Made by a program: the position numbers and the translations under genes
Shown here: positions 1 to 64,000 of the stretch, one piece after another
Layout of the letters: the number at the start of each line of letters is the position of its first letter
How positions within the stretch are numbered: position 1 is the stretch's first letter
Source of the DNA: Gemmatimonadota bacterium
Lineage (GTDB): Bacteria > Gemmatimonadota > Gemmatimonadetes > Palauibacterales > Palauibacteraceae
DNA length: 64,000 nucleotides
Direction: 5' to 3'
NCBI GenBank assembly: GCA_020351855.1
Contig: CP070670.1
Location: forward strand, 1,170,294 to 1,234,293
The notes under the pieces: generated by a model
What the model was told of the DNA's origin: nothing
The model's input: the letters and a program-made list of their open reading frames with translations, nothing else
Database searches by the model: none

Positions 1-2153
1 AGGAGGGACTGCCGCCGAGTCGTATCCTGGCGGTCACCTTCACCAACAAGGCCGCCGAGGTGATGCGTCACCGGATCAGCAGCCTGGTCGGCCACCAGCC
101 CGCCGGAATCTGGGCCGGGACCTTCCATTCGATCTGTGCCCGAATGCTGCGGATCGAGGCCGAGCACACGGATCGGTCGTCGGCCTTCACCATCTACGAC
201 GAGAGCGATTCCGAGCGCGCCATCAAGCGGGCGATGGAAGACGCAGATGCGGATCCGCGCCGCTGGTCGGCCCGAGGGATTCGAGCGCGCATCTCCGACG
301 CCAAGAACGCCATGGTGTCGCCAGCGGAATACGCGGCCGCGGCTTTCGATCCGCTGTCGCGGGTGACCGGGGAGGTGTATCCGGCCTACGAGCGTTTGCT
401 GGCACGCTGCAACGCGTACGACTTCGACGACCTGCTCCTGTATGCCGTGCGCCTGCTGGAGGACCGGCCGGAGGTACGCGAGCACTACGGTGGCCGCTTT
501 GCCCACGTGCTGGTCGACGAGTACCAGGACACCAACCATGCCCAGTACCGGCTCGTGCGCGCCCTGGCCTCGGTGCACGGCAACGTGTGCGTCGTGGGGG
601 ACGATGACCAGTCGATCTACGGCTGGCGCGGTGCCGATCTCCGGAACATCCTGGACTTCGAGCGAGACTTTCCGGGCACCGCCGTCGTCCACCTCGAACA
701 GAACTACCGGTCCACCGGTGCCATTCTGCAGGTGGCGAACGCCGTGATCGCCCGCAATCGGGCTCGCAAGGAGAAGAAGCTCAGGACCGAACGACCGCAG
801 GGCGAGTCCGTCGTCGTTGCCGCCCTCCGCGACGAGCGGGCGGAAGCCGCGTGGACCGTCCGGAAGATCGAACAGCTCCGCGTCCGGCACGCGCTTGGCG
901 AGATCGGCATCCTGTACCGGACGAACGCCCAGTCCCGAGCTTACGAGGATGCGCTTCGCGGAGCGGACATGCCCTATCGCGTGGTCGGCGGGATCCGCTT
1001 CTACGAGCGCCGGGAGGTGAAAGACGTGCTCGCCTACCTGCAGCTGCTCGTAAACCCCAGCGACGATGGCGCCTTCCTGCGAGCGGTGGGCTGGCCCCGC
1101 CGCGGAGTCGGCGCGGTGACGCTCGAGAGGCTCGCGGCCGCCAGGGCCGCGGCAGGCGGCAGCCTGCTCGATGCAGCAGCGTGCGCGGCGGAGCTGGAAG
1201 GCCTGCCGGTTGGACCGGCCAGGGCGCTCGTCTCCTTCGCACGAGACGCGGCCGCGCTCCGAGATCTCGTCTCCGTCGCATCCGCTGCAGACCTCGCGGA
1301 GGAGTGTCTGCGGACGTTCGGCCTTCGTGCGGCGCTCGAGGCGGAAGAGGACGGCGAGGAGAGACTGGCCAACGTCGATGAGCTCGTCGCAGGCATGGCC
1401 GCGTTCGCAGCCGAGGGGGCTGGGATCCAAGCCGAGACGGCCGGGAGCGAGCTCGAGCGTTTTCTGCAGCACGTGTCGCTGCTCTCGGACGTCGACCAGT
1501 ACGACCAGGAGGAAGGGGCCGTATCGCTGATGACCCTTCACAACGCGAAGGGGATGGAGTTTCCGGTGGTGTTCATCGGCGGGGTGGAAGAGGGGCTCCT
1601 CCCCCTCGGTCGTTCGGCCGAGACGATGGAGGCGCTCGAGGAGGAGCGCCGCCTGTTCTACGTCGGGCTGACGCGCGCCATGGACCGGCTGCACGTCACG
1701 CACGTGTCGAGGCGCTTCAGGGCCGGGAGTGCCATGCCCTGCTTCCCGTCGAGCTTCTTGGATGATCTGCCTGAGGAGGCGATCGATCGGCGCCTTTCCG
1801 CCGTCGGCGGGTGGCGTAGCGGCCGGTGGCCACGACCCGTCGATTCCAGTCGACCCGGGCGGGGCGGCCGATCCGACGGTTTCGCGGCTCGATCCGCGGC
1901 CACCCGTTCGAGCTTTACCTGGCGGCGCGACCCGGCCGAAGTTCCGGAATCGGGACCCGTCTACGACTACTCGGAGAGCCAGGAGCCGCTCGAGCTCCTC
2001 ACGGGCGCCCGGATCGTCCATCCGCGCTTCGGAGCCGGAACCGTTCTCTCCGTGGTGGGGGATGGGCGGGCCGCCAAGGCTCGCATCGAATTCGACCTGG
2101 AGGGCCCCAAGATCGTCCTGGTCGCCCATGCAGGATTGCGCCCCGCCCCCTGA
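1..2153 (+). CDS. uvrD: ATP-dependent DNA helicase UvrD/PcrA family, 5' truncated at the window edge; C-terminal Tudor-like domain present
   Basis: Frame-3 translation from nt 3 gives ILAVTFTNKAAEVM (helicase motif I region), so the gene starts upstream of the window. Later UvrD-type motifs VLVDEYQDTN, VVGDDDQSIYGWRGA, QNYRS, TLHNAKGMEFPVVFI and LFYVGLTRAMDRL are present. The C-terminal IVHPRFGAGTVLSV matches the PcrA Tudor fold. Confidence 0.9.
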   Translation, partial: EGLPPSRILAVTFTNKAAEVMRHRISSLVGHQPAGIWAGTFHSICARMLRIEAEHTDRSSAFTIYDESDSERAIKRAMEDADADPRRWSARGIRARISDAKNAMVSPAEYAAAAFDPLSRVTGEVYPAYERLLARCNAYDFDDLLLYAVRLLEDRPEVREHYGGRFAHVLVDEYQDTNHAQYRLVRALASVHGNVCVVGDDDQSIYGWRGADLRNILDFERDFPGTAVVHLEQNYRSTGAILQVANAVIARNRARKEKKLRTERPQGESVVVAALRDERAEAAWTVRKIEQLRVRHALGEIGILYRTNAQSRAYEDALRGADMPYRVVGGIRFYERREVKDVLAYLQLLVNPSDDGAFLRAVGWPRRGVGAVTLERLAAARAAAGGSLLDAAACAAELEGLPVGPARALVSFARDAAALRDLVSVASAADLAEECLRTFGLRAALEAEEDGEERLANVDELVAGMAAFAAEGAGIQAETAGSELERFLQHVSLLSDVDQYDQEEGAVSLMTLHNAKGMEFPVVFIGGVEEGLLPLGRSAETMEALEEERRLFYVGLTRAMDRLHVTHVSRRFRAGSAMPCFPSSFLDDLPEEAIDRRLSAVGGWRSGRWPRPVDSSRPGRGGRSDGFAARSAATRSSFTWRRDPAEVPESGPVYDYSESQEPLELLTGARIVHPRFGAGTVLSVVGDGRAAKARIEFDLEGPKIVLVAHAGLRPAP

Positions 2154-2163
2154 CGGCCGGCAT

Positions 2164-2499
2164 ATGAGCCGCCGTCCCGGCTTCGACCCGGAGGACGTGC
2201 GTCGAGCCTCGGAGCTTGCCAGTCTGAGCCTCGGGCCCGGGGAGCTCGAGCGGTTCGCGCTCGAGCTCGCGCCGCTGCTCGAGCGATTCGCCGGGATTGA
2301 GCCCAAGGAGCCGGCGTCAACCGGCCGCGCGGCTGCGGATGGTCCGGACGAGCTGGTCGCGCGGGGACGGGAGTCACGGCTGCGCTTCCGTCCGGACCGC
2401 CCGGATCCGGATCTCCTGCGGCGATCCCCCAGCGAGGGGGCCCCGGCGTGGCGCGCTTCCCATTTTGTGGTTCCGAGGCTGCCGGCCCACGATCGTTGA
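2164..2499 (+). CDS. gatC: Asp/Glu-tRNA(Asn/Gln) amidotransferase subunit C
   Basis: Small ORF immediately upstream of gatA whose stop overlaps the gatA start by 1 nt (TGATG). The DPEDVRRASELASLSLGPGELERF and FVVPRL pattern is GatC-like. Confidence 0.75.
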   Translation: MSRRPGFDPEDVRRASELASLSLGPGELERFALELAPLLERFAGIEPKEPASTGRAAADGPDELVARGRESRLRFRPDRPDPDLLRRSPSEGAPAWRASHFVVPRLPAHDR

Positions 2500-3962
2500 T
2501 GAATCCGCTCTCATCGCTGGCTGCCTGCCAGAAGCTGCTTTCCAGCCGTGCAGACGGATTCGCGGAGCTCGCCTCGGAGGCCCTGGCGCGCGCCGTCGCC
2601 CTCGAGAGGGGTGAACAGCCGATCCACGCGTTCCTCAGCCTGCGGGACACGGCCCCCTGCGTCGGGCCGGAGCCCTCTCCAGGTGCGTCGTGGCGTGCCG
2701 GGGGCTGCCTGGCCGGCGTGCCGATCGCCGTCAAGGACAACATCTGCACGACGGATTTCCCGACCACGTGCGGCTCCCGGATGCTGCAGGGGTACGTGTC
2801 GCCCTATTCGGCGACCGCGGTGCGGAGGCTCGAAGCAGCCGGCGCATGGATCCTCGGGAAGACGAACCTGGACGAGTTCGGCATGGGATCTTCTACCGAG
2901 CACAGCGCCTACGGGCCGACGCGCAACCCGGCGGACCGCTCGCGGGTGCCCGGTGGCAGCTCGGGCGGATCGGCAGCCGCCGTGGCGGCCGGAGCGGTTC
3001 CCGCGGCCCTCGGCTCCTCGACCGGCGGTTCGGTCCGGCAGCCGGCCGCTCTGTGTGGCATCGTTGGGCTCAAGCCGACGTACGGGCGAGTCAGCCGGTA
3101 CGGGCTCGTGGCCTTCGCCTCGAGTCTCGACCACATCGGCGTGCTGGCCCGTTCGGTGCGGGATGCCGCGACCGTGCTCGAAGCGATAGCCGGATTCGAC
3201 CGGCGCGACGCAACGAGCCAGAGGCGCGATCCGCCGCGCGCCGATCGCGTGTCGGCCGCCGAGCTGGCCGGCCGATCGATCGGCATCCCGGGCGAATACT
3301 TCGGCGACGAGCTGGATGATGGTGTGCGCGCCGTCATGGAGCGCACGCTCGGACTTCTGTCGCGTTGCGGCGCGCGGATCACTCCCGTGTCCCTGCCCTC
3401 GACCGAGCTGGCTCTTGCCTGCTACTACGTCATCGCGCCGGCAGAAGCATCGTCCAATCTGGCCCGGTACGACGGGGTAAGGTTCGGCAGACGCGCCCCG
3501 GGGGTCGCCACGCTCCGGGAGCTGTACGGCCGCAGCCGCGGGGAAGGGTTCGGCGATGAGGTGAAGCGGCGCATCGTGCTGGGGACGCACGTCCTGTCCG
3601 CTCCGCGGTACGAGGCCTTCTACGTCCGGGCTCTTCAACTGCGGCGCCGCGTTGGCGACGACATTCGCCGGGTGTTGGGAGAGGTCGACGCCATCTTCGC
3701 GCCGACCACGCCGAGCCCGGCGTTCCCGCTGGGCTCGCGATGCGCCGCTCCGACCGACATGTACCGGGCCGACCTGTACACCGTGGCGGCGAACCTGGCG
3801 GGAATCCCGGCCCTGTCCGTCCCGATCGGCGACGTCGATGGGTTGCCCGTCGGGGGGCAGTTGATGTGCGGGGCCTGGGAGGAGGAGAAGATGTGCTCGA
3901 TCGGTGCGGCGATCGAGCGGCTCGTCGGGTACGACCCGCCGCGAGCGCGGGGCGTCGGATGA
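2499..3962 (+). CDS. gatA: Glu-tRNA(Gln) amidotransferase subunit A (amidase signature family)
   Basis: Amidase signature GGSSGGSAAAVAAG...GSSTGGSVRQPAALCGIVGLKPTYGRVSRYG is present. Chosen start is at MNPLSSLAACQKLL; the ORF track starts earlier at 2448. Confidence 0.93.
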   Translation: MNPLSSLAACQKLLSSRADGFAELASEALARAVALERGEQPIHAFLSLRDTAPCVGPEPSPGASWRAGGCLAGVPIAVKDNICTTDFPTTCGSRMLQGYVSPYSATAVRRLEAAGAWILGKTNLDEFGMGSSTEHSAYGPTRNPADRSRVPGGSSGGSAAAVAAGAVPAALGSSTGGSVRQPAALCGIVGLKPTYGRVSRYGLVAFASSLDHIGVLARSVRDAATVLEAIAGFDRRDATSQRRDPPRADRVSAAELAGRSIGIPGEYFGDELDDGVRAVMERTLGLLSRCGARITPVSLPSTELALACYYVIAPAEASSNLARYDGVRFGRRAPGVATLRELYGRSRGEGFGDEVKRRIVLGTHVLSAPRYEAFYVRALQLRRRVGDDIRRVLGEVDAIFAPTTPSPAFPLGSRCAAPTDMYRADLYTVAANLAGIPALSVPIGDVDGLPVGGQLMCGAWEEEKMCSIGAAIERLVGYDPPRARGVG

Positions 3963-5428
3963 GCGACCTCGGCACGGGGACGGTGATCGGCCTCGAGGTG
4001 CACGTGCGGCTGGCCACGGTCACTAAGCTGTTCTGCGGCTGCCCGGCGGTGTTCGGCGCGTCTCCGAACAGCCGCGTGTGTCCCATGTGCCTGGGCCTTC
4101 CGGGGGCCCTGCCCACCCTCAACGGGGACGCCGTCCGCCTGGCCGTCCGGGCGGCGCTGGCCCTGGGCTATCGCGTCGAGCGGACTTCGGAGTTCGTCCG
4201 GAAGCAATACTTCTATCCCGATCTGCCGAAGGGTTACCAGATCACGCAGTACGCGCACCCGCTCGCACGGCAGGGCAGCCTGCGGGTTCCCGATGCTGCA
4301 GGGGGACGGCGGGTGCCCCTTCGCAGGCTGCAGCTGGAGGAGGACGCAGGGAAGTCGGTCCACGATCAGCTCGAGAGCTCAAGCTTGCTGGACTTCAACC
4401 GGTGCGGGCTTCCGCTCATCGAGATCGTGACGGAGCCCGTCCTGCGTTCGCCGTCGGAGGCACGCGCCTTCCTTGTCCGCCTGAGACAGGTCCTCGAGCG
4501 ATACGCCCGCGTGAGCGACTGCAGGATGGAGGAAGGCGAGCTGCGGGCGGACGCCAACATCTCGCTCGTCGACTCGGGGGGCGTCACCCGGGCGGGAAGG
4601 GTGGAGGTGAAGAACCTGAACTCGTTCGCGCACGTGGAGCGGGCGCTCGCTGTCGAGGAACGGCGTTTGGCGGCTCGGGTGGCGGAGGGTCACGCCCCGG
4701 GTGCAGAGACGCGGCTCTATGACGCCGAAGCCCGCAAGACGCGCGCCCTGCGCGGCAAGGAGGAGGTGCTTGACTACCGGTACATGCCCGAGCCCGACCT
4801 TCCTCCGCTGCGGATCGATGAGGCGAGCTTGCGGGCCGCGGCAGACGGACTTCCGCCCGCTCCCGCGGAGGTGGAGCGGAGGCTCATCGAGCACCATGGC
4901 CTTAGCCCGCAGGAGGCCGCGCGGATCGCCAACACACCGGGCCGGGCCGCGTATCTGGAAGCGACCGTGGCCGATGGCGGGCTGCCCCTCGCCCGCACCG
5001 CGAGCGGGCTCGTGCTGGGGCAGCTCGCGGCCGAGCGGAAGCGCCGGGGGTTGGAGTCCGAAGCCGATCTCCTGCCGCCGGCCGCCCTGAGGCGGCTTGC
5101 GCAGCTCCGGCTGGACGGCCGACTGAGCGCCCGGACCGCGGCACGGGCTCTCGAGCTGCTGTTCCGGCTCCGCGAGCCGAGCCCGTCGGATGTGGACGAG
5201 CTCGTCGCCAGCCGTCAGCTCACCCAGGTCGCCGAGCCCGCCGAGCTGGAGCGCTGGATCCGGCAGGCACTTGCAGCACATCCCGGGGAGGTCGAGCGGT
5301 ACCGCGCGGGGGAAGAGCGCCTGCTCGGGTACTTCATGGGGGAGGTGATGCGGGCATCCTCGGGACGCGCCGATCCCCGTGCGGCTACGTTGCTCCTGAG
5401 GGCGCTGCTGCGCTCGGCCGAGGGCTGA
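3959..5428 (+). CDS. gatB: Asp/Glu-tRNA amidotransferase subunit B
   Basis: N-terminus MSDLGTGTVIGLEVHVRLATVTKLFCGCPAVFG...VCPMCLGLPGALP is typical GatB. ATGA overlap with the gatA stop; the ORF track extends further upstream to 3740. Confidence 0.93.
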   Translation: MSDLGTGTVIGLEVHVRLATVTKLFCGCPAVFGASPNSRVCPMCLGLPGALPTLNGDAVRLAVRAALALGYRVERTSEFVRKQYFYPDLPKGYQITQYAHPLARQGSLRVPDAAGGRRVPLRRLQLEEDAGKSVHDQLESSSLLDFNRCGLPLIEIVTEPVLRSPSEARAFLVRLRQVLERYARVSDCRMEEGELRADANISLVDSGGVTRAGRVEVKNLNSFAHVERALAVEERRLAARVAEGHAPGAETRLYDAEARKTRALRGKEEVLDYRYMPEPDLPPLRIDEASLRAAADGLPPAPAEVERRLIEHHGLSPQEAARIANTPGRAAYLEATVADGGLPLARTASGLVLGQLAAERKRRGLESEADLLPPAALRRLAQLRLDGRLSARTAARALELLFRLREPSPSDVDELVASRQLTQVAEPAELERWIRQALAAHPGEVERYRAGEERLLGYFMGEVMRASSGRADPRAATLLLRALLRSAEG

Positions 5429-5887
5429 TCAGCCGAGCCTCCGGTGCGTCCGGGTTTTCTCGATTTCGCGATCCCGGTGCTTGCCCCGCACCCGCCGCGT
5501 GGCCCTTGCCCCCCGCAGCAGGGAGGCGGTGCTGAGGAAGCTGCTCTCCGCCTCTTCCTGCACGACCTCCAGAAAGCCGCTGATCTCGGCCGTCCGGTCC
5601 CGCGCCGTGTCGATGATCACGTTGGCCGTTTCCGTCGCCCGGCGAACCGTCCGCCCCACCTCGTCCGCATCGCTGCGGAAGGCGGCGCTCAGGTAGTTGA
5701 CGTTTTCCGCCGCGTTCGTGAGCGTCGGTCGGAGCTCCTTGACGAGGGAGTGTAGCGTTTCGGAGCCCCGCAGCCACTGGCGCAGCTCCTTGAACGCCGG
5801 GATAGCAAACAGGACGAGCGCGATCACCGCGACGTTCAGCCCGATCGAGAGAATCAGGGCGACGGATTCAAGCACCTGGAGGTTCAC
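5429..5887 (-). CDS. DUF948-like small membrane protein (N-terminal TM helix plus coiled-coil), function unknown
   Basis: GTG start preceded by GAGGG. Product MNLQVLESVALILSIGLNVAVIALVLFAIPAFKELRQWLRGS... matches the YtxG/DUF948 architecture. It is the lone minus-strand gene in a plus-strand run, and its stop abuts the gatB stop (TGATCA). Confidence 0.55.
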   Translation of the reverse strand: MNLQVLESVALILSIGLNVAVIALVLFAIPAFKELRQWLRGSETLHSLVKELRPTLTNAAENVNYLSAAFRSDADEVGRTVRRATETANVIIDTARDRTAEISGFLEVVQEEAESSFLSTASLLRGARATRRVRGKHRDREIEKTRTHRRLG

Positions 5888-5920
5888 GGCTGCACCCTCA
5901 TGCCAAGGTAGAGGCTGACC

Positions 5921-5940
5921 CGCCGCGCCGCGCCGCGCCG
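5921..5940. repeat. Pentanucleotide microsatellite (CGCCG)x4 in the divergent DUF948/murA intergenic region
   Basis: CGCCGCGCCGCGCCGCGCCG is read directly; it lies about 35 nt upstream of the DUF948 GTG start on the opposite strand. Confidence 0.8.
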
Positions 5941-6070
5941 CGTGCGGAACGCCTGAGGTCGGTCCGACACCACATCGTGCCGCCGAACGGAATCTAGGTG
6001 CGGCCGCGAGCTGCCTCAACCGACCGACCCTTTCATTGCAGCGGCCGCTCGTGGTTCTCTAGGTTGGATC

Positions 6071-7351
6071 ATGAGCTACTTTCGAATCGAAGGTGGCAGG
6101 CCGCTCGCCGGTACGTTCACACCGGCCGGCAACAAGAACGCGGCGCTGCCGATCCTTGCCGGCTGTCTGCTGACGGAGGAGCCGGTCCGGCTTACGAACG
6201 TGCCCGATATTCGGGACGTTCGCACGATGGTCGATCTCCTGGCCTCGCTCGGCGCGGAGGTGCACTGGGAGAGCCCGAGCGAGGTCGTGCTCAGGGCTAC
6301 CCAGCTGACCGGTCGGAAGATCGACCCCGAGCTCGCGGCGAACATCCGGGCCTCCGTCCTGGTCGCCGGGCCGCTTCTGGCCCGACAGTCGGAGGTAGAG
6401 CTGCCGCCGCCGGGCGGCGACGTGATCGGACGGCGGCGTCTGGACACGCACTTCCTGGCGCTGACCGGGCTCGGCGCCTCGATCGAGGCCAGCGGCTCCT
6501 ACTACATGCGCGCACCTCGTCTGCGCGGGGCCGACATTTTTTTGGACGAGCCATCCGTGACCGGGACGGAAAACGCGGTTCTCGCGGCGGTCACGGCGAG
6601 CGGAATCTCACGGATACGGAACGCGGCCGCGGAGCCGCACGTTCAGGACCTCTGCCGCTTCCTCAACGTGCTCGGCGCACGCATCGGGGGCATCGGCACC
6701 CACATCCTGGAGATCGAGGGCGTCGACCGTCTCTCCGGCGGGGAGTACCGCATCGGGCCGGACCATGTGGAGGTGGGCAGCGTGATCGGCCTGGCCGCGT
6801 GCACGCGATCCGAGGTCATGATCGAACAGGTGAGCCGCGAGGTTCAGGACACCCTGCGGCTGGGCTTCTCGCGGCTCGGGCTCGACTGGGACGCCGTGGA
6901 CGATGGGATCCACGTTCCGGGCGAACAGTCCCTGGAGGTCGAGGCGGACTTCGGGGGTCAGATCCCCAAGATCGACGATGGCCCGTGGCCCGCCTTTCCC
7001 GCTGATCTCATCAGCATCGCGCTCGTCGTCGCCACGCAGTGTCGCGGGACGGTCCTGGTACACGAGAAGATGTTCGAGTCGCGCATGTTCTTCGTGGACA
7101 AGCTGATCTCGATGGGCGGGCGCATCATCCTCTGCGATCCCCACCGCGCTGTCGTGGCGGGACCGGCGCGGCTTCGGGGCGCTCGCCTGCAGAGCCCCGA
7201 CATCCGGGCTGGGATGGCTCTGGTCATCGCGGCCCTGACGGCCGAGGGCGAAAGCGAGATCCACAACATCGAGCAGATCGAGCGGGGCTACGAGAGGGTG
7301 GACGAAAGGCTTCGAGGGCTGGGGGCCGCCATCGAGCGCGTGCCTGAGTGA
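6071..7351 (+). CDS. murA: UDP-N-acetylglucosamine 1-carboxyvinyltransferase
   Basis: [50 protein letters not shown] is a classic MurA N-terminus; the length of 426 aa also fits. Confidence 0.93.
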
Positions 7352-8121
7352 GCCGGTCCGAGTCCGCTCGGACGGCAAGGGAGCGACGTGACGGCGCGGG
7401 ACCGTTTCCCTCGTACCGGCTCAAGGCCTGGGAGAGCGATTTCCCGGGACTCGTCTGCGGGATCACCGAGGCGGGCCCCGATGCGGACTTCGGGGCTCCC
7501 GGCAACGGCGCCCGCGATTTCGTACCGCGGGTAGGGCGTCTGGCCTGCCAGCTGGGCTTTCGGGCCGCCGTTTGGACACGACAGATACATGGGGCGGCAG
7601 TGTGCCGGGCCGACGGTTCGCCGGAGACCGGGTTCGAATCGGCCGGTGAGGCGGATGGCCTGCTGGCGGGCCGCGCGAACCTCCTTCTGCTCGTTATCGT
7701 CGCCGATTGCGTTCCGCTCTACGTCGTCGATCCCGATCACCGCGCGATCATGCTCCTGCACGCCGGTTGGAGAGGCGCAGCAGCCGGCATTCTGGGGCAT
7801 GGCCTCTCGGCGATGCGGGAGGCGTACGGCAGCAAACCTTCGGCCCTGCGCCTCCATCTGGGACCGGCGATCTGCGGAGGGTGCTACGAGGTGGGAGCGG
7901 AGGTGCTCCGCACCTTCGGCCGCCAGGCTGGCAGTCCCGGTCGCCTGGATCTGCGAGGTAAGCTCGTGGGCCAAGCGTTGGGCCACGGCGTCTCTCCGGA
8001 CCGGATCTCGAGGTCCGGATGGTGTACACGCTGTGCCGGGGACCGTTTTTACTCTCACCGGGGTAGTCAGGGCGGATCGGGTCGAATGGCCGCGTTTCTG
8101 GGCTGGCTGGATCCGGGCTGA
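7348..8121 (+). CDS. pgeF: Peptidoglycan editing factor PgeF / YfiH (DUF152 laccase-domain) family
   Basis: Motifs [30 protein letters not shown] and [15 protein letters not shown] are present. GTG start overlaps the murA stop (GTGA). The exact start is uncertain; an alternative GTG lies near 7388. Confidence 0.8.
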
Positions 8122-8159
8122 TCGGGTCCTGGAGCAAGCCGGGGCCGTCGTACTGCAGG

Positions 8160-8188
8160 TTGCCGCGAGAGCGGTCGAACCCTAGCTT
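8160..8188 (+). promoter_or_regulatory. Candidate sigma70-like promoter for the rimP-nusA-infB operon (TTGCCG-17nt-TAGCTT)
   Basis: -35-like TTGCCG at 8160-8165, a 17-nt spacer, and -10-like TAGCTT at 8183-8188. It lies about 130 nt upstream of rimP and directly upstream of three consecutive hairpins. Confidence 0.3.
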
Positions 8189-8249
8189 TTGGGGGACCAG
8201 GAGCGGCCGGCGATCCGCCGGCCGAAATGTGGCCTTCAGGCCACGTGCG

Positions 8250-8283
8250 AAGTGGGGATGCAGTGCGGACCCCACTTTTTTGT
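8250..8283 (+). terminator. Intrinsic (Rho-independent) terminator or attenuator hairpin in the rimP leader
   Basis: AAGTGGGG (8250-8257), a 12-nt loop, CCCCACTT (8270-8277), then TTTTGTTGG. An 8-bp perfect GC-rich stem is followed by a T-tract, 130 nt downstream of pgeF and 38 nt upstream of the rimP ATG. Confidence 0.6.
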
Positions 8284-8320
8284 TGGAAGTAGCTCCGTCG
8301 GCCAGGCCGACGAGGACGAT

Positions 8321-8812
8321 ATGAGCGGGCTGGAGCAGGCGATCGCAGAGCTCGTGTCGGATCTTGGCTTCGAGCTCGTGACCGTGGAGCGGGCGGGTGG
8401 GCGCCGCCGGCCGCTCCTGAGGGTGCGGATCGAGCGGATCGGAGCCGCTCCGGATCGGTCAGGCGTCACGATCGACGACTGCGTGCGCGTGAGCCGGGAG
8501 CTCGAGCGGCGCATAGGGGCGCCTGGGGAACTGCCGGAGGGCGCGATCGTGGAGGTCTCGTCGCCCGGCGTGGAACGGCCGCTCGTGAAGCCCGCGGACT
8601 ACCGCAGGTTCGCCGGCCAGCACGTACTCGTGCAGGGATACGCTCCGCTGATCGGCGGGCAGAAGAGAGTCGAGGGTCTGCTGCTTGGACTGACGGGAGA
8701 TCCGGAGGAGATCGTCGAGCTGGAGGTGGAGGGAGAGCGCCAGCAGGTCCCGCTGGCGGCGATCGCGAGGGCCAACCTGGTCTACGACTGGGAGGCGGAT
8801 CTCAGAAGTTAG
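8321..8812 (+). CDS. rimP: Ribosome maturation factor RimP
   Basis: MSGLEQAIAELVSDLGFELVTVE...VEVSSPGVERPL is RimP/YlxS-like, and the gene sits immediately upstream of nusA. The ORF track begins at 8189; the internal ATG at 8321 is the preferred start. Confidence 0.82.
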   Translation: MSGLEQAIAELVSDLGFELVTVERAGGRRRPLLRVRIERIGAAPDRSGVTIDDCVRVSRELERRIGAPGELPEGAIVEVSSPGVERPLVKPADYRRFAGQHVLVQGYAPLIGGQKRVEGLLLGLTGDPEEIVELEVEGERQQVPLAAIARANLVYDWEADLRS

Positions 8813-8846
8813 CGGTTGAGGGGAGAGAGAGAACCGGATCGGAGAC

Positions 8847-10373
8847 ATGAGCGAACAGATACCCATTGTCGAGGCATTCCGTGTGATGACGGCGAACAAG
8901 TCGCTGTCGGAGGAAGAGTTGCACGATCTCATCCGCGATGGAATCCATGCGGCGCTTGCGCGCCGGTTCGACGGGCCGGTGGACGCGGAGATCGAGATCC
9001 TGCCGGATGGCGACATCAAGATCGTCGTTCTGAAGGAGGTCGTGGAGGAGGTGGAGGACCCCGCGCGTCAGATCAGGCTGGAGGAGGCGCGGTGGGATGA
9101 CCCGGACTTCCAGGTCGGCGATCTGATGGAGATTCCGGTAAACTTCCGCGATTTCGGCCGCGGTGCGGTGATGGCTGCCAAGCAGCGGATCATCCAGAGG
9201 GTCCGCGAGGGAGAGCGCGACAAGATCCGCGAGGAGTTCAACGACCGGGTCGGGGAGCTGGTGTCCGGCGAGGTCCAGTCGATCCAGCGCGGCACTCTGG
9301 TCGTGCTCCTCAATCGGGCGCGCGAGGCCGAGGCGATCATCCCGTGGCGGGAACAGAACCCGCGCGAACGCTTTCGGCAGGGGGAATCGATTCGCGCGGT
9401 ATTGAAGAAGCTGGAGGAGACACCGCGGGGGCCGCGCCTCATCCTCTCGCGGGCGGACCCGCTCTTCGTGGCGGCGCTGTTCGCGCTGGAGGTGCCCGAG
9501 ATCTACCAGGGGCTGATCGAGGACAAGGAGATCGTACGCGAGGCGGGCGGTCGAACGAAGGTCGCGGTCTCCTCGCGGGATGAATCGGTCGACCCGGTGG
9601 GGGCCTGCGTCGGCGTGAAGGGCTCTCGGGTGCAGGCGGTGGTCTCGGAACTGGGGGGCGAGCGGATCGACATCGTGCCGTGGCACCCGGACCCGGAGAT
9701 CTTCGCCCGACGAGCGCTCGCTCCCGCTCGCGTGGCCAAGGTCATCTCCGACTCCTCGCGTCGCGTCATCACGGCGATCGTGGATGAGGACCAGCTCTCG
9801 CTGGCCATCGGTCGCAACGGACAGAACGTTCGCCTGGCATCGCAGCTGATCGGCTGGCAGATCGACCTGTACTCGAGCCGTGACTGGATGGAGCGTGGCG
9901 CCGAGTCGGTCCTGTTCGGCGGTGACGAGGAGTACGAGGTGGCGGACTTCCCCCTCTCCGAGCTGGACGGGATCAGCCCGGCCAGCCTCGCCGCCCTGGA
10001 GGCGGCCGGGATCAGTTCATTCTTCGACGTTCTGGACATGGACAAGCAGGATTTTCTCCAGGTGCCCGGAATCGGCGAGGAGGAGGCCGCGTCGCTGATG
10101 GCACTCATCGACGAACTCACCGTCGTCGAGGAGGTTGAGGCACAGGCGCGAAAGGCTCCGGAGGCCACGGCAGAGGCGGGGGCGGAGGCCACGGCAGAGG
10201 CCGAGGCCGCGGTGGAGGTGGGGGCAGATGCTGCAGCGGACGCCGAGGCGGCACCGGACGCCGAGGAGGAGGTGGCGGAACTGCCGGAGCAGACGGAGGA
10301 CGACCTGCGTGCGGAGGCGGATGGGGAGCTGGCGGGGGCCGAGCAACTGGTCGCGGAGGAGCGCGGTTCGTGA
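8847..10373 (+). CDS. nusA: Transcription termination/antitermination factor NusA
   Basis: S1 and KH domains are recognisable (GEVQSIQRGTLVVLL, VGACVGVKGSRVQAVVSELGGERIDIV, AIGRNGQNVRLASQLIGWQIDL), followed by an acidic C-terminal tail. Confidence 0.95.
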   Translation: MSEQIPIVEAFRVMTANKSLSEEELHDLIRDGIHAALARRFDGPVDAEIEILPDGDIKIVVLKEVVEEVEDPARQIRLEEARWDDPDFQVGDLMEIPVNFRDFGRGAVMAAKQRIIQRVREGERDKIREEFNDRVGELVSGEVQSIQRGTLVVLLNRAREAEAIIPWREQNPRERFRQGESIRAVLKKLEETPRGPRLILSRADPLFVAALFALEVPEIYQGLIEDKEIVREAGGRTKVAVSSRDESVDPVGACVGVKGSRVQAVVSELGGERIDIVPWHPDPEIFARRALAPARVAKVISDSSRRVITAIVDEDQLSLAIGRNGQNVRLASQLIGWQIDLYSSRDWMERGAESVLFGGDEEYEVADFPLSELDGISPASLAALEAAGISSFFDVLDMDKQDFLQVPGIGEEEAASLMALIDELTVVEEVEAQARKAPEATAEAGAEATAEAEAAVEVGADAAADAEAAPDAEEEVAELPEQTEDDLRAEADGELAGAEQLVAEERGS

Positions 10374-10732
10374 CCATCACCGGGGGGGAGGCGGCGGCGC
10401 TTCGCGCCGTTGGGGTCGCCCGCCGGGCGGGGTGCGTGGCGGTCGGCACACGCGCGGTCCGGCTAGCCGCCCGAGACGGGCTGCTCGCCGCGATCCTGCT
10501 AGCGCGGGATGCGAGCCCGCACGCCCGCGAGCGACTCGAGCGGGTCGGCAGGGCGAGCGGGGCGAACCTGCTGACCTGCGGTGACCGAGCGGCGCTCGGC
10601 GCCGCGGTGGGCCGGGGGCCAGTCGCCGCTCTCGGGGTGACGGTCTCCCGTCTGGCGGACATGGTTCTCGGTGCCGCGGCCGGCGGAGCTGAGGGTGGGC
10701 TGTGCGAAATGGCATCAGGTCTGGAGGCATGA
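10370..10732 (+). CDS. ylxQ: L7Ae-family ribosomal-protein-like YlxQ homologue
   Basis: LRAVGVARRAGCVAVGTRAVRLAARDGLLAAILLARDASPHARERLERV aligns with B. subtilis YlxQ. It sits between nusA and infB with GTGA and ATGA overlaps. Confidence 0.7.
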   Translation: MTITGGEAAALRAVGVARRAGCVAVGTRAVRLAARDGLLAAILLARDASPHARERLERVGRASGANLLTCGDRAALGAAVGRGPVAALGVTVSRLADMVLGAAAGGAEGGLCEMASGLEA

Positions 10733-13458
10733 GTTTGTCGACGTATCGGGTGTACGAGGTCGCTGAGGAGCTCGGTGTCGAGTCGTCCCAGCTGATCGGA
10801 ATCCTTCGCGAGATGGGCGTTCCCGTCCGGAGCCACATGTCAGTGGTGGACGAGGGGCAGATCGCGCGCCTGCACGCGCGCCTGGAGCGCGAGCGCCGCA
10901 CGGGCTCGGCCGCTCCGGCGTCTCGGTCGGAGTCGGCACCGCGTCGCCGTCGCCGCCGAAAGGCGAAGCCGGAGCCTATCGAGGTAGTGGCGGAGGTACC
11001 CGAGGAAGGACGCGAGGTGGAGGAGGCCGCTGTCCTGGAGGAGGGCGAGGTGGCGGCCGCGGGCGACCGGGAGGCTGAAGAGATCGTCGCGGCGATGGTC
11101 GAGGAGCCGGCCGCCGGCCTGGAGGCCCCGGAGGAGGTTGAGGTCTTTGGCGAGGAGGTACTGGACGTCGGCGAGGGAGCGGAGGTCGGGATCTCCGTCG
11201 AGGAGGCCGAGTCCGAAGAGATCGGGCCGGTCGAGCTCGAGGAGATCGCGGCGGAGTTCGAGGTCGTGGTGGAGGAGGCGCCCGAGGCCGCGGAGGAGGA
11301 TCTCGTGTCCGCGGAGGAGGATCTCGTGTCCGCGGAGCCGTCAGCCGAAGCGCCCAGGCGGCGGAAGCGCAAGCCAAAGCCCGTCCGGCGCGGCATGCCG
11401 TCCGCGCCGACTGCCTCGGCAGCGCCGGGTGGCACGGTTCGCATCCAGGCGGAGGGCTACACCGTGGATGGGCGGCGGAAGCCACGCCCGGAGCAGCGCC
11501 GCCGGCAGCGCCGGGTCGACCAGGATGCAGTTCAGGAGAACGTGAAGCGGACCCTGGCGGCCATGGAGGGCGGTGGTGGAGGGCGAAAGCGAAAGCGCGA
11601 CGTCCCATCCGCCGAGCAGGAGGCCGAACTCGAGCGGCAAGCCCTCGAGGCCGAGGCCGAGAGGACGCGCATTCGCGTCGCCGAGTTCCTAACGATCGCC
11701 GAACTGTCCGACCTCATCAGCGTCTCGGCTCAACAGATCATCACGTCGGCGTTCAAGAACCTCGGCCTGATGGTCACGATCAACCAGCGCTTGGACTTCG
11801 ACCAGATCGAGCTCATCTGCGAGGAGTTCGGATTCGAGGCCGTCCGTGAGGAGCGGTATGAAGCCGATCTACAGGAGCTGGCCGATGTGGAGGACGTGGA
11901 GGCGGATCTGGAGCCGCGCGCGCCCGTCGTGACGGTGATGGGACACGTGGATCACGGAAAGACTTCGCTGCTCGATTATCTGCGTCATGCCAACGTCATC
12001 GCCGGCGAGGCGGGCGGAATCACGCAGCACATCGGGGCCTACAGGCTCGAGCTCGATGGCGGCCGTTCGATCAGCTTCTTGGACACCCCGGGCCACGAGG
12101 CCTTCACGGCCATGAGGGCGCGTGGCGCGGAGATCACGGATGTCGTCGTGTTGGTCGTGGCAGCCGACGACGCCGTGATGCCCCAGACGGTAGAGGCGAT
12201 CAGCCATGCGAAGAACGCCGGTGTGCCGATCGTCGTGGCCATCAACAAGGTGGACCTGCCGTCCGCCAACGTCCCGAAGGTGCAGCAGGAACTGCTGTCC
12301 CACGACGTCGTCCTGGAGGAGTTCGGTGGCGATGTGCTGTCGGCTGCCGTTTCGGCAAAGACCGGCCAGGGCGTGGAGGATCTGCTGGACAAGATTCTCC
12401 TGCAGGCTGAGCTGCTCGAGCTGCGCGCCAACCCGAATCGGTCCGCACGCGGCACCGTCGTGGAGGCACAGCTGGACCGGGGAATGGGGCCGGTCGCGAC
12501 CGTTCTCGTGCAGAACGGCACGCTGCGGGTCGGCGATGACTTCATCTGCGGCCTGTTCGGCGGCCGCGTCCGGGCGCTGCTCGATGAGCGCGACAACAAC
12601 GTCGAGGAGGCCGGGCCATCCATGCCGGTGCGGGTGCTCGGTCTGGAAGGCGTCCCGCAGGCCGGCGACTCGTTCATCGTCGCGGAGGCCGAGCGCACAA
12701 AGGAGATCGCGGGTCGGCGTCGACAGCTGGAACGAGAGAAGGAGATCCGCCGGCGCCAGAAGGGCACCAGCCTCACCGACCTCTTCGAGACCGTGCAGGC
12801 CGGAGAGAAGGCCGTCCTGAACCTCGTCATCAAGGCGGACACGGACGGATCGGTGCAGGCGCTGTCGGACGCTCTCGAGCGGCTGAGCACCGGCGAGGTG
12901 ATGGTGGAGGTCATTCACCGGGGGGTGGGAGCAATCAACGAATCCGACGTCCTGCTCGCGTCGACCAGCTCTGCCGTGATCATCGGCTTCCACGTGCGTC
13001 CGGATGCCGGGGCGCGGGACCTTGCGCACCGGGAAGGGATCGAGGTGCGGAGCTACGACGTGATTTACGAGGCGGTAGAGGAGATGCGCCTCGCGCTCGA
13101 AGGGTTGCTCAAGCCGGAGGAACGGGAGGTGGTGGTGGGAACGGCGGAGGTCCGAAAGCTGTTCCGCGTGCCGAAGGTAGGGACAGTGGCGGGGTGCTAC
13201 GTGGCGCACGGCGTGATTCAACGCAATCTGCCGGTCCATATCGTGCGCGACCAGGTGCGGATCTACAGCGGGAAGATAGACAGCCTCAAGCGGTTCAAGG
13301 ACGACGTGCGGGAGGTGCGCGAGGGCTACGAGTGCGGCATCTCGATCGAGGGATACAACGACATCAAGGAAGGCGACTTGATCGAATCCTATCGCATCGA
13401 GGAGATCGCCCGCACCCTGGCCGAGAGCGCCGCAGCGACGGAGAGTTCTGCCCCGTAG
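10729..13458 (+). CDS. infB: Translation initiation factor IF-2
   Basis: N-terminus MSLSTYRVYEVAEELGVESSQLIGILREMGV. The G-domain is present (VVTVMGHVDHGKTSLLD, DTPGHEAF, NKVD), followed by the C-terminal beta-barrels. An acidic low-complexity linker contains a perfect 21-bp tandem duplication. Confidence 0.95.
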   Translation: MSLSTYRVYEVAEELGVESSQLIGILREMGVPVRSHMSVVDEGQIARLHARLERERRTGSAAPASRSESAPRRRRRRKAKPEPIEVVAEVPEEGREVEEAAVLEEGEVAAAGDREAEEIVAAMVEEPAAGLEAPEEVEVFGEEVLDVGEGAEVGISVEEAESEEIGPVELEEIAAEFEVVVEEAPEAAEEDLVSAEEDLVSAEPSAEAPRRRKRKPKPVRRGMPSAPTASAAPGGTVRIQAEGYTVDGRRKPRPEQRRRQRRVDQDAVQENVKRTLAAMEGGGGGRKRKRDVPSAEQEAELERQALEAEAERTRIRVAEFLTIAELSDLISVSAQQIITSAFKNLGLMVTINQRLDFDQIELICEEFGFEAVREERYEADLQELADVEDVEADLEPRAPVVTVMGHVDHGKTSLLDYLRHANVIAGEAGGITQHIGAYRLELDGGRSISFLDTPGHEAFTAMRARGAEITDVVVLVVAADDAVMPQTVEAISHAKNAGVPIVVAINKVDLPSANVPKVQQELLSHDVVLEEFGGDVLSAAVSAKTGQGVEDLLDKILLQAELLELRANPNRSARGTVVEAQLDRGMGPVATVLVQNGTLRVGDDFICGLFGGRVRALLDERDNNVEEAGPSMPVRVLGLEGVPQAGDSFIVAEAERTKEIAGRRRQLEREKEIRRRQKGTSLTDLFETVQAGEKAVLNLVIKADTDGSVQALSDALERLSTGEVMVEVIHRGVGAINESDVLLASTSSAVIIGFHVRPDAGARDLAHREGIEVRSYDVIYEAVEEMRLALEGLLKPEEREVVVGTAEVRKLFRVPKVGTVAGCYVAHGVIQRNLPVHIVRDQVRIYSGKIDSLKRFKDDVREVREGYECGISIEGYNDIKEGDLIESYRIEEIARTLAESAAATESSAP
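11293..11334 (+). repeat. Perfect 21-bp tandem duplication (x2) inside infB, encoding EEDLVSA EEDLVSA
   Basis: GAGGAGGATCTCGTGTCCGCG occurs twice back-to-back at 11293-11313 and 11314-11334, in frame within the acidic IF-2 linker. Confidence 0.9.
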
Positions 13459-13464
13459 GCGCCC

Positions 13465-13752
13465 ATGGCCGCGATCGTCGGCGTCGGGCGCTGGGTGCTG
13501 CACCTGCCCGGCTGCACGTCGCTCAAGATGAAGCGCCGGATCGTCCGAGGCCTGCGCGACCGCCTTCAGACCCGACACCGCGTGTCTGCCGCGGAGACCG
13601 ATTTTCAGGACAAGTGGCAGAAGGCGGAGATCTGCGTCGCCGTGGTGGCGGCGGATGCGTCGGTCGCGCAGGACCTGCTGGCTCGCCTTGACCAGTACGT
13701 CGGTTCCGATCCTCGGGTCGTCGTCATCGAGCGTGAGACCGTTCTCTACTGA
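13465..13752 (+). CDS. DUF503 (YlxP-like) protein
   Basis: A 95-aa ORF between infB and rbfA, the same position as B. subtilis ylxP. Sequence is MAAIVGVGRWVLHLPGCTSLKMKRRIVRGLRDRL... Confidence 0.65.
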   Translation: MAAIVGVGRWVLHLPGCTSLKMKRRIVRGLRDRLQTRHRVSAAETDFQDKWQKAEICVAVVAADASVAQDLLARLDQYVGSDPRVVVIERETVLY

Positions 13753-13800
13753 GGAGAGGGCCACGGCGCGTCCGACAACACCGCCGCGGCAGAACGACGG

Positions 13801-14196
13801 ATGGCGAAGAGACGGATCGAGCGCGTCAATCAGCTGCTGAGGGAAGAGCTCGCGAAGCTCATCCTCCGCTCGGCGAAGGACCCGCGCTTGGCCTCCGTGT
13901 CCATCATGGCCGTGCGTACGACTCCCGATCTGAAGTATGCCACCGTGTACGTGCGGGCGGGCGGGAACCGAGAGGCGCTCGCCGCGGCGCTCGAGGGACT
14001 CGGGAGTGCGGAGGGCTTCCTGCGGCGGGAGCTCGGCCGGCGTCTCCACCTCCGACGCATCCCGGAGCTGACCTTCGAGGAGGATCAGACGATCGAGCGG
14101 GCGGGGCGGATCGAGGAGCTTCTCCGGCAGGTCCGATCGGCGTCGACCCGGCCGGGGTCCTCGCCGGATGACGCGACCGAGCGCGAGGTCGAGTGA
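13801..14196 (+). CDS. rbfA: Ribosome-binding factor A
   Basis: RIERVNQLLREELAKLILRS...YATVYV is typical RbfA. Confidence 0.9.
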   Translation: MAKRRIERVNQLLREELAKLILRSAKDPRLASVSIMAVRTTPDLKYATVYVRAGGNREALAAALEGLGSAEGFLRRELGRRLHLRRIPELTFEEDQTIERAGRIEELLRQVRSASTRPGSSPDDATEREVE

Positions 14197-15134
14197 TGAG
14201 AGACGACACAACCCTTTCCGGCATCTTGCTGGTGGACAAGTCGCCGGGTCCGACATCCCACGACGTCGTCTTGCGGGTCCGCCGCGTGCTCCGTACGCGC
14301 CGAGTCGGTCACACCGGCACGCTAGACCCTTTCGCCAGCGGCCTCCTCGTCCTCTGCGTGGGGCGAGCCACCCGGCTCAGCGAGTACATGCACATTCCCG
14401 CCAAGCGGTACGAGGCTGAACTGCGTCTCGGAGTCGAGACGGAGTCCCACGATCGCGAGGGCGCCGTGGTCTCCGTCTCGGACGCGTGGAAAGGGCTCAC
14501 GCTGGATCGGGTCGGCGAGGTCCTGCGGAGCCTGGAGGGAACCGGTGTTCAGCAGCCACCGGCCTACTCCGCGAAGCGGCTGGGGGGACAGCGCGCGCAT
14601 TCGCTCGCGCGGGCCGGGGTGCGAGTGGACCTGGCTCCGGCTCGCATCACCATCCACTCCCTGATCGTCCTGCAGTTCGAGCCCCCGATGCTTCGCTTGG
14701 AGGCCCGCGTGTCCACGGGCACCTACGTGCGGGCGCTCGCCCGAGACTTGGGAAGGCAGCTCGGGTGTGGAGCTCATCTGACCTCGCTGCGACGCACGTC
14801 GATCGGCGACATCGACGTCCGGGAGGGCCTGCCCGACCAGCTACTTGCCGAGAGCACGGATCGGGAGCGGATCCTTTCGAGCCCTGCCTGGCGTGAACCG
14901 GGAGACGTCTTGTCCTGGCTCCCCTCGCGTCGACTGAAAGCGGACGAACTCGCCCTCGTGGAGACGGGCCGGCCGGTCGATGGCGGCGGGGTCGTAAGCC
15001 CGGGACCGCCCGCGAACAGCAGCGGGTGGGCGGACGATGAGCGGCCCGTGCGCCTCATGTACGGGGACCGGCTCGTAGGCATCGCTCAGCGCAAGGACGA
15101 CCGGCTTCAGCCGCGGAAGGTACTGCTTGACTGA
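14193..15134 (+). CDS. truB: tRNA pseudouridine(55) synthase
   Basis: GILLVDKSPGPTSHDVVLRVRRVLRTRRVGHTGTLDPFASGLLVLCVG carries the catalytic-Asp motif. ATGA overlap with rbfA. Confidence 0.9.
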   Translation: MMRDDTTLSGILLVDKSPGPTSHDVVLRVRRVLRTRRVGHTGTLDPFASGLLVLCVGRATRLSEYMHIPAKRYEAELRLGVETESHDREGAVVSVSDAWKGLTLDRVGEVLRSLEGTGVQQPPAYSAKRLGGQRAHSLARAGVRVDLAPARITIHSLIVLQFEPPMLRLEARVSTGTYVRALARDLGRQLGCGAHLTSLRRTSIGDIDVREGLPDQLLAESTDRERILSSPAWREPGDVLSWLPSRRLKADELALVETGRPVDGGGVVSPGPPANSSGWADDERPVRLMYGDRLVGIAQRKDDRLQPRKVLLD

Positions 15135-16110
15135 GTCGGTGTCGTCGGCCGCAGGCGGGGGGCTGCCACCGAGCGTGACGGGGACGATCGTCACCGTCGG
15201 TACCTTCGATGGCGTACATCGCGGGCACTGGGCGGTGCTCACGGAGATCGGGGAGCGGGCCCGACGGCGCCGGCTGAAGAGCGTTCTCGTGACCTTCGAT
15301 CGGCATCCGCTCACCGTCGTTCGCCCGGAGGCCGTTCCTCCCGTGCTGACGTCGCCGGACGAGAAGAAGGAGATGCTCGCACTTTCCTCGCTGGACTACG
15401 TGGCCTTCCTGTCGTTCGACCGCGCCCTGTCGATGTACGAGCCGGAAGAGTTCGTCCGGCTCGTGCTCGTAGACCGGTTTCGGGTCAAGGAGCTCGTCGT
15501 GGGTCACGACCACGGCTTCGGGCGGAACCGCAGGGGCGATCGTGCGACCCTTCGCCGGCTCGGAGAGGAGCTTGCCTTCAGCGTCGATGTGGTGCCTGCG
15601 GTGACCTGGGACGGAGAGTCCATCTCCTCCTCGCGGATTCGGCAGCTTGTCGCGCAGGGGGCCGTCGAGGAGGCGGCGCGAGCGCTCGGACGCCCCTATT
15701 CGCTGAGGGGAGTGGTGGTTCACGGGTTCGAGCGCGGGCGTCGGCTGGGCTTTCGCACGGCGAACCTCGCCGCGCCGGAGGGGGGCAAGCTGATCCCGGG
15801 GGCCGGAGTCTACGCGGTACGGGCGACCCTGAGGTGGCGCATTCTCGAGGGTCTGCTGCACCTCGGACCGCGGCCTACCTTCCCGGGCTCCCCGCCTTCA
15901 ATCGAGCTGTATCTCCTGGAGTTCAACGAGGAGATCTACGGCGAGAGCGTACGGGTCGATTTCCTGGCGCGGCTCCGCGAAGTGCGTCCGTTCGCGTCGG
16001 CCGAGGAGCTGGTGAGACAGTTGCGTCGCGATGAGGAGCAGGCAAGGCGGTTCTTCCGACACCAAACGGCGGACGGGCGGGCGGTCACGCCGGGTGGCGC
16101 GGCGAGCTGA
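15127..16110 (+). CDS. ribF: Bifunctional riboflavin kinase / FAD synthetase
   Basis: VTVGTFDGVHRGHWAVL is the FAD synthetase nucleotidyl motif. The C-terminal riboflavin-kinase region (GVVVHGFERGRRLGFRTANL) is also present. Confidence 0.9.
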   Translation: MTESVSSAAGGGLPPSVTGTIVTVGTFDGVHRGHWAVLTEIGERARRRRLKSVLVTFDRHPLTVVRPEAVPPVLTSPDEKKEMLALSSLDYVAFLSFDRALSMYEPEEFVRLVLVDRFRVKELVVGHDHGFGRNRRGDRATLRRLGEELAFSVDVVPAVTWDGESISSSRIRQLVAQGAVEEAARALGRPYSLRGVVVHGFERGRRLGFRTANLAAPEGGKLIPGAGVYAVRATLRWRILEGLLHLGPRPTFPGSPPSIELYLLEFNEEIYGESVRVDFLARLREVRPFASAEELVRQLRRDEEQARRFFRHQTADGRAVTPGGAAS

Positions 16111-16197
16111 TGTTTACATGTCAGCATAATATCGGTACCTTTTCTGGCTTTACGTTTTTGATGGGACGAACGAGAGAAAGAGAGACGGAAACAAGAG
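16111..16197 (+). promoter_or_regulatory. AT-rich promoter and 5'UTR island upstream of rpsO
   Basis: This 87-nt stretch falls far below the window's ~70% GC. It contains TTTACA (16113-16118) and TAATAT (16127-16132) and a purine-rich RBS tract before the rpsO ATG. The exact -35/-10 pairing is unclear because the spacing is not canonical. Confidence 0.4.
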
Positions 16198-16467
16198 ATG
16201 GCGTCAGGCGCAGCTGATACGAAGAGCATCGTGGAGAAGTTCGGGCAGCATGAGAACGACTGCGGGTCGACATCCGTCCAGATCGCGCTGCTCACGGCCC
16301 GCATCGAGGAGCTCACCGATCACTTCCAGCAGCATCCCAAGGACCACCACAGCCGTCGAGGCCTGCTGAAGCTCGTGGGGCGCCGTCGGCGCCTGCTGGC
16401 CTACCTGCGACGCAAGGATCTCGAGCAGTACCGGCGCCTCATCGACGAGCTTGGCCTTCGGCGCTAG
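16198..16467 (+). CDS. rpsO: 30S ribosomal protein S15
   Basis: An 89-aa product with ...[48 protein letters not shown]..., which is the S15 signature. Confidence 0.95.
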
Positions 16468-16494
16468 GCGGCTGCGGACGGGGAAGGGCTCAGG

Positions 16495-16515
16495 GGCGGC
16501 GGCTCGAGCCGCCAC
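16495..16515 (+). promoter_or_regulatory. GC hairpin in the rpsO-pnp intercistronic leader (possible rpsO terminator or RNase III processing stem)
   Basis: GGCGGCTCGAGCCGCC (16498-16513) is a perfect palindrome with no trailing T-tract. It sits 30 nt after the rpsO stop and about 60 nt before the pnp start. Confidence 0.3.
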
Positions 16516-16574
16516 CGGTGGCCTTCGGAAGCATCATCAGGCACAGAAGAGAGCAGAAAGAGAAGAGGCACAAA

Positions 16575-18662
16575 GTGCACAGACTTGAGAAGGAGTTTGC
16601 TGGGCGAACGCTCGTCATGGAGACGGGCAAGATGGCCAGGCAGGCGGACGGAGCGGTCTACATTCAGTATGGCGACAGCGCGGTTCTCGTGACGGCAGTC
16701 GCAGAACGGAAGCGTACGAGCCTGCCGTTCTTCCCCCTGACCGTAGAGTACCGCGAGAAGAGCTACGCGGCCGGGAAGTTCCCGGGCGGATTCATCAAGC
16801 GCGAGGGACGGCCCGGCGACAAGGAGATCGTCTCGGCGCGGCAGATCGATAGGCCCCTGCGGCCCCTGTTCCCCGATGACTACCGGAACGAGACGCAGGT
16901 CGCCTGCTTCGTGATCTCGGCCGACCAGGAGAACGATGCCGATGTACTGGGCATGCTGGGAGCCTCGACCGCTCTTACCCTCTCCCCGATTCCCTGGGAA
17001 GGGCCCATTGCCGGCGTCCGCGTCGGCCGCGTGGAGAACGAGTGGATCATCAACCCCACCTTCGAGGAGCTCGACTTCTCCGACATGGACATCGTCGTGG
17101 CCGGCAGCGAGGACTCGATCGTGATGGTCGAGGGCGCCGCGCTCGAGATCGCAGAGGATGAGTTCGTCGAAGCCCTGAACATCGCTCACGACGCAATTCG
17201 GGAGCTCATCGGCTTCCAGCGCGAGCTGGTCGAGCTGGTAGGCGGTCCCGTGCAGAAGTTCGATTACGAGGTGGCTCAGGTGCCGGAAGCCCTCGAGGAG
17301 GCCGTGGCGGAGAAGGCGGCCGAGGGCATCCGGGAGGCCCTGCTCATCGCCGACAAGGCGAAGCGTGAGGAGGCTCTCGTGGCCCTGCGCGAGGACACGG
17401 CCTCGGCGCTGGAGGAAGCTTACGGCGAAGAGGTCATTCGGGTGGGCGGTATCCTCCGCGATCTGGAGAAGCGGGAGATGCGCCGTCAGATCCTGGAGGA
17501 CGGCAGCCGAGTGGACGGCCGCGGCCTGGACGACATCCGGCCGATCACGGTCGATGTTTCCGTGCTGCCGCGGACGCACGGATCGGCCCTGTTCACCAGG
17601 GGTCAGACCCAGGCGCTGTGCGTCACGACGCTGGGCACGATCGACGACGAGCAGCGGATCGACTCGATCGACATGCGCGGAGAGACGTCGAAGTCGTTCA
17701 TGCTGCACTACAACTTCCCGCCTTTCTCGGTGGGAGAGGTACGAATGTTCCGCGGTCCGGGCCGGCGGGAGATCGGGCACGGCATGCTGGCGGAGAAGGC
17801 TCTGCAGCCCCTTCTGCCACCGTACGAGGAGTTCCCCTACACGATCCGCGTCGTCTCCGACATCCTCGAGTCCAATGGCTCGAGCTCAATGGCCACGGTA
17901 TGCGGCGGCTCCCTCGCCCTGATGGATGCCGGCGTCCCGATGCGGGCTCCGGTGGCGGGCATCGCCATGGGCCTCGTCAAGGAGGGCGAGCAGGTGGCCG
18001 TTCTGACCGACATCCTCGGCGTGGAGGATGCGCTGGGCGACATGGACTTCAAGGTTGCCGGGACCGGTCGGGGCATCACGGCGATCCAAATGGACATCAA
18101 GGCCAAGGGCCTCAGCGTGAACACGATGCGTGAGGCGCTCGAGCGGGCAAGGAACGCCCGACTGAGCATCCTCGAGATCATGGGTCAAACGCTGTCGGCG
18201 GCCAGAGAAGAGATGTCCGATTACGCGCCGCGCATCATCACCGTCCAGATCAATCCGGAGAAGATCGGAGAGGTCATCGGTCCGAAAGGGAAGACGATCC
18301 GGGGCATCGAGGAGAAGACGGGCGCGAAGCTCAACATCGAGGACACGGGCGTGGTCACGATCTCCGCGCTTTCGGGCGAAGTCGGCCGTGCCGCGCGCGA
18401 GCTGGTCGAGGCGATCGTCCAGGAGCCCGAGGTCGGCCGGATCTACGAGGGCGTCGTCAAGAACACAACGAGCTTCGGCGCGTTCGTGGAGATCATTCCG
18501 GGGGTCGAGGGCTTGTGTCACATATCCGAGCTGGAAGAGGGTCGCACGGAGCGCACCGAAGATGTCGTTCAGCCCGGTGACGTGGTACAAGTGAAGCTGC
18601 TCGCCATCGACGAGCGCGGTCGCCTCAAGCTCTCCAGGCGGGCCGCCATGAACGGCAACTAG
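16575..18662 (+). CDS. pnp: Polyribonucleotide nucleotidyltransferase (PNPase)
   Basis: Two RNase PH domains, then KH and S1 domains (ITVQINPEKIGEVIGPKGKTIRGI; GRIYEGVVKNTTSFGAFVEI). GTG start at 16575 follows AAGAGG; the ORF track begins at 16518. Confidence 0.95.
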   Translation: MHRLEKEFAGRTLVMETGKMARQADGAVYIQYGDSAVLVTAVAERKRTSLPFFPLTVEYREKSYAAGKFPGGFIKREGRPGDKEIVSARQIDRPLRPLFPDDYRNETQVACFVISADQENDADVLGMLGASTALTLSPIPWEGPIAGVRVGRVENEWIINPTFEELDFSDMDIVVAGSEDSIVMVEGAALEIAEDEFVEALNIAHDAIRELIGFQRELVELVGGPVQKFDYEVAQVPEALEEAVAEKAAEGIREALLIADKAKREEALVALREDTASALEEAYGEEVIRVGGILRDLEKREMRRQILEDGSRVDGRGLDDIRPITVDVSVLPRTHGSALFTRGQTQALCVTTLGTIDDEQRIDSIDMRGETSKSFMLHYNFPPFSVGEVRMFRGPGRREIGHGMLAEKALQPLLPPYEEFPYTIRVVSDILESNGSSSMATVCGGSLALMDAGVPMRAPVAGIAMGLVKEGEQVAVLTDILGVEDALGDMDFKVAGTGRGITAIQMDIKAKGLSVNTMREALERARNARLSILEIMGQTLSAAREEMSDYAPRIITVQINPEKIGEVIGPKGKTIRGIEEKTGAKLNIEDTGVVTISALSGEVGRAARELVEAIVQEPEVGRIYEGVVKNTTSFGAFVEIIPGVEGLCHISELEEGRTERTEDVVQPGDVVQVKLLAIDERGRLKLSRRAAMNGN

Positions 18663-18770
18663 GGAGCGGGAAGCCTGGCAGAGTCCACCGCGACGGGAAC
18701 GGCCGTCGAGCTTTCGGAGCGGCTGGACGAGCACGTCTGGGCGTGGAGACGGGCCGATGGGCTCCGCGTC

Positions 18771-19952
18771 GTGTCCGAGCGCATGAGCGCCGCTCGCTCG
18801 GTGTCCCTGGGCATCTGGGTCGAGCATGGCGGGGCTCACGACGCCGATTCCGAGCAAGGTCTCGCCCACCTGCTCGAGCACATGGTCTTCAAGGGCACGC
18901 GACGGCGATCGGCACACCAGATCGCTCTGGAGGTTGAGAGAGTCGGCGGCTCCCTGGATGCCTACACGAGCCACGATCACACCGGTTACCTGGCCAGAGT
19001 CCCGATGGCGTACGCGGAGTTGGCCATCGACGTACTCGCGGACCTGGTCTTCGACCCGGCGTTGCGGGCCGAAGATCTGGAGCTCGAACGGCCGGTGATC
19101 CTGGAGGAGATCGCTGCGCTGGAGGATTCGCCCGAGCAGCTCGTCTTCGAGCTGCAGGGCAGGCAGCTGTATGGCGACCATCCATATGGTCGCTCGATCC
19201 TCGGTGCGGCTCACACCGTGGCGGAGGTGGAGGTCGGGGCCCTCGGTGCGCTGCACAGCTGCGCCTACGTGCCCGGCAACTGCGTGGTAGCCGCAGCCGG
19301 AAGGCTCGACGGCGACCGCCTCCTCGAGATGCTTCAGCGCCACCTCCCCGATCCCGGGATCCCGCGTCGCGAGGAGGTTCCGCCGCTGGATGGGCGCCTG
19401 GGGGGAGTCGAGGTCGTGGAGCGGCCGGGCGGGCGGCAGTCCCATCTTCTGGCAGGTGCCCTCTCGATCCCGCACTCGCACCCGCTGCGATACGCCCTAA
19501 TCCTCGTCGAGACGGCGCTCGGGGCGGGCATGAGCTCACGGCTGTTCCAGCGCATCCGAGAGGAGCTCGGCTTGGCCTACAGCGTCTACACCTTCCACTC
19601 TTTCTACCGCTCCGCTGGGCATGTGGGGGCGTACGTGGGGACCCGGCCGGAGACTAGCGGCCAGGCCTGCGACGCGCTCCTGGCCGAGTTCCGGGATGTG
19701 GCCGAGAACGGCCTGACGGCGGTGGAGATCGAGAGCACGAAACGACAGCTCAGGGGCCAACTCCTGCTCGGCCTGGAGTCCACCGCTTCTCGGATGCAGC
19801 GGCTGGCCGGAGTGATGCTGTACCGCGAGCGCTACATGACGGTGGACGAACTGGCGGAGCGGATCGAGTCCATCACGGTCGACGAGATCCACGAGGCGGC
19901 CGCATTCTTCCACCCCGATCGTGTCGCCGTACTGGAGCTGCGTCCGGCCTAG
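18771..19952 (+). CDS. M16 (pitrilysin-family) zinc peptidase
   Basis: HxxEH zinc motif HLLEHMVFKGT and a conserved downstream E (LEVERVGGSLDAYTS). The position after pnp is commonly conserved. Coordinates follow the ORF track; see the rejected-items note on a local 1-nt inconsistency. Confidence 0.82.
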   Translation: MSERMSAARSVSLGIWVEHGGAHDADSEQGLAHLLEHMVFKGTRRRSAHQIALEVERVGGSLDAYTSHDHTGYLARVPMAYAELAIDVLADLVFDPALRAEDLELERPVILEEIAALEDSPEQLVFELQGRQLYGDHPYGRSILGAAHTVAEVEVGALGALHSCAYVPGNCVVAAAGRLDGDRLLEMLQRHLPDPGIPRREEVPPLDGRLGGVEVVERPGGRQSHLLAGALSIPHSHPLRYALILVETALGAGMSSRLFQRIREELGLAYSVYTFHSFYRSAGHVGAYVGTRPETSGQACDALLAEFRDVAENGLTAVEIESTKRQLRGQLLLGLESTASRMQRLAGVMLYRERYMTVDELAERIESITVDEIHEAAAFFHPDRVAVLELRPA

Positions 19953-19970
19953 AGAGTTCGGAGGAGAACC

Positions 19971-21083
19971 ATGATCGTCGGCGTTCCGACGGAGATCAAA
20001 GCCTACGAGAACCGGGTGGCCTTGGTGCCGGCCGGGGCCGAGACGCTCTGCCGGCATGGGCACGAGGTGCTCATCGAGGCAGGCGCGGGGGAGGGAAGCG
20101 GCTTTCCGGATTCGGCCTACGAGGCGGTGGGTGCCGTGCTGGTCGAGGACGCAGACGCCGTGTGGGGCCGGGCGGAGCTGATCCTCAAGGTCAAGGAGCC
20201 CGTGCCGGAGGAGTACGGGAGGATTCGGGGCGGCCAGGTGCTGTTCACCTACTTCCACTTCGCTGCCGATGAGGGGCTGACCCGCGCGCTCATGGAAAGC
20301 GGAGCAGTGGCGATCGCGTATGAGACGGTCCAGCTTCCCAGCGGGGAGCTCCCGCTGCTCACGCCGATGTCCGAGGTGGCGGGCCGAATGGCCGTCCAGG
20401 AAGGTGCCAAGTACCTGGAGCGGGCGAGCGGCGGCAGCGGGATTCTCCTGGGTGGCGTGCCGGGCGTGCGGCCGGCCGAGGTCGTGATCCTGGGCGGTGG
20501 AGTGGTCGGGACGAACGCGGCACGGATCGCCGCGGGATTCGGCGCCCACGTCACGATTCTGGACGTCAATCTGGACCGCCTCCGCTACCTCGCCGACGTG
20601 ATGCCCGCCAACGTCGATACGCTCTTCTCGAACCGTCACACCATCCTCGAGCAGCTCGCGGGTGCCGACTTGCTGGTCGGAGCCGTCCTGGTGACGGGCG
20701 CGAAGGCCCCCAAGCTGGTACTCCGGGGGGACCTCGGCTTGATGAAGGACGGCTCGGTGATCGTTGATGTGGCAGTGGACCAGGGTGGCTGCGTCGAGAC
20801 CGTTCACCCGACCACGCATGCCGATCCCGTGTACCTGGTGGATGGCGTCGTACACTACGGCGTGTCGAACATGCCGGGTGCCGTGCCGCGCACCTCTACG
20901 CTGGCCCTGACCAACGCGACCTTCCCGTACGCGCTGCAGCTCGCGGAGAACGGCTGGCGAAGCGCGGTTCGGCAGAACGGCAGCCTCGCGCTCGGGGTCA
21001 ACGTTGCAGACGGCGCGTGCACGTACGCTGCGGTGGCGGAGGCGTTCGGGCTCGAGTACACGCCGCTCGACACGGTTCTCTGA
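19971..21083 (+). CDS. ald: Alanine dehydrogenase
   Basis: MIVGVPTEIKAYENRVALVPAG...ILKVKEP...VVILGGGVVGTNAARIA is the AlaDH/PNT family pattern. Confidence 0.9.
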   Translation: MIVGVPTEIKAYENRVALVPAGAETLCRHGHEVLIEAGAGEGSGFPDSAYEAVGAVLVEDADAVWGRAELILKVKEPVPEEYGRIRGGQVLFTYFHFAADEGLTRALMESGAVAIAYETVQLPSGELPLLTPMSEVAGRMAVQEGAKYLERASGGSGILLGGVPGVRPAEVVILGGGVVGTNAARIAAGFGAHVTILDVNLDRLRYLADVMPANVDTLFSNRHTILEQLAGADLLVGAVLVTGAKAPKLVLRGDLGLMKDGSVIVDVAVDQGGCVETVHPTTHADPVYLVDGVVHYGVSNMPGAVPRTSTLALTNATFPYALQLAENGWRSAVRQNGSLALGVNVADGACTYAAVAEAFGLEYTPLDTVL

Positions 21084-21213
21084 GCCAGCGTTTCGTCACC
21101 TTTCGTTCGCTCACGCCTCCGTCTAGATTGCCGGCGGCCGCGCGCCCGCGAGGGTGCGGCGGAGGCCGCGGACCGCGCCCTGCCGGCGTCCCTCGTCCTG
21201 ACCGGAACCCAGC

Positions 21214-22248
21214 ATGATCAAGTGGCTCAGTAAGGGCAGCCTGCTGCCGATCAACGACATCGGGGTCGATCTGGGCACCGCGAACACCCTCGTTTACGTG
21301 AAGGGCGAGGGAATCGTGCTCAACGAGCCGTCGGTCGTAGCGGTCGACAAATCGACCGGAGAACCGAAGGAGTTCGGGCTCGAGGCGAAGCGCATGCTCG
21401 GGCGCACGCCGGGCGGGATCGAGGCCGTCCGCCCGCTCAAGGACGGGGTGATCGCGGACGTGGATGTCACCGAGGACATGCTTCGGCACTTCCTGAAGGC
21501 GGTGACTTCCAGCCGCTTCTTCAAGATCCGTCCCCGGGTCGTGGTGGGCGTGCCTTCCGGGATCACGGAGCTTGAGCGCCGCGCGGTGCGCTCGAGCGCG
21601 CACGCGGCGGGTGCCAAGGAGGTCTACATGTGCTCCGAGCCGATGGCCGCCGCCATCGGCGTCGGCCTGCCCGTGGAGACGCCCACCGGCAACATGGTCA
21701 TCGACGTCGGCGGAGGCACGACCGAGATCGCCGTGATTGCCCTGTCAGGATCCGTCGCCGATACGTCGATCCGGGTCGGCGGGGATGAACTGGATGCGGC
21801 TATCGTCACCTTCCTGCGCAAGAACTACAACCTCCTGATCGGAGAGCCCACGGCGGAGGCGATCAAGATCCAGATCGGTTCGGCGTACCCGACGGACGAG
21901 GAGCGGGAGATGGTCGTGAAGGGCCGTGATCTCGTCTCCGGAATCCCGAAGACGGTACGCGTGCACTCGGCTGAGATACGCGAGTGCATGCAGGAACCCA
22001 TTCAAGCGATCGTCGGCGCCGTCCGCCGTGCCCTGGAGATCACGCCGCCGGAGCTCGCTTCGGACATTGTAGACCGCGGGATCGTCATGACCGGCGGCGG
22101 CGCGCTCGTTCGCGGTCTGGACATCCTCCTCCGCGAGGAGACGGGATTGCCGATCCATGTCGACGAGGAGCCGCTCACGTGTGTGGTGCGCGGCACCGGG
22201 CGAATCCTGGACGACCTTCCGCGCTACCGGAGCGTACTCGTCACCTGA
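21214..22248 (+). CDS. mreB: Rod shape-determining protein MreB (actin homologue)
   Basis: [29 protein letters not shown]...[13 protein letters not shown]. Confidence 0.95.
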
Positions 22249-22267
22249 CCTCCTGACCGGTAACGCC

Positions 22268-23164
22268 ATGTCCCGGCCCCTGCGATACATCCCCACCGAT
22301 CGCCCTTCGCGGGGCAGAGACTTCGTAATCTTCATCGTTCTCGTGTTCCTGGCGCTCGGTTTCGTGGCCATCGGACAGCACCGACAAGCCTATGTTGCAC
22401 AACAGGTAAGACGTTCTGTTCTCTATCCATTTCTGAGGCTACATGGGGTTTTCGAGCAGCATGCGGTGACGATGGACCGGACCCGCCGGCTCGAAGCGGA
22501 ACGGGACTCGCTGGCGGCCGAACTGTCTTCGGCCCGCCAGACCGCGATGGAGGTGAGCCAACTGAGGCGGGTACTGGGTCTCGGCGCGCTGGACGCGGGG
22601 GGCTACGTCCTCGCCGACATCGTGCCAGGGCAGCCGCGGGTCGGCGCGTCCCACACCTTCGTGCTCTCGAGAGGGCGCGCCGACCGTGTGGATCCGCCCG
22701 TGGGCGTACTTGCGGGCCAGGGGATCGTGGGAGTCGTACGGTCGGCCGCGCGCTCGTTCGCGATCGGTGATTTCTGGACGCATCCCGAGTTCCGCGTGAG
22801 CGTCCGCACCCAATCCGGGAGCGCCGTCGGCATCGTGCGGCCGCGGCAGGCGGAGGATGGCCGCTGGATCATGGAGCTGGAGGGAACGCCGTTCCAGGAG
22901 GACGTGCGCCTGGGCTCTCTGCTCGTCACCTCGGGCCTGTCGGGAATCTACCCGGCGGGGATTCCGGTTGGAACGGTGCAGGCCGTATCGGAGGTGTACG
23001 CCGGTTGGGCCAAGAGCTACCTGGTAGAGCCGGCCGCGCAACCGGAGGAGGCGAGCGTCGTGCTCGTCTGGCTTCGACCCGTCGCGCCGCGGGAAGACTC
23101 GACGGCAGCAGCCGACGAAGGCCCGACCGCGGGGACACAGCCAATGAGCGGGTCGGATGGCTGA
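22268..23164 (+). CDS. mreC: Rod shape-determining protein MreC
   Basis: Follows mreB; short cytoplasmic tail, a TM helix (FVIFIVLVFLALGFVAIG), a coiled-coil, then a beta-rich domain. The internal ATG at 22268 is preferred over the ORF-track start at 22157. Confidence 0.85.
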   Translation: MSRPLRYIPTDRPSRGRDFVIFIVLVFLALGFVAIGQHRQAYVAQQVRRSVLYPFLRLHGVFEQHAVTMDRTRRLEAERDSLAAELSSARQTAMEVSQLRRVLGLGALDAGGYVLADIVPGQPRVGASHTFVLSRGRADRVDPPVGVLAGQGIVGVVRSAARSFAIGDFWTHPEFRVSVRTQSGSAVGIVRPRQAEDGRWIMELEGTPFQEDVRLGSLLVTSGLSGIYPAGIPVGTVQAVSEVYAGWAKSYLVEPAAQPEEASVVLVWLRPVAPREDSTAAADEGPTAGTQPMSGSDG

Positions 23165-23615
23165 GGCGGACCGCCGCAGTATGGCTCTCGTAGCCATCCT
23201 CGTCGTTCTCCACTTCGGCCTCCGCCCGTTTCTCACGGACTGGCCGGTCGCCCCCGACCTGCTGACCGCGGCCGTTCTGCTCGGCGCTCTCTCCCTGCGG
23301 GCGGGCGCGGCAGCGATCCTGGGCTTTTCCGTCGGGCTGCTCGAAGAGGCGCTGGCACTGGGTGGGGGGTGGACCGCTCTGCTGTACACGATCGCGGCAT
23401 ACGTGGGGGCGCGGTTTCGGGAGATCATTTTCACCGATTTGCGTCTTTTCGTGCCGCTGTATCTTTTCCTCGGGACCTGGGCCATACGGCTGATGCTGGC
23501 GGCCCTGACCTCTTCGTTGGACGCGAGGACGGCCCTGGTGATCGCGCCGGTGGACGCGCTGCTCACGACGGTCGTGGCCGGTGTCGGGGAGGCAATCACG
23601 GGACGACGATCCTGA
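23157..23615 (+). CDS. mreD: Rod shape-determining protein MreD
   Basis: Small polytopic membrane protein that overlaps the mreC stop and is followed by mrdA. Confidence 0.75.
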   Translation: MAEADRRSMALVAILVVLHFGLRPFLTDWPVAPDLLTAAVLLGALSLRAGAAAILGFSVGLLEEALALGGGWTALLYTIAAYVGARFREIIFTDLRLFVPLYLFLGTWAIRLMLAALTSSLDARTALVIAPVDALLTTVVAGVGEAITGRRS

Positions 23616-23634
23616 GACTGGGAGCGGAGCAGGA

Positions 23635-25479
23635 GTGACGGAGGGGGTACAGAACGGCAAGAAGCGGCGGCGGGCGGCGGCGGCGGATCTCCTGCTGTTC
23701 GGATCCCTGGCCCTGCTGATCGCCGTCTTCTTCCGACTCCAGGTGATCGGAAGCGAAGAGTACGTTCTCCGATCGGAGGAGAACCGGCTGCGTGCGATCA
23801 CCGTGCCGGCTCCCAGGGGGACGATCTACGACAGGCACGGTCGCATCGCAGCGGAGAACGTGCCCGGGTACTCGATATCCCTGCTGCCCGGCTCTCCGGA
23901 CACCCTCGCCGCGACGCTCGGTCGGCTTGCCCCCTACCTCGACCTGAGCGATGCGGAGATCGAGCGGCTGCTGGGCAAGTACCGGCGCTTCCCCAACCAG
24001 CGGCTCGTCGTGCGGGACGATGCCAGCTTCGAAGAAGTCTCGGCGATCGAGCAACGGCGTCCGGAGTTTCCCCGTGCCGTCGTCGAGATGCTGCCCCGGC
24101 GTCACTACCCGGCCGGCCGGGCGATCGCGCACCTCATCGGGTACGTCGGGGAGATCAGCGAGGCCGAGCTGGAGCGCCCGGTGTACGCGGATTACGAACA
24201 GGGCCGTATCATCGGGAAGGACGGGATCGAGCGGCAGTACGAGAGCAGCCTGGGTGGCGTACCGGGCGTTCGCTTTGTCGAGGTTAGCGCGCTGGGCTCC
24301 ATCGTGCGGGACTTCGGCCCACGTCCGGCGATCGACGTGCAGCAGGGTGCTGATCTGGAACTCGGTCTGGATCTGGCGCTGCAGCAGTTCGCGGATTCGA
24401 TATTCCCGCCGGGCATGAGGGGGGGCGTGGTCGCGCTGGACCCGAGGACGGGTGACGTTTTGGTCCTCTACAGCCACCCCACGTATGACCCGAACGAGTT
24501 CATCGGTGGTATCGACATCGACCTGTGGCGCGCCCTGCAGGAGGATCCCGCGAAGCCCCTCCTGAATCGGGTTTCGACTGCTGCCTATGCCCCGGGATCG
24601 ACCTTCAAGCTCGTCGTGGCGAGCATAGGCATGACCGCCGGCCAGCTCGGCATCGGCAGTTACATGCCCACTTCCTGCTTCGGCGGGTTGGGGTACGGCA
24701 ACCGGCTGTTCCGCTGCTGGAAACCCGACGGTCACGGACCACTCGACCTCGCGGGTGCCATACAACAGAGCTGCAACGTCTTCTTTTACCAGGCGGGGAT
24801 GCGCCTGGGTCTGGATGCGCTTCTGGACGGAGCCGCCCGCTACGGGTTTGGCCGGGCGACCGGGATCGACCTTCCGTACGAGACGCCGGGTGCCTTCCCC
24901 CCATCCCGCGAATGGTTCGATGAGCGTTATGGAAGGAGAGGGTGGACGGAGTCCGTGGTCCTGAACCTGTCGATCGGACAGGGAGAGAATCAGCAGTCGC
25001 TTCTGCGGATGGCCCAGTTCTACGCCGCTTTGGCCACCGGAGAAGCGCCGGTGATCCCGCACATCGTGCGCAGCGAGGCACTGTCCGGCCGCCGAGCGAA
25101 CTGGGCTGCGGGCCTTCCGGAGGACCGAAGGCGCCAACTCCTGAACGCCCTCACAGCCGTGGTCAACGAACCGAAGGGCACGGCATATCCGTACCGTTCC
25201 CGGCGGTGGCGCGTGGCAGGAAAGACCGGCACGGCCCAAAATCCCCACGGCGCGCCTCATTCGTGGTTCGTCGGGTTCGCGCCGGTCGAGAATCCGGAGA
25301 TCGTGATCGCCGCGATCGTGGAGTTCGGCCATCCGGACAACACCGTCTCCCAGTCCGTACCACTCGCCATTCGGATCGTCGAGCGCTACTTGGATTCGCT
25401 GTATCCTGAGGTGCCCGCGCGCCCGGCCCCGCCCCAGCTTCCCGGACCGATCCCGCCGGACGAGGCGATCACTCCGTGA
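23635..25479 (+). CDS. mrdA: Penicillin-binding protein 2 (elongasome transpeptidase)
   Basis: PBP dimerisation and transpeptidase domains with STFK (GSTFKLVV), SCN (QSCNVFF) and KTGTA motifs. GTG at 23635 with an upstream GGAG is preferred; the ORF track begins at 23581. Confidence 0.9.
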   Translation: MTEGVQNGKKRRRAAAADLLLFGSLALLIAVFFRLQVIGSEEYVLRSEENRLRAITVPAPRGTIYDRHGRIAAENVPGYSISLLPGSPDTLAATLGRLAPYLDLSDAEIERLLGKYRRFPNQRLVVRDDASFEEVSAIEQRRPEFPRAVVEMLPRRHYPAGRAIAHLIGYVGEISEAELERPVYADYEQGRIIGKDGIERQYESSLGGVPGVRFVEVSALGSIVRDFGPRPAIDVQQGADLELGLDLALQQFADSIFPPGMRGGVVALDPRTGDVLVLYSHPTYDPNEFIGGIDIDLWRALQEDPAKPLLNRVSTAAYAPGSTFKLVVASIGMTAGQLGIGSYMPTSCFGGLGYGNRLFRCWKPDGHGPLDLAGAIQQSCNVFFYQAGMRLGLDALLDGAARYGFGRATGIDLPYETPGAFPPSREWFDERYGRRGWTESVVLNLSIGQGENQQSLLRMAQFYAALATGEAPVIPHIVRSEALSGRRANWAAGLPEDRRRQLLNALTAVVNEPKGTAYPYRSRRWRVAGKTGTAQNPHGAPHSWFVGFAPVENPEIVIAAIVEFGHPDNTVSQSVPLAIRIVERYLDSLYPEVPARPAPPQLPGPIPPDEAITP

Positions 25480-26699
25480 GGTGGCTGCGCACCCTTCGGC
25501 CTCCCGGCGATCTTCGTCTGTTCACTCTGGCGGTATTGCTGGCGTTGGTCGGCGTGGCGATGATCCATTCGGCCGGTCAGGTGGAGGTTCCCTCCCTAGC
25601 GGTCAACGCGTGGCGCCGGCAGCTGCTCTGGCTGGCTCTCGCGCTCGTCGCGTTCCTCACGCTGAGCCGTGTGCCGCTCCGCTGGCTCGACTGGGCGTCC
25701 GTGTGGCTCTATGGTGCAGCGATCGCGCTGCTCGTGTTCGTCCTCCTCTTCGGTACCGGGCCCAACACCCGAAGCTGGCTCGATCTGGGTCCCGTGGGGC
25801 TGCAGCCAGCCGAGCTCGCCAAGCTCGCTACCATTCTCCTGCTGGCGAGGATGCTGTCGTCGGATCGCGGCGAGATCGAGCGGCTGTCACAGCTGGCCCG
25901 CCCGGTGCTTATCGTCGTCGTTCCCTTCATCCTCGTGGCCCTGCAGCCCGATCTCGGAAGCGCCCTCGTGTTCGGCGCCATTCTCATCGCCGCGCTGTAC
26001 TGGGCCGGCGTCCCGATGGCCATCCTGTTCATGCTCGTCAGTCCGGGTGTCAGCCTCCTCCTCGGCTTCTCACCGCTGGTCTGGGGCATCTGGTTCCTGG
26101 CGATCGCCGTCTTTCTCTACCTCCACCGGCCGTTCGCCGCGGAGGGCATCCTCGTGCTGGTGGCGAACGTCGCGGCCGGGGCTCTCACCCTACCGTTTTG
26201 GCGGGGCCTGGCCCCGTACCAGCAGAACAGACTGCTCGTCTTCCTGCATCCCGAGATGGATCCTCGCGGCGCCGGCTGGCACCTGATCCAGTCGAAGGTG
26301 GCGATCGGCTCCGGGGGCTGGCTGGGGCAGGGGTACGCCCGTGGACCCCAGAAGCGACTCGCCTTCCTGCCCGAGCAGCATACGGACTTCGTCTTCTCCG
26401 TGATCGGCGAGGAGCTGGGCTTCGTCGGCGTCGGCGTGCTGCTGGTGCTGCTGGGGATTCTCCTGCACCGGATCCTGGGCGTGGCTCGCTCGACCGAAGA
26501 CTCCTTCGCCAGCATCACGGTGTTCTGCCTGTTCGCCGTGTGGTTCACGCACGTCGTGATCAACGTCGGGATGACCGTAGGCCTGATGCCCATCACCGGG
26601 CTCCCTCTTCCCTTCCTGAGCTACGGGGGCAGCTTCCTGCTCATGCTCTTCGTCGGTCTGGCCATCGTGACCCGCGTGTCCGCCATGTCCAACAGCTGA
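25476..26699 (+). CDS. rodA: Peptidoglycan glycosyltransferase RodA (SEDS family)
   Basis: FtsW/RodA family multi-TM protein. GTGA overlap with mrdA. Confidence 0.9.
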   Translation: MRWLRTLRPPGDLRLFTLAVLLALVGVAMIHSAGQVEVPSLAVNAWRRQLLWLALALVAFLTLSRVPLRWLDWASVWLYGAAIALLVFVLLFGTGPNTRSWLDLGPVGLQPAELAKLATILLLARMLSSDRGEIERLSQLARPVLIVVVPFILVALQPDLGSALVFGAILIAALYWAGVPMAILFMLVSPGVSLLLGFSPLVWGIWFLAIAVFLYLHRPFAAEGILVLVANVAAGALTLPFWRGLAPYQQNRLLVFLHPEMDPRGAGWHLIQSKVAIGSGGWLGQGYARGPQKRLAFLPEQHTDFVFSVIGEELGFVGVGVLLVLLGILLHRILGVARSTEDSFASITVFCLFAVWFTHVVINVGMTVGLMPITGLPLPFLSYGGSFLLMLFVGLAIVTRVSAMSNS

Positions 26700-26789
26700 C
26701 GGCTGCCCGGGCGCCCCGACCTTCTGCCGCAGCTTCGCCACCCGGCCGCTCTGCCGGTATATTCCGGTCGCGAATCGTGAGGAGCCTTC

Positions 26790-27623
26790 ATGGCGTGGTT
26801 CAAGAAGCCAAAGCAGAAGCTCGTATCCCAGAAGCGTGAGCTGGCCGCCGACGTATGGGTCAAGTGTGACGACTGCGGCGAGATCCTGTACGAGCGTCGC
26901 CTGCGGGACAACGCCCACGTATGCCCGCAGTGTGGCCACCATTTCAGGATTCCTGCAGACGAGTACATCGCGGTGCTCCTGGATGACGGTTTCCTCGAGG
27001 AGTTCGACACGACACTCCGCTCCTCGGACCCGCTGGGCTTCGTCGACTCGAAGCCCTACACGGAGCGGATACGCGACGCGCTCAGCAAGATCGGGCCGGC
27101 CGATGCGATCCGGACGGGCAGAGGCCGGCTCGACGGCCGCGATGTGCACCTCGGTGCCATGGACTTCGGGTTCATCGGAGGGTCCATGGGGTCGGTGGTC
27201 GGCGAGAAGATCCGGCGCCTGGCGGACCGGGCAAGGGAGGCCCGGGATCCGCTGATCATCGTTTCGGCGTCGGGTGGGGCAAGGATGCAGGAGGGCATCT
27301 TCTCCCTGATGCAGATGGCGAAGACAGCCGCCGCGCTCGAGCGCCTCGCCGAAGAGCGGTTGCCATACATCAGCGTGCTCACGCACCCCACGACGGGTGG
27401 CGTAACCGCCAGCTACGCGATGCTGGGCGACGTGATCCTTTCTGAGCCGAGGGCACTGATAGGCTTCGCGGGTCCGAGGGTGATCAAGGAGACGATCCGC
27501 CAGGACCTGCCGGACGGGTTTCAGCGTGCCGAGTTCCTCCTCGCGCACGGGATGATCGATCGCATCGTTCCGAGGGTCGATCTTAAACCCGCCCTATCGA
27601 CGCTGCTGCACCACATGTGCTGA
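26790..27623 (+). CDS. accD: Acetyl-CoA carboxylase carboxyltransferase beta subunit
   Basis: N-terminal zinc ribbon CDDCGEILY...CPQCGHHFR and the carboxyltransferase motif GGSMGSVVGEK...SGGARMQEG. Confidence 0.95.
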   Translation: MAWFKKPKQKLVSQKRELAADVWVKCDDCGEILYERRLRDNAHVCPQCGHHFRIPADEYIAVLLDDGFLEEFDTTLRSSDPLGFVDSKPYTERIRDALSKIGPADAIRTGRGRLDGRDVHLGAMDFGFIGGSMGSVVGEKIRRLADRAREARDPLIIVSASGGARMQEGIFSLMQMAKTAAALERLAEERLPYISVLTHPTTGGVTASYAMLGDVILSEPRALIGFAGPRVIKETIRQDLPDGFQRAEFLLAHGMIDRIVPRVDLKPALSTLLHHMC

Positions 27624-28972
27624 GCCCCGGACGGCCAATGGCGGCTTCGATGAACGGAGCCCGCTCCGACCTCGATCGCCTGCTCGATCGCCCGGTCGCC
27701 CACATCCGCTGGGGCCTCGAGCGCATCGCTCGCATGCTCGAAGCGCTGGGCAACCCGCACCTCTCGTACGAGACCCTGCACGTCGGCGGCACGAACGGGA
27801 AGGGGTCGGTGTGCGCCGTTGCCGCCGGGCTGGCCGCAGAACAGCGCTTGGTGGGGCTGTATACCTCTCCCCATCTCTTCCGGTTCGCGGAGCGGATCCG
27901 GATCAACGGAGCGGAGGCCCCGGCGGACTTGCTGGAGCGCTGCGCCGGTCTCGTGGAGCCGTTGGCCAGCGAAGCGGGAGCGACCTACTTCGAGGCTGCC
28001 ACGGCCCTGGCGTTCCTCGCCTTCGCCGAAGCCGGGGTGGAGCTGGCGGTGGCGGAGGTAGGGTTGGGGGGGCGGCTGGATGCGACGAACATTCTCGAAC
28101 CGAAGGGGTGCGCGATCGTTACGATCGGCCTCGATCACTGTGAGTACCTCGGGCAGTCGCTGTCGGAGGTCGCATTCGAGAAGGCCGGAATCCTCAAGCG
28201 AGGCGTGCCGGCGGCGATCGGCGAGTTGCCGGCCGAGGCGCTGCCGGTCCTGGAGGAGCGGGCACGGGAGACCGGAGTACCCCTTGTCCGTCTCGGTCGG
28301 GAGGCCTGCTATGCCAACGTAAGGGTCGACCGAACGGGAACGGCCTTCCGGTACTGCTCCTCGACCTGGCCGGAGGGCACGGACTTCAAGGTGCCACTTC
28401 CGGGCCGCCATCAGGCCCACAACGCAGCCATCGCCCTCCTCCTGCTCGAGGTCACCCGAGAGATGCCGGATCCTCGACGGGTGCACGGGTTGCTCGAGAG
28501 CGTGCGCTGGCCGGGCCGGGTCGAGGCGATCCGCGCGTCGGGAGCGGAGTGGATCCTGGATGCGGCCCACAACCCGGCCGGCGCGGCGTCGCTGGCCATG
28601 ACGCTTCGTGACCTGGAGTCGCGCCGCCCGCGGGTTCTCGTGACCGCGATGCTGCGGCGCAAGGCCTGGCCGGCCATCCTCGATCTGCTATGCGAGGAGA
28701 CGGATGCTGTCGTGCTGACGACCGCGCCCTCGCACCCCGAGGGTGCCGCGTGGGATCCGGATGAGGCGAGAGCCTACCTTGAGCAGAGAAGATCGGGTCG
28801 GGAACGCGGGATTGCGGCACCTGTAGTCTGTAAGGACCTTGCCGCGGCGCTGGAGCGCGCCCGCGAACTCGCCGGGGAGGGGACGGTAGTAGTGGCCGGT
28901 TCGTGCTATCTGGTGGGCGATGCCCGCCTCGCTCTCGGGGTTTTCGAGGCCGCACCGCACTCAGGGGAGTGA
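27617..28972 (+). CDS. folC: Dihydrofolate synthase / folylpolyglutamate synthase
   Basis: P-loop HVGGTNGKGSV and Mur-ligase-family domains. The accD-folC adjacency is a conserved pair. Confidence 0.9.
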   Translation: MLSPGRPMAASMNGARSDLDRLLDRPVAHIRWGLERIARMLEALGNPHLSYETLHVGGTNGKGSVCAVAAGLAAEQRLVGLYTSPHLFRFAERIRINGAEAPADLLERCAGLVEPLASEAGATYFEAATALAFLAFAEAGVELAVAEVGLGGRLDATNILEPKGCAIVTIGLDHCEYLGQSLSEVAFEKAGILKRGVPAAIGELPAEALPVLEERARETGVPLVRLGREACYANVRVDRTGTAFRYCSSTWPEGTDFKVPLPGRHQAHNAAIALLLLEVTREMPDPRRVHGLLESVRWPGRVEAIRASGAEWILDAAHNPAGAASLAMTLRDLESRRPRVLVTAMLRRKAWPAILDLLCEETDAVVLTTAPSHPEGAAWDPDEARAYLEQRRSGRERGIAAPVVCKDLAAALERARELAGEGTVVVAGSCYLVGDARLALGVFEAAPHSGE

Positions 28973-29037
28973 GGACGGCAGCCGACGCCCCGGGCGCCGA
29001 TCACCGCAACAGACCAGGACGGAGGAGGAGCCAGACT

Positions 29038-29466
29038 ATGCTGTATGATCCCGTGCTCGTTCAGCCCATGCGTGAGGAGTTGACCCGCCTGGGCTTTCGC
29101 CAGCTGCTCGATGCCTCCCAGGTGGACGAGGCCCTCGGCCCCGATTCGGGTACGGTCCTCCTGGTTGTGAACTCCGTGTGCGGCTGCGCGGCGCGGAACG
29201 CTCGTCCGGCCGTGGCCCTCAGCGCGGGGCACTCCAACCAGCCGGACGACAAGGTGACGGTGTTCGCCGGCCAGGACACGGAGGCGACCGCTCATGCCAG
29301 GCGCTTCCTCACCGGCTACCGCCCGTCCTCCCCGTCGATCGCCCTGCTCCGGGACGGCGAGCCGGTGTTCATGCTCGAGCGGCATCAGATCGAGGGACGG
29401 AGTGCGGAGGCGATTGCCACGGACATCGGAGCTGCCTTCGACCGCTTTTGCACCGTGGACGCCTGA
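29038..29466 (+). CDS. brxA: Bacilliredoxin-like protein (YphP/YqiW, DUF1094; CGC redox motif)
   Basis: MLYDPVLVQPMREELTRLGFRQLLDASQVDEALGPDSGTVLLVVNSVCGCAARNARPA...VTVFAGQDTEATAHARRFLTGYRPSSPSIALLRDGEPVFMLERHQIEGRSAEAIATDIGAAFDRFC aligns nearly end-to-end with B. subtilis BrxA. A strong RBS (GGAGGAGGAG) precedes the ATG. Confidence 0.8.
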   Translation: MLYDPVLVQPMREELTRLGFRQLLDASQVDEALGPDSGTVLLVVNSVCGCAARNARPAVALSAGHSNQPDDKVTVFAGQDTEATAHARRFLTGYRPSSPSIALLRDGEPVFMLERHQIEGRSAEAIATDIGAAFDRFCTVDA

Positions 29467-29504
29467 CCGGCCGATCGGAGCCTCGTGACAGGATCGTCTC
29501 CCGT

Positions 29505-30824
29505 ATGAAGAGTTCGAGCCTTCCCGGCTTTCGGGATTTCTACCCGGAGGAGTTCCGCCTCAGGCAGCACATACTGTCCGGCTGGCGGGAGGTTGCGCGC
29601 CGATACGGCTTCATCGAATACGACGGCCCACCCCTCGAGCCACTCGAACTCTACACGGCCAAGTCGGGGGACGAGATCGTCGAGCAGCTGTACAGCTTCA
29701 CCGACAAGGGAGGGCGGGCCGTGGCGCTGCGGCCCGAGATGACGCCGACCCTCGCCCGCATGGTCGGAGGGCGCGCCCAGAGCCTGCCGAAACCGATCAA
29801 GTGGTTCTCGGTCCCTCAGCTGTTTCGCTACGAGCGGCCTCAGCGAGGGCGACTGCGTGAGCACTTCCAGCTCAACATGGATATCGTCGGTGAGACAGAC
29901 GTAGCCGCCGAGGCCGAGCTCGTGGCGGCGGCGGTGGACGTCCTCCGCCACTTCGGTCTGGACGAGACGGACTTCGTGGCCCGGGTCTCCGACCGGCGTC
30001 TGGTCTCCCTCCTCCTGCGCGAGGCGGGCGTGGAGGACGATCGCTTGCGCGAGGCGATCAGCGCCCTCGATCGCTCCGAGCGCCAGGGCGACGACTGGCT
30101 CGTCGACCGGCTGACGGCGCTCGGGCTCGGCGAGCGCGCCATCGAGCGGGTGCTCGGCATCCGGGAGCGCAGCCTGGCGGAGCTTGCACGGGAGTACGGC
30201 GGATCAGACGAGATCTCGGACGCGATCGGCCGGCTGCAGGATTTCTTCCGGTTGATGGACGCCCAGGGCTTAGCCGATTATGTGGCATTCGATCTGCGGC
30301 TGGTGCGGGGGCTCGCGTACTACACGGGCCTCGTGTTCGAGCTCTGGGAGCGGAGCGGTCGTCTGCGGGCGATCTGTGGAGGCGGACGGTACGACGGTCT
30401 GCTCGCAGCCCTGGGGGGGCCGGATCTTCCTGCCCTTGGCTTCGGCCTCGGCGATGTGGTTCTGGGGGAGCTGCTCAAGGAAAAGGGTCTCGTCCCCGAG
30501 GCATCCGAGAGAGTCGATGACTTCGTGATCTTCGTCACGGCGGAGCAGAGGCCGGCGGCGATCCGCCTGGCGCGGCAGCTGAGGGAGCGCGGTCGATCGG
30601 CAGCGTTCGACTACCGGGGCCGCACGGTCGGTCGCCAGTTTCGCGCGGCCGACCAGGTCGGTGCCTCTCGAGCCATCGTGATCGGTCCGGAGGAGGAGAG
30701 AGACGGCACGGTGTCGCTTCGCGACATGGAGACAGGGGCGGAAGGCCACGTGCCGCTGACGGACCTGCTGACCGAGGCGGCTCCGCCGGACGCCCATCCG
30801 GAGCCGCCACCGCAGGAAGCGTAG
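29505..30824 (+). CDS. hisS: Histidyl-tRNA synthetase
   Basis: Class II motifs in LPGFRDFYPEEFRLRQHI...RYERPQRGRLREHFQLNMDIVG...GGGRYDGL, plus a C-terminal anticodon-binding domain. Confidence 0.9.
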   Translation: MKSSSLPGFRDFYPEEFRLRQHILSGWREVARRYGFIEYDGPPLEPLELYTAKSGDEIVEQLYSFTDKGGRAVALRPEMTPTLARMVGGRAQSLPKPIKWFSVPQLFRYERPQRGRLREHFQLNMDIVGETDVAAEAELVAAAVDVLRHFGLDETDFVARVSDRRLVSLLLREAGVEDDRLREAISALDRSERQGDDWLVDRLTALGLGERAIERVLGIRERSLAELAREYGGSDEISDAIGRLQDFFRLMDAQGLADYVAFDLRLVRGLAYYTGLVFELWERSGRLRAICGGGRYDGLLAALGGPDLPALGFGLGDVVLGELLKEKGLVPEASERVDDFVIFVTAEQRPAAIRLARQLRERGRSAAFDYRGRTVGRQFRAADQVGASRAIVIGPEEERDGTVSLRDMETGAEGHVPLTDLLTEAAPPDAHPEPPPQEA

Positions 30825-30828
30825 CTGC

Positions 30829-32286
30829 ATGGCCACCGACCAACGTCTCACCCCGCAGTCAAAGGACTTCGCGGCCTGGTACACGGAGCTCGTGCAGCTG
30901 GCCGGGCTCGCTGACTACTCGCCCGTACGCGGCTGCATGGTTATCCGGCCCTACGGCTACGCGGTGTGGGAGCTCATGCAGGCGGCGCTGGACGACATGT
31001 TCAAGTCGACGGGGCACCAGAACGCCTACTTCCCGCTCTTCCTGCCCCAGTCGGCGCTCGATCGCGAGGCGGAGCACGTGGAGGGCTTCGCGCCACAGAC
31101 GGCAGTCGTGACCCGTGCGGGCGGAGAGACCCTGGAAGAGCCGCTGGTCGTGCGTCCGACCTCCGAGGCGATCATATGGCCGGTGGTGGCGAACTGGATC
31201 CAGTCCTATCGAGATCTTCCCATCCTCCTGAACCAGTGGGCGAACGTGGTGCGCTGGGAGCTCCGCACCCGTCCCTTCCTTCGGACGACCGAGTTTCTGT
31301 GGCAGGAGGGTCACACGGCCCACGCGACGGCCGAGGAGGCTCAGGAGGAGGCCCGACGCATGCTCGGCGTGTACCGTGAGTTCATGGAAGAGTGGATGGC
31401 CATGCCCGTCGTGACGGGCGAGAAGACTCCTTCCGAGCGCTTCGCCGGGGCCGAGCGCACCTTTTCCTGCGAAGCCCTGATGAGGGACAACAGGGCCCTG
31501 CAGGCCGGAACCAGTCACTATCTAGGCCAGAACTTCGCCCGCGCCTTCGAGGTGCAGTTCCAGACCGAAGCGGGGCGCCACGAGTACGTCTGGAGCACGT
31601 CCTGGGGCGTATCGACGCGGCTGATCGGCGGTCTGATCATGACGCACGGGGATGATGAGGGGCTCGTGCTCCCGCCACGCCTGGCGCCTCACCAGGTCGT
31701 CATTGTGCCGATCTGGAAGTCGGAGGAGCAGCGTCGAACGGTGCTGGACAAGGCGAGGGAGCTTCGGGCCGCCCTCTCCGGGCGCGTGCGGATCCACGTC
31801 GACGACCGGGAGAACATGACGCCAGGCGCCAAGTTCTTCGAATGGGAGCGCAAGGGCGTGCCCCTGCGCATCGAGATCGGTCCACGGGACGTGGCCGGCT
31901 CACAGGTGGTGCTGGTTCGGCGACTGAAGGGCGAAGCCGATCGCAAGCGACCGATAGACGAAGCGGAGGCCGTGGCTGTCCTACCCGAGCTGCTTACCGG
32001 GCTGCAGGCCGAGATGAGGGCGGCGGCAGCAGCGCGACGGGAGGAGAACTCTGTCCGGGCCGACTCCGATTTCGAGGGGTTCCGCTCGCGCATGGCCGGG
32101 CTCGGCGGGTTCGTCTATGCCGGTTGGTGCGGCCGCGAGGCCTGCGAGCAGAAGGTGAAGGACGAGACGAAGGCGACGATCCGGGTTATCCCCGATCAGG
32201 AGTTCCGCTCCCAGGAGCCGCCCGAGCGTTGCCTGTGCTGCGGTCGGGCACCGGCCGAAGAGGTGCTCTGGGCCAAGGCCTATTGA
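30829..32286 (+). CDS. proS: Prolyl-tRNA synthetase, archaeal/eukaryote-like type (no INS editing domain; C-terminal zinc-binding domain ending in Tyr)
   Basis: 485 aa, with [40 protein letters not shown] and a C-terminus ...[18 protein letters not shown]. Confidence 0.88.
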
Positions 32287-33827
32287 TGAGCGACCGCATT
32301 CTCATCCTCGACTATGGATCCCAGTACACGCAGCTGATCGCGCGGCGCATCAGGGAAGAGCGCGTGTACTGCGAGATCCACCCACCGGACCGATCGGTGG
32401 AATGGATCCGGGAGTGGCAGCCGGCGGGCGTTATCCTCTCGGGCGGACCGGCGAGCGTCTACGACGACGGTGTCCCGGACGCTCCTCCAGAGCTGCTGGA
32501 GCTCGATGTGCCGATCCTGGGCATCTGCTACGGAATGCAGCTGCTCGGCCAGCTGCAGGGCGCAGGGGTGGAGCGAGCCGGTCGGCGGGAGTACGGGCGG
32601 GCGGGGCTACAGATCGTGGTCCCGGACCGGCTGTTCGAAGGGTTCGAGCCCGGCGAGAAGACGACGGTATGGATGAGCCACGGGGATCATCTCGCCGCGC
32701 CCCCGAGGGGCTGTGAGGTTCTGGCCCGGACGGACAGCTGCCCCGTGGCGGCGTATCGGTCACTGCAGCTTCCGATCTACGGCGTCCAGTTCCACCCAGA
32801 GGTGGCACATACGGCACGCGGCGAGGAGATACTCGAGAACTTCGTTTTCGGCATTGCCGGCTGTGCCGGCGAGTGGACGCCGGGCTCGATTATCGAGTCG
32901 CAGGTCGAGAAGATCCGAGAGCAGGTCGGCGGGGACCGCGTGATCTGTGGTCTCTCGGGCGGGGTCGATTCCTCCGTGGCCGCGGCGCTCGTGCACCGAG
33001 CCATCGGTGCACAGCTCACCTGCATCTTCGTGGACAACGGTCTCCTGCGGAAGGGCGAACGCCAGTCCGTGGAGCGTGTGTTCGGCGAGCACTTCGGGAT
33101 GCGCCTGGAGGTCGTCGACGCGGCGAGCCTGTTTCTCCAGCGGCTCAGCGGGGTCTCGGATCCCGAGGAGAAGCGGGTCCGCATCGGGCACGCGTTCATC
33201 GACGCCTTCGAAGAGGCAGCGGGGAGGGTGGGCGGCGCGAGCTTCCTCGTTCAGGGGACCCTGTATCCAGACGTGATCGAGTCCACCTCGGTGCGGGGTC
33301 CGTCCGCCACGATCAAGTCCCACCACAACGTCGGAGGGCTGCGGCCCGACATGCCGTTTGCGCTCATCGAGCCCCTGCGCGAGCTGTTCAAGGACGAGGT
33401 CCGGCAGGTCGGCCGGGAGTTGGGACTTCCGGAGGAGATGGTGGGTCGCCATCCGTTCCCCGGTCCCGGCCTGGCCGTTCGGGTGATCGGCGAGGTGACG
33501 GAGAAGCGGCTCGCCGTCGTGCGGGAGGCCGACGCGATATACCTAGAGGAGATCCGGGCAGCGGGTCTGTACGACGACATCTGGCAGGCGTTTGCCGTCT
33601 TCCTGCCCGTCCGTTCGGTGGGCGTGATGGGAGATGCCCGCACGTACGAGAATGTGGTCGTCCTGCGGGCCGTGACGAGCCGCGATGGGATGACGGCGGA
33701 CTGGTTCCAGTTCCCGCACGATGTGCTCGGGCGGATTTCCAACCGCATCATCAACGAGGTTGAGGGCGTGAACCGCGTGGCCTATGACGTCTCGTCGAAG
33801 CCGCCGGCCACGATCGAATGGGAGTAG
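32286..33827 (+). CDS. guaA: GMP synthase (glutamine-hydrolysing)
   Basis: GATase domain ([20 protein letters not shown]...[11 protein letters not shown]), ATP-PPase P-loop SGGVDSSV, and C-terminal dimerisation domain ending ...TIEWE. The start overlaps the proS stop (TGATG). Confidence 0.95.
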
Positions 33828-33857
33828 GGTCGCCGGCGAGCCGGCGGGAGGCCTCCA

Positions 33858-34616
33858 TTGGCTGAATTGCGGGAGATCGTCGAGTGGCTGGATGGGTTTC
33901 TGTCTCTCGACTCGATTCCCGACTATCCCGGCGCGTTCAACGGCCTTCAGGCCGAGAATCGGTCACCCGTCGATCGAGTGGCGGCGGCGACGGACGCCAC
34001 CCTGGAGACGATCGCGGGCGCCGCGCAGGCGGACGCGCAGCTGCTACTCGTGCATCACGGCCTGTTCTGGGGCGATCCGCTCCCCCTGACGGGCATCACG
34101 TACCGACGCGTCCGGGCACTGCTCGATGCCGATCTTGCCCTGTACAGCGCTCACCTCCCGCTGGACGTGCATCCCGACATAGGCAACGGCGTGCTGCTCG
34201 CCCGAGCACTGGATCTGGTCGTTGAAGGGCGCTTCGGCCGCTGGAGGGAGGACCTGGAGGTCGGCGTGTGGGCGACGGCCGATCTGTCCCTTGAGGCATT
34301 GGCGGAGCGTCTCGTCGCCGTCTGCGGCTCCGAGCCTCACGTCATCCCGGGCGGCCCGGGCCATGTGCGCCGCCTGGGTATCGTGACGGGTGGCGGCGCC
34401 TCGCTGATCAGCCAGGCACACGAACAGGGGCTCGACACCTTCGTGACGGGCGAGGGAGCGCACCACCACTACCACGAGGCCATGGAGCTCGGGTTGAACG
34501 TCATCTTCGCGGGACACTACGCGACGGAAACGCTGGGGGTCCGAGCGCTGGCGGAACACCTGGCAGGCGCGTTCGATCTGGAGTCGGTCTTCCTGGACCG
34601 CCCGACGGGTCTCTAA
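33858..34616 (+). CDS. Nif3-family dinuclear metal centre protein (YqfO/YbgI-like)
   Basis: LLLVHHGLFWG...GNGVLLARALDL...FVTGEGAHHHYHEA and the 252-aa length fit NIF3. The start is TTG in the ORF track. Confidence 0.82.
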   Translation: MAELREIVEWLDGFLSLDSIPDYPGAFNGLQAENRSPVDRVAAATDATLETIAGAAQADAQLLLVHHGLFWGDPLPLTGITYRRVRALLDADLALYSAHLPLDVHPDIGNGVLLARALDLVVEGRFGRWREDLEVGVWATADLSLEALAERLVAVCGSEPHVIPGGPGHVRRLGIVTGGGASLISQAHEQGLDTFVTGEGAHHHYHEAMELGLNVIFAGHYATETLGVRALAEHLAGAFDLESVFLDRPTGL

Positions 34617-34632
34617 GCCTAACTGTAAGCCT

Positions 34633-35556
34633 TCAGAAGGCCTCGAACTTCAAGCCCTTGAGGTAGCGGTCCGGCCGCTGCCGAATGTCCTTCGTCAGAA
34701 GGGCGATCTCCTCCGTTGCCGCCTGGATGTTCTCCATGGCGGCGGAGATCTTCACGTAGAGTCCCTCGTCGTTCACCAGAAGGCCGAGCGTGCCCTCTCC
34801 ATCGTCCATCTTCCGGGTGATCGACGCCAGGGAGTGGCTCGTCGAATCCAGGCCGGCGGACGCGCTTTCCAGCCGCGTGGTTATCGAGTCGATCCGCGCG
34901 ACTGTCGCAGCGAGATCCGTCGCCTCGGTCGCGCCCCGCAGCTGCGAGGACACGGCGTTCAGGTTGACGACGAGCTCCCCGATCGTGCTGCTCTGCTCCT
35001 CCATGAGGGTCCGCAGCTGGCTCATCGCGGCCGCGACGGCCGCCGACGTCGTCTGGACATCGGCGATCGTCTGATCGGAGATCAGGGCGGCTGCCCGGGC
35101 CAGCAGCTCATCGGCCTTGTCACCCAACTCGCCCGCGATCGTCGAGATCTCGGCTCCAACGGAGAGCGAGATCGAGTCGCCGCTGGCCAAGGCGGTAGCC
35201 GATTCCCCGGGCAGTAGCACGATCATCTGATTGCCCAGGAATCCCGCCGGACGGATGAGACCTCGCGTGTCGGCAGGAAGGGGCTCCGAGTAGCGGACAT
35301 CGAGTCCGAGCACGACATGGTGTTCGTAAAGCCTCACCTCCCGGACCGACCCGACATCCACGCCCCGTAGATAGACCCGCGCGCCATCGGTGATCTGTTG
35401 GGCATCCGCCGCGATGGCGTACAGCTGCAGGCCGGCGCCAAGCTCCTTGTCACTGATCCAGAACACGCCCCAGATCAGCATCGCGGCGGACAGGAGAACC
35501 AGGACGCCGACGCGCAGCTCGACGGCCCGGTTCGATCGAAGTCCGGGATCCCTCAT
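34633..35556 (-). CDS. mlaD: MlaD-like MCE-domain periplasmic component of a phospholipid ABC transporter
   Basis: N-terminal TM helix, an MCE domain (VYLRGVDVGSVREVRLYEHHVVLGLDV), and a long helical C-terminus. Last gene of the mlaE-mlaF-mlaD run. Confidence 0.8.
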   Translation of the reverse strand: MRDPGLRSNRAVELRVGVLVLLSAAMLIWGVFWISDKELGAGLQLYAIAADAQQITDGARVYLRGVDVGSVREVRLYEHHVVLGLDVRYSEPLPADTRGLIRPAGFLGNQMIVLLPGESATALASGDSISLSVGAEISTIAGELGDKADELLARAAALISDQTIADVQTTSAAVAAAMSQLRTLMEEQSSTIGELVVNLNAVSSQLRGATEATDLAATVARIDSITTRLESASAGLDSTSHSLASITRKMDDGEGTLGLLVNDEGLYVKISAAMENIQAATEEIALLTKDIRQRPDRYLKGLKFEAF

Positions 35557-36302
35557 ACGGCCCCCGCGTACGCCGCTGTCGGATCCAGGAAGCGCTGGAT
35601 TCGGGGGTCCGGCGAAGTCCGGAGCTCCTCCGGTGTCCCGATGGCCTGGACGATCCCATCCGACAGCACGGCGATCCGGTCGGCGAGAAAGAACGCTGAA
35701 TCCACGTCGTGGGTGACGATCACGCTGGTGCTCCCGATCTCGTGCTTGAGCCTAGCGATCAGCTCGTTGATGTTGGCGGCGTTGAGCGGGTCGAGACCCG
35801 TCGTTGGCTCGTCGTAGAGGATGTAGCGCTGCCGTCCGACGACGGCCCGCGCGAGGGCGACACGTTTCTGCATGCCTCCCGACAGCTCGGCGGGAAGAAG
35901 CCCGAGCACCTCGGGCCCCAGGTTCACATGCTCCAGAGCCTCACGCACGAGCTGTCGGCAGTCCACACCTGGTCGCTTGCAGTGGTCCTCGGGCAGACCG
36001 AGCAAGATGTTGCCCTCGACGGTGAGCGAATCGAAGAGAGCCGAGTTCTGGAACACGTAGCTGATGCACGAGCGGATCTGCTTGATCGTCCGTCCATCTG
36101 CCTGCGACACGGACATCCCGTCCACCAGAACGTCACCCTCATCGGGGTCGAAGAGTCCGACGATGTGCTTCAGAAGCACGCTCTTGCCCGTCCCGGAGGG
36201 TCCCATGACGACCACGGACTCGCCCTCGCGAACCACGAGGTCGACGCCATCCAGCACCTGCTTCCCGGCGAGGCGCTTCCTGAGGGATCGGATCTCGATC
36301 AT
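35553..36302 (-). CDS. mlaF: ABC transporter ATP-binding protein MlaF
   Basis: Walker A GPSGTGKSV, signature LSGGMQKRVALARA, and Walker B ILYDEPT. Confidence 0.9.
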   Translation of the reverse strand: MIEIRSLRKRLAGKQVLDGVDLVVREGESVVVMGPSGTGKSVLLKHIVGLFDPDEGDVLVDGMSVSQADGRTIKQIRSCISYVFQNSALFDSLTVEGNILLGLPEDHCKRPGVDCRQLVREALEHVNLGPEVLGLLPAELSGGMQKRVALARAVVGRQRYILYDEPTTGLDPLNAANINELIARLKHEIGSTSVIVTHDVDSAFFLADRIAVLSDGIVQAIGTPEELRTSPDPRIQRFLDPTAAYAGAV

Positions 36303-37168
36303 GCGACGGCGTTATACACCGGCGCGAGGATCACGTCCAGCACCATGATCGCGACGATGATCGCCACCACGGCCGTCGTCGCCGTGCGCCCGACGCCCGC
36401 TGCTCCACCCTCCGCCCGCAGACCGACGTAACTGGCAACGAAGGTGATCGTGAAGCCGAATATGGGTGCCTTGACCAGCGAGAAGATCAGCGCCGCGGCG
36501 TGATAGTAGCCCTGTGCTCCCTGCACGTACTCGGCCGTCGTCATGGGCAGGAGCGAGATGGCGGTCAACCAGCCGGCGAGTATGCCGACGAAGTTCGCGA
36601 TGATGACAAGGGGCAGCATCGCGATGATGCCGCCCACGACGCGCGGGGCGACGAGCTCGACCACCGGATCCCGGCCCAGCGTGACGAGCGCGTCGATCTG
36701 GTCGGTGACCTTCATCGTGCCGAGCTCGGCGCCGATCCCTGCACCGGTGCGCCCGGCCACCACGATTGCCGTCAGAACGGGCCCGAGTTCCGTCAGCATG
36801 CCTGCCACCACGCCGCTGCCGACCAGGGAGAGGGGCAGGGTGCTCGACAGCTGGTAGCCGGTCTGCTGGGCGAGCAGCGAACCGCTCAGGCCTCCGACGA
36901 CGATCACCAGTCCGACCCCGTCCACCCCAATACGCTTGGCCTGCACGAGGGCGGCCGGCCAGTACCGGCGTATCTGGGGCAGGGCGCCCGCTGTCGCGGC
37001 GAGCAGGATGCCGAAGTGTCCGGCGTGCTGTACCGTGTACAGCACCCGGCCGCCCACCCGCTCGATCCAGCCGACGAGCCTGGTGCCGGCCTGTACCTGC
37101 TCGCCCTCGGGCTCGCCTCCACCTTGGGGGGACGGGGAGCCGATGGAGAGATCGACGCGCGTGCTCAT
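36299..37168 (-). CDS. mlaE: ABC transporter permease MlaE
   Basis: MlaE/Ttg2B-type permease (QIDALVTLGRDPVVELVAPRVVGGIIAMLPL). Start chosen at MSTRVDLSIG; the ORF track extends upstream to 37315 through an Arg/Pro-rich stretch that looks non-native. Confidence 0.85.
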   Translation of the reverse strand: MSTRVDLSIGSPSPQGGGEPEGEQVQAGTRLVGWIERVGGRVLYTVQHAGHFGILLAATAGALPQIRRYWPAALVQAKRIGVDGVGLVIVVGGLSGSLLAQQTGYQLSSTLPLSLVGSGVVAGMLTELGPVLTAIVVAGRTGAGIGAELGTMKVTDQIDALVTLGRDPVVELVAPRVVGGIIAMLPLVIIANFVGILAGWLTAISLLPMTTAEYVQGAQGYYHAAALIFSLVKAPIFGFTITFVASYVGLRAEGGAAGVGRTATTAVVAIIVAIMVLDVILAPVYNAVA

Positions 37169-37187
37169 CGGCGGCCTGAATCCATCG

Positions 37188-37661
37188 CTACTCCCGTCTC
37201 CGCCGGCGGGATGGCGGCTCGTCGCCGGCGGCGCTGTCGGCTTCTGCCTCGGGCGGACGGATCGAGTCGACGCGGGCTCCGATGGTCTCCCAGAGCCCCT
37301 GCATCCGCGCTGCATCCCGTCCGGCGACGCGGGCGTACTCGAACAGGTCCTCGGCCGTCACGCCCCTCTCCTCCGCAAGCACCCGCTCCACGGAGTCGAG
37401 CGCCTGCTGCCGCGACCAGTACGGAAGGTCGAGTTCCTGAAGGGAGTCCTTGGTCAGGACGAGCTCCGTCATGATATCGACGTAGAGCTCGTCGCCCACC
37501 ACGAGGTCGTCCCGGGAGGGGGGTGAGCAACCGAAGCCCGCAGCCGGCAGCATCGAGAGCAGGAGTGCGAGCGCGGTCGCCGGTGCGGGCCGCCTAGGCG
37601 AGTCGCTCGAGGACGGCCCGCAGGACGTCATAAAACCTCTCCACCGAATCGACCTTGACAC
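37188..37661 (-). CDS. Hypothetical secreted protein or lipoprotein upstream of mlaE
   Basis: Signal-peptide-like N-terminus (...ALALLLSMLPAAGFGCS) followed by a helical, acidic mature domain. Real start is probably internal (M at about 37631). No family recognised. Confidence 0.4.
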   Translation of the reverse strand: MSRSIRWRGFMTSCGPSSSDSPRRPAPATALALLLSMLPAAGFGCSPPSRDDLVVGDELYVDIMTELVLTKDSLQELDLPYWSRQQALDSVERVLAEERGVTAEDLFEYARVAGRDAARMQGLWETIGARVDSIRPPEAEADSAAGDEPPSRRRRRE

Positions 37662-39042
37662 GCTCGTCCGGCGAGTGCGGGAACTCGATCTGGGGCCCGA
37701 AAGAGATCATGTCCATGCCCTCGAACTTCTCGCCGATGATGCCGCACTCTAGTCCCGCATGGACGGCTCCGACCTCCGGCTCCGAGATGCGCTCCGCGTA
37801 TACTTCCCGAACCAGAGCGAGAAGCTTCGAATCCACGTCTGGCTGCCAGCCGGGGTACGCTTCCCCCTCGTCGACGGATGCGCCGGCCAGAGAGCCGGCG
37901 GCCCGCAGCTGCTGCCTCATGGCGCGGAGTGCGGACGCTACGGAGCTACGGCTGCTGAGCAGGACGTCGATCTCGCCATCGCGCCTGGAGATGACCGCCA
38001 GATTCGTGCTGGTCTGGACGAGTCCCTCGATGTCGGGGCTCATCTCCACGACGCCATGGGGCAGGGCCATGAGGAGCGAGAGAACCCGGCTCGTCGTCTC
38101 CTCGTCACATGCCACGTCCGGAAGGTCGGCATCTGCGAGGATGAACTCCAGGCCGGGGTCCACGGTTGCCACCTCACGGCGGACCGTCTCGAGCCCGTTC
38201 TCCAGTGAGGCTCGCACCCGTTCGCCTGCCTCTGGGCCTCCCGGCACGACGATGGTCGCGCTCGCCTCGCGCGGGATGGCGTTGTGCGCGTTCCCACCGG
38301 CGATGGCGGCGAGCTGCAGCGGCTCATCCAGCCACGCCGCGTAGAGCGCGCGGGCCAGGACCTTGATCGCGTTGGCCCGCTGGAGATGAATGTCGACCCC
38401 GGAGTGCCCCCCCTTGAGCCCGTGGACCCTGATCTGGAGGGCGCTTCCCTGGGACGGCTCCTCCCCTGCCGGCAGCCGGAGATGCGTGTCTCCCCCGCCG
38501 GCGCAGCCGATGGTGAGGACGCCCTCCTCCTCCGAGTCGAGGTTGAGCAGCAGCCGACCCTCCAGCATGTCGTCCCCGAGGCCGGCCGCGCCCGTCAGCC
38601 CGGTCTCCTCGTCCACCGTGAAGAGGAACTCGAGCGGGCCGTGGCCCAGCTCGTCATCTTCCATGAGGGCCAGCATGGCTGCGACCCCGATCCCGTTGTC
38701 GGACCCGAGCGTCGTACCGGCGGCCTTGAGGTATGCTCCAACCTCCACGGGTGTGATCGGGTCACGCTCGAAATCGTGCTCGACGTCCGAGTTCTTCTCC
38801 TGCACCATGTCGAGGTGGGACTGGAGGATGGTCGTCGGCGCCGCCTCGTGCCCCGGTGCGGCCGGCTTTCGAACGACCAGGTTGCCGCTCGCATCCACCT
38901 TCGAGTCCAGCCCTCGGCGCTCTGCGACGCCGAGCACGTACTCGCGGATGCGACCCTCCTGCTTGGATGCCCGGGGGATCTTCAGGATCTCGTCGAAGTG
39001 CGACCACAACGAAGGCGGATTCCATTCCGATATGAACGACAA
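37594..39042 (-). CDS. pepD: Aminoacyl-histidine (Xaa-His) dipeptidase PepD, M20 family
   Basis: Aligns along its full length with E. coli PepD (MSFISEWNPPSLWSHFDEILKIPRAS vs MSELSQLSPQPLWDIFAKICSIPHPS; HLDMVQEKN; GTTLGSDNGIGVA; LKGGHSG; GLECGI). TTG start at 39042 follows AAGGAGG with a 5-nt spacer. Confidence 0.9.
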   Translation of the reverse strand: MSFISEWNPPSLWSHFDEILKIPRASKQEGRIREYVLGVAERRGLDSKVDASGNLVVRKPAAPGHEAAPTTILQSHLDMVQEKNSDVEHDFERDPITPVEVGAYLKAAGTTLGSDNGIGVAAMLALMEDDELGHGPLEFLFTVDEETGLTGAAGLGDDMLEGRLLLNLDSEEEGVLTIGCAGGGDTHLRLPAGEEPSQGSALQIRVHGLKGGHSGVDIHLQRANAIKVLARALYAAWLDEPLQLAAIAGGNAHNAIPREASATIVVPGGPEAGERVRASLENGLETVRREVATVDPGLEFILADADLPDVACDEETTSRVLSLLMALPHGVVEMSPDIEGLVQTSTNLAVISRRDGEIDVLLSSRSSVASALRAMRQQLRAAGSLAGASVDEGEAYPGWQPDVDSKLLALVREVYAERISEPEVGAVHAGLECGIIGEKFEGMDMISFGPQIEFPHSPDERVKVDSVERFYDVLRAVLERLA

Positions 39043-39236
39043 CGTGACCTCCTTCACGGTTCTTGACCCTGTGCTTCGCCGTCGCCCCGGCTCTCTGGCG
39101 CTACAAACCCCGGGCTGACAGCTTGCCCCACGATATCGTCGCTCGGCGCGAGCGTCCATGATTTCAGACGACCGGCTCGCGCCGTGGCGGCGAGACGATC
39201 AAGACACGCCCTCGATCTGCAACGGGAGACAGGCGG

Positions 39237-41216
39237 ATGAGCGACCGCAGCGACAAGCCCTACGTTCCGGCAGACGTGAGCATGGCCGAGCTCACGTTCA
39301 AGGCGCTGTTCCTAGGCGTCCTGATGGCCGTCGTGCTCGGCGCGGCGAATGCCTACATCGGGATGAAGGCGGGCCTCACCGTGGCCGCGACCTTCCCGGC
39401 CGCCGTCGTCGCCATGGCTGCGCTGCGTCCGCTGCGCGGCACCATCCTGGAGGAGAACATCGCCCGGACGACGGCCTCGGTGGGCGAGGCGCTGGTGGCC
39501 GGGGCCATCTTCACGCTTCCGGCCTTCATCATCGCCGGCGCGTGGGCCAACCTCCGGTACTGGGAGAGCACGATGATCATGCTGGTGGGGGGCGTGCTCG
39601 GCGTGCTCTTCGTCATCATGCTGCGGCGGACGCTGGTCGTCGAGGCGGACCTGCCGTTTCCCGAGTCGGTGGCGGCCTCCGAGATCGTCAAGGCGGGACA
39701 GGGTGGAGAGACGGGCGCGAAGTACGTGTTCGTGGCCATGGGACTGGCCGGTCTGTGGGAGCTCTTCAAGAACTCCAACGGCATCCAGCTGATGCACGAG
39801 CGTACCCAGGCGGTGTTCCAGTTCGGGCGCTCGCAGATGGAGGTCCTGGGCGAGCGGATCGAGTATACCGGGGGGCTTCTCGTAGCTACGCCTTCGGCCT
39901 CGCCGGCGCTCATGGGCGTCGGCTACATCGTCGGCCCCCGAGTGGCGGCCGTCCTGTTCAGCGGCGCGGTGATGGGCTGGCTGCTGCTCGTCCCGCTCGC
40001 GGTCTTTCTCAATCCGGCCTTTGCCACGGGCGCTGCGGGCCAGGCCCCCTTCGCGGATCTGGCCAACGAGGTTTGGGCGAAGCAGATCCGTCCCCTGGCC
40101 GTCGGAACGATGATCGTGGCCGCCTTCTACACCCTCTACTCCCTGAAGGATGCGCTCGTATCGGGGATCCGGAAGGCGCTGAGGGACATCAACGTCACGG
40201 GGGATGCACGGGTAGCCGAGCGTACGGAGATCGACCTCGACCTGCGCACGGTCTTCGTGGCCGTCGGCGTGATGGCCATCGTCTGCGCGTTCCTCTATTA
40301 CTTCTTCACACAGTCCCTCGGCGGCTCGCTGGTGCTTACGGCCGTCATGGTGGTGCTGGGCTTTCTGTTCGCTGCCGTCGCGGGCTATCTGGTCGGCCTG
40401 ATCGGCAGCTCGAACAACCCGATCTCCGGCCTGACGCTCAGCTCCCTCCTCATCGCGGCCGTGCTGATGGTGCTCATCGGAGTGACGGACGTCCAGGGCG
40501 TAGCCGGCGTCCTCGGAGTGGCCGGGGTGGTGTGCTGCGCCGCGGGTGTGGCCGGTGACATGATGCAGGATCTGAAGGTCGGTCACATCCTCGGTGGAAC
40601 ACCCTGGCGGATGCAGATCGGAGAGATCGTCGGGGTCATCGTGGCGGCGCTCGTGCTCGCCTTTGCGCTCATGGCCCTGCACAACGCGTACACCATCGGC
40701 TCGGCCGAGCTGCCGGCCCCGCAGGCCGGACTGATGGCGCTGATGGCCAATGGGATCGTCGGCGGGCAGATGGCCTGGCCGCTGGTCATCGTCGGCATGC
40801 TGTTCGCGGTGGGCCTCATCCTGATCAAGGCCCCGTCGCCGATGCTGATCGCCGTCGGGATGTATCTGCCGTTCTATTCCACGGCCGCCATCTTCGTAGG
40901 CGGAGTCATCCGCTGGGCGTTCGAGAGGATCGCCGATCGAAGAAAGCTGGGAGGCGATGAGAGGTCACGTGCCGTGAACACGGGCGTGCTGCTCTCGTCC
41001 GGTTTCATCGCGGGCGAATCCCTCATGGCCGTCGTGCTCGCCTTCCTCTTGTTGGGCGGAGACTTCATTCCGTTTCTCATCAGGCTGAAGGAGGGCCTCA
41101 CCCCGGGCTGGGAGCCCAGCTTCTGGGTGAGCCTGCTCGCGTTTCCCGCCGTCTTCTACCTGCTCGTGTGGCTGCCGCTCAGGCGGCTTCGGGTCGGCGG
41201 GATGGACGTCGGATAG
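39237..41216 (+). CDS. OPT-family oligopeptide transporter
   Basis: 659 aa with roughly 16 predicted TM helices. The N-terminus YVPADVSMAELTFKALFLGVLMAVVLGAANAYIGMKAGLTVAATFPAAVVAM is characteristic of bacterial OPT transporters. Confidence 0.85.
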   Translation: MSDRSDKPYVPADVSMAELTFKALFLGVLMAVVLGAANAYIGMKAGLTVAATFPAAVVAMAALRPLRGTILEENIARTTASVGEALVAGAIFTLPAFIIAGAWANLRYWESTMIMLVGGVLGVLFVIMLRRTLVVEADLPFPESVAASEIVKAGQGGETGAKYVFVAMGLAGLWELFKNSNGIQLMHERTQAVFQFGRSQMEVLGERIEYTGGLLVATPSASPALMGVGYIVGPRVAAVLFSGAVMGWLLLVPLAVFLNPAFATGAAGQAPFADLANEVWAKQIRPLAVGTMIVAAFYTLYSLKDALVSGIRKALRDINVTGDARVAERTEIDLDLRTVFVAVGVMAIVCAFLYYFFTQSLGGSLVLTAVMVVLGFLFAAVAGYLVGLIGSSNNPISGLTLSSLLIAAVLMVLIGVTDVQGVAGVLGVAGVVCCAAGVAGDMMQDLKVGHILGGTPWRMQIGEIVGVIVAALVLAFALMALHNAYTIGSAELPAPQAGLMALMANGIVGGQMAWPLVIVGMLFAVGLILIKAPSPMLIAVGMYLPFYSTAAIFVGGVIRWAFERIADRRKLGGDERSRAVNTGVLLSSGFIAGESLMAVVLAFLLLGGDFIPFLIRLKEGLTPGWEPSFWVSLLAFPAVFYLLVWLPLRRLRVGGMDVG

Positions 41217-41219
41217 GCG

Positions 41220-41615
41220 TTGGAAAGGCCGCGCCCCGCGGCTCGACCTCGCACGCCCCATCGGCACCGTCGGGCACGGCTGAAGGAGGCGAACCTCCTC
41301 GATCTCACGCCCGTGCGCGAGGCCGGTTGGACGGCGGCGGGCGGCCGCGTGACCCTGGAGCGGCCGAGGCCCAGCCGGCGCGGCATGCGCGGGGCTGTCG
41401 AGTGGCTGGCCTACCGGATGGCGGTTCGCCGCATCCGGCTCGACGAGGTAGGCAGCTGCTCCTGGGAATGCTTCGACGGCCAAACGACCGTGGGCGAGGC
41501 CTGCGCCGTTCTGCGGGACCGGTTCGGGGACGGCGTGGAGCCCGTCGAGGAGCGGCTCGGACGGTTCGTGCGGCACCTTCACCAGGACGGCTTTCTGTCG
41601 TACCGTGAAGAATAG
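41220..41615 (+). CDS. PqqD-family (RiPP recognition element-like) small protein
   Basis: The C-terminal ~75 aa (IRLDEVGSCSWECFDGQTTVGEACAVLRDRFGDGVEPVEERLGRFVRHLHQDGFLSYRE) has the PqqD three-helix pattern, comparable to K. pneumoniae PqqD (ILELVDGRRDVAAIIAMLNERF...VVEFLQIACQQKWI). Starts 4 nt after the OPT stop with TTG; the Arg-rich N-terminal 35 aa may not be translated. The 3' end overlaps the M14 start by 11 nt. Confidence 0.55.
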   Translation: MERPRPAARPRTPHRHRRARLKEANLLDLTPVREAGWTAAGGRVTLERPRPSRRGMRGAVEWLAYRMAVRRIRLDEVGSCSWECFDGQTTVGEACAVLRDRFGDGVEPVEERLGRFVRHLHQDGFLSYREE

Positions 41616-44139
41616 GACGCTGCGGGCAACCGCCCTCCTGATGGCCCTCGCGCCGCAACCCGCGCGGTCGCAGGAAGCTCCCTCTCCGGCGGCCGTGCTC
41701 GGGTACGCAGCGGGAGAGCGCTTCACGGACTCGGAGGGGGTGGTTCGCTACGCGAGCCGTCTGGCGGAGACTTCCCGGCGCATCGGCCTCGTGCGATACG
41801 GCGAGACCCCGGAGGGCCGCCCCCTTGTTCTGCTCGTCGCGGCCCGCGAGGATCGGGTGGGCCGGCTGGATGAGATCCGGGAGGCCATCGAGCGACTGCG
41901 GGATCCGGCGCTCCCGGCGGCACGGGCGACCGAACTGGCCCGCGCCATGCCGGCCGCCGTCTGGCTCGCCTACGGGGTGCACGGCGACGAGTCCTCATCC
42001 ACGGAAGCCGCCCTGTGGACGGCATACGATCTGGCGATCGGATCCCCCGGCACCGAGGCCGTTCTCGATTCGCTCGTCGTGATCATCGACCCGATGCTGA
42101 ACCCGGACGGACGGGATCGGTACGTCGACTGGTACAAGAGCGCACGTGCCGATCCTCCCAATCCGAGTCCGGAAGCCTACGAGCACGATCCCCCGTGGCC
42201 GGGCGGCCGATTCAACCATTACCTGTTCGACCTGAACCGCGACTGGTCCTGGGCCGTGCAGCCAGAGACCCGCGCCCGTCTGGAGGAGTACGGGCGCTGG
42301 AATCCGCAGGTGCTGGTGGACTTTCACGAGATGTCCCATACGAGCACGTACTTCTTTTTCCCCGCGGCCGAGCCCGTAAACCCGATCTATCCCCGCTCCG
42401 TGGCGGAGTGGGGAGAGTACTTCGGGAGAGCGAACGCTCGCGAGTTCGACCGCCGGCGCTGGCTCTACTACACGGAGGAGACCTTCGACCTCTTCTATCC
42501 CGGTTACGGCGACAGCTGGTCGAGTCTCAACGGCGCCATCGGGATGACGTACGAGCAGGCGGGCAGCCGAAGGGCCGGGCTGGCCGTCCGCCGCCCCGAC
42601 GGCTCGACCCTCACGCTGGCCGAACGCCTCGAGCACCATCGGGTCGCGGGCCTGGCCACCCTGCGGGCCGCGGCGGCGAGAAAGACACCGCTGCTCGAGG
42701 ACTTCGCGGCCTTCCACAGGGAGGTCGGTGAAGGCCCGGAGATTCTCCTGGTGCCGGCCTCCGACCCCCGGGCGGCGGAGGCACTGGTCGCTCTTCTCCT
42801 TCGCCAGGGTGTCGTGGTGGAACGGAGCACCCGTCCCTTCCGGGCTGCCGCGGAACCATACCAGGCGATCGCGGCGCGGGACGAGTTTCCCGCAGGAACG
42901 TATCGGGTGCCGCGCGCTCAGTCCCGGAGCCGCCTCGCCAGGACGCTACTGCAGGCCGAGACGCCGCTCGGCGGCGGCGACGTCCAGTACAGCTACGACG
43001 TGACCGCCTGGTCGCTGCCCTACGCGTTCGGCGTGGAAGCGCACACGGCGATGGGCCTGCAGCCGGCGGATTTCGAGCCCGTCAGCCTCGAGGGGTCGGC
43101 AGCGGTCCCGCTGGAGGGACCACCGCGGCCCGTGTACGGCTATCTCGTGCCGCCCGGATTCGGGTCGGCGGGGCCGCTCTACCGCTACGCGGCCTCGGGC
43201 GGCCGCGCGCACGCCCTGGCGGAGCCGTTCGAGATCGAAGGCCGCGGTTGGCCTCCCGGCACGGTCTTCCTCGCGGACGACGACTCCCTCGAGACGCGCC
43301 TGCGCGCGGCAGGCCTCGCCCCCCTGGCCGTCCCGGTCCAAAGCGGCCGCTCCACGGTTGGCCGCGATCTGGGCAGTGACCGCTCGCTCCCCCTTGAGGC
43401 TTCGCGGATCGCGGTACTGATGGGCGAGGGCGTTTCGCCGACCTCGTATGGTCAGATCTGGTATCTGCTGGAGCGAGGCCTGGGCATCCCGTTCGATCCG
43501 TTGAGAGCCGGAGAGATCGACGCTCGCACCCTGGACCGCTACGAAGTGCTCGTGGCGCCGCCGGGCCGCGAAGCGCTCTACGACGGCTTGGCGGATGTGC
43601 TGGCGGACTGGGTGGAGCGTGGCGGGACCCTGGTGGCTCTCGGCGAGTCGGCTCGCTGGGCGGCAGGGGCTATCGGCAGCGTCGCCGTGCGGGAAGCCGA
43701 CTCCAGCCAGGTCTCGGAGGCAGAGCGGCTCCGCCGGGCGCTCCGTACGCGACGCGAGCGGCGCAGCGAGCGTTGGGAGGATGCCGTCTCGGGGGTGATC
43801 CTTCCCGCGGCGGTCGATTCCGAGCACCCCCTCGGCTGGGGCGCGGGGGCCGGCAACCGCGAGGGAGCGCTCTTCGTACTCCACCGCGAGGACCTCTCCT
43901 TCGAGCCCGACGAGCGTTCCGAAGCCGTGATCCACTTCCCGCTCGACGTAAGCGAGGTCAGCGGGGTGATCAGCCCGCACAAGCTGGATCAGGCGGCCGG
44001 CTCTTCTTGGCTGGCGACGCAGGAGGTCGGGGCAGGCCGCATCATCCTGTTTGCGGACGATCCGCTGTTTCGGCTTTTCTGGTACTCGGGCTTCACGCCC
44101 TTCGCCAACGCGCTGCTATACGGGAAGGGCATTCGCTGA
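41605..44139 (+). CDS. Secreted M14-family zinc carboxypeptidase with a large C-terminal extension
   Basis: Signal peptide (TLRATALLMALAPQPARSQEAP). M14 motifs YGVHGDESSS (HxxE zinc ligands), NPDGR, DLNRDW and a second His in VDFHEMS. 844 aa in total. Confidence 0.85.
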   Translation: MKNRTLRATALLMALAPQPARSQEAPSPAAVLGYAAGERFTDSEGVVRYASRLAETSRRIGLVRYGETPEGRPLVLLVAAREDRVGRLDEIREAIERLRDPALPAARATELARAMPAAVWLAYGVHGDESSSTEAALWTAYDLAIGSPGTEAVLDSLVVIIDPMLNPDGRDRYVDWYKSARADPPNPSPEAYEHDPPWPGGRFNHYLFDLNRDWSWAVQPETRARLEEYGRWNPQVLVDFHEMSHTSTYFFFPAAEPVNPIYPRSVAEWGEYFGRANAREFDRRRWLYYTEETFDLFYPGYGDSWSSLNGAIGMTYEQAGSRRAGLAVRRPDGSTLTLAERLEHHRVAGLATLRAAAARKTPLLEDFAAFHREVGEGPEILLVPASDPRAAEALVALLLRQGVVVERSTRPFRAAAEPYQAIAARDEFPAGTYRVPRAQSRSRLARTLLQAETPLGGGDVQYSYDVTAWSLPYAFGVEAHTAMGLQPADFEPVSLEGSAAVPLEGPPRPVYGYLVPPGFGSAGPLYRYAASGGRAHALAEPFEIEGRGWPPGTVFLADDDSLETRLRAAGLAPLAVPVQSGRSTVGRDLGSDRSLPLEASRIAVLMGEGVSPTSYGQIWYLLERGLGIPFDPLRAGEIDARTLDRYEVLVAPPGREALYDGLADVLADWVERGGTLVALGESARWAAGAIGSVAVREADSSQVSEAERLRRALRTRRERRSERWEDAVSGVILPAAVDSEHPLGWGAGAGNREGALFVLHREDLSFEPDERSEAVIHFPLDVSEVSGVISPHKLDQAAGSSWLATQEVGAGRIILFADDPLFRLFWYSGFTPFANALLYGKGIR

Positions 44140-44295
44140 CGCGTCGGCTGCCGCCATGGCAGCGATCCCGCCCCGTTGGAGCCCGGTTGCGCCGGGTTGG
44201 CGGTCCGGCCGTCCCGATCGGCAGCCCGGGAGCCCTTCCGGGGGGCATGGCCCTTGCCCCTTCCTACCGCAGAACTCGAAGGAGGGCACCGTACG

Positions 44296-44868
44296 ATGCT
44301 GAACGAGAAGAACGAACCACGAGAGGAACGGTCCGGGGCGGAGGAGGACGAGCCGCGCAGCGGTTCGGCCGAGAGCGGATCCGGGGAGCCGAGCCGAGAA
44401 GCGGGAGAGACCACCGGTGAGGCGGGCCGGGGTTCCGGCGAGCGCTCGACACGAGACGTCTGGGGGCGCGGGCTCTCCGAGTTCCAGGATGTCGTCGGCG
44501 AGATCCTGGGCAGCTTTCGCAATCTCCCACCACTCGGCGGGCGCGATCCGCGACACGATCTGATTCAGGTTCCAGGCGAAGGGTATTGGGTGCTCATGGA
44601 CCTGCCGGGAGTGGAGAAGGCAGAGCTGGAGATCTCCATCGTGGGCGATGACGTGTGCATCGCCGGAGAGAGACAGCGTCCGAGGCTCCCCGAGGGCAGC
44701 GAGGTGCTGGGTTCCGGACGGGCATACGGTCGATTCCGACGGGACATCCGCATGCCGAGCGACGTCGACCAGGGCGGCGTCCGCGCCAAGCTGGAGAGCG
44801 GGGTCCTGAAGCTCGTGCTGCCGCGGAGGACGGAGACCGAGCGCGTTCGGGTGGAGGTCGAGTCCTGA
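44296..44868 (+). CDS. Small heat shock protein, Hsp20/alpha-crystallin family, with a long acidic disordered N-terminus
   Basis: Alpha-crystallin domain (DLIQVPGEGYWVLMDLPGVEKAELEISIVGDDVCIAGERQ...GRFRRDIRMPSDVDQGGVRAKLESGVLKLVLP). Strong RBS GAAGGAGGG upstream of the ATG. Confidence 0.9.
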   Translation: MLNEKNEPREERSGAEEDEPRSGSAESGSGEPSREAGETTGEAGRGSGERSTRDVWGRGLSEFQDVVGEILGSFRNLPPLGGRDPRHDLIQVPGEGYWVLMDLPGVEKAELEISIVGDDVCIAGERQRPRLPEGSEVLGSGRAYGRFRRDIRMPSDVDQGGVRAKLESGVLKLVLPRRTETERVRVEVES

Positions 44869-44899
44869 TCTGCCGCGGGGGCGACCAAGGTCCTTCAAG

Positions 44900-44927
44900 A
44901 GTGCTTGATGTGATGAGCGTAAGCACT
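44900..44927 (+). promoter_or_regulatory. Inverted repeat (AGTGCTT-N14-AAGCACT) in a low-GC spacer between hsp20 and clpB
   Basis: Seven-bp perfect arms at 44900-44906 and 44921-44927 in a locally AT-rich stretch (44895-44960) directly upstream of clpB. It shares the GCACT/AGTGC core of CIRCE but with half-site order inverted. It could be an operator or an hsp20 terminator. Confidence 0.35.
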
Positions 44928-44963
44928 TCCTAGAGTTACGGATACAGGATCGATTATCGAGTG

Positions 44964-47600
44964 ATGATACCGGCGGACAGGCTGACCGTGCGTGGCGCCG
45001 AGGCTCTTCAAGCTGCGGCCTCCCTGGCGCGGACGAGGGAGAACCCGGCGGTCGAGGACCTCCACCTGCTCGCGGCCCTGCTGAGTCAGGAGGGCGGGGT
45101 CGCGGCACCGATTCTCACGAAGACCGGAGTGGACCTCGCCGGCTTGCGGGGCGACCTCGAGCGGCGTCTCTCCCGGTTGCCCACGCAGTCCGGTGCGGCG
45201 CCGGTGGCGAGCCGCGAGCTGGGCCGAGTGCTGGACGACGCGGACGCGCTCGCCCGCACGATGAACGACCTCTACGTGGCGAGCGAGCACCTGCTGCTGG
45301 CGCTTGCGGGCAAGTCGGCGAGCAGCACCCGGGAGCTTCTGGGTGAGCGGGGCGCCGACCAGGACGCCGTTTCGCGCGCCATCGAGGAGGTTCGCGGCCC
45401 GCACCATGTCACGGACCAAGACCCGGAGGGCAAGTATCAGGCGCTCGAGCGCTATGGTGTCGATCTCACCGACCAGGCGCGCAGCGGCAAACTGGACCCC
45501 GTCATCGGACGGGACACGGAGATTCGTCGCGTGATGCAGGTCCTTTCCCGCCGTACCAAGAACAACCCCGTCCTCATCGGGGACCCCGGCGTGGGCAAGA
45601 CCGCGATCGTCGAAGGGCTCGCCCAGCGGATGGTGGAGGGCGACGTGCCGGAGTCGCTGCGCGACAAGCGGCTGATCCAGCTCGACATCGCGGCCATGCT
45701 GGCCGGTGCGAAGTATCGGGGCGAGTTCGAAGAGCGCCTCAAGGCGGCCCTGAAGGAGATCACCGAGTCTGGCGGGAAGTACGTGCTCTTCCTGGACGAG
45801 CTGCACACGATCGTGGGAGCGGGGGCGGCCGAGGGCGCGGTCGATGCCGGAAACATGCTGAAGCCGGCCCTCGCCCGCGGACAGCTCCGGATGATCGGGG
45901 CGACGACCCTGGACGAGTACCGCCAGCACATCGAGAAGGACCCCGCGTTGGAGCGACGGTTTCAACCGGTCGTCGTAGGCGAGCCGGGCCTCGAGGAGAC
46001 GATCGCGATCCTCCGCGGCCTGAAGGAGCGCTATGAGGTCCACCACGGCGTCCGCATTACGGATCCGGCGCTAGTCGCGGCCGCGCGCCTCTCGGATCGG
46101 TACATCGGCGATCGGTTCCTGCCCGATAAGGCGATCGACCTCATCGATGAGGCTGCGTCACGCCTCCGTATCGAGATCGACTCGATGCCCGAGGAGATCG
46201 ACGGCATCGAGCGACGTGTGACGCAGCTGGAGATCGAGCGTGAGGCCCTGAAGGAGGAGACGGACCCGCGCAGCCGAGAGCGGCTCGGGATCCTCGAAGG
46301 TGAGCTCTCCGAGCAGCGAGAGCGGCTGGCCGGCATGAAGTCGAGGTGGATCACCGAGAAGGAGGCGATCGAGCGGGTCCACAAGGTCAAGCGACAGATC
46401 GATGAAGCCAGCCTGGCGGCCGAGCAAGCCACTCGGGCAGGGGACTTGGCGCGGGCGGCAGAGATCTCGTACGGACAGGTCCCGAAGCTCCGCCAGCAGC
46501 TCGAGGAGGCGGGAGCGAAGCTGCAGGAGCTGCAGGCCGGGGGAAGCTACCTCAAGGAGGAGGTCACGGCCGAGGACGTGGCCGAGGTCGTGTCTTCCTG
46601 GACCGGCATTCCGGTCTCCCGAATGCTGGAGGATGAGAAGAGACGCCTGACCCACCTCGAGGATCATCTGCACCAGCGTGTCGTGGACCAGGAGGAGGCG
46701 ATCGGTGCCGTCGCCAACGCGGTGCGCCGGAGCCGGGCCGGCCTCCAGGATCCGAACCGGCCGATCGGCAGCTTCATCTTCCTGGGCCCAACGGGGGTGG
46801 GGAAGACGGAGACCGCCCGCGCTCTTGCCGAATTCCTGTTCGACGACGAGGACGCGATGGTGCGGATCGACATGTCCGAATACATGGAGCGGCACGCCGT
46901 GTCGCGGCTGATCGGAGCGCCCCCCGGGTACGTGGGCTACGAGCAGGGGGGGCAGCTTACGGAGCAGGTCCGACGGAGGCCCTATAGCGTCGTGCTTTTC
47001 GACGAGATCGAGAAGGCACACCCGGAGGTCTTCAACCTGCTCCTGCAAATCCTGGATGACGGCCGGCTCACGGACGGGCAGGGACGGACCGTGGGCTTCC
47101 GCAACACGGTCCTGATCATGACGAGCAACATCGGGAGCGCGCGGATCCTGCAGCAGACGGCGGCGGGGCGTGGCTGGGAGGCGGTGGAGAGTGAGGTTCG
47201 CGAGGCGATGCACGAGCACTTCAAGCCCGAGTTTCTCAACCGCATCGATGACATCCTCGTGTTCAAGCCCCTGAGCCGGGAGGATCTCGGACAGATCGTG
47301 GACCTGCAGCTCGGCCGGCTCCAGGGCAGCCTCCTGGAGCGCGATGTCCGTCTCGAGGTGACGCCCGAGGCGCGTCGGTTGATCGCCGACGCGGGATACG
47401 ACCCGGCTTTCGGAGCGAGGCCGCTGAAGCGAGCCATCCAGCGGCTGGTCGCGGATCCGCTGGCGATGGCGTTTCTGGAGGGCGTGTTCGAGGATGGCGA
47501 TACGGTGCGCGCCGACGCGCGTCCCGGGGAGGAGGCGCTCACCTTCGAGCGACTGGAGGCCGTGCCGGAGACGGTCGGGGTCGAGACCGGATCCGCTTGA
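44964..47600 (+). CDS. clpB: Chaperone ClpB (AAA+ disaggregase)
   Basis: Two AAA modules ([15 protein letters not shown]; [17 protein letters not shown]), middle coiled-coil domain and Clp N domain. The ATG at 44964 is preferred over the GTG at 44961 given by the ORF track. Confidence 0.95.
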
Positions 47601-47631
47601 CCGGAGAAGGCGGCCGTCCTATTAGCGGAGG

Positions 47632-48150
47632 ATGAAGCTGCGTATCTGGCCCGAGATCGGCGGAGGGTCGACGGCTGGCCTCTTGTTGGCCATATCGTGC
47701 ACCCTGTCGGCGGCAGGAGGGTGTGCCTCGTCGAAACAGCCGGCCGCCTCGCGACCGCCGGGCGATGAGGGCGGTGCGGGTGGCGCCTCCGCCTACGGGA
47801 GTGCGACGGCGGAGGAGGCGATCCGAGAGTTCCTCGCCGCGGCGCAGGCCCAGGAGTACAGCCGGATGCGCAGGCTCTTCGGTACGAAGGACGGTCCCGC
47901 CGAACGGCGCTGGGGCGTCCAGGAGGTCGAGCAGCGGATGGTCGTGCTCGCCGGCATGCTGCTGCACGAATCGTACACCCTGCGCCCGTTGGAGCTCGGG
48001 TACCTGCGTGACGACCAGCGAGGCTTCGTGGCGACGATCATCGGAACCCGCTACGGCAGCGCCTCCGTCCCGATCACCACCGTCTTTTCCAACGGTCGCT
48101 GGTACGTGGAGCAGCTAGGGGTCGACTCGCTCGTCGGTGAGGGTTCCTGA
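47632..48150 (+). CDS. Hypothetical lipoprotein or secreted protein
   Basis: Signal peptide with Cys-containing lipobox-like segments (LLLAISCTLSAAGGC), then a roughly 130-aa mature domain with no recognised family. RBS GCGGAGG is present. Confidence 0.5.
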   Translation: MKLRIWPEIGGGSTAGLLLAISCTLSAAGGCASSKQPAASRPPGDEGGAGGASAYGSATAEEAIREFLAAAQAQEYSRMRRLFGTKDGPAERRWGVQEVEQRMVVLAGMLLHESYTLRPLELGYLRDDQRGFVATIIGTRYGSASVPITTVFSNGRWYVEQLGVDSLVGEGS

Positions 48151-48858
48151 GGCAAACCGGCCGGGTGGGCTTCCGTACCAGTCGGCGAGGCGCACGGGCT
48201 CGACTCCGAGGGCAAAGGCGGTGCGCAGCCAGCAGTGGAGTGCCACGGTGCGCAGGAAGCCGCCTTCCTCCCAGCGCCGGCGGGACGTTCGGGCGCCGGC
48301 CACGAGGGTCGTGAACGTTCCGACGCGGCGCAGCCTGCGCACGAGCGCCACATCCTCGAAGAGCGGATAGTCCGGGAAGCCTCCCACCTCGTGAAAGCGA
48401 TCGCGACGGACGAAGATGGCCTGGTCGCCCGTCGCGGTTCCGAGGATGCGGGTCCGGAGGTTTACCGCGGCCTCCAGCAAGCGCCACCGGCTTACGGAGG
48501 GGGGCGGCGGGTCGAGCTGGAAGCGGTGGCACCCACCGACGATTTCGGGTCTTGATAGCCGACGGATGATCTCCTGCCCGCTGCTCGCGTCCACCCGCGT
48601 ATCGGCGTGCAGGAAGACGAGGATCGCTCCCCGCGCGCGCTCGGCGCCCCGGTTGAGCTGCGGTCCGCGCCCACCGGACGTGACGAGAACCTCCACACGG
48701 CGTGCCGCGACCCGTGCCGTTCGATCGCTGCTGCCCCCGTCCACCACCACGATCTGGCACGCATCCCCGTACGCGGCGAGGGCGGAGTCGATGGCGCCCT
48801 CGACGAGTTCCTCCTCCTCGAGCGTCGGGATGATGACCGAGAACTCGGGTCGAGCCAC
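48115..48858 (-). CDS. Family 2 glycosyltransferase
   Basis: FSVIIPTLEEEELVEGAIDSALAA...QIVVVDGGSSDRTARVA...ILVFLHADTRVD is the GT2 pattern. GTG start at 48858; the 173 codons upstream in the ORF track are Arg-rich and overlap the epimerase gene, so they are probably not translated. Confidence 0.72.
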   Translation of the reverse strand: MARPEFSVIIPTLEEEELVEGAIDSALAAYGDACQIVVVDGGSSDRTARVAARRVEVLVTSGGRGPQLNRGAERARGAILVFLHADTRVDASSGQEIIRRLSRPEIVGGCHRFQLDPPPPSVSRWRLLEAAVNLRTRILGTATGDQAIFVRRDRFHEVGGFPDYPLFEDVALVRRLRRVGTFTTLVAGARTSRRRWEEGGFLRTVALHCWLRTAFALGVEPVRLADWYGSPPGRFASGTLTDERVDP

Positions 48859-48896
48859 GCGATCGCTATCTCGGAAGCTGTGGACGGCGTTCCGCC

Positions 48897-49298
48897 TCAG
48901 TCGGCGGCTTCGGCGAGCTCGATGAGGACGCCGCCTGCCGTCCGGGGATGAAGGAATGCGACGCGCCGCCCTTCGGCGCCGCTCCGGATGCCAGGGGGCA
49001 CAACGCCGGCGCCTGCTGCCCCCGCCCGCTCCACGGCCGCTTCCAGATCGGGGACTTCCAGGCAAACGTGATGCAGCCCCGGTCCGCGCCGGGACAAGAA
49101 GGCAGCGATCGGCGAGTCCTGCGTCGTCGGCTCCAGGAGCTCGATCCGGCCCGAGCCCGTGCCGAAAAAGGCCACTCGCACTCCCTCGGAAGGAACCTCT
49201 TCCTGCCCGCTCGGGTTCTCTCCCAGCAGTCCGGAGTACAGCGGTACGGCGCTCTCCAGGGAGTTGACCGCGATTCCGAGGTGGTCGATCTTTGGCAC
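48897..49298 (-). CDS. VOC-family protein, methylmalonyl-CoA epimerase/glyoxalase-like
   Basis: KIDHLGIAVNSLESAVPLYSGLLG...GRIELLEP...GPGLHHVCLEVPDLEAAVER is typical of MCE/glyoxalase I. GTG start at 49298 after AAAAAGG. Confidence 0.72.
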   Translation of the reverse strand: MPKIDHLGIAVNSLESAVPLYSGLLGENPSGQEEVPSEGVRVAFFGTGSGRIELLEPTTQDSPIAAFLSRRGPGLHHVCLEVPDLEAAVERAGAAGAGVVPPGIRSGAEGRRVAFLHPRTAGGVLIELAEAAD

Positions 49299-49435
49299 GC
49301 CTTTTTGCTCGGTTGCGCCGACCGGCAGCGGGCTGGTGGAAGCGGTTGTCACCGTCGCCGCCCGTCGTGGCTCTCAACGTGGAAGGAACCTACGTCGGGT
49401 TGCCGCGATTTTCTACCGAGACGAGAACGGGAGAC

Positions 49436-49771
49436 ATGATGACGACAGATACGAAGCTTGTAACCGTGACGGACGAGAACTTCGCCACCGAGATCGGGGC
49501 ACACGAGGGCCTGGCGATCATCGACTTCTGGGCCGCCTGGTGCGGACCCTGCCGCATGGTGGCACCGATCGTGGAGGAGCTGGCCGAAGAGCATGAGGGC
49601 ACCGTCAAGGTCGGAAAGCTGGACGTGGACGAGAACCAAAAGACGGCCATGCAGTTCGCCGTGCGGTCGATTCCGAGCATTCTCTTCTTCAAGGATGGAC
49701 GGCACGTCGACACAGTCGTCGGAGCGGTGCCGAAGGCCGTGCTGGAGAGGAAGATCCAGCAGCACGCCTGA
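49436..49771 (+). CDS. trxA: Thioredoxin
   Basis: Active site WAAWCGPCRMVAP with a ~110-aa thioredoxin fold. ATG start follows GGGAGAC. Confidence 0.9.
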   Translation: MMTTDTKLVTVTDENFATEIGAHEGLAIIDFWAAWCGPCRMVAPIVEELAEEHEGTVKVGKLDVDENQKTAMQFAVRSIPSILFFKDGRHVDTVVGAVPKAVLERKIQQHA

Positions 49772-49890
49772 CGCCGGTGTGCGGAGGGTCGGCGTCGCGG
49801 TGAGCTGCCGGCCCTCGCGGTGACTGGCCTTTCCGGATCGTTCGGCGCCTCCCGATCTCCCCGAGCGGGGCGGGGGGCGTTCTTGTAGCC

Positions 49891-50745
49891 ATGGACAGCG
49901 CTCTGTACGTCGTCGCCACTCCGATCGGCAACCGGGCCGACCTGACCGACCGTGCCCGCCAGGTGTTGCGGGATGCCGAGGTCGTCTATGCGGAGGACAC
50001 GAGGCGTACCGGCCGCCTGCTCGCCTGGCTCGGCTCGCAAGCCCGCATTCGGTCCCTCCACGCGCACAACGAGGCAGCGCGCACGATCGAGATTCTGGAC
50101 CGGCTCGACGGCGCCGGAAGCTGCGCTCTCGTCGCGGATGCGGGCACGCCGCTCGTGTCGGATCCGGGCGCGCGCCTGGTTCGAGCCGTACTCGAGCGCG
50201 GGCATCGCGTCGTTCCCGTCCCGGGTGCCTCTGCCGTGACGACGGCTCTGACCGCTTCGGGTCTTCCCGCCGATCGGTTCGCCTTTCTCGGTTTTCCCCC
50301 GAGGAGGGCTCCTGAAAGGGCCGCGTGGATCGACCTCGCGTGCCGCCTGCCGATGACCATCGTGGCGTTCGAGTCTCCCCGCCGGATCGGCCACCTTCTG
50401 CGGGCGCTGGAGGAGGCGGGACTCGGAGCGCGCCAATGCGTGGTTTGTCGCGAACTGACGAAGCTGCACGAGACGGTTCGCCAGGGCACCGTGTCGAGCC
50501 TGGCACGCGAGTTCGGGGAAGTGGCCCGGGGGGAGATCACGCTCGTCATGGAGGGCGCAGCGGGCGCGGAGGGCTGGGAGGAGCGTCGGGTGGAGATCGA
50601 GCGCGAGGCCGCTCGGATGGGGGAGGAGGGCATGAGCACGCGGGACATAGGAGCGAGGCTTGTTGAACACTTCGGAGTGCCGCGCAACGCGGCGTACGAG
50701 ATCGGTCTGCGCTTTGGGGGTGATCGCGGAGATCGCGGTGCCTGA
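49891..50745 (+). CDS. rsmI: 16S rRNA (cytidine1402-2'-O)-methyltransferase
   Basis: Tetrapyrrole-methylase-fold N-terminus LYVVATPIGNRADLTDRARQVLRDAEVVYAEDTRRTGRLL...VSDPG is diagnostic of RsmI. Confidence 0.88.
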   Translation: MDSALYVVATPIGNRADLTDRARQVLRDAEVVYAEDTRRTGRLLAWLGSQARIRSLHAHNEAARTIEILDRLDGAGSCALVADAGTPLVSDPGARLVRAVLERGHRVVPVPGASAVTTALTASGLPADRFAFLGFPPRRAPERAAWIDLACRLPMTIVAFESPRRIGHLLRALEEAGLGARQCVVCRELTKLHETVRQGTVSSLAREFGEVARGEITLVMEGAAGAEGWEERRVEIEREAARMGEEGMSTRDIGARLVEHFGVPRNAAYEIGLRFGGDRGDRGA

Positions 50746-51016
50746 TGGGCGGAAAGCCCGCCGAGCGGTCTGGACCCGTCCCGGCGGTGAGGACACCGAG
50801 CCGTCGTCCTCCGGCGGTCGTCGATCGATCGAGCGACAGGGAAGCCTGTGAGCGCTCGGCGGGGTATCCTCCCGTTTGCGACGCAACGCTCTTTCGGGAT
50901 GAGCGAGAGGGGGGTCTCGACGTGAGCACAGAACAGGCCGGCGCAGCCGCCGGCCGATTAGCCGTCCGTCCGGGGACGGCCGGCGTCAGCGCCCCGCCGT
51001 TCGGCTGAGCCGGCTC

Positions 51017-51904
51017 TTGCCGCTGCGTCCGATGCCCCCGAACGCGACCTCTCCCCAGGAGCCCGACTCCGGCAGAGGGCCGACAGCGAGCCGCCGGCGC
51101 GCCTACCGAGGCGACGACTACAGCCGGGTGCTGCCCTGGGCGCTCGGCATCTCTCTCGTCGTCCATCTCCTGCTGATCCTCTTCGTGTCCCGCATGCTGG
51201 AGATCAGCGGCCGCAGCTTGCTCGGTCCGGTACCAGTTGCCCTGCCGCTCCCGGAGGGCCTCGAGGTAGTCCGCGTGCCGGCGCTCGAGCCTCGCCCGCC
51301 GCTAAGGGAGCCGGAGCGGCCGGAGATCCGGCCTGGCGAGCAGGAGGTGATCCAGGTCGTGCCCGGCGAGCCGGATGAGGGGGAGGGGGTAGAGGCAGAG
51401 CCTCAGCCGCCCCGCATGACGAACGCCGAGCGACTTCGTGCCCAGTTCGCGGACCCGCGGCTGTGGGTCCCCTACCCGGAGGAGCCGTTCTCGACGCGGG
51501 TCGCGGAGGCGTATGCCCGGGCTGACAGCGCGGTGCGCGCGCTGCTGAGCACCTGGCTCGACAGCCTGAACCTCACCGAGGAGGAGCGGCGCCGCGCGAC
51601 GGAATGGACGTTCGGGGAGGGGGATGAAAAGTGGGGCATCTCCGATAAGGGTCTGCACCTGGGGGACATCACCATTCCGATCCCGTTCGGAGCGCTCTTC
51701 GGCCAGAGCATGTCACCCAACGCCCAGAAGGCTCGCGAGATGGTTCGGCAGTTCAACGAGATACGCCAGCAGGACATCGAGACCGACATTCGCAAGGAGC
51801 GGGAGGAAGCCCTGAAGGAAATGCGCCGACGGACCCAGGAGGAGGTGGAGCGGCGGCGGCGCGACACCGCCGATGCACTGCCCCCGGACACCACCGGCGG
51901 CTGA
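51017..51904 (+). CDS. Hypothetical bitopic membrane protein with a proline-rich linker (TonB/TolA-like architecture, unrelated C-terminal domain)
   Basis: Short cytoplasmic N-terminus, one TM helix (LPWALGISLVVHLLLILFVS), a Pro/Glu-rich spacer, and a roughly 150-aa C-terminal domain with no recognisable family. Confidence 0.45.
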   Translation: MPLRPMPPNATSPQEPDSGRGPTASRRRAYRGDDYSRVLPWALGISLVVHLLLILFVSRMLEISGRSLLGPVPVALPLPEGLEVVRVPALEPRPPLREPERPEIRPGEQEVIQVVPGEPDEGEGVEAEPQPPRMTNAERLRAQFADPRLWVPYPEEPFSTRVAEAYARADSAVRALLSTWLDSLNLTEEERRRATEWTFGEGDEKWGISDKGLHLGDITIPIPFGALFGQSMSPNAQKAREMVRQFNEIRQQDIETDIRKEREEALKEMRRRTQEEVERRRRDTADALPPDTTGG

Positions 51905-51918
51905 GGCGAGCGCGCTGG

Positions 51919-54657
51919 TTGGATTTCCGCATGGCCTCCGTTAAACTCCCCCGAACCGCTGCCGCCGAAGAACCGTTCCGGACGAAGACCACCGTGAGCC
52001 AGACGCTCGACCCAAGATACGACCCGACCGGGATCGAAGCCCCGCTGTACCGACGGTGGGAAGAGGCCGGACTGTTCCACGTGCCGGCTCGGGAGGTGAA
52101 GCGTCCCTACGTGATCTCCATTCCTCCGCCGAACGTGACCGGCGCTCTGCACATGGGACACGGCCTGAACCATACGATCCAGGACGTCCTGATCCGGTGG
52201 CGTCGGATGCAGGGCTACGATGCGGTGTGGGTGCCAGGCACGGACCACGCCGGAATCGCGACGCAGAATGTCGTGGAGCGCGAGCTTCAGGAGGAAGGCC
52301 TGACGCGCTGGGATCTCGGTCGGGAGGCCTTCGTCGAGCGCGTGTGGGACTGGGTGGATCAGTACGGCGGACGGATTCTCGAGCAGCAACGGGCGATCGG
52401 CGACTCCTGCGACTGGGAGCGGACCCGGTTCACGCTGGATGAGGGTCTCTCCCAGGCGGTTCGGGAGGTGTTCGTCCGACTGTACTCCAGAGGTCTGGTC
52501 TATCGAGGCGAGTACATCATCAATTGGTGTCCACGCTGCCGAACCGCCCTCGCCAACGAGGAGGTGGAGCACAGGGAGGAGGCTGGAAAGCTCTATCACG
52601 TCCACTATCCTTCCGCGGATGGAGAGCCCGGTCTGGTGGTCGCCACCACCCGGCCGGAGACGATGCTCGGGGACACCGCGGTCGCGGTTCATCCGGATGA
52701 TCCCCGCCACGCTTCACGCATCGGCCGCGATCTTCTCCTGCCACTGGTGGGCCGCCCTCTGCCCGTGATCGCCGACGACTACGTAGACCTCGAGTTCGGG
52801 ACGGGAGCTCTGAAGGTCACGCCCGCCCACGATCCCAACGACTTCGAGATCGGCGAACGGCACGAGCTTCCGCGCGTCAACATTCTGGAGGCCGACGGGT
52901 CCCTCTCGGCGGAAGCCCCGGAGGCGTACCGTGGCCTCGACCGCTTCGAAGCCCGGGAGCGGATCGTGCGAGATCTGGAGGCCGAAGGTTTCCTGGTGAA
53001 GGTCGAGGATCACCTTCACGCGGTGGGGCACTGCTACCGCTGCGACACGGTCGTGGAGCCCTGGTTGAGCGAGCAGTGGTTCGTGCGCATGAAGCCGCTC
53101 GCGGAGCCCGGTCTGGCGGCATACCGGGAGGGTCGGCTGCGTTTCCATCCAGAGCATTTCGGCCGCAAGTACGAGCACTGGATGGAGAACATTCGGGACT
53201 GGTGCATCAGCCGCCAGCTCTGGTGGGGGCACCGGATCCCCGTCTGGTATTGCGAGGCGTGCGGTTCCGAGATGGTGGCGCGCGAGGAGCCCGCCGAGTG
53301 CTCGAAGTGCGGTGGAGACCTGAGCCAGGATCCCGACGTGCTGGACACCTGGTTCAGCTCTGCGCTGTGGCCGTTCAGCACGGTCGGCTGGCCCGAGGAG
53401 ACCCCCGATCTCGGCGTGCTGTATCCTACCGACACGTTGGTGACGGCCTCCGAGATCATCTTCTTCTGGGTGGCCCGGATGGTGATGATGGGGCTCGAGT
53501 TCATGGGGGAGCTACCCTTCACGGATGTCGTGATCAACGGGACCGTTCGAGACCACCTGGGCCGCAGAATGGCCAAGTCCCTCGGGAACGGCATCGATCC
53601 GCTGGAGGTCGTGCAGCGGTACGGCGCCGACGCGATGCGGTACACGTTGCTGAACGGCGCCGCGATGGGAACCGATCTGCAGCTCAACTACCAGGACCTC
53701 GATGCCGCATTTGCGGTCGGGCGCAACTTCGCCAACAAGATCTGGAACGCGGCGCGCTTCGCGCTCCCCTACCTGAGGGAAGAGGACCTCGTCGCCGATC
53801 CGGAGGCTCTGGATCGGGAGTTGGCCGATCGTTGGATCCTCAGTCGCTTCCGCCGGACCACCTCGGAAATGACGGAGGCGCTTCAGGCCTACCGGCTGCA
53901 CGATGCGGCGGCAGCTGTATACCGGTTCGGCTGGGGCGAGCTGGCCGACTGGTACATCGAGCTCGTCAAGGCTAGGCTGGCCGGAGAGCGGGGCGAGCGG
54001 AGCCGCGACGCGGCCGCCGCGACGCTTGCGCACGTACTCGACGGTTGGATGCGCCTCCTCCACCCCATCATGCCTTTCATATCGGAGGCGATCGCCATCA
54101 GGCTCCCGGGTCGAGGGGAGACCGACACGATCGTTCGGGGGCCGTGGCCGCAGCCGCCGGCATCGTGGGATGATCCTGCCGCCGAGCAGGCCTTCGCCGC
54201 CCTGCAGGAACTGGTCGGACAGGTTCGGAACCTCCGATCCGAGTATGGGATCGACCCGGGTCGTGAGGTGAAGGTCTTCGTGCGCGAGGTTCCGCCGCCG
54301 CTCGCGGAAGCGCTGCGTGCCGAAGAGCAGGGAGCCTCGAGGCTGGCGCGGGCCGCGTTCGAGGAAGCCGATGGGCTCCCCGCGGAGCCGGGCGCGCACG
54401 CCGTACTGCAGTCCGGGGGCGAGTTGTTTCTCCCTCTCGCCGACCTCTTGGACCTGGATCGCGAGCTCGCGAGACTGGCGAAAGAGCTGGACCGCCTGGA
54501 TGGAATCCTCGCCGGCACGCGGGCCCGATTAGACAGTCCCGCCTTTCTCGACAAGGCTCCGGCAGAAGTCGTGGAGCGCGAGCGCGAAAAGGCGAGATCG
54601 CTCGAAGAGAGACGCGAGCGCCTCATCGAGAAGAGACGGGCCCTGGGAGAGGGCTAA
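51919..54657 (+). CDS. valS: Valyl-tRNA synthetase
   Basis: HIGH-region PPPNVTGALHMGHG, KMSKS variant KMAKSLGN, and a C-terminal coiled-coil. The true start may be the ATG at 51931. Confidence 0.95.
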   Translation: MDFRMASVKLPRTAAAEEPFRTKTTVSQTLDPRYDPTGIEAPLYRRWEEAGLFHVPAREVKRPYVISIPPPNVTGALHMGHGLNHTIQDVLIRWRRMQGYDAVWVPGTDHAGIATQNVVERELQEEGLTRWDLGREAFVERVWDWVDQYGGRILEQQRAIGDSCDWERTRFTLDEGLSQAVREVFVRLYSRGLVYRGEYIINWCPRCRTALANEEVEHREEAGKLYHVHYPSADGEPGLVVATTRPETMLGDTAVAVHPDDPRHASRIGRDLLLPLVGRPLPVIADDYVDLEFGTGALKVTPAHDPNDFEIGERHELPRVNILEADGSLSAEAPEAYRGLDRFEARERIVRDLEAEGFLVKVEDHLHAVGHCYRCDTVVEPWLSEQWFVRMKPLAEPGLAAYREGRLRFHPEHFGRKYEHWMENIRDWCISRQLWWGHRIPVWYCEACGSEMVAREEPAECSKCGGDLSQDPDVLDTWFSSALWPFSTVGWPEETPDLGVLYPTDTLVTASEIIFFWVARMVMMGLEFMGELPFTDVVINGTVRDHLGRRMAKSLGNGIDPLEVVQRYGADAMRYTLLNGAAMGTDLQLNYQDLDAAFAVGRNFANKIWNAARFALPYLREEDLVADPEALDRELADRWILSRFRRTTSEMTEALQAYRLHDAAAAVYRFGWGELADWYIELVKARLAGERGERSRDAAAATLAHVLDGWMRLLHPIMPFISEAIAIRLPGRGETDTIVRGPWPQPPASWDDPAAEQAFAALQELVGQVRNLRSEYGIDPGREVKVFVREVPPPLAEALRAEEQGASRLARAAFEEADGLPAEPGAHAVLQSGGELFLPLADLLDLDRELARLAKELDRLDGILAGTRARLDSPAFLDKAPAEVVEREREKARSLEERRERLIEKRRALGEG

Positions 54658-54665
54658 CCGATCCT

Positions 54666-55994
54666 GTGCCGGAAGCATCCCGTCGCCGTTGGATGAGGCT
54701 CGTTAGAGTCGGCACCGAGGGCCTCCCGACCGTGGCGCTCCTCGCTGCGGCCGTGGCCGGCATGGCATGCGCCCGGGAGGAGCCGCCGCCCGGTACCCGT
54801 CCGGACCGCACGCCGCCGGGGGTCCGCGTGCTGAAGCCGGACAAGTTCGCCGTGGTTCCGGGCTTCGGTGGGAGTGCCGAAGTCCAGTTCGATGAGCCGA
54901 TCAGCGGGGCACGTGGCCTGCAGCAACGCGTCGTCGCTTCCCCGGCCGGGCGATACGAGATCTCGGCCGGCTTTTCCAACCTGAAGATCCGGCCGACCGA
55001 CGGCTGGGGTGATGGAATCGTCTATCACATCAGGATTCCCGAAGGCATCGCGGACCTCCTCGGCAACCGCACCCAGGGACCGATCGACCTCGTATTCTCG
55101 ACGGGTCCGGAGATCTCGAGCACTCGGGTAACGGGCGATGTGCGCCGCCGGGTGGACGGCAATGCCGTGACATCGGGGAGGGTGACCCTCCTGAACGTGG
55201 CCGGCGATTCGATTCCCTACAGTGCGCCGACCGAGTCGGATGGCAGCTTCGAGCTCTCGTACGCCCCTGCTGATGATTACTGGTCGTTCGCCTTTCAGGA
55301 CCTGAACGGCAACTTCGTGCTCGACCGCATGTTCGAACCCTACGACAGCGCCCGTCTGGAGCTTCTCGCGGATGGCCGGGTCGAGCGATCCTTTCGCATC
55401 GTCGAACCCGATACGACACCGCCCATCCTCGGCCGCATCGAGGTCGTCGACACGCTCTCGCTCGAGCTGGAGTTCGACGACTATCTGGACCCGACGCAGG
55501 ATTTTGGTGCGGCCGGGCTCGAGATCCGGCAGCTGGACAGTGGGCGTCGTATCGAGATCGAGGCGGTCACGCTGAGCGAAGCGATACGCGGCCGCGCCGC
55601 CGGCACACCCGGCGCCAGAGTGCGGCCGGACACGCTGCCCGAGGCGGCGCCGGACACGCTGCCCGAGGCGGCGCCGGACACGCTGCCCGAGGCGGCGCCG
55701 GACACGTTGCCCGAGGCGGCGCCGGACACGCTGCCCGAGGCGGCTGAGCCGCCGCCCGAAGAGGTGTTGCCTTCCCAGATGCTGCTCGTGCGCCTGGCCT
55801 CTCCGCTCGGAGAGGGAAGATATGGGATCTCGATGGATCGAGTAGTCAACCTGCGGCAGCTCGCGGCCGCCATCGACACGGTCTTCGCCTACCCGCAGGA
55901 AGCCCCGCCTGCGCCGCTGGAGGGCGAGGGGGAGGCGAGCGAGCCGGCGGATTCTGTGGGTGGTGACGTGCCCCCGCGTGGTGGGGTGCGGTGA
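54666..55994 (+). CDS. Secreted protein or lipoprotein with a carboxypeptidase-regulatory-like/Ig-like beta domain and a 5x PDTLPEAA tandem repeat
   Basis: Signal peptide (LPTVALLAAAVAGMAC), then a CarboxypepD_reg-like segment (VTGDVRRRVDGNAVTSGRVTLLNVAGDSIPYSAPTESDGSFELSYAP), then five in-frame 8-aa repeats. The stop overlaps the selA start. Confidence 0.55.
   Translation: MPEASRRRWMRLVRVGTEGLPTVALLAAAVAGMACAREEPPPGTRPDRTPPGVRVLKPDKFAVVPGFGGSAEVQFDEPISGARGLQQRVVASPAGRYEISAGFSNLKIRPTDGWGDGIVYHIRIPEGIADLLGNRTQGPIDLVFSTGPEISSTRVTGDVRRRVDGNAVTSGRVTLLNVAGDSIPYSAPTESDGSFELSYAPADDYWSFAFQDLNGNFVLDRMFEPYDSARLELLADGRVERSFRIVEPDTTPPILGRIEVVDTLSLELEFDDYLDPTQDFGAAGLEIRQLDSGRRIEIEAVTLSEAIRGRAAGTPGARVRPDTLPEAAPDTLPEAAPDTLPEAAPDTLPEAAPDTLPEAAEPPPEEVLPSQMLLVRLASPLGEGRYGISMDRVVNLRQLAAAIDTVFAYPQEAPPAPLEGEGEASEPADSVGGDVPPRGGVR
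55626..55745 (+). repeat. 24-bp tandem repeat x5 (CCGGACACGCTGCCCGAGGCGGCG), coding and in frame
   Basis: Five head-to-tail copies with a single C-to-T variant in copy 4 and a terminal G-to-T in copy 5. It encodes (PDTLPEAA)5 within the 54666-55994 ORF. Confidence 0.9.
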
Positions 55995-57367
55995 CAGACC
56001 TCCGGAGGCGGATTCCGTCCGTTGACCGGCTGTTGGCCGACGAGCGGGCCGTCGAGTGGTCTTGCCGGTACGGCCGGGACGTCGTGAGGAACGCCCTGCG
56101 GGACGCCATCGGGAGACAGCGGATCCTGGCCGTCGAAGGAACGGCGATGCCGGACGCCGGGTCGATTCTGGAGGAGACCGAGGCCCGGCTTCGGGAACGA
56201 GCGAGGCCGGGGCTACGCCGCGTGTTGAATGGGACGGGGGTCGTCCTGCATACCAACCTGGGCCGCGCCCCGCTGCCCGAGGAGGCACTGGCCGCGCTGC
56301 GGTCGATCGCGCGCGGGTACTGCAACCTGGAGTTCGATCTGGGAGGCGGGGAGCGGGGAAGCCGTCATGATCACTGCAGTGCTCTCCTACGGGAGCTGAC
56401 CGGATCGGAGGCCGCTCTCGTCGTCAACAACAACGCGGCCGCCGTGGCGCTCGTGGTGAACGAGTTCGCGCAGGGACGCGAGGTCATCGTGTCGCGCGGT
56501 GAGCTGGTGGAGATCGGAGGTTCATTCCGGGTCCCGGAGCTCGTTGAGCGAGCCGGCGGCCGGCTGGTGGAGGTGGGGACCACGAACCGAACTCGGATCA
56601 CGGACTATCGACGGGCGATCGGCGACCGCACCGGTCTCATCCTGAAGGTCCATCCGTCAAACTACCGGATCCACGGCTTCGTGGAGGAGGTGGCACTGGA
56701 AGAGCTCGCAGAGCTCGGTCACAGCCACGGGCTGCCCGTGGCAAACGACCTCGGTTCGGGTCTGCTTCTCGGTCACCTGCTACCGCTTCTGCCGGCCGAA
56801 CCCGCTCCGCGCGATGCCGCAGCCGCCGGAGCGGCCGTCGTCACCTGGAGCGGCGACAAGCTGCTGGGCGGCCCGCAAGCCGGTGTGATACATGGTACGG
56901 AGGCGGCGGTCGCCCGCCTTCGAGGGAACCCGCTTCTGCGAGCCTTCCGCGTCGACAAGCTCACGATCGCGGCCCTCGAGGCCACGCTGCGCCTTCACGC
57001 GAACCCGGAGGCGGCCGCCGACCGGATTCCGGCCGTCGCGATGCTGCGCGAGCCCGCCGCGTCGGTACGCGCACGGGCGACGGCAGCGCTTTCCCATTGT
57101 CCAGCCGTGGTCGAGCAGGGACTCGAGGTGCGCCCGCTGGAATCGCTGGTCGGTGGCGGGGCCTATCCGGAAGTGGTGCTCGAGTCGGCCGGCTGGGCCT
57201 CTGCCGGCCGATCCGCCGGGCTTCTCGAGGAACGCTGCCGCGCCGCGGACCCCCCTCTCATCGGCAGGATCGAAGGCGATGCGTTCTGCATCGACTTCAG
57301 GACGATCCGGCCCGGCGAAGAGCGAGACGTCGCCTCGATCGTGACGCGAGCCTGGGGGCCGTCATGA
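55991..57367 (+). CDS. selA: L-seryl-tRNA(Sec) selenium transferase (selenocysteine synthase)
   Basis: Aligns with E. coli SelA along its length (VLHTNLGRAPL; LEFDLGGGERGSRHDHCSALLRELTGSEAALVVNNNAAAV; VVSRGELVEIGGSFRVPE; PLP-lysine region SGDKLLGGPQAGVIHG; KLTIAALEATLRLH). Confidence 0.9.
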   Translation: MTDLRRRIPSVDRLLADERAVEWSCRYGRDVVRNALRDAIGRQRILAVEGTAMPDAGSILEETEARLRERARPGLRRVLNGTGVVLHTNLGRAPLPEEALAALRSIARGYCNLEFDLGGGERGSRHDHCSALLRELTGSEAALVVNNNAAAVALVVNEFAQGREVIVSRGELVEIGGSFRVPELVERAGGRLVEVGTTNRTRITDYRRAIGDRTGLILKVHPSNYRIHGFVEEVALEELAELGHSHGLPVANDLGSGLLLGHLLPLLPAEPAPRDAAAAGAAVVTWSGDKLLGGPQAGVIHGTEAAVARLRGNPLLRAFRVDKLTIAALEATLRLHANPEAAADRIPAVAMLREPAASVRARATAALSHCPAVVEQGLEVRPLESLVGGGAYPEVVLESAGWASAGRSAGLLEERCRAADPPLIGRIEGDAFCIDFRTIRPGEERDVASIVTRAWGPS

Positions 57368-58071
57368 GGCGGCCCATGCGGATCGGTGTTCTGGCATCCG
57401 GGTCGGGGAGCAACCTCCAGGCGCTGCTTGACCGCTTCAACCTGGGCGCGGATCCGGCAGCTCGCGTCGTGCTCGTCATCGGCAGCCGCCCTGGCATCCG
57501 CTCGCTGGAGCGCGCGGCCGCGGCGACTGTCCGCGCCGAAGTGCTGCCATCGGCGCTCGACCCGGCCGGCCAAGTGGCGGAGGAGGACGAGCCGTTCCTG
57601 CGGCGCTGTCTGGCGGAGACCGAGGTCGAGCTGGTCGTGCTCGCCGGGTATCTTCGTCTGGTACCGGCTGCCGTTGTGCGAGAGTACTGGGGACGGATGA
57701 TCAACATCCACCCGGCCCTCCTGCCATCGTTCGGCGGACAGGGCATGTACGGACGCCGAGTGCACGAAGCCGTGCTCGCACGGGGCTGCAAGGTCACCGG
57801 GGTTACCATCCACTTCGTGAGCGAGGAGTACGACCGGGGGCCGGTCGTGGCTCAGTGGCCCGTTCCCGTCCTAGAAGAAGACGATGCGAGCTCTCTCGCC
57901 GGGCGAGTCCTCGAGGTGGAGCACCGGCTGCTGCCTGCCGTCGTGTCCGCCATCGCGAGACGCCGGGTCGCCCTGGCGCCCGATGGGCGGGTGAGGTGGA
58001 CCGGCTCGCTGTTCAGAACCGAGAGGTTCGCGGCCGTTCCCGGAGAGGGCTGGACGATCGAACCAGAGTGA
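57364..58071 (+). CDS. purN: Phosphoribosylglycinamide formyltransferase
   Basis: IGVLASGSGSNLQALL...MINIHPALLPSFGGQGMYG...VTGVTIHFVSEEYDRGPVV. ATGA overlap with the selA stop. Confidence 0.9.
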   Translation: MRRPMRIGVLASGSGSNLQALLDRFNLGADPAARVVLVIGSRPGIRSLERAAAATVRAEVLPSALDPAGQVAEEDEPFLRRCLAETEVELVVLAGYLRLVPAAVVREYWGRMINIHPALLPSFGGQGMYGRRVHEAVLARGCKVTGVTIHFVSEEYDRGPVVAQWPVPVLEEDDASSLAGRVLEVEHRLLPAVVSAIARRRVALAPDGRVRWTGSLFRTERFAAVPGEGWTIEPE

Positions 58072-58081
58072 GGGACAGAAG

Positions 58082-59686
58082 ATGAAAAGGCCCAAGACCG
58101 CGCTTATCAGCGTGTCCGACAAGACGGGCATCGTCGAGCTGGCGGGCGCTCTCGTGGACCGGGGCTGGGAGATCGTATCGACCGGCGGTACGGCGGCGGA
58201 GCTGTCCAAGGCGGGCGTTCCCGTCCGCTCGGTCAGCGAGCTTACCGAGTTCCCGGAGATGTTGGCCGGACGAGTCAAGACCCTGCACCCGGCGGTGCAC
58301 GCAGGCATTTTGGCGCGCCGCTCGGTGGCCGGGGACATGCGGGCCATCGAGAAGGCGGGAATCGGACCGATCGATCTCGTCGCGGTGAACCTCTATCCGT
58401 TTCGGCAGACGGTAGCGAAGCCGGCTGTGACCGTGGCGGAGGCGATCGAGCAGATCGATATCGGAGGTCCGACCCTGCTACGGGCCGCTGCCAAGAACCA
58501 CGTGGACGTCGTCGTGCTGTGCGACCCGGAGGACTATCCCGAGGCGCTGGAGATCCTCGAGGACGGCGGAGCGGGAGAGGATTCTGCCCGGCGCCGGCGC
58601 CGGCTGGCCGCGAAGGTGTATGCGCACACGGCCACCTACGATGCGGCGGTGGCGAGCTACCTGGACTCGCTCGAGCGGCAGGAGGAGGCGACGCCTCCCG
58701 AGGCGCTGCTTTCGCTGGTGCGAGTGCAGGAGCTTCGCTACGGGGAGAACCCCGATCAATCAGCCGCCTTCTACCGGGACGCGGCCCGGCGTCCTTGGGG
58801 CATCGCGGGGCTCAAGCAGCTGCACGGCAAGGAGCTCTCGTACAACAACTTGCTGGATGTGGATGGGGCTCTTGCGGCGATCGCCCCCTACCTCGCTGAC
58901 GCGAGGGCTGCGTGCGCGATCGTCAAGCACACCACTCCCTGCGGTCTGGCCGTCGGACGATCCACCGCCGTGGCGTTCGAGCGGGCGCTCGCCTGCGATC
59001 CGGTGTCGGCGTTCGGTTCTACCGTCGCCTTCAACCAGCCGATGGCCGAGACGGTCGCGGAGGCCCTGTACGAGCTGTTCGTGGAGTGCCTCATCGCTCC
59101 GGGCTACGCGGAGGGTGCGCTGCGCATCCTGACCCAGAAGAAGAACCTGCGCATCCTGATGCCGGAAGACGGCGAGCTGCGAGCGTACCCAGGGCACCTC
59201 GTTGCGGGGCTCGACGCGCGAGGCGTGCAGGGAGGGCTGCTGCTCCAGTCGGCTCCCGTGCCGGTGAATCCGGCGGCTCTGCAGGAGCAGGAACGGATGA
59301 CCGTCCGGACCCGTCGCGAACCCTCGCCGGAGGAGTGGGATGATCTGGGTTTCGCCTGGGCGGCCGTGCAGGCCGTGAAGTCGAACGCCATCCTCCTGGC
59401 GCGGGAGGGAGCGACCATCGGGATCGGGGCCGGGCAGATGAGCCGCGTGGACGCCGTGAAGCTCTCAGGGTGGAAGGCCGAGGATGCGGGGCACGGGACG
59501 GAGGGCGCGGTCCTCGCTTCGGATGCTTTCTTCCCGTTCCGGGACGGGATCGATGCCGCGGCGGAGCTGGGCGTTCGCGCGATCATCCAGCCGGGCGGGT
59601 CGATCCGAGATGACGAGGTGGTAGCGGCAGCCGACGAGCACGGCATCGCGATGGTCATGAGCGGTCGTCGCCTTTTCCGGCACTGA
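58082..59686 (+). CDS. purH: Bifunctional AICAR formyltransferase / IMP cyclohydrolase
   Basis: ALISVSDKTGIVELAGALVDRGWEIVSTGGTA...RVKTLHPAVHAGIL for the MGS-like/IMPCH domain, plus the AICARFT domain. Confidence 0.95.
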   Translation: MKRPKTALISVSDKTGIVELAGALVDRGWEIVSTGGTAAELSKAGVPVRSVSELTEFPEMLAGRVKTLHPAVHAGILARRSVAGDMRAIEKAGIGPIDLVAVNLYPFRQTVAKPAVTVAEAIEQIDIGGPTLLRAAAKNHVDVVVLCDPEDYPEALEILEDGGAGEDSARRRRRLAAKVYAHTATYDAAVASYLDSLERQEEATPPEALLSLVRVQELRYGENPDQSAAFYRDAARRPWGIAGLKQLHGKELSYNNLLDVDGALAAIAPYLADARAACAIVKHTTPCGLAVGRSTAVAFERALACDPVSAFGSTVAFNQPMAETVAEALYELFVECLIAPGYAEGALRILTQKKNLRILMPEDGELRAYPGHLVAGLDARGVQGGLLLQSAPVPVNPAALQEQERMTVRTRREPSPEEWDDLGFAWAAVQAVKSNAILLAREGATIGIGAGQMSRVDAVKLSGWKAEDAGHGTEGAVLASDAFFPFRDGIDAAAELGVRAIIQPGGSIRDDEVVAAADEHGIAMVMSGRRLFRH

Positions 59687-59715
59687 GGGCGGCGAATAGG
59701 GGAGCGCCGGAATTC

Positions 59716-60843
59716 TTGACGACCTCGCGAAGGCCACCTACTGTCTGTCCCTCGCGAATCTTTCGGCTCCACCCAACAGTGACAGATCACGACGATATGA
59801 CCGACGGGCGCCCTCGGCTCCCGGGCCGACGACGACAGCTCGCATTCGCGGCGCTTGCCCTGGCCGCGCTGTTCGTCGCCTGTGGCGGTGACTTCCCGCA
59901 GTCCTCCCTGCGTCCACAATCGGACGTGGCGCGGGAGATCGACTCGCTGTTCCGCGGCATCTTCTGGTGGGCGATGGGTGTGCTCGTCGTGGTGGAGGGC
60001 GCGCTGCTGTTCACGGTATTCCGCTATCGGGAGCGGCCCGGCGCCGCCCGGCCGAAGGCGGTGCATGGCAACACCGTGCTGGAGATCGGGTGGACGATCG
60101 CCCCGGCCGTGATCCTCATCTTCATCGGCGTTCCCACCATGCTGACCCTCTGGCGCATCGATGGGCCGCCGCCCAGCTCGGATGTTCGAGTGGAGGTCGT
60201 GGGGCACCAGTGGTGGTGGGAGTTCCGCTACCCGGATCTCGGCATCACGACGGCCAACGAGCTCCACCTTCCCGTGGGGAAGACCGCCGACGTCAGACTC
60301 CGTTCCGGCGATGTCCTGCACAGCTTCTGGTTTCCGCGGGTATCGGGGAAGAGGGATCTCGTGCCAGGAAGGGAAAACAGTCTCTGGTTCACGCCGGACT
60401 CGGTGGGCGTCTATCCGGGTCAGTGTGCCGAGTTCTGCGGGACCTCGCACGCCCTGATGGGCATGCGCCTGTTCGTCGACTCTCCCGAGGACTTCGAGGC
60501 TTGGGCCGCTCGGCAGGCGAGCCCCCAGGAGGCGGAGGGAGACCCGGCTCCGGCCGAGGATCCGATGGTCACGGCCGGGCGGGAGATCTTCTTCGGTGCC
60601 GGCGGCTGTATCTCGTGCCACGCGATCCGCGGCACGGTGGCGGCCGGCGTGATCGGGCCCGACCTCACGCATGTGGGCAGCCGGAGCACGATCGCTGCGG
60701 GGCTCCTCGAGAACACGCCGGAGAATCTGGCCAAATGGATCATGGATCCGCAGGAGGTGAAGCCAGGTAACCTCATGCTGGACATGGGTTTGAATGACGA
60801 ACAGGCCGGCCAGGTGGCGGCCTATCTCCTGAGTCTCGAGTAG
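59716..60843 (+). CDS. ctaC: Cytochrome c oxidase subunit II with fused C-terminal cytochrome c domain (caa3-type)
   Basis: CuA centre H...CAEFCGTSHALM and a C-terminal haem-c motif GGCISCHAI. The probable real start is the internal ATG at about 59797, before the signal/TM segment. Confidence 0.88.
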   Translation: MTTSRRPPTVCPSRIFRLHPTVTDHDDMTDGRPRLPGRRRQLAFAALALAALFVACGGDFPQSSLRPQSDVAREIDSLFRGIFWWAMGVLVVVEGALLFTVFRYRERPGAARPKAVHGNTVLEIGWTIAPAVILIFIGVPTMLTLWRIDGPPPSSDVRVEVVGHQWWWEFRYPDLGITTANELHLPVGKTADVRLRSGDVLHSFWFPRVSGKRDLVPGRENSLWFTPDSVGVYPGQCAEFCGTSHALMGMRLFVDSPEDFEAWAARQASPQEAEGDPAPAEDPMVTAGREIFFGAGGCISCHAIRGTVAAGVIGPDLTHVGSRSTIAAGLLENTPENLAKWIMDPQEVKPGNLMLDMGLNDEQAGQVAAYLLSLE

Positions 60844-60848
60844 CGGCT

Positions 60849-62609
60849 ATGGGAACGTACTCCGGAGGCCTGTGGAGCTGGATCACGACCGTCGACCACA
60901 AGCGGATCGGGATCCTCTACTTCGTGTCCTCTCTGTTCTTCTTCCTGGTCGGCGGCATCGAGGCGATGCTCATCCGGCTGCAGCTGGCGACGCCCGAGAA
61001 CACCCTCCTCACCGCTCAGGCCTACAACCAGCTGTTCACGATGCACGGCATCACGATGCTCCTGTTCGTGGTCATGCCGATGAGTGCCGCCTTCTTCAAC
61101 TTCGTCGTGCCGCTGCAGATCGGGGCGCGCGACGTCGCGTTCCCTCGCCTCAACGCCTTCAGCTACTGGCTCTTCATCTTCGGTGCGCTCTTCCTGAACG
61201 CCAGCTTCTTTTTCGGTGGCGCGCCCGACGTGGGCTGGTTCGCCTACGCGAACCTCACGTCCAGCCAGTACTCTCCGGGACACGGGGTGGACTTCTACAT
61301 CCTCGGGCTGGCACTGGCCGGCGCGGGATCCATCGTGGCGGCGCTGAACTTCATCGTGACGATCATCAACCTGAGGGCGCCGGGGATGACGTTCATGCGG
61401 CTTCCCCTCTTCACGTGGATGACGTTCGTCGTCTCCTTCCTCATCATCCTGGCCTTTCCGCCCTTCACGATCAGCACGGTATTCCTCCTCTTCGACCGGA
61501 TGTTCGGCACGCTGTTCTTCGAGCCGTCCGGGGGCGGCGACCCGCGCCTCTGGCAGCACCTGTTCTGGATCTTCGGTCATCCGGAGGTCTACATCCTGAT
61601 CTTGCCCGCTTTCGGCATTGTCTCGGATGTGATCCCGACCTTCTCCAAGAAGCCCCTGTTCGGCTATCCGGTGGTCGTGTATTCGGGCGTGCTGATCGCC
61701 TTCCTGGGCTTCGGCGTGTGGGCACACCACATGTTCTCCGTCGGGCTCGGCCGGATTGCCAACTCGGCATTCAGCGGACTCACCATGCTGATCGCGATCC
61801 CGACGGGCGTGAAGATCTTCAACTGGATCGCGACGATGTGGGGAGGGGCGCTACGCTTCAAATCCGCGATGCTCTTCAGCATCGGCCTCGTCGCCATGTT
61901 CGTGATCGGGGGCGTGAGCGGCGTGATGCACTCGTCGGCCCCGGCCGACCTCCAGCAGACCGACACGTACTTCGTCGTGGCGCACTTCCACTACGTGCTC
62001 TTCGGAGGCAGCATCTTGGGGCTGTTCGCGGGCGTGTACTACTGGTTCCCGAAGGTTACAGGGCGCTTCCTGAACGAACCGCTGGGTGCCGTCCACTTCT
62101 GGCTGATGTTCATCGGGATGAACCTCACCTTCTTCCCGATGCACTACGCGGGACTACACGGTCAGCCGCGCCGGACCTTCACGTCCCCGGCCGGACTCGG
62201 ATTCGAGTGGTTCAACGTGGTCTCGACCATCGGGGCGGTGATCACCTTCGTGGCCGTTTTCGTCTTCCTCGTGAACTTCATCCGGAGTCTGAGGACGGCG
62301 CCGACGGCCGAGGCGAACCCCTGGGAGGCATCGACCCTCGAGTGGAGCATCGCGTCGCCTCCGCCCGTCCATAACTTCGACCGCACGCCGGAAGTGCGGA
62401 GCCGGGATCCGCTGTGGCACGATGGGATCGTCCTCCCGGCCGCCGAGGAGGTGTTCCACATGCCGAACCCATCCTACTGGCCGCTGGTGACGGCAGCGGG
62501 CCTCCTCGTGCTCATGACGGGTGCGCTGGTCGGTCTTCCGCTCGTGCTGATCGGCGGGGCCGTCGCGGTGGTGGGGATCTACGGCTGGTCGTTCGAGCCG
62601 ATTCACTGA
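60849..62609 (+). CDS. ctaD: Cytochrome c oxidase subunit I
   Basis: 12-TM haem-copper oxidase subunit I ([20 protein letters not shown], HHMF... His ligands). Confidence 0.95.
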   Translation: [586 protein letters not shown]

Positions 62610-62661
62610 CGGGTACCGCGAGGGAGGTTACTTGACGATCGAAGGAAGGATGTAGCCGACG

Positions 62662-63243
62662 TTGGAACGCACGAGCACCGGGGTTGCCAACGAGAAGGTG
62701 CTGATGTGGACGTTCATCGGCTCCGAATGCATGCTCTTCGGATCCTTGATCGCCACCTTCCTGGCCTACCGCGACCGCAGCCTGGTCGGACCGTTCGAGG
62801 AGGAGCTGCTCAACATCCCGTTCATCACGGTCACGACCTTCGTTCTCCTGATGAGCAGCCTGATGATGGTGCTGGCCCTGTCGGCGGTTCAGCGGGGAGA
62901 CCGACGCGGGAGCGGCCTGTTCCTGCTCCTCACGGCCGTGTTGGGTCTGATCTTCCTGGGCGGACAGGTCTTCGAGTTCTCGCACTTCGCCCACGAGGGA
63001 CTGGGCCTCGGCAGGAACCTGTTTTCCGGTACCTTCTACCTTACTACGGGCTTCCACGGCGCTCACGTGGCCATCGGGGTGATCTGGCTTCTGACCCTCT
63101 GGACCCTTGCGCTTCGGGGACGTCTGGGGCCGGAAAAATCCGTCAAAGTCGAGGTGGCAGGTCTATACTGGCACTTCGTGGATGTCGTGTGGATCGTCCT
63201 CTTCACGGTGATCTACCTGATGTCCGGCGCGGCGGCAGTCTAG
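62662..63243 (+). CDS. ctaE: Cytochrome c oxidase subunit III
   Basis: FYLTTGFHGAHVAIGVIWLLTLW and YWHFVDVVWIVLFTVIY are typical of subunit III. TTG start per the ORF track; an ATG at 62704 is an alternative. Confidence 0.85.
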   Translation: MERTSTGVANEKVLMWTFIGSECMLFGSLIATFLAYRDRSLVGPFEEELLNIPFITVTTFVLLMSSLMMVLALSAVQRGDRRGSGLFLLLTAVLGLIFLGGQVFEFSHFAHEGLGLGRNLFSGTFYLTTGFHGAHVAIGVIWLLTLWTLALRGRLGPEKSVKVEVAGLYWHFVDVVWIVLFTVIYLMSGAAAV

Positions 63244-63267
63244 CCGGCGGAGAGAGGAGCGAATCCG

Positions 63268-63354
63268 ATGGCGAGTGAGTTGGCGCACGGATCCGACCGA
63301 GGCGGCGTGGAGGTGGCGGCGACGCATGGGGCCCATCTAGATCCGAATGCCTAG
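63268..63354 (+). CDS. Short ORF with a strong RBS, in frame with ctaF and separated from it by a single TAG; possible N-terminal segment of subunit IV
   Basis: GGAGAGAGGAG lies 6 nt before the ATG at 63268. It encodes MASELAHGSDRGGVEVAATHGAHLDPNA, then a TAG at 63352-63354. The same frame continues SRTY-V(GTG at 63367)AIALVLG... Confidence 0.3.
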   Translation: MASELAHGSDRGGVEVAATHGAHLDPNA

Positions 63355-63366
63355 AGTCGGACCTAC

Positions 63367-63612
63367 GTGGCGATCGCGCTTGTTCTGGGCGTTATCACGG
63401 CGCTCGAGGTCATGGTGTTCTACGTCGAAGCCCTCGCGCCCGTGCTCGTCCCGCTGCTCCTCGTGCTCTCGGGGGCCAAGTTCGTTCTCGTCGTCGGCTT
63501 CTACATGCACCTCAAGTACGACACGAGTCTCAGGGGCCTTTTCGTGGGACCGCTGGCGATAGCCGCTGCGATCATCCTGGCGATCATGGCGCTGTACGGG
63601 TACTTCCTGTAG
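63367..63612 (+). CDS. ctaF: Cytochrome c oxidase subunit IV, bacterial caa3/aa3-type small subunit
   Basis: An 81-aa, two-TM product carrying FYMHLKYD, the hallmark of prokaryotic CoxIV, and the last gene of the ctaCDEF cluster. GTG start with no obvious RBS of its own. Confidence 0.75.
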   Translation: MAIALVLGVITALEVMVFYVEALAPVLVPLLLVLSGAKFVLVVGFYMHLKYDTSLRGLFVGPLAIAAAIILAIMALYGYFL

Positions 63613-63673
63613 GCTCGCGGCTGCCCGTCGATCTCCTTGCGCCAGACGCTTCGGCGCCGCCTAGGCCTTCCCC

Positions 63674-63832
63674 TCAGCACGTCTCGGCGAACACCGCGAG
63701 CGCAGCCGTGAGGGCCGCTCCGAGGAGCACGGCCTGGAGCTGCCACTCCCCGCGACGCTGACGCGCTCGGCAGTGCGGACAGCGGTGGGCGTGGTCCGGG
63801 ATCATCACCTCGCAGCCCCTGCAGACCTTCAT
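63674..63832 (-). CDS. Hypothetical small zinc-ribbon membrane protein (52 aa)
   Basis: MKVCRGCEVMIPDHAHRCPHCRARQRRGEWQLQAVLLGAALTAALAVFAETC has a CxxC...CxxC motif followed by a C-terminal TM helix. AGGAGG lies 9 nt upstream. Convergent with ctaF. Confidence 0.45.
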   Translation of the reverse strand: MKVCRGCEVMIPDHAHRCPHCRARQRRGEWQLQAVLLGAALTAALAVFAETC

Positions 63833-64000
63833 CCTCCATTGCCTCCTGAAGGGGTGGGCCGCTCCACCGGAGACCGGAGGGGCGGCGGCTTGGCGCCGGC
63901 TCGACCTCCCGTGTAGGATACGGCGCACCCGGACCCCGCAACCAGAGGATAACGGCCTTGAAGCGCTACGCGGCATTCGATCCGCCCGAGTATGTGGGTT

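What the first reader, a model, noticed from the sequence alone, without database searches (positions are those of the whole stretch)
39237..44139. Orphan PqqD-like domain sandwiched between an OPT peptide transporter and a secreted M14 carboxypeptidase, next to pepD
PqqD-family domains normally act as peptide-binding partners of radical-SAM or lasso/sactipeptide RiPP enzymes. Here a small PqqD-like ORF (41220-41615) starts 4 nt after an OPT oligopeptide transporter and overlaps the GTG start of an 844-aa secreted M14 carboxypeptidase by 11 nt. There is no radical SAM, cyclase or ABC exporter in the neighbourhood, and the divergently transcribed neighbour is the Xaa-His dipeptidase PepD. The arrangement (transporter, peptide-binding domain, exopeptidase, dipeptidase) suggests a peptide capture or processing module in which a recognition-element-like domain is used outside a canonical RiPP pathway. 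Alternatively a RiPP precursor is encoded elsewhere. Tight translational coupling indicates the three plus-strand genes are one transcript.
Basis: inference. Interest (0 to 1): 0.55.

Follow-up and report, generated by a model that had tools for sequence, protein, structure and literature searches.

The report
OPT transporter's conserved small RRE-fold partner
A small peptide-binding protein of the kind normally used to make modified peptide natural products is here, and in many other bacteria, a fixed genetic partner of a peptide-import channel, which suggests an undescribed role in peptide uptake; the neighbouring secreted carboxypeptidase is only a local add-on.

Summary
ORF 41220-41615 is coding (GC3 0.84), passes the Pfam PqqD cutoff (37.3 vs 23.4 bits), and models as an RRE fold (pLDDT 81; TbiB1 TM 0.80). 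It starts 3 nt after OPT's stop and overlaps the M14 GTG by 11 nt. No RiPP enzyme lies anywhere in the 64-kb window.

The conserved unit is not OPT/PqqD/M14. It is OPT plus the PqqD-like protein, often with PepD.
- Of 31 distinct loci encoding this small-protein family (Gemmatimonadota, Acidobacteriota and others; GC 37-72%), 25 have OPT directly upstream, 3 have it nearby and 3 have none.
- Of 66 independently sampled OPT loci, 31 carry the partner directly downstream (20 of 24 among close OPTs).
- M14 follows only in the closest Gemmatimonadales relatives (0 of 80 OPT loci) and is secreted, while the small protein has no signal peptide.

The family is large (508 clusters at E≤1e-10). It adds three features to the RRE core: a basic N-terminal tail, an NLLDLxPxR motif, and a ~22-residue basic amphipathic insert.

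Best reading: a cytoplasmic, peptide-binding accessory or regulatory partner of bacterial OPT importers. The linkage and fold are shown; binding, localisation and mechanism are inferred. I found no published description. This is a new variant of a known kind.

The parts
37594..39159 (-). pepD-type M20 dipeptidase (Xaa-His / cytosol non-specific dipeptidase subfamily), divergently transcribed from OPT. The true start is probably about 35-48 codons downstream of the first ATG.
   Evidence: TIGR01893 E 7.5e-160, 532.7 bits against a 343.75 cutoff, matching from residue 49. PF01546 and PF07687 also hit. Orthologs lie next to OPT in many loci, either divergent upstream or directly downstream of the PqqD-like gene.
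39160..39236 (.). Short divergent intergenic region shared by pepD and the OPT operon. It is longer if pepD starts downstream of its first ATG. It presumably holds both promoters.
   Evidence: Coordinates. No sigma-70 consensus was found. A regulatory role is inferred only.
39237..41216 (+). OPT-family oligopeptide permease, 659 aa, ending in TAG.
   Evidence: TIGR00733 E 6e-121, 404.7 bits against 182.5. PF03169 E 3e-94, full length. 14 strong hydrophobic peaks. Orthologs at 47-90% identity in more than 100 loci.
41220..41615 (+). OPT-associated PqqD/RRE-fold protein, 131 aa from the TTG, soluble. This is the focus of the finding.
   Evidence: PF05402 at 37.3 bits against 23.4. GC3 0.84. Family of 508 clusters with E<=1e-10. 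AF2 pLDDT 81.3. Best PDB fold matches are RRE domains, with TbiB1 5v1v at TMt 0.80 and rmsd 2.7 A. OPT lies directly upstream in 25 of 31 family loci.
41220..41291 (+). Basic, poorly conserved, disordered N-terminal tail (residues 1-24; 9 K/R and 2 D/E in the first 25 residues).
   Evidence: pI 12 and pLDDT 52-70. The family-wide median net charge of the tail is +2, K-rich in low-GC members.
41292..41318 (+). Family-specific N-terminal motif NLLDLxPxR (residues 25-33), leading into strand 1.
   Evidence: Conservation across 120 sequences: N25 72%, L26 77%, L27 82%, P31 99%, R33 80%. Not covered by PF05402 or by any PDB RRE alignment. Its conservation places the true start upstream of 41292, which favours TTG 41220.
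41364..41429 (+). Family-specific insert of about 22 residues between strands 2 and 3 (residues 49-70): PxP, then a basic, aromatic, amphipathic helix.
   Evidence: Helix at residues 56-67 in both AF2 models, pLDDT about 67-69. Median net charge +4, best hydrophobic moment 0.65, aromatic fraction 13% across 120 members. Absent from canonical PqqD and TbiB1 in the alignments.
41430..41612 (+). Canonical RRE core: strand 3 (RIRLD), then helices 1-3, with L74, D75, W82 and G87 invariant and G78, D86 and R112 nearly invariant.
   Evidence: pLDDT 88-94. Aligns to PqqD 3g2b (E 8e-4), TbiB1 5v1u (7e-3) and the PqqD-family protein 9x8z (2e-4). Conservation.
41605..44139 (+). Secreted M14 zinc carboxypeptidase, 844 aa, probably co-transcribed. 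It is a lineage-specific addition and not part of the conserved pair.
   Evidence: PF00246 E 1e-12. HGDE126, NPDG166 and DFH239 present. The signal peptide is conserved in 842-844-aa homologs. The family has more than 5,000 members. It is adjacent to the PqqD-like gene only in L002/L003 and L093 and in 0 of 80 OPT loci.

Best explanation
The 131-aa protein belongs to a large, previously unremarked subfamily of free-standing RRE (PqqD-fold) proteins whose fixed genetic partner is an OPT-family peptide permease, not a RiPP-modifying enzyme.

Proposed mechanism:
1. The gene is made together with OPT, through adjacent or overlapping genes.
2. The protein stays in the cytoplasm. It is held at the inner face of the membrane or transporter by its basic N-terminal tail and its basic amphipathic insert.
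3. It uses the conserved strand-3/helix-3 groove of the RRE fold to bind an extended peptide by beta-strand addition. That peptide is either the incoming oligopeptide or a conserved cytoplasmic segment of OPT itself.
4. In this way it either hands imported peptides on to cytosolic peptidases such as the co-located PepD, or gates or stabilises the transporter.

In this Gemmatimonadales lineage a secreted M14 carboxypeptidase gene has been appended downstream. This extends the locus into a peptide-scavenging operon: extracellular trimming, then import, then cytosolic dipeptide hydrolysis.

Shown: gene reality, Pfam membership, RRE fold, conserved OPT linkage in both directions, absence of RiPP genes, and lack of a signal peptide or TM segment.

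Inferred: cytoplasmic location, membrane or OPT docking, peptide binding, and the functional outcome.
For: Fold and family:
- PF05402 is above its gathering score.
- AF2 pLDDT is 81.3, with the strand 1-3 plus three-helix order.
- Nearly all high-probability PDB fold hits are RRE domains or RRE-containing proteins: TbiB1 with leader peptide (TMt 0.77-0.80), MadB, MibB, Rv2067c, PbtF, ThcOx and TfuB1.
- Sequence-level matches to PqqD and TbiB1.

Linkage, from the family to OPT:
- OPT is directly upstream on the same strand in 25 of 31 distinct loci, from 37% to 72% GC.
- It is divergent-adjacent or within 2 kb in 3 more.

Linkage, from OPT to the family:
- 31 of 66 informative metagenomic OPT loci carry the gene directly downstream, and 20 of 24 where OPT is >=52% identical.
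- Partnered OPTs are each other's nearest relatives.
- The gene downstream of the small gene varies; only OPT is constant.

Peptide-catabolism theme:
- pepD is adjacent in many loci, including OPT-PqqD-pepD operons (L150, L163, L166, L189).
- L111 holds a PTR2-OPT-x-PqqD-PepD-M3 cluster.

Coupling: the gap is 3 nt in the window, and the genes overlap in L106, L129, L132, L141, L143 and L147.

Soluble and basic flanks:
- Maximum Kyte-Doolittle 19-residue average is 0.43.
- N-terminal tail is +2, insert is +4 with muH 0.65, core pI is 6.9.

Conserved groove: L74 and D75 (strand 3) are invariant and E107, P108 and R112 (start of helix 3) are 80-98% conserved across 120 sequences. From established RRE structural knowledge, strand 3 and helix 3 are the elements that flank the leader-binding groove.

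No RiPP enzyme in the window or in the annotated neighbourhoods of 12 loci.

Prior context analysis predicted that prokaryotic OPTs import peptides, and noted OPT-peptidase fusions with a cytoplasmic N-terminus (PMC3061005).
Against: - No direct evidence of any physical interaction. The tools report no interface metrics, so no complex could be modelled.
- No OPT-RRE fusion protein appeared among the 150 best representatives. L060, which looked like a fusion, is in a different frame.
- About half of the sampled OPT homologs lack the gene nearby, so it is not required by all OPTs.
- Three family loci lack OPT within the available flank: L049, L052 and L110.
- I found no OPT region specific to partnered transporters. 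C-terminal tails do not discriminate, and phylogeny confounds column tests.
- A strongly conserved groove argues against promiscuous binding of diverse imported peptides, so the identity of the ligand is open.
- A basic tail and a basic amphipathic helix would also suit nucleic-acid binding.
- The substrate and direction of transport of bacterial OPTs are uncharacterised.
Confidence: 0.55

Rival explanations
1. It is a winged-helix nucleic-acid-binding regulator of the pepD/OPT locus, possibly responsive to peptides. The RRE-like fold reflects the known structural kinship between RREs and wHTH regulators.
For: - RRE-Finder's authors note that RREs are structurally homologous to HTH regulators, and that lasso-unlinked PqqD-like proteins may be DNA binders (PMC7470986).
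- The protein has a very basic N-terminal tail (pI 12) and a +4 insert.
- There is a weak sub-threshold hit to an HTH family, DUF4817 (E 0.009).
- It sits beside a divergent promoter region.
- Divergent OPT/PqqD arrangements exist (L089/L107).
Against: - No DNA-binding wHTH protein appears among the confident fold hits.
- No HTH family passes its cutoff.
- The helix that would be the recognition helix begins with the conserved acidic E-P-x-E-E-R motif, and the core is neutral, with pI 6.9.
- The gene is usually the distal, translationally coupled gene of the OPT operon, which suits a stoichiometric partner better than a low-abundance regulator.
Confidence: 0.13
2. It is a cytoplasmic receptor for a specific imported signalling or antibiotic peptide. 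OPT brings the peptide in, and the RRE recognises a defined motif in it, in the way that Opp-imported pheromones meet cytoplasmic receptors.
For: - RREs bind short defined recognition sequences with high specificity (PMC12710340).
- The groove residues are strongly conserved, which fits one conserved ligand.
- The linkage to an importer is conserved.
Against: - No conserved small ORF or peptide-producing genes accompany the pair in any locus.
- The frequent partners are general peptidases, PepD and M3, which points to nutrition rather than signalling.
- The protein has no evident output domain.
Confidence: 0.12
3. It is a conventional RiPP recognition element whose precursor and modifying enzymes are encoded elsewhere in the genome. 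The position next to OPT is incidental, or reflects export or import of the product.
For: - PF05402 membership and the RRE fold.
- Only 64 kb of the genome is visible.
- More distant PqqD-family relatives sit with ABC/FtsX transporters and unknown genes (L112, L113).
Against: - The OPT adjacency is conserved across phyla and GC contents in 25 of 31 loci, with variable other neighbours.
- No rSAM, YcaO, LanB/C or lasso B2/C domains were found in the window or in the annotated loci.
- Scores against the RiPP-specific NCBIfam equivalogs are far below cutoff: PqqD 19.5 against 46, ScmD 15.3 against 100, lasso B1 11.5 against 80.
- Discrete RREs are characteristically encoded beside their enzymes (established knowledge of RiPP clusters; PMC7470986).
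Confidence: 0.08
4. The first reader's module: the PqqD-like domain works directly with the secreted M14 carboxypeptidase, capturing peptides for exopeptidase processing.
For: An 11-nt overlap and likely co-transcription in the window and its closest relatives.
Against: - M14 is absent from 0 of 80 sampled OPT loci... that is, none of the 80 has it, and it is absent from all but the closest Gemmatimonadales family loci.
- M14 has a conserved signal peptide, while the small protein has none.
- M14 belongs to a family of more than 5,000 members, mostly without this neighbour. One database gene call fuses it with Hsp20, which suggests its usual neighbour lies on the Hsp20 side.
Confidence: 0.03

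Closest known systems
Discrete RiPP recognition elements: PqqD (PDB 3g2b, 5sxy) and lasso-peptide B1 proteins such as TbiB1 (5v1v) and TfuB1 (6jx3)
   Same: - Same Pfam family (PF05402).
- Same fold order: three strands followed by three helices.
- Same sequence signature in strand 3 and helices 1-3: hLD/LNxxGxxhWxxhDGxxTxxEI.
- Free-standing small protein of about 90-130 aa.
- Fold match to TbiB1 at TMt 0.80.
   Different: - Adds a basic N-terminal tail plus the NLLDLxPxR motif, and a basic amphipathic insert of about 22 residues between strands 2 and 3.
- Its constant neighbour is an OPT permease, not a radical SAM enzyme, lasso protease/cyclase or other modifying enzyme.
- No precursor peptide gene accompanies it.
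- It fails the PqqD, ScmD and lasso-B1 equivalog cutoffs.
Prokaryotic OPT-family permeases with peptidase neighbours or peptidase fusions (Gomolplitinant & Saier 2011, PMC3061005)
   Same: An OPT permease genetically coupled to cytoplasmic peptide-processing proteins. A pepD-type dipeptidase lies next to OPT here and in many loci.
   Different: That analysis reported peptidases and other enzymes as neighbours, not a PqqD-like protein. Here the coupled partner is a non-catalytic peptide-binding fold.
AmtB-GlnK gene pair (conceptual analogue only; from general knowledge, not tested)
   Same: A membrane transporter gene followed by a conserved gene for a small soluble protein. In AmtB-GlnK that protein docks on the transporter's cytoplasmic face to regulate flux.
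   Different: The folds and families are unrelated. No interaction or regulation has been shown for OPT and the RRE-fold protein.
Winged-helix transcription regulators
   Same: Related overall topology, small size and basic segments.
   Different: No family hit above cutoff and no confident structural hit. The start of the putative recognition helix is conserved and acidic.

Membership tests
PqqD / RRE superfamily (Pfam PF05402) | Profile match above the curated gathering score | tested here: met
   37.3 bits against 23.4, E 3.5e-9, residues 71-126. The precomputed PF05402 annotation is on nearly all homologs.
PqqD / RRE superfamily (Pfam PF05402) | RRE fold: a three-stranded antiparallel sheet followed by a three-helix winged-helix bundle | tested here: met
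   AF2 pLDDT 81.3, with strands at 31-33/36-40, 43-47 and 71-73 and helices at 76-84, 91-106 and 109-122. Foldseek top hits are RRE domains, with TbiB1 at TMt 0.80 and 2.7 A. An extra helix at 56-67 is inserted.
PqqD / RRE superfamily (Pfam PF05402) | Binds a peptide as an added strand along strand 3, next to helix 3 | not testable with these tools
   Only indirect: strand-3 residues (L74, D75) and helix-3 residues (E107, P108, R112) are the most conserved in the family.
RiPP biosynthetic RRE (functional class) | Encoded within a cluster that has a precursor peptide and a modifying enzyme (radical SAM/SPASM, lasso B2/C, YcaO, LanB, and so on) | tested here: not met
   None among the 44 gene calls scanned in the window, nor in the Pfam-annotated neighbourhoods of 12 related loci. 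The constant neighbour is OPT.
Bona fide PqqD of PQQ biosynthesis (TIGR03859) | Equivalog score of at least 46, and pqqA/B/C/E neighbours | tested here: not met
   19.5 bits against a cutoff of 46. No pqq genes in the window.
Lasso peptide B1 chaperone (NF033536) | Model score of at least 80, and adjacent B2 protease and C cyclase | tested here: not met
   11.5 bits against 80. No transglutaminase-like protease or lasso cyclase nearby.
OPT oligopeptide transporter family (TIGR00733 / PF03169) | Full-length profile match above cutoff; polytopic membrane protein of about 16 TMS | tested here: met
   404.7 bits against 182.5; PF03169 positions 1-622 of 623. 14 strong hydrophobic peaks in a crude scan. 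Transport activity and substrate were not tested.
PepD (aminoacyl-histidine / cytosol non-specific dipeptidase, M20) | Subfamily model TIGR01893 above cutoff; equivalog to E. coli PepD (NF011600) | tested here: inconclusive
   TIGR01893 at 532.7 against 343.75 is met. The NF011600 equivalog at 366 against 991 is not met. So it is a member of the subfamily, and orthology to E. coli PepD is not established.
M14 zinc carboxypeptidase | PF00246 match; HxxE...H zinc ligands; secretion signal | tested here: met
   48.6 bits against 21.6. HGDE126, NPDG166 and DFH239 are present. The signal peptide is conserved in homologs. Only the N-terminal half of the Pfam model aligns.
Winged-helix DNA-binding regulators | HTH family profile match, or a structural match to DNA-binding wHTH proteins | tested here: not met
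   Only DUF4817, at 16.1 bits against 22.6. No confident wHTH regulator in the fold searches.

The most novel reading that the evidence does not exclude
A widespread RRE-fold protein is a dedicated cytoplasmic subunit or gatekeeper of bacterial OPT peptide permeases. This would be the first RRE family whose job is peptide uptake and handling rather than natural-product biosynthesis. It would give the first mechanistic handle on bacterial OPT transporters, which remain essentially uncharacterised, and would suggest that leader-peptide recognition in RiPP pathways shares ancestry with a general peptide-handling module.
Probability: 0.45. Interest if true: 0.75.

Novelty: new variant of a known kind. 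Interest (0 to 1): 0.6.

Why it matters
For RiPP genome mining:
- PqqD/RRE domains are treated as a hallmark of RiPP biosynthetic clusters and are used as class-independent mining hooks.
- A large subfamily (hundreds of clusters at 50% identity) whose conserved partner is a peptide importer would be a systematic non-RiPP source of such hits.
- It would also show the fold being reused for peptide handling in primary metabolism.

For transport biology:
- Bacterial OPT transporters are common in soil and sediment phyla (Gemmatimonadota, Acidobacteriota) but have essentially no biochemistry.
- A conserved, translationally coupled soluble partner is a concrete, testable lead for how they are regulated or coupled to cytosolic peptidases.

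Tried and rejected
1. OPT-PqqD fusion or stop-codon readthrough. The two ORFs share a frame, separated by TAG plus one codon, in the window. Across 22 loci only 8 are in frame, which is the chance expectation. The apparent 452-codon fusion ORF in L060 is in a different frame from OPT. No OPT-sized protein is in the top 150 representatives. Rejected.

2. The search for related loci with the small-protein alignments failed because there is no conserved run of 7-10 columns. I replaced it with a back-translated RRIRLDxxGxxxW DNA pattern. That biases the sample to high-GC members, so I complemented it with context look-ups of distant, low-GC members.

3. Search for an OPT region specific to partnered transporters. 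C-terminal tails do not discriminate. Partner presence follows OPT phylogeny, so column contrasts would be confounded. Abandoned.

4. Complex modelling of OPT with the small protein.

5. The AFDB50 fold library was unavailable.

6. Promoter/terminator and Rfam scans of 37.0-45.5 kb gave nothing informative.

7. Literature searches for an OPT-PqqD link found nothing relevant.

8. A second OPT paralog beside the PqqD-like gene in L131 and L183: none within the available flank.
Full report
**1. The observation**

The ORF list and profile scans confirm four genes:
- a pepD-type M20 dipeptidase on the minus strand, 37594-39159 (TIGR01893, 532.7 bits);
- an OPT-family permease, 39237-41216 (TIGR00733, 404.7 bits);
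- a 131-codon ORF, 41220-41615, that passes Pfam's PqqD model (PF05402; 37.3 bits against a gathering score of 23.4; E 3.5e-9);
- an 844-aa M14 carboxypeptidase, 41605-44139 (PF00246, 48.6 bits).

The sequence shows OPT's TAG ending at 41216, a single GCG codon, then the TTG at 41220 in the same frame. The M14 GTG at 41605 overlaps the small ORF's last 11 nt. The small ORF has the GC3 bias of its neighbours, 0.84.

I scanned all 44 of my gene calls in the 64-kb window against Pfam. They are housekeeping genes or have no match: UvrD, GatB, the RimP-NusA-IF2-RbfA-TruB-RibF-S15-PNPase block, MreB, PBP2, RodA, AccD, ProRS, NIF3, Mla, Hsp20, ClpB, ValRS, SelA, PurH and cytochrome oxidase. None is a radical SAM, YcaO, lanthipeptide or lasso enzyme.

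**2. The small gene is real and belongs to a large family**

A word-indexed search found 29 homologs down to 43% identity, nearly all already carrying PF05402. An exhaustive profile search of 1.84 billion representatives found 1,474 clusters at E<=1e-3 and 508 at E<=1e-10. Almost all are free-standing proteins of 110-135 aa that match the profile end to end. Members come from low-GC as well as high-GC organisms.

The shared layout is:
- a short basic tail;
- an NLLDLxPxR motif (P31 conserved in 99%);
- a beta-hairpin;
- an insert of about 22 residues that starts PxP;
- the canonical RRE signature R-I-R-L-D-x-x-G-S-x-x-W-x-x-x-D-G-x-x-T-V, followed by F-G-x-x-x-E-P-x-E-E-R-L. L74, D75, W82 and G87 are invariant across 120 sequences.

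Conservation of the NLLDL motif means translation must begin upstream of 41292. That leaves TTG 41220 as the only canonical start. A 98%-identical database protein was called from the later GTG (P0001, 100 aa).

**3. Fold**

AlphaFold2 with 27 sequences gave pLDDT 71.7. With 120 diverse sequences it gave 81.3, with 86-94 over the hairpin and the strand-3-to-helix-3 core, about 68 over the inserted helix (residues 56-67), and a disordered basic tail.

Foldseek against the PDB returns, at probability about 1.0, RRE domains and RRE-containing proteins:
- TbiB1 bound to its leader peptide (5v1v; TMt 0.80, rmsd 2.7 A);
- the RRE domains of the lanthipeptide dehydratases MadB and MibB;
- Rv2067c, PbtF, ThcOx and TfuB1.

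No DNA-binding winged-helix protein appears with meaningful probability. At sequence level the family profile hits a PqqD-family protein (9x8z, E 2e-4), PqqD (3g2b, 8e-4) and TbiB1 (7e-3). These matches cover only strand 3 and helices 1-3, so the N-terminal half is specific to this family.

The RiPP-specific NCBIfam equivalogs are all far below cutoff: PqqD 19.5 against 46, ScmD 15.3 against 100, lasso B1 11.5 against 80.

**4. What is actually conserved around it**

Context look-ups and a genome-collection scan with a back-translated motif gave 31 distinct loci that encode family members, counting the window.
- In 25, an OPT gene (39-90% identical to the window's) lies directly upstream on the same strand. 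These include a 42% GC contig (L106), where the two genes overlap.
- In 3 more, OPT is divergent-adjacent (L089/L107), one gene away (L111), or about 1.9 kb upstream (L077).
- In 3, no OPT is within the available flank: L049 and L052, where a response-regulator gene is upstream, and L110.

Two much weaker PqqD-family hits (E 2e-11 and 8e-9) have an unrelated context and mark the edge of the subfamily.

The gene downstream of the small gene is not conserved. It is M14 in the window, a type-IV-pilin-like operon on the other strand, MglB/MglA-like genes, a Tn5-type transposase, an RlmB-like methyltransferase, CtaG, or pepD.

The titled genome hits are Gemmatimonadota, Acidobacteriota (including Thermoanaerobaculia and Sulfomarinibacteraceae) and Ca. 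Multivoradales. The window's closest relative is a Gemmatimonadales MAG (L093).

**5. The reverse test**

I sampled 80 OPT loci from metagenomes using an OPT alignment, independently of the small gene. Of these, 66 had enough downstream sequence to be informative.
- 31 carry the PqqD-like gene directly downstream on the same strand.
- 2 carry it elsewhere in the locus.
- 33 lack it.
- Among OPTs at least 52% identical to the window's, 20 of 24 have it.

Within the more distant OPT sub-clade, the partnered OPTs are each other's nearest neighbours. The one exception, L162, has pepD fused directly behind OPT, which looks like a recent loss. The partner is therefore inherited along with particular OPT lineages.

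pepD is a frequent third member. It is divergent upstream, as in the window, in L001, L002, L013, L021, L040, L075, L104, L108, L109 and L114-L118. It lies immediately downstream of the small gene in L150, L163, L166 and L189. L111 (37% GC) has PTR2 - OPT - unknown - PqqD-like - PepD - M3 oligopeptidase.

**6. M14 is a local addition**

M14 follows the small gene only in the window and in L002/L003 and L093, where the proteins are about 73% identical. None of the 80 OPT loci has it.

It belongs to a family of more than 5,000 proteins of about 840-860 aa, annotated as 'M14 family metallopeptidase', mostly from Gemmatimonadota and Longimicrobiales. One database gene call fuses it with Hsp20, which hints that its habitual neighbour is on the Hsp20/ClpB side.

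Homolog N-termini are clear signal peptides that align with MKNRTLRATALLMALAPQPARS|QE. So M14 is exported. The small protein has no hydrophobic stretch, with a maximum 19-residue Kyte-Doolittle average of 0.43. A direct partnership between the two is unlikely. Functionally, an extracellular carboxypeptidase fits a peptide-scavenging operon.

**7. Mechanism (inferred)**

Established knowledge of RREs is that they bind an extended peptide as an extra strand along strand 3, against helix 3, and act as adaptors to a partner protein. In this family the most conserved residues lie in exactly those elements.

The two family-specific additions are both basic: the tail has a median net charge of +2, and the insert +4 with a hydrophobic moment of 0.65 and 13% aromatic residues. 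The RRE core is neutral, with pI 6.9. That pattern suits docking on the cytoplasmic membrane surface or on an acidic face of the transporter. The tight or overlapping gene junctions suggest the two proteins are produced together.

I therefore propose a cytoplasmic, OPT-docked, peptide-binding accessory protein. It would either pass imported peptides to cytosolic peptidases or gate or stabilise the permease by binding one of its cytoplasmic segments. Because the groove is so strongly conserved, I lean towards a conserved ligand, such as an OPT segment, over promiscuous cargo binding.

None of this is demonstrated. Localisation, binding and effect on transport are all inferences.

**8. Rivals**

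- *Winged-helix regulator.* Not excluded, given the basic segments and the known RRE/HTH kinship (PMC7470986). It is disfavoured by the fold hits, the acidic conserved start of the would-be recognition helix, and the operon-distal coupled position.
- *Receptor for one specific imported peptide.* Fits the conserved groove, but no linked producer genes or output domain are present.
- *Conventional RiPP RRE with distant partners.* Contradicted by the cross-phylum OPT synteny and the failed equivalog tests.

**9. Comparison with the literature**

Gomolplitinant & Saier (PMC3061005) inferred from context that prokaryotic OPTs import peptides. They reported peptidase neighbours and fusions, and a cytoplasmic N-terminus, but no PqqD-like partner. 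RRE-Finder (PMC7470986) and the 2025 structure-based RRE survey (PMC12710340) do not mention an OPT-associated group in their main text. Phrase searches found nothing. NCBIfam has no dedicated model, and the only source name I saw was 'PqqD family protein'. Within what I could search, the pairing is undescribed. I did not search the supplementary tables of those surveys.

**10. Verdict**

It is wrong about the module's composition, because M14 is incidental and OPT, with or without PepD, is the conserved partner. It is a new variant of a known kind, of moderate-to-good interest, because it is widespread, cleanly testable, and touches both RiPP genome mining and the uncharacterised bacterial OPT transporters.

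Noticed in passing
Loci L149-L193 (e.g. L163, L172, L189, L153, L187); not in the window OPT, whose C-terminus is encoded at 41170-41213: Many bacterial OPT homologs end, after the last transmembrane segment, in a strongly conserved C-terminal tail ...PL.NAG.PDEPAPP(S/T)A(I/V)M-stop. It is present whether or not a PqqD-like gene follows. The window's OPT ends differently (LPLRRLRVGGMDVG). The function is unknown.
   Followed up: no
L010:2856-2900 and L045:2470-2500: In two Acidobacteriota loci there is no ATG, GTG or TTG between the upstream stop and the conserved NLLEL motif of the PqqD-like gene. Both have an in-frame CTG at the same position, 11 codons before the Asn, which suggests CTG initiation.
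   Followed up: partly
window 41605-41641: The public (JGI) gene call for the identical M14 protein (P0257, 832 aa) starts at ATG 41641 and so loses the signal peptide. Homologs of 842-844 aa with aligned signal peptides support the upstream GTG at 41605.
   Followed up: yes
window 39040-39159: The first ATG of pepD gives 521 aa with an Arg-rich, unmatched 48-residue N-terminus. The family model and orthologs (about 482-487 aa) indicate a start further downstream, which would widen the pepD-OPT divergent intergenic region.
   Followed up: partly
P0354 (database protein); window 41605-44868: One database gene call fuses an M14 homolog with an Hsp20 domain (1054 aa). M14-Hsp20-ClpB is also the gene order in the window and in L002, L003 and L093. 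ClpB is also near OPT, without M14, in L029, L079, L088 and L090. The M14/Hsp20 adjacency may be conserved in its own right.
   Followed up: no
L112:4121-5393 and L113:4141-5435: More distant PqqD-family proteins (E 2e-11 and 8e-9 to the distant-member profile A3) overlap the 3' end of an unannotated gene of 291-295 aa. They sit with ABC and FtsX-type transporter genes. This is a different, also uncharacterised, PqqD-like context.
   Followed up: no
L049:5808-7665 and L052:3676-5351: In two Acidobacteriota/Thermoanaerobaculia MAGs the OPT-type PqqD-like gene is not next to OPT. Instead it directly follows a gene of 427-434 aa whose N-terminus looks like a response-regulator receiver domain.
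   Followed up: no
window 55991-57367: A selenocysteine synthase gene (SelA; PF03841, E 2e-130) is present, which implies selenoprotein use in this Gemmatimonadales-like genome.
   Followed up: no
window 41214-41216 and the OPT stop codons in 21 related loci: OPT genes that have a PqqD-like partner end in TAG in 15 of 22 loci. That seems high for GC-rich genomes, where I would expect TGA to dominate (from general knowledge; not measured against these genomes). It may only reflect shared ancestry of the junction.
   Followed up: no

Follow-up and report, generated by a model that had tools for sequence, protein, structure and literature searches.

The in-frame TAG at codon 29 of ctaF, which encodes a cytochrome c oxidase subunit IV, is very probably a sporadic one-base nonsense mutation or an assembly error in an ordinary gene of 114 codons, and not a programmed element. 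The window analyzed here is the whole stretch of 64,000 nucleotides in which this gene lies. As we reconstruct it, the real ctaF frame comprises 114 codons, from ATG 63268, behind a strong Shine-Dalgarno (SD) sequence, to the TAG at 63610-63612; a single C>A change at 63353 has turned the conserved Ser29 codon TCG into TAG, in this assembly only. The two forms that this explanation can take, namely a genuine recent nonsense allele and a consensus error in the deposited assembly, appear to us about equally probable.

ctaF is the last gene of a caa3-type operon, coxII-coxI-coxIII-ctaF, in a marine Gemmatimonadota MAG. The operon spans 59716-63612, and the same gene order is found on the related contigs L001-L010. 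The features of the operon and of the ctaF locus are the following.

59716..60843, + strand: coxII with a C-terminal cytochrome c domain (caa3-type); Pfam COX2_TM, COX2 and Cytochrom_C; stop TAG
60849..62609, + strand: coxI, 586 aa; Pfam COX1, E = 3.5e-161
62662..63243, + strand: coxIII, 193 aa; Pfam COX3; stop TAG at 63241-63243
63249..63259, + strand: Shine-Dalgarno-like GGAGAGAGGAG, 8 nt before the true ctaF start at ATG 63268
63268..63612, + strand: ancestral full-length ctaF, 114 codons, COX4_pro; broken at codon 29 in this assembly
63268..63354, + strand: N-terminal fragment plus TAG; 28 codons, translation MASELAHGSDRGGVEVAATHGAHLDPNA
63355..63366, + strand: bridging codons AGT CGG ACC TAC (S-R-T-Y), in no ORF of this assembly
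63367..63612, + strand: GTG ORF, 81 codons, stop TAG at 63610-63612
63412..63612, + strand: ATG ORF, 66 codons; its product is P0121 (UCG77073.1)

On the near-identical contig L001, JGI calls coxII from the position that corresponds to 59797. The coxIII product of the window has an exact copy on seven other contigs.

In the window sequence, ATG 63268, the TAG at 63352-63354, GTG 63367 and the stop at 63610-63612 share one common frame. An earlier note on this DNA had described an SD-equipped ATG in frame with ctaF across a TAG, and a GTG without a Shine-Dalgarno sequence of its own. All elements of the first description are present at these coordinates, and GTG 63367 is preceded by nothing that resembles GGAGG. 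The note had also taken GTG 63367 as the annotated start of ctaF; here it has to be corrected, as the public annotation appears to be the 66-aa product from ATG 63412. In NCBI, the corresponding entry is UCG77073.1, a 'cytochrome C oxidase subunit IV family protein' of 66 aa that equals the window ORF from ATG 63412.

The oxidase subunit IV family COX4_pro (Pfam PF03626) includes CtaF and QoxD of B. subtilis and CyoD of E. coli. In the window, the COX4_pro domain lies entirely within the 81-aa ORF, with profile positions 2-71 of 72 matched. The 81-aa ORF scores 41.8 bits and the read-through product 40.8 bits (gathering cut-off, 28.9 bits). Hydropathy analysis (Kyte-Doolittle, 19-residue window) yields three hydrophobic blocks in the 114-aa form, at residues of about 31-53, 56-80 and 88-114, which we take as predicted transmembrane (TM) segments. 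The 66-aa product of ATG 63412 is without the first 16 of the approximately 21 residues of TM1. Thus, in its score, in its three predicted TM segments and in its location directly 3′ of coxIII, the window ctaF is like other prokaryotic genes for oxidase subunit IV; unlike them, its ORF is broken by a TAG at codon 29. An ORF that runs unbroken from the conserved start to its stop, as is usual in the family, is present on 13 near-identical contigs and in eight related species, and the window copy is thus a disrupted or mis-assembled member of COX4_pro.

The translation across the TAG, in which X stands for the stop codon, was compared with a large protein collection. This query gave 363 matches, the top twenty of which are continuous proteins of 106-116 aa in which ~100% of the query is aligned. 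The best match, P0001, has 114 aa and is 97% identical to the read-through product; identity to annotated Gemmatimonadota 'cytochrome c oxidase subunit 4' proteins ranges from 72 to 97%. In COX4_pro proteins of 112-116 aa, which are continuous, the N-terminus is homologous to the 28 codons before the TAG plus the four that bridge the gap to the GTG; the frame shared by the upstream ORF and ctaF is therefore not coincidental. Apparent short homologues are either fragments on short contigs or gene-calling artefacts. One of them, P0107 (83 aa), was checked and is an artefact: its DNA contains the in-frame upstream ATG, the SD and the N-terminal motif.

In an alignment of 32 sequences, reaching Binataceae and Chloroflexota, the TAG column sits inside the motif P-H-A-S-[S/N]-R-T-Y, directly before TM1. 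His27, Arg31 and Thr32 are each conserved in at least 90% of these sequences and Tyr33 is invariant, and the S-R-T-Y codons at 63355..63366 constitute the best conserved stretch of the N-terminal motif. Of the 120 best homologues, 113 have a more relaxed pattern, H-x-[S/T/G]-x-x-[T/F/V/S/L]-Y, ahead of TM1. The His-x-Ser-x-Arg-Thr-Tyr motif that is conserved in the clade directly before TM1 is not part of the COX4_pro model. The earlier note had proposed to align the read-through product with its homologues; this check reveals a sense codon at the TAG position, mostly for Ser (89 Ser, 17 Thr and 7 Gly among the 113 motif-bearing sequences of the 120 best homologues). It had also reasoned that homologues starting at the GTG, without a conserved upstream segment, would speak for a coincidental upstream ORF. 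The homologues do carry the upstream segment, and it is conserved.

Genes for P0001 are present on at least 24 metagenome contigs. An alignment of ten P0001 loci (nine distinct contigs) with the window at the DNA level was extended with further loci found through the exact coxIII product, to a comparison set of 15 loci; these lie on 13 distinct contigs and stem from 12 or more samples (JGI, ENA, Logan). These near-identical contigs share 99.4-99.7% of their nucleotides with the window, and all 15 loci (13 distinct contigs) have TCG, for Ser, opposite the window TAG at 63352-63354. The eight closest species-level genomes, which are Gemmatimonadales and Gemmatimonadota MAGs with 72-83% amino-acid identity, also have TCG at this codon without exception, and their preceding His codon is CAC or CAT. 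A GGAG-type SD is found before the ctaF ATG in five of the six related species with enough upstream sequence. Seven of the eight closest species have an Ile codon, ATC or ATA, at the position equivalent to GTG 63367, which is thus an internal Val/Ile codon and no conserved start. Among the options that the earlier note had offered, that of a gene of about 114 aa with either a sequencing error or a nonsense mutation is the one strongly supported, both by the continuous homologues and by the Ser TCG in 13 contigs and eight species.

The TAG is in the deposited assembly, since the 66-aa NCBI product matches the window and NCBI is not among the sources of P0001. For both ClpB and ValS of the window, NCBI has a 100% identical protein, from a contig named 'MAG: Gemmatimonadota bacterium'. 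Look-ups of exact products (the 81-aa and 66-aa products and the NCBI ClpB) found no independent contig with the TAG allele: the 81-aa product and the NCBI ClpB have no exact record in the contig index, and the 66-aa product is known only from one NCBI contig, itself outside this index. An IUPAC pattern for both alleles gave 0 matches in genome and metagenome contig collections from which the species is absent, so that the wild type went unmatched as well. As a separate observation, the accessions UCG76784.1 (ValS, 51919-54657) and UCG77073.1 (66-aa CtaF) are 289 apart and their genes about 9 kb apart; either the accession order is not positional in the record, or the linkage differs.

A further comparison concerned the substitutions that are private to the window. 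There are eight such positions in the 8.3 kb covered by at least three comparators: two are synonymous changes in selA, one is in CoxI and five are in ctaF. The five in ctaF lie within 187 bp, and only 3 are found in the remaining ~8.1 kb. The private changes in coxI and ctaF are the following.

62184-62186, + strand: coxI codon 446, TAC>TCC at 62185, Tyr446>Ser; window-private, with TAC in 11 of 11 covering loci
63342, + strand: G>T, Glu25>Asp; window-private
63346, + strand: C>A, conserved His27>Asn; window-private
63353, + strand: C>A, Ser29 TCG>TAG; window-private
63393, + strand: G>T, GTG>GTT, Val42, synonymous; window-private
63528, + strand: C>T, AGC>AGT, Ser87, synonymous; window-private

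Positions 63342, 63346 and 63353 fall within 12 nt (63342..63353), and G, C and C are found there in all 15 covering loci; in the alignment, the replacement residues Asp and Asn are seen in none of the homologues at these sites. Every one of the five ctaF changes is G:C>A:T, and four of the five are G:C>T:A. Between the window and contig L107, 53 differences are distributed evenly over 22 kb, and only 13 of them are of the G:C<>T:A class, counting both directions. In an alignment with solved CoxI chains, Tyr446 falls on the conserved Tyr of their PRRxxDYP motif, and the change of Tyr446 to Ser is likely a second deleterious private change in the operon.

Two results limit what can be made of this pattern. 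Compared with about 28 kb of independent contigs, the window shows no indels except one in-frame difference of 48 nt; with so few indels, base quality looks good, which argues against random error. Moreover, clustering alone is no proof of an artefact, because a natural variant tract occurs elsewhere: in the ENA contig L109, a 270-bp stretch of clpB (5651-5921, corresponding to 45149-45419 of the window) contains 13 private substitutions, of mixed type, and looks like a recombination tract. The one-directional spectrum, the changes at conserved residues and the occurrence of the allele in a single assembly are compatible with damage or a consensus error, and also with a very recent cluster of deleterious mutations.

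The 48-nt in-frame length difference lies at 55697-55751, between the window and L107, in a gene with a Big_5 domain upstream of selA. The region is repeat-like, with GCCGGACACG... present twice, which suggests tandem-repeat copy-number variation.

Two specific sources of the cluster were considered and rejected. An ectopic donor or template switch finds no counterpart, as a search of the window for another copy of the mutated 20-mer, with 3 mismatches allowed, gave none. Long-read miscalls at methylated motifs or restriction sites do not account for the changes either, as another CTCGAG (at about 63403) and several nearby GATC sites are unchanged. Four of the five private changes do lie in wild-type palindromes, namely GCATGC, CTCGAG, CGTGATCACG and CCTCAGG. 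The ancestral sequence, as seen in L001-L010, has TCTAGA, GCATGC and CTCGAG within 22 nt, and the 10-bp palindrome CGTGATCACG 40 nt further on (63335-63358 and 63389-63398).

If the change is genuine, it might be part of a wider process, in which the caa3 operon is decaying in this strain under relaxed selection and ctaF has only recently become a pseudogene. Such decay would be a special case of the nonsense-or-error explanation rather than a competitor, and we regard it as rather unlikely. The final 1.35 kb of the operon does hold seven of the nine private or near-private changes in the 8.3 kb, and four of those seven are non-synonymous at conserved sites (CoxI Tyr446>Ser; CtaF Glu25>Asp, His27>Asn and Ser29>stop). 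However, coxII and the first 1.3 kb of coxI are free of private changes, and the coxIII product is identical to that on 7 other contigs. Neutral decay, furthermore, would not give three changes in 12 nt or a single mutational class; a local mutational or sequencing event fits the pattern better than decay that depends on time.

A control for the sporadic nature of such stops is provided by L107/L001, a 35-kb JGI contig from the same population, in which ctaF is intact. In codon 120 of the essential gene valS, this contig has a private change (G>T) from GAG to TAG, at 16922-16924, which corresponds to 52276-52278 of the window. valS is intact in the window, and a 908-aa ValS is intact on another JGI contig; the split ValS (115 + 771 aa) is found on the single contig L107 only. 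For the valS TAG of L107, an assembly error or a rare allele is the most likely origin. It shows that sporadic ambers confined to one assembly occur among the assemblies of this population, even in an essential gene. The GC content of the genome is 68%. TCG and GAG, both common in a high-GC genome, are each one G:C>T:A step from TAG, and sporadic in-frame ambers are thus to be expected in high-GC MAGs. In-frame ambers in MAGs, in turn, should not be read as recoding unless they are shared by relatives. In all these respects, i.e., a one-step change, in one assembly, with other private G:C>A:T changes around it and a sister lesion in valS, the window ctaF is like an ordinary MAG nonsense polymorphism, young pseudogene or consensus error, and no difference distinguishes it from them.

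The earlier note had also raised programmed readthrough or recoding of the TAG, by an amber suppressor tRNA, pyrrolysine or the sequence context, from which a full-length 114-aa subunit IV would result. The coding frame is indeed conserved across the stop, as it would be in pyrrolysine decoding or amber suppression, and the upstream start has a strong SD; the second in-frame TAG, in the essential valS of the sister assembly, could hint at amber tolerance in the lineage. Even so, we consider recoding very improbable: the TAG is private to one assembly, with Ser TCG in 13 near-identical contigs and eight related species. The valS TAG is likewise found on a single contig, and the two TAGs stand for different amino acids, Ser in ctaF and Glu in valS. 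Pyrrolysine decoding of UAG is known from genes of the mtmB/mttB type; in the window, by contrast, the TAG is not conserved in orthologues, the ancestral residue is Ser and TAG is a common true stop.

The use of TAG as a regular stop is apparent throughout the window. Of the 42 ORFs that show a coding signature in the form of high GC3, 30 have TGA as their stop, 10 have TAG and 2 have TAA; TAG is thus used by about a quarter, including coxII, coxIII, ctaF, infB and a gene for an M16 peptidase. Three of the four cox genes are in this group. Both infB and the M16 peptidase gene encode complete Pfam domains, end in TAG and are followed by separate genes (DUF503, alanine dehydrogenase). A window-wide screen for other in-frame stops flanked by a coding signature flagged only true gene junctions on the + strand, and its flags on the - strand are antisense shadows of + strand genes; this screen is too crude for short cases, as it missed ctaF itself.

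Further elements of a recoding system were sought in the window. ARAGORN detects no tRNA genes in the 64 kb, and the window likewise shows no pyl genes. A stretch of 121 nt that takes in the TAG and the sequence behind it folds no more stably than its shuffled versions (z = +0.58). Programmed readthrough would be marked by a conserved stop and, 3′ of it, a conserved stimulatory context or structure; this stop is not conserved, and no stable structure follows it. The sequence 3′ of the TAG is identical in all relatives, where it follows a sense codon, and it cannot, therefore, have evolved as a readthrough signal. The earlier note had pointed to selA as a sign that this organism recodes stop codons. 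The gene is indeed in the window, at 55991-57367, with a Pfam SelA match on the identical product. Selenocysteine is specified by UGA together with a SECIS element, however, with no bearing on UAG; the pointer concerns TGA and selenocysteine, and the codon in ctaF is TAG.

A related idea is that the TAG is a true allele tolerated in this marine Gemmatimonadota population, through a weak suppressor tRNA or efficient reinitiation. If true, such a capacity to bypass ambers would explain the private in-frame TAGs in two assemblies, in ctaF and in valS, respectively. We judge the chance of this to be very small, on a par with that of recoding.

Least probable of all is an evolved two-ORF architecture, the leader-ORF option of the earlier note, in which a 28-aa leader would be coupled by termination-reinitiation to an 81-aa subunit IV from GTG 63367: although only 12 nt separate the stop from a GTG that is without its own SD and so has the look of a coupled restart, and although the whole Pfam domain is inside the 81-aa ORF, the stop and with it the two-ORF arrangement are absent from every relative, the restart codon is ATC or ATA in seven of the eight closest species, R31, T32 and Y33, the best conserved N-terminal residues, fall in the untranslated gap, and the apparent short homologues are gene-calling artefacts or short-contig fragments. 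By comparison of these sequences, the layout appears already refuted as an evolved feature; it would survive only as an accidental consequence, and at most as an accidental rescue route, if the TAG is real.

For a sporadic nonsense allele, the consequences can be outlined. If the TAG is real, ribosomes that start at the SD-equipped ATG would release a 28-aa peptide, and the membrane part would be made only via inefficient reinitiation, at GTG 63367, to give 81 aa, or at ATG 63412, to give 66 aa. The longer of these two forms would retain the Pfam domain and the three TM segments, and would lose His27, Arg31, Thr32 and Tyr33. With release of the short peptide and such inefficient reinitiation, the allele would most likely be hypomorphic or null. 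CyoD, the subunit IV of the related bo3 oxidase of E. coli, is reported to assist the assembly of the catalytic subunit. A real TAG would probably impair the oxidase.

As it stands, the deposited genome appears to hold a truncated subunit IV of 66 aa, compared with 114 aa in relatives, and the locus should be flagged as disrupted. The gene family is a known one and the disruption is of an ordinary one-base kind, with no new biology unless the improbable amber-tolerance reading is true.

Two further observations concern the surroundings of ctaF. The C-terminal extension of CoxI (residues 531-583, window 62439-62609) gives a sub-threshold match to Cyt_c_ox_IV (PF12270), with 24.6 bits against a cut-off of 26.9. 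Cyt_c_ox_IV is the family of actinobacterial-type subunit IV, and the oxidase may have a fused subunit-IV-like helix pair in CoxI besides the separate COX4_pro gene.

Just 3′ of ctaF there is also a small conserved ORF on the - strand, at window 63674-63832, which has no Pfam match. It is called as a 52-aa protein on all related contigs with enough downstream sequence (L001-L010 and L021-L023). Its product has a CxxC...CxxC arrangement and a hydrophobic tail (…CRGCEVMIPDHAHRCPHCRARQRRGEWQLQAVLLGAALTAALAVFAETC), and it may be a membrane-anchored mini-protein with a zinc ribbon.
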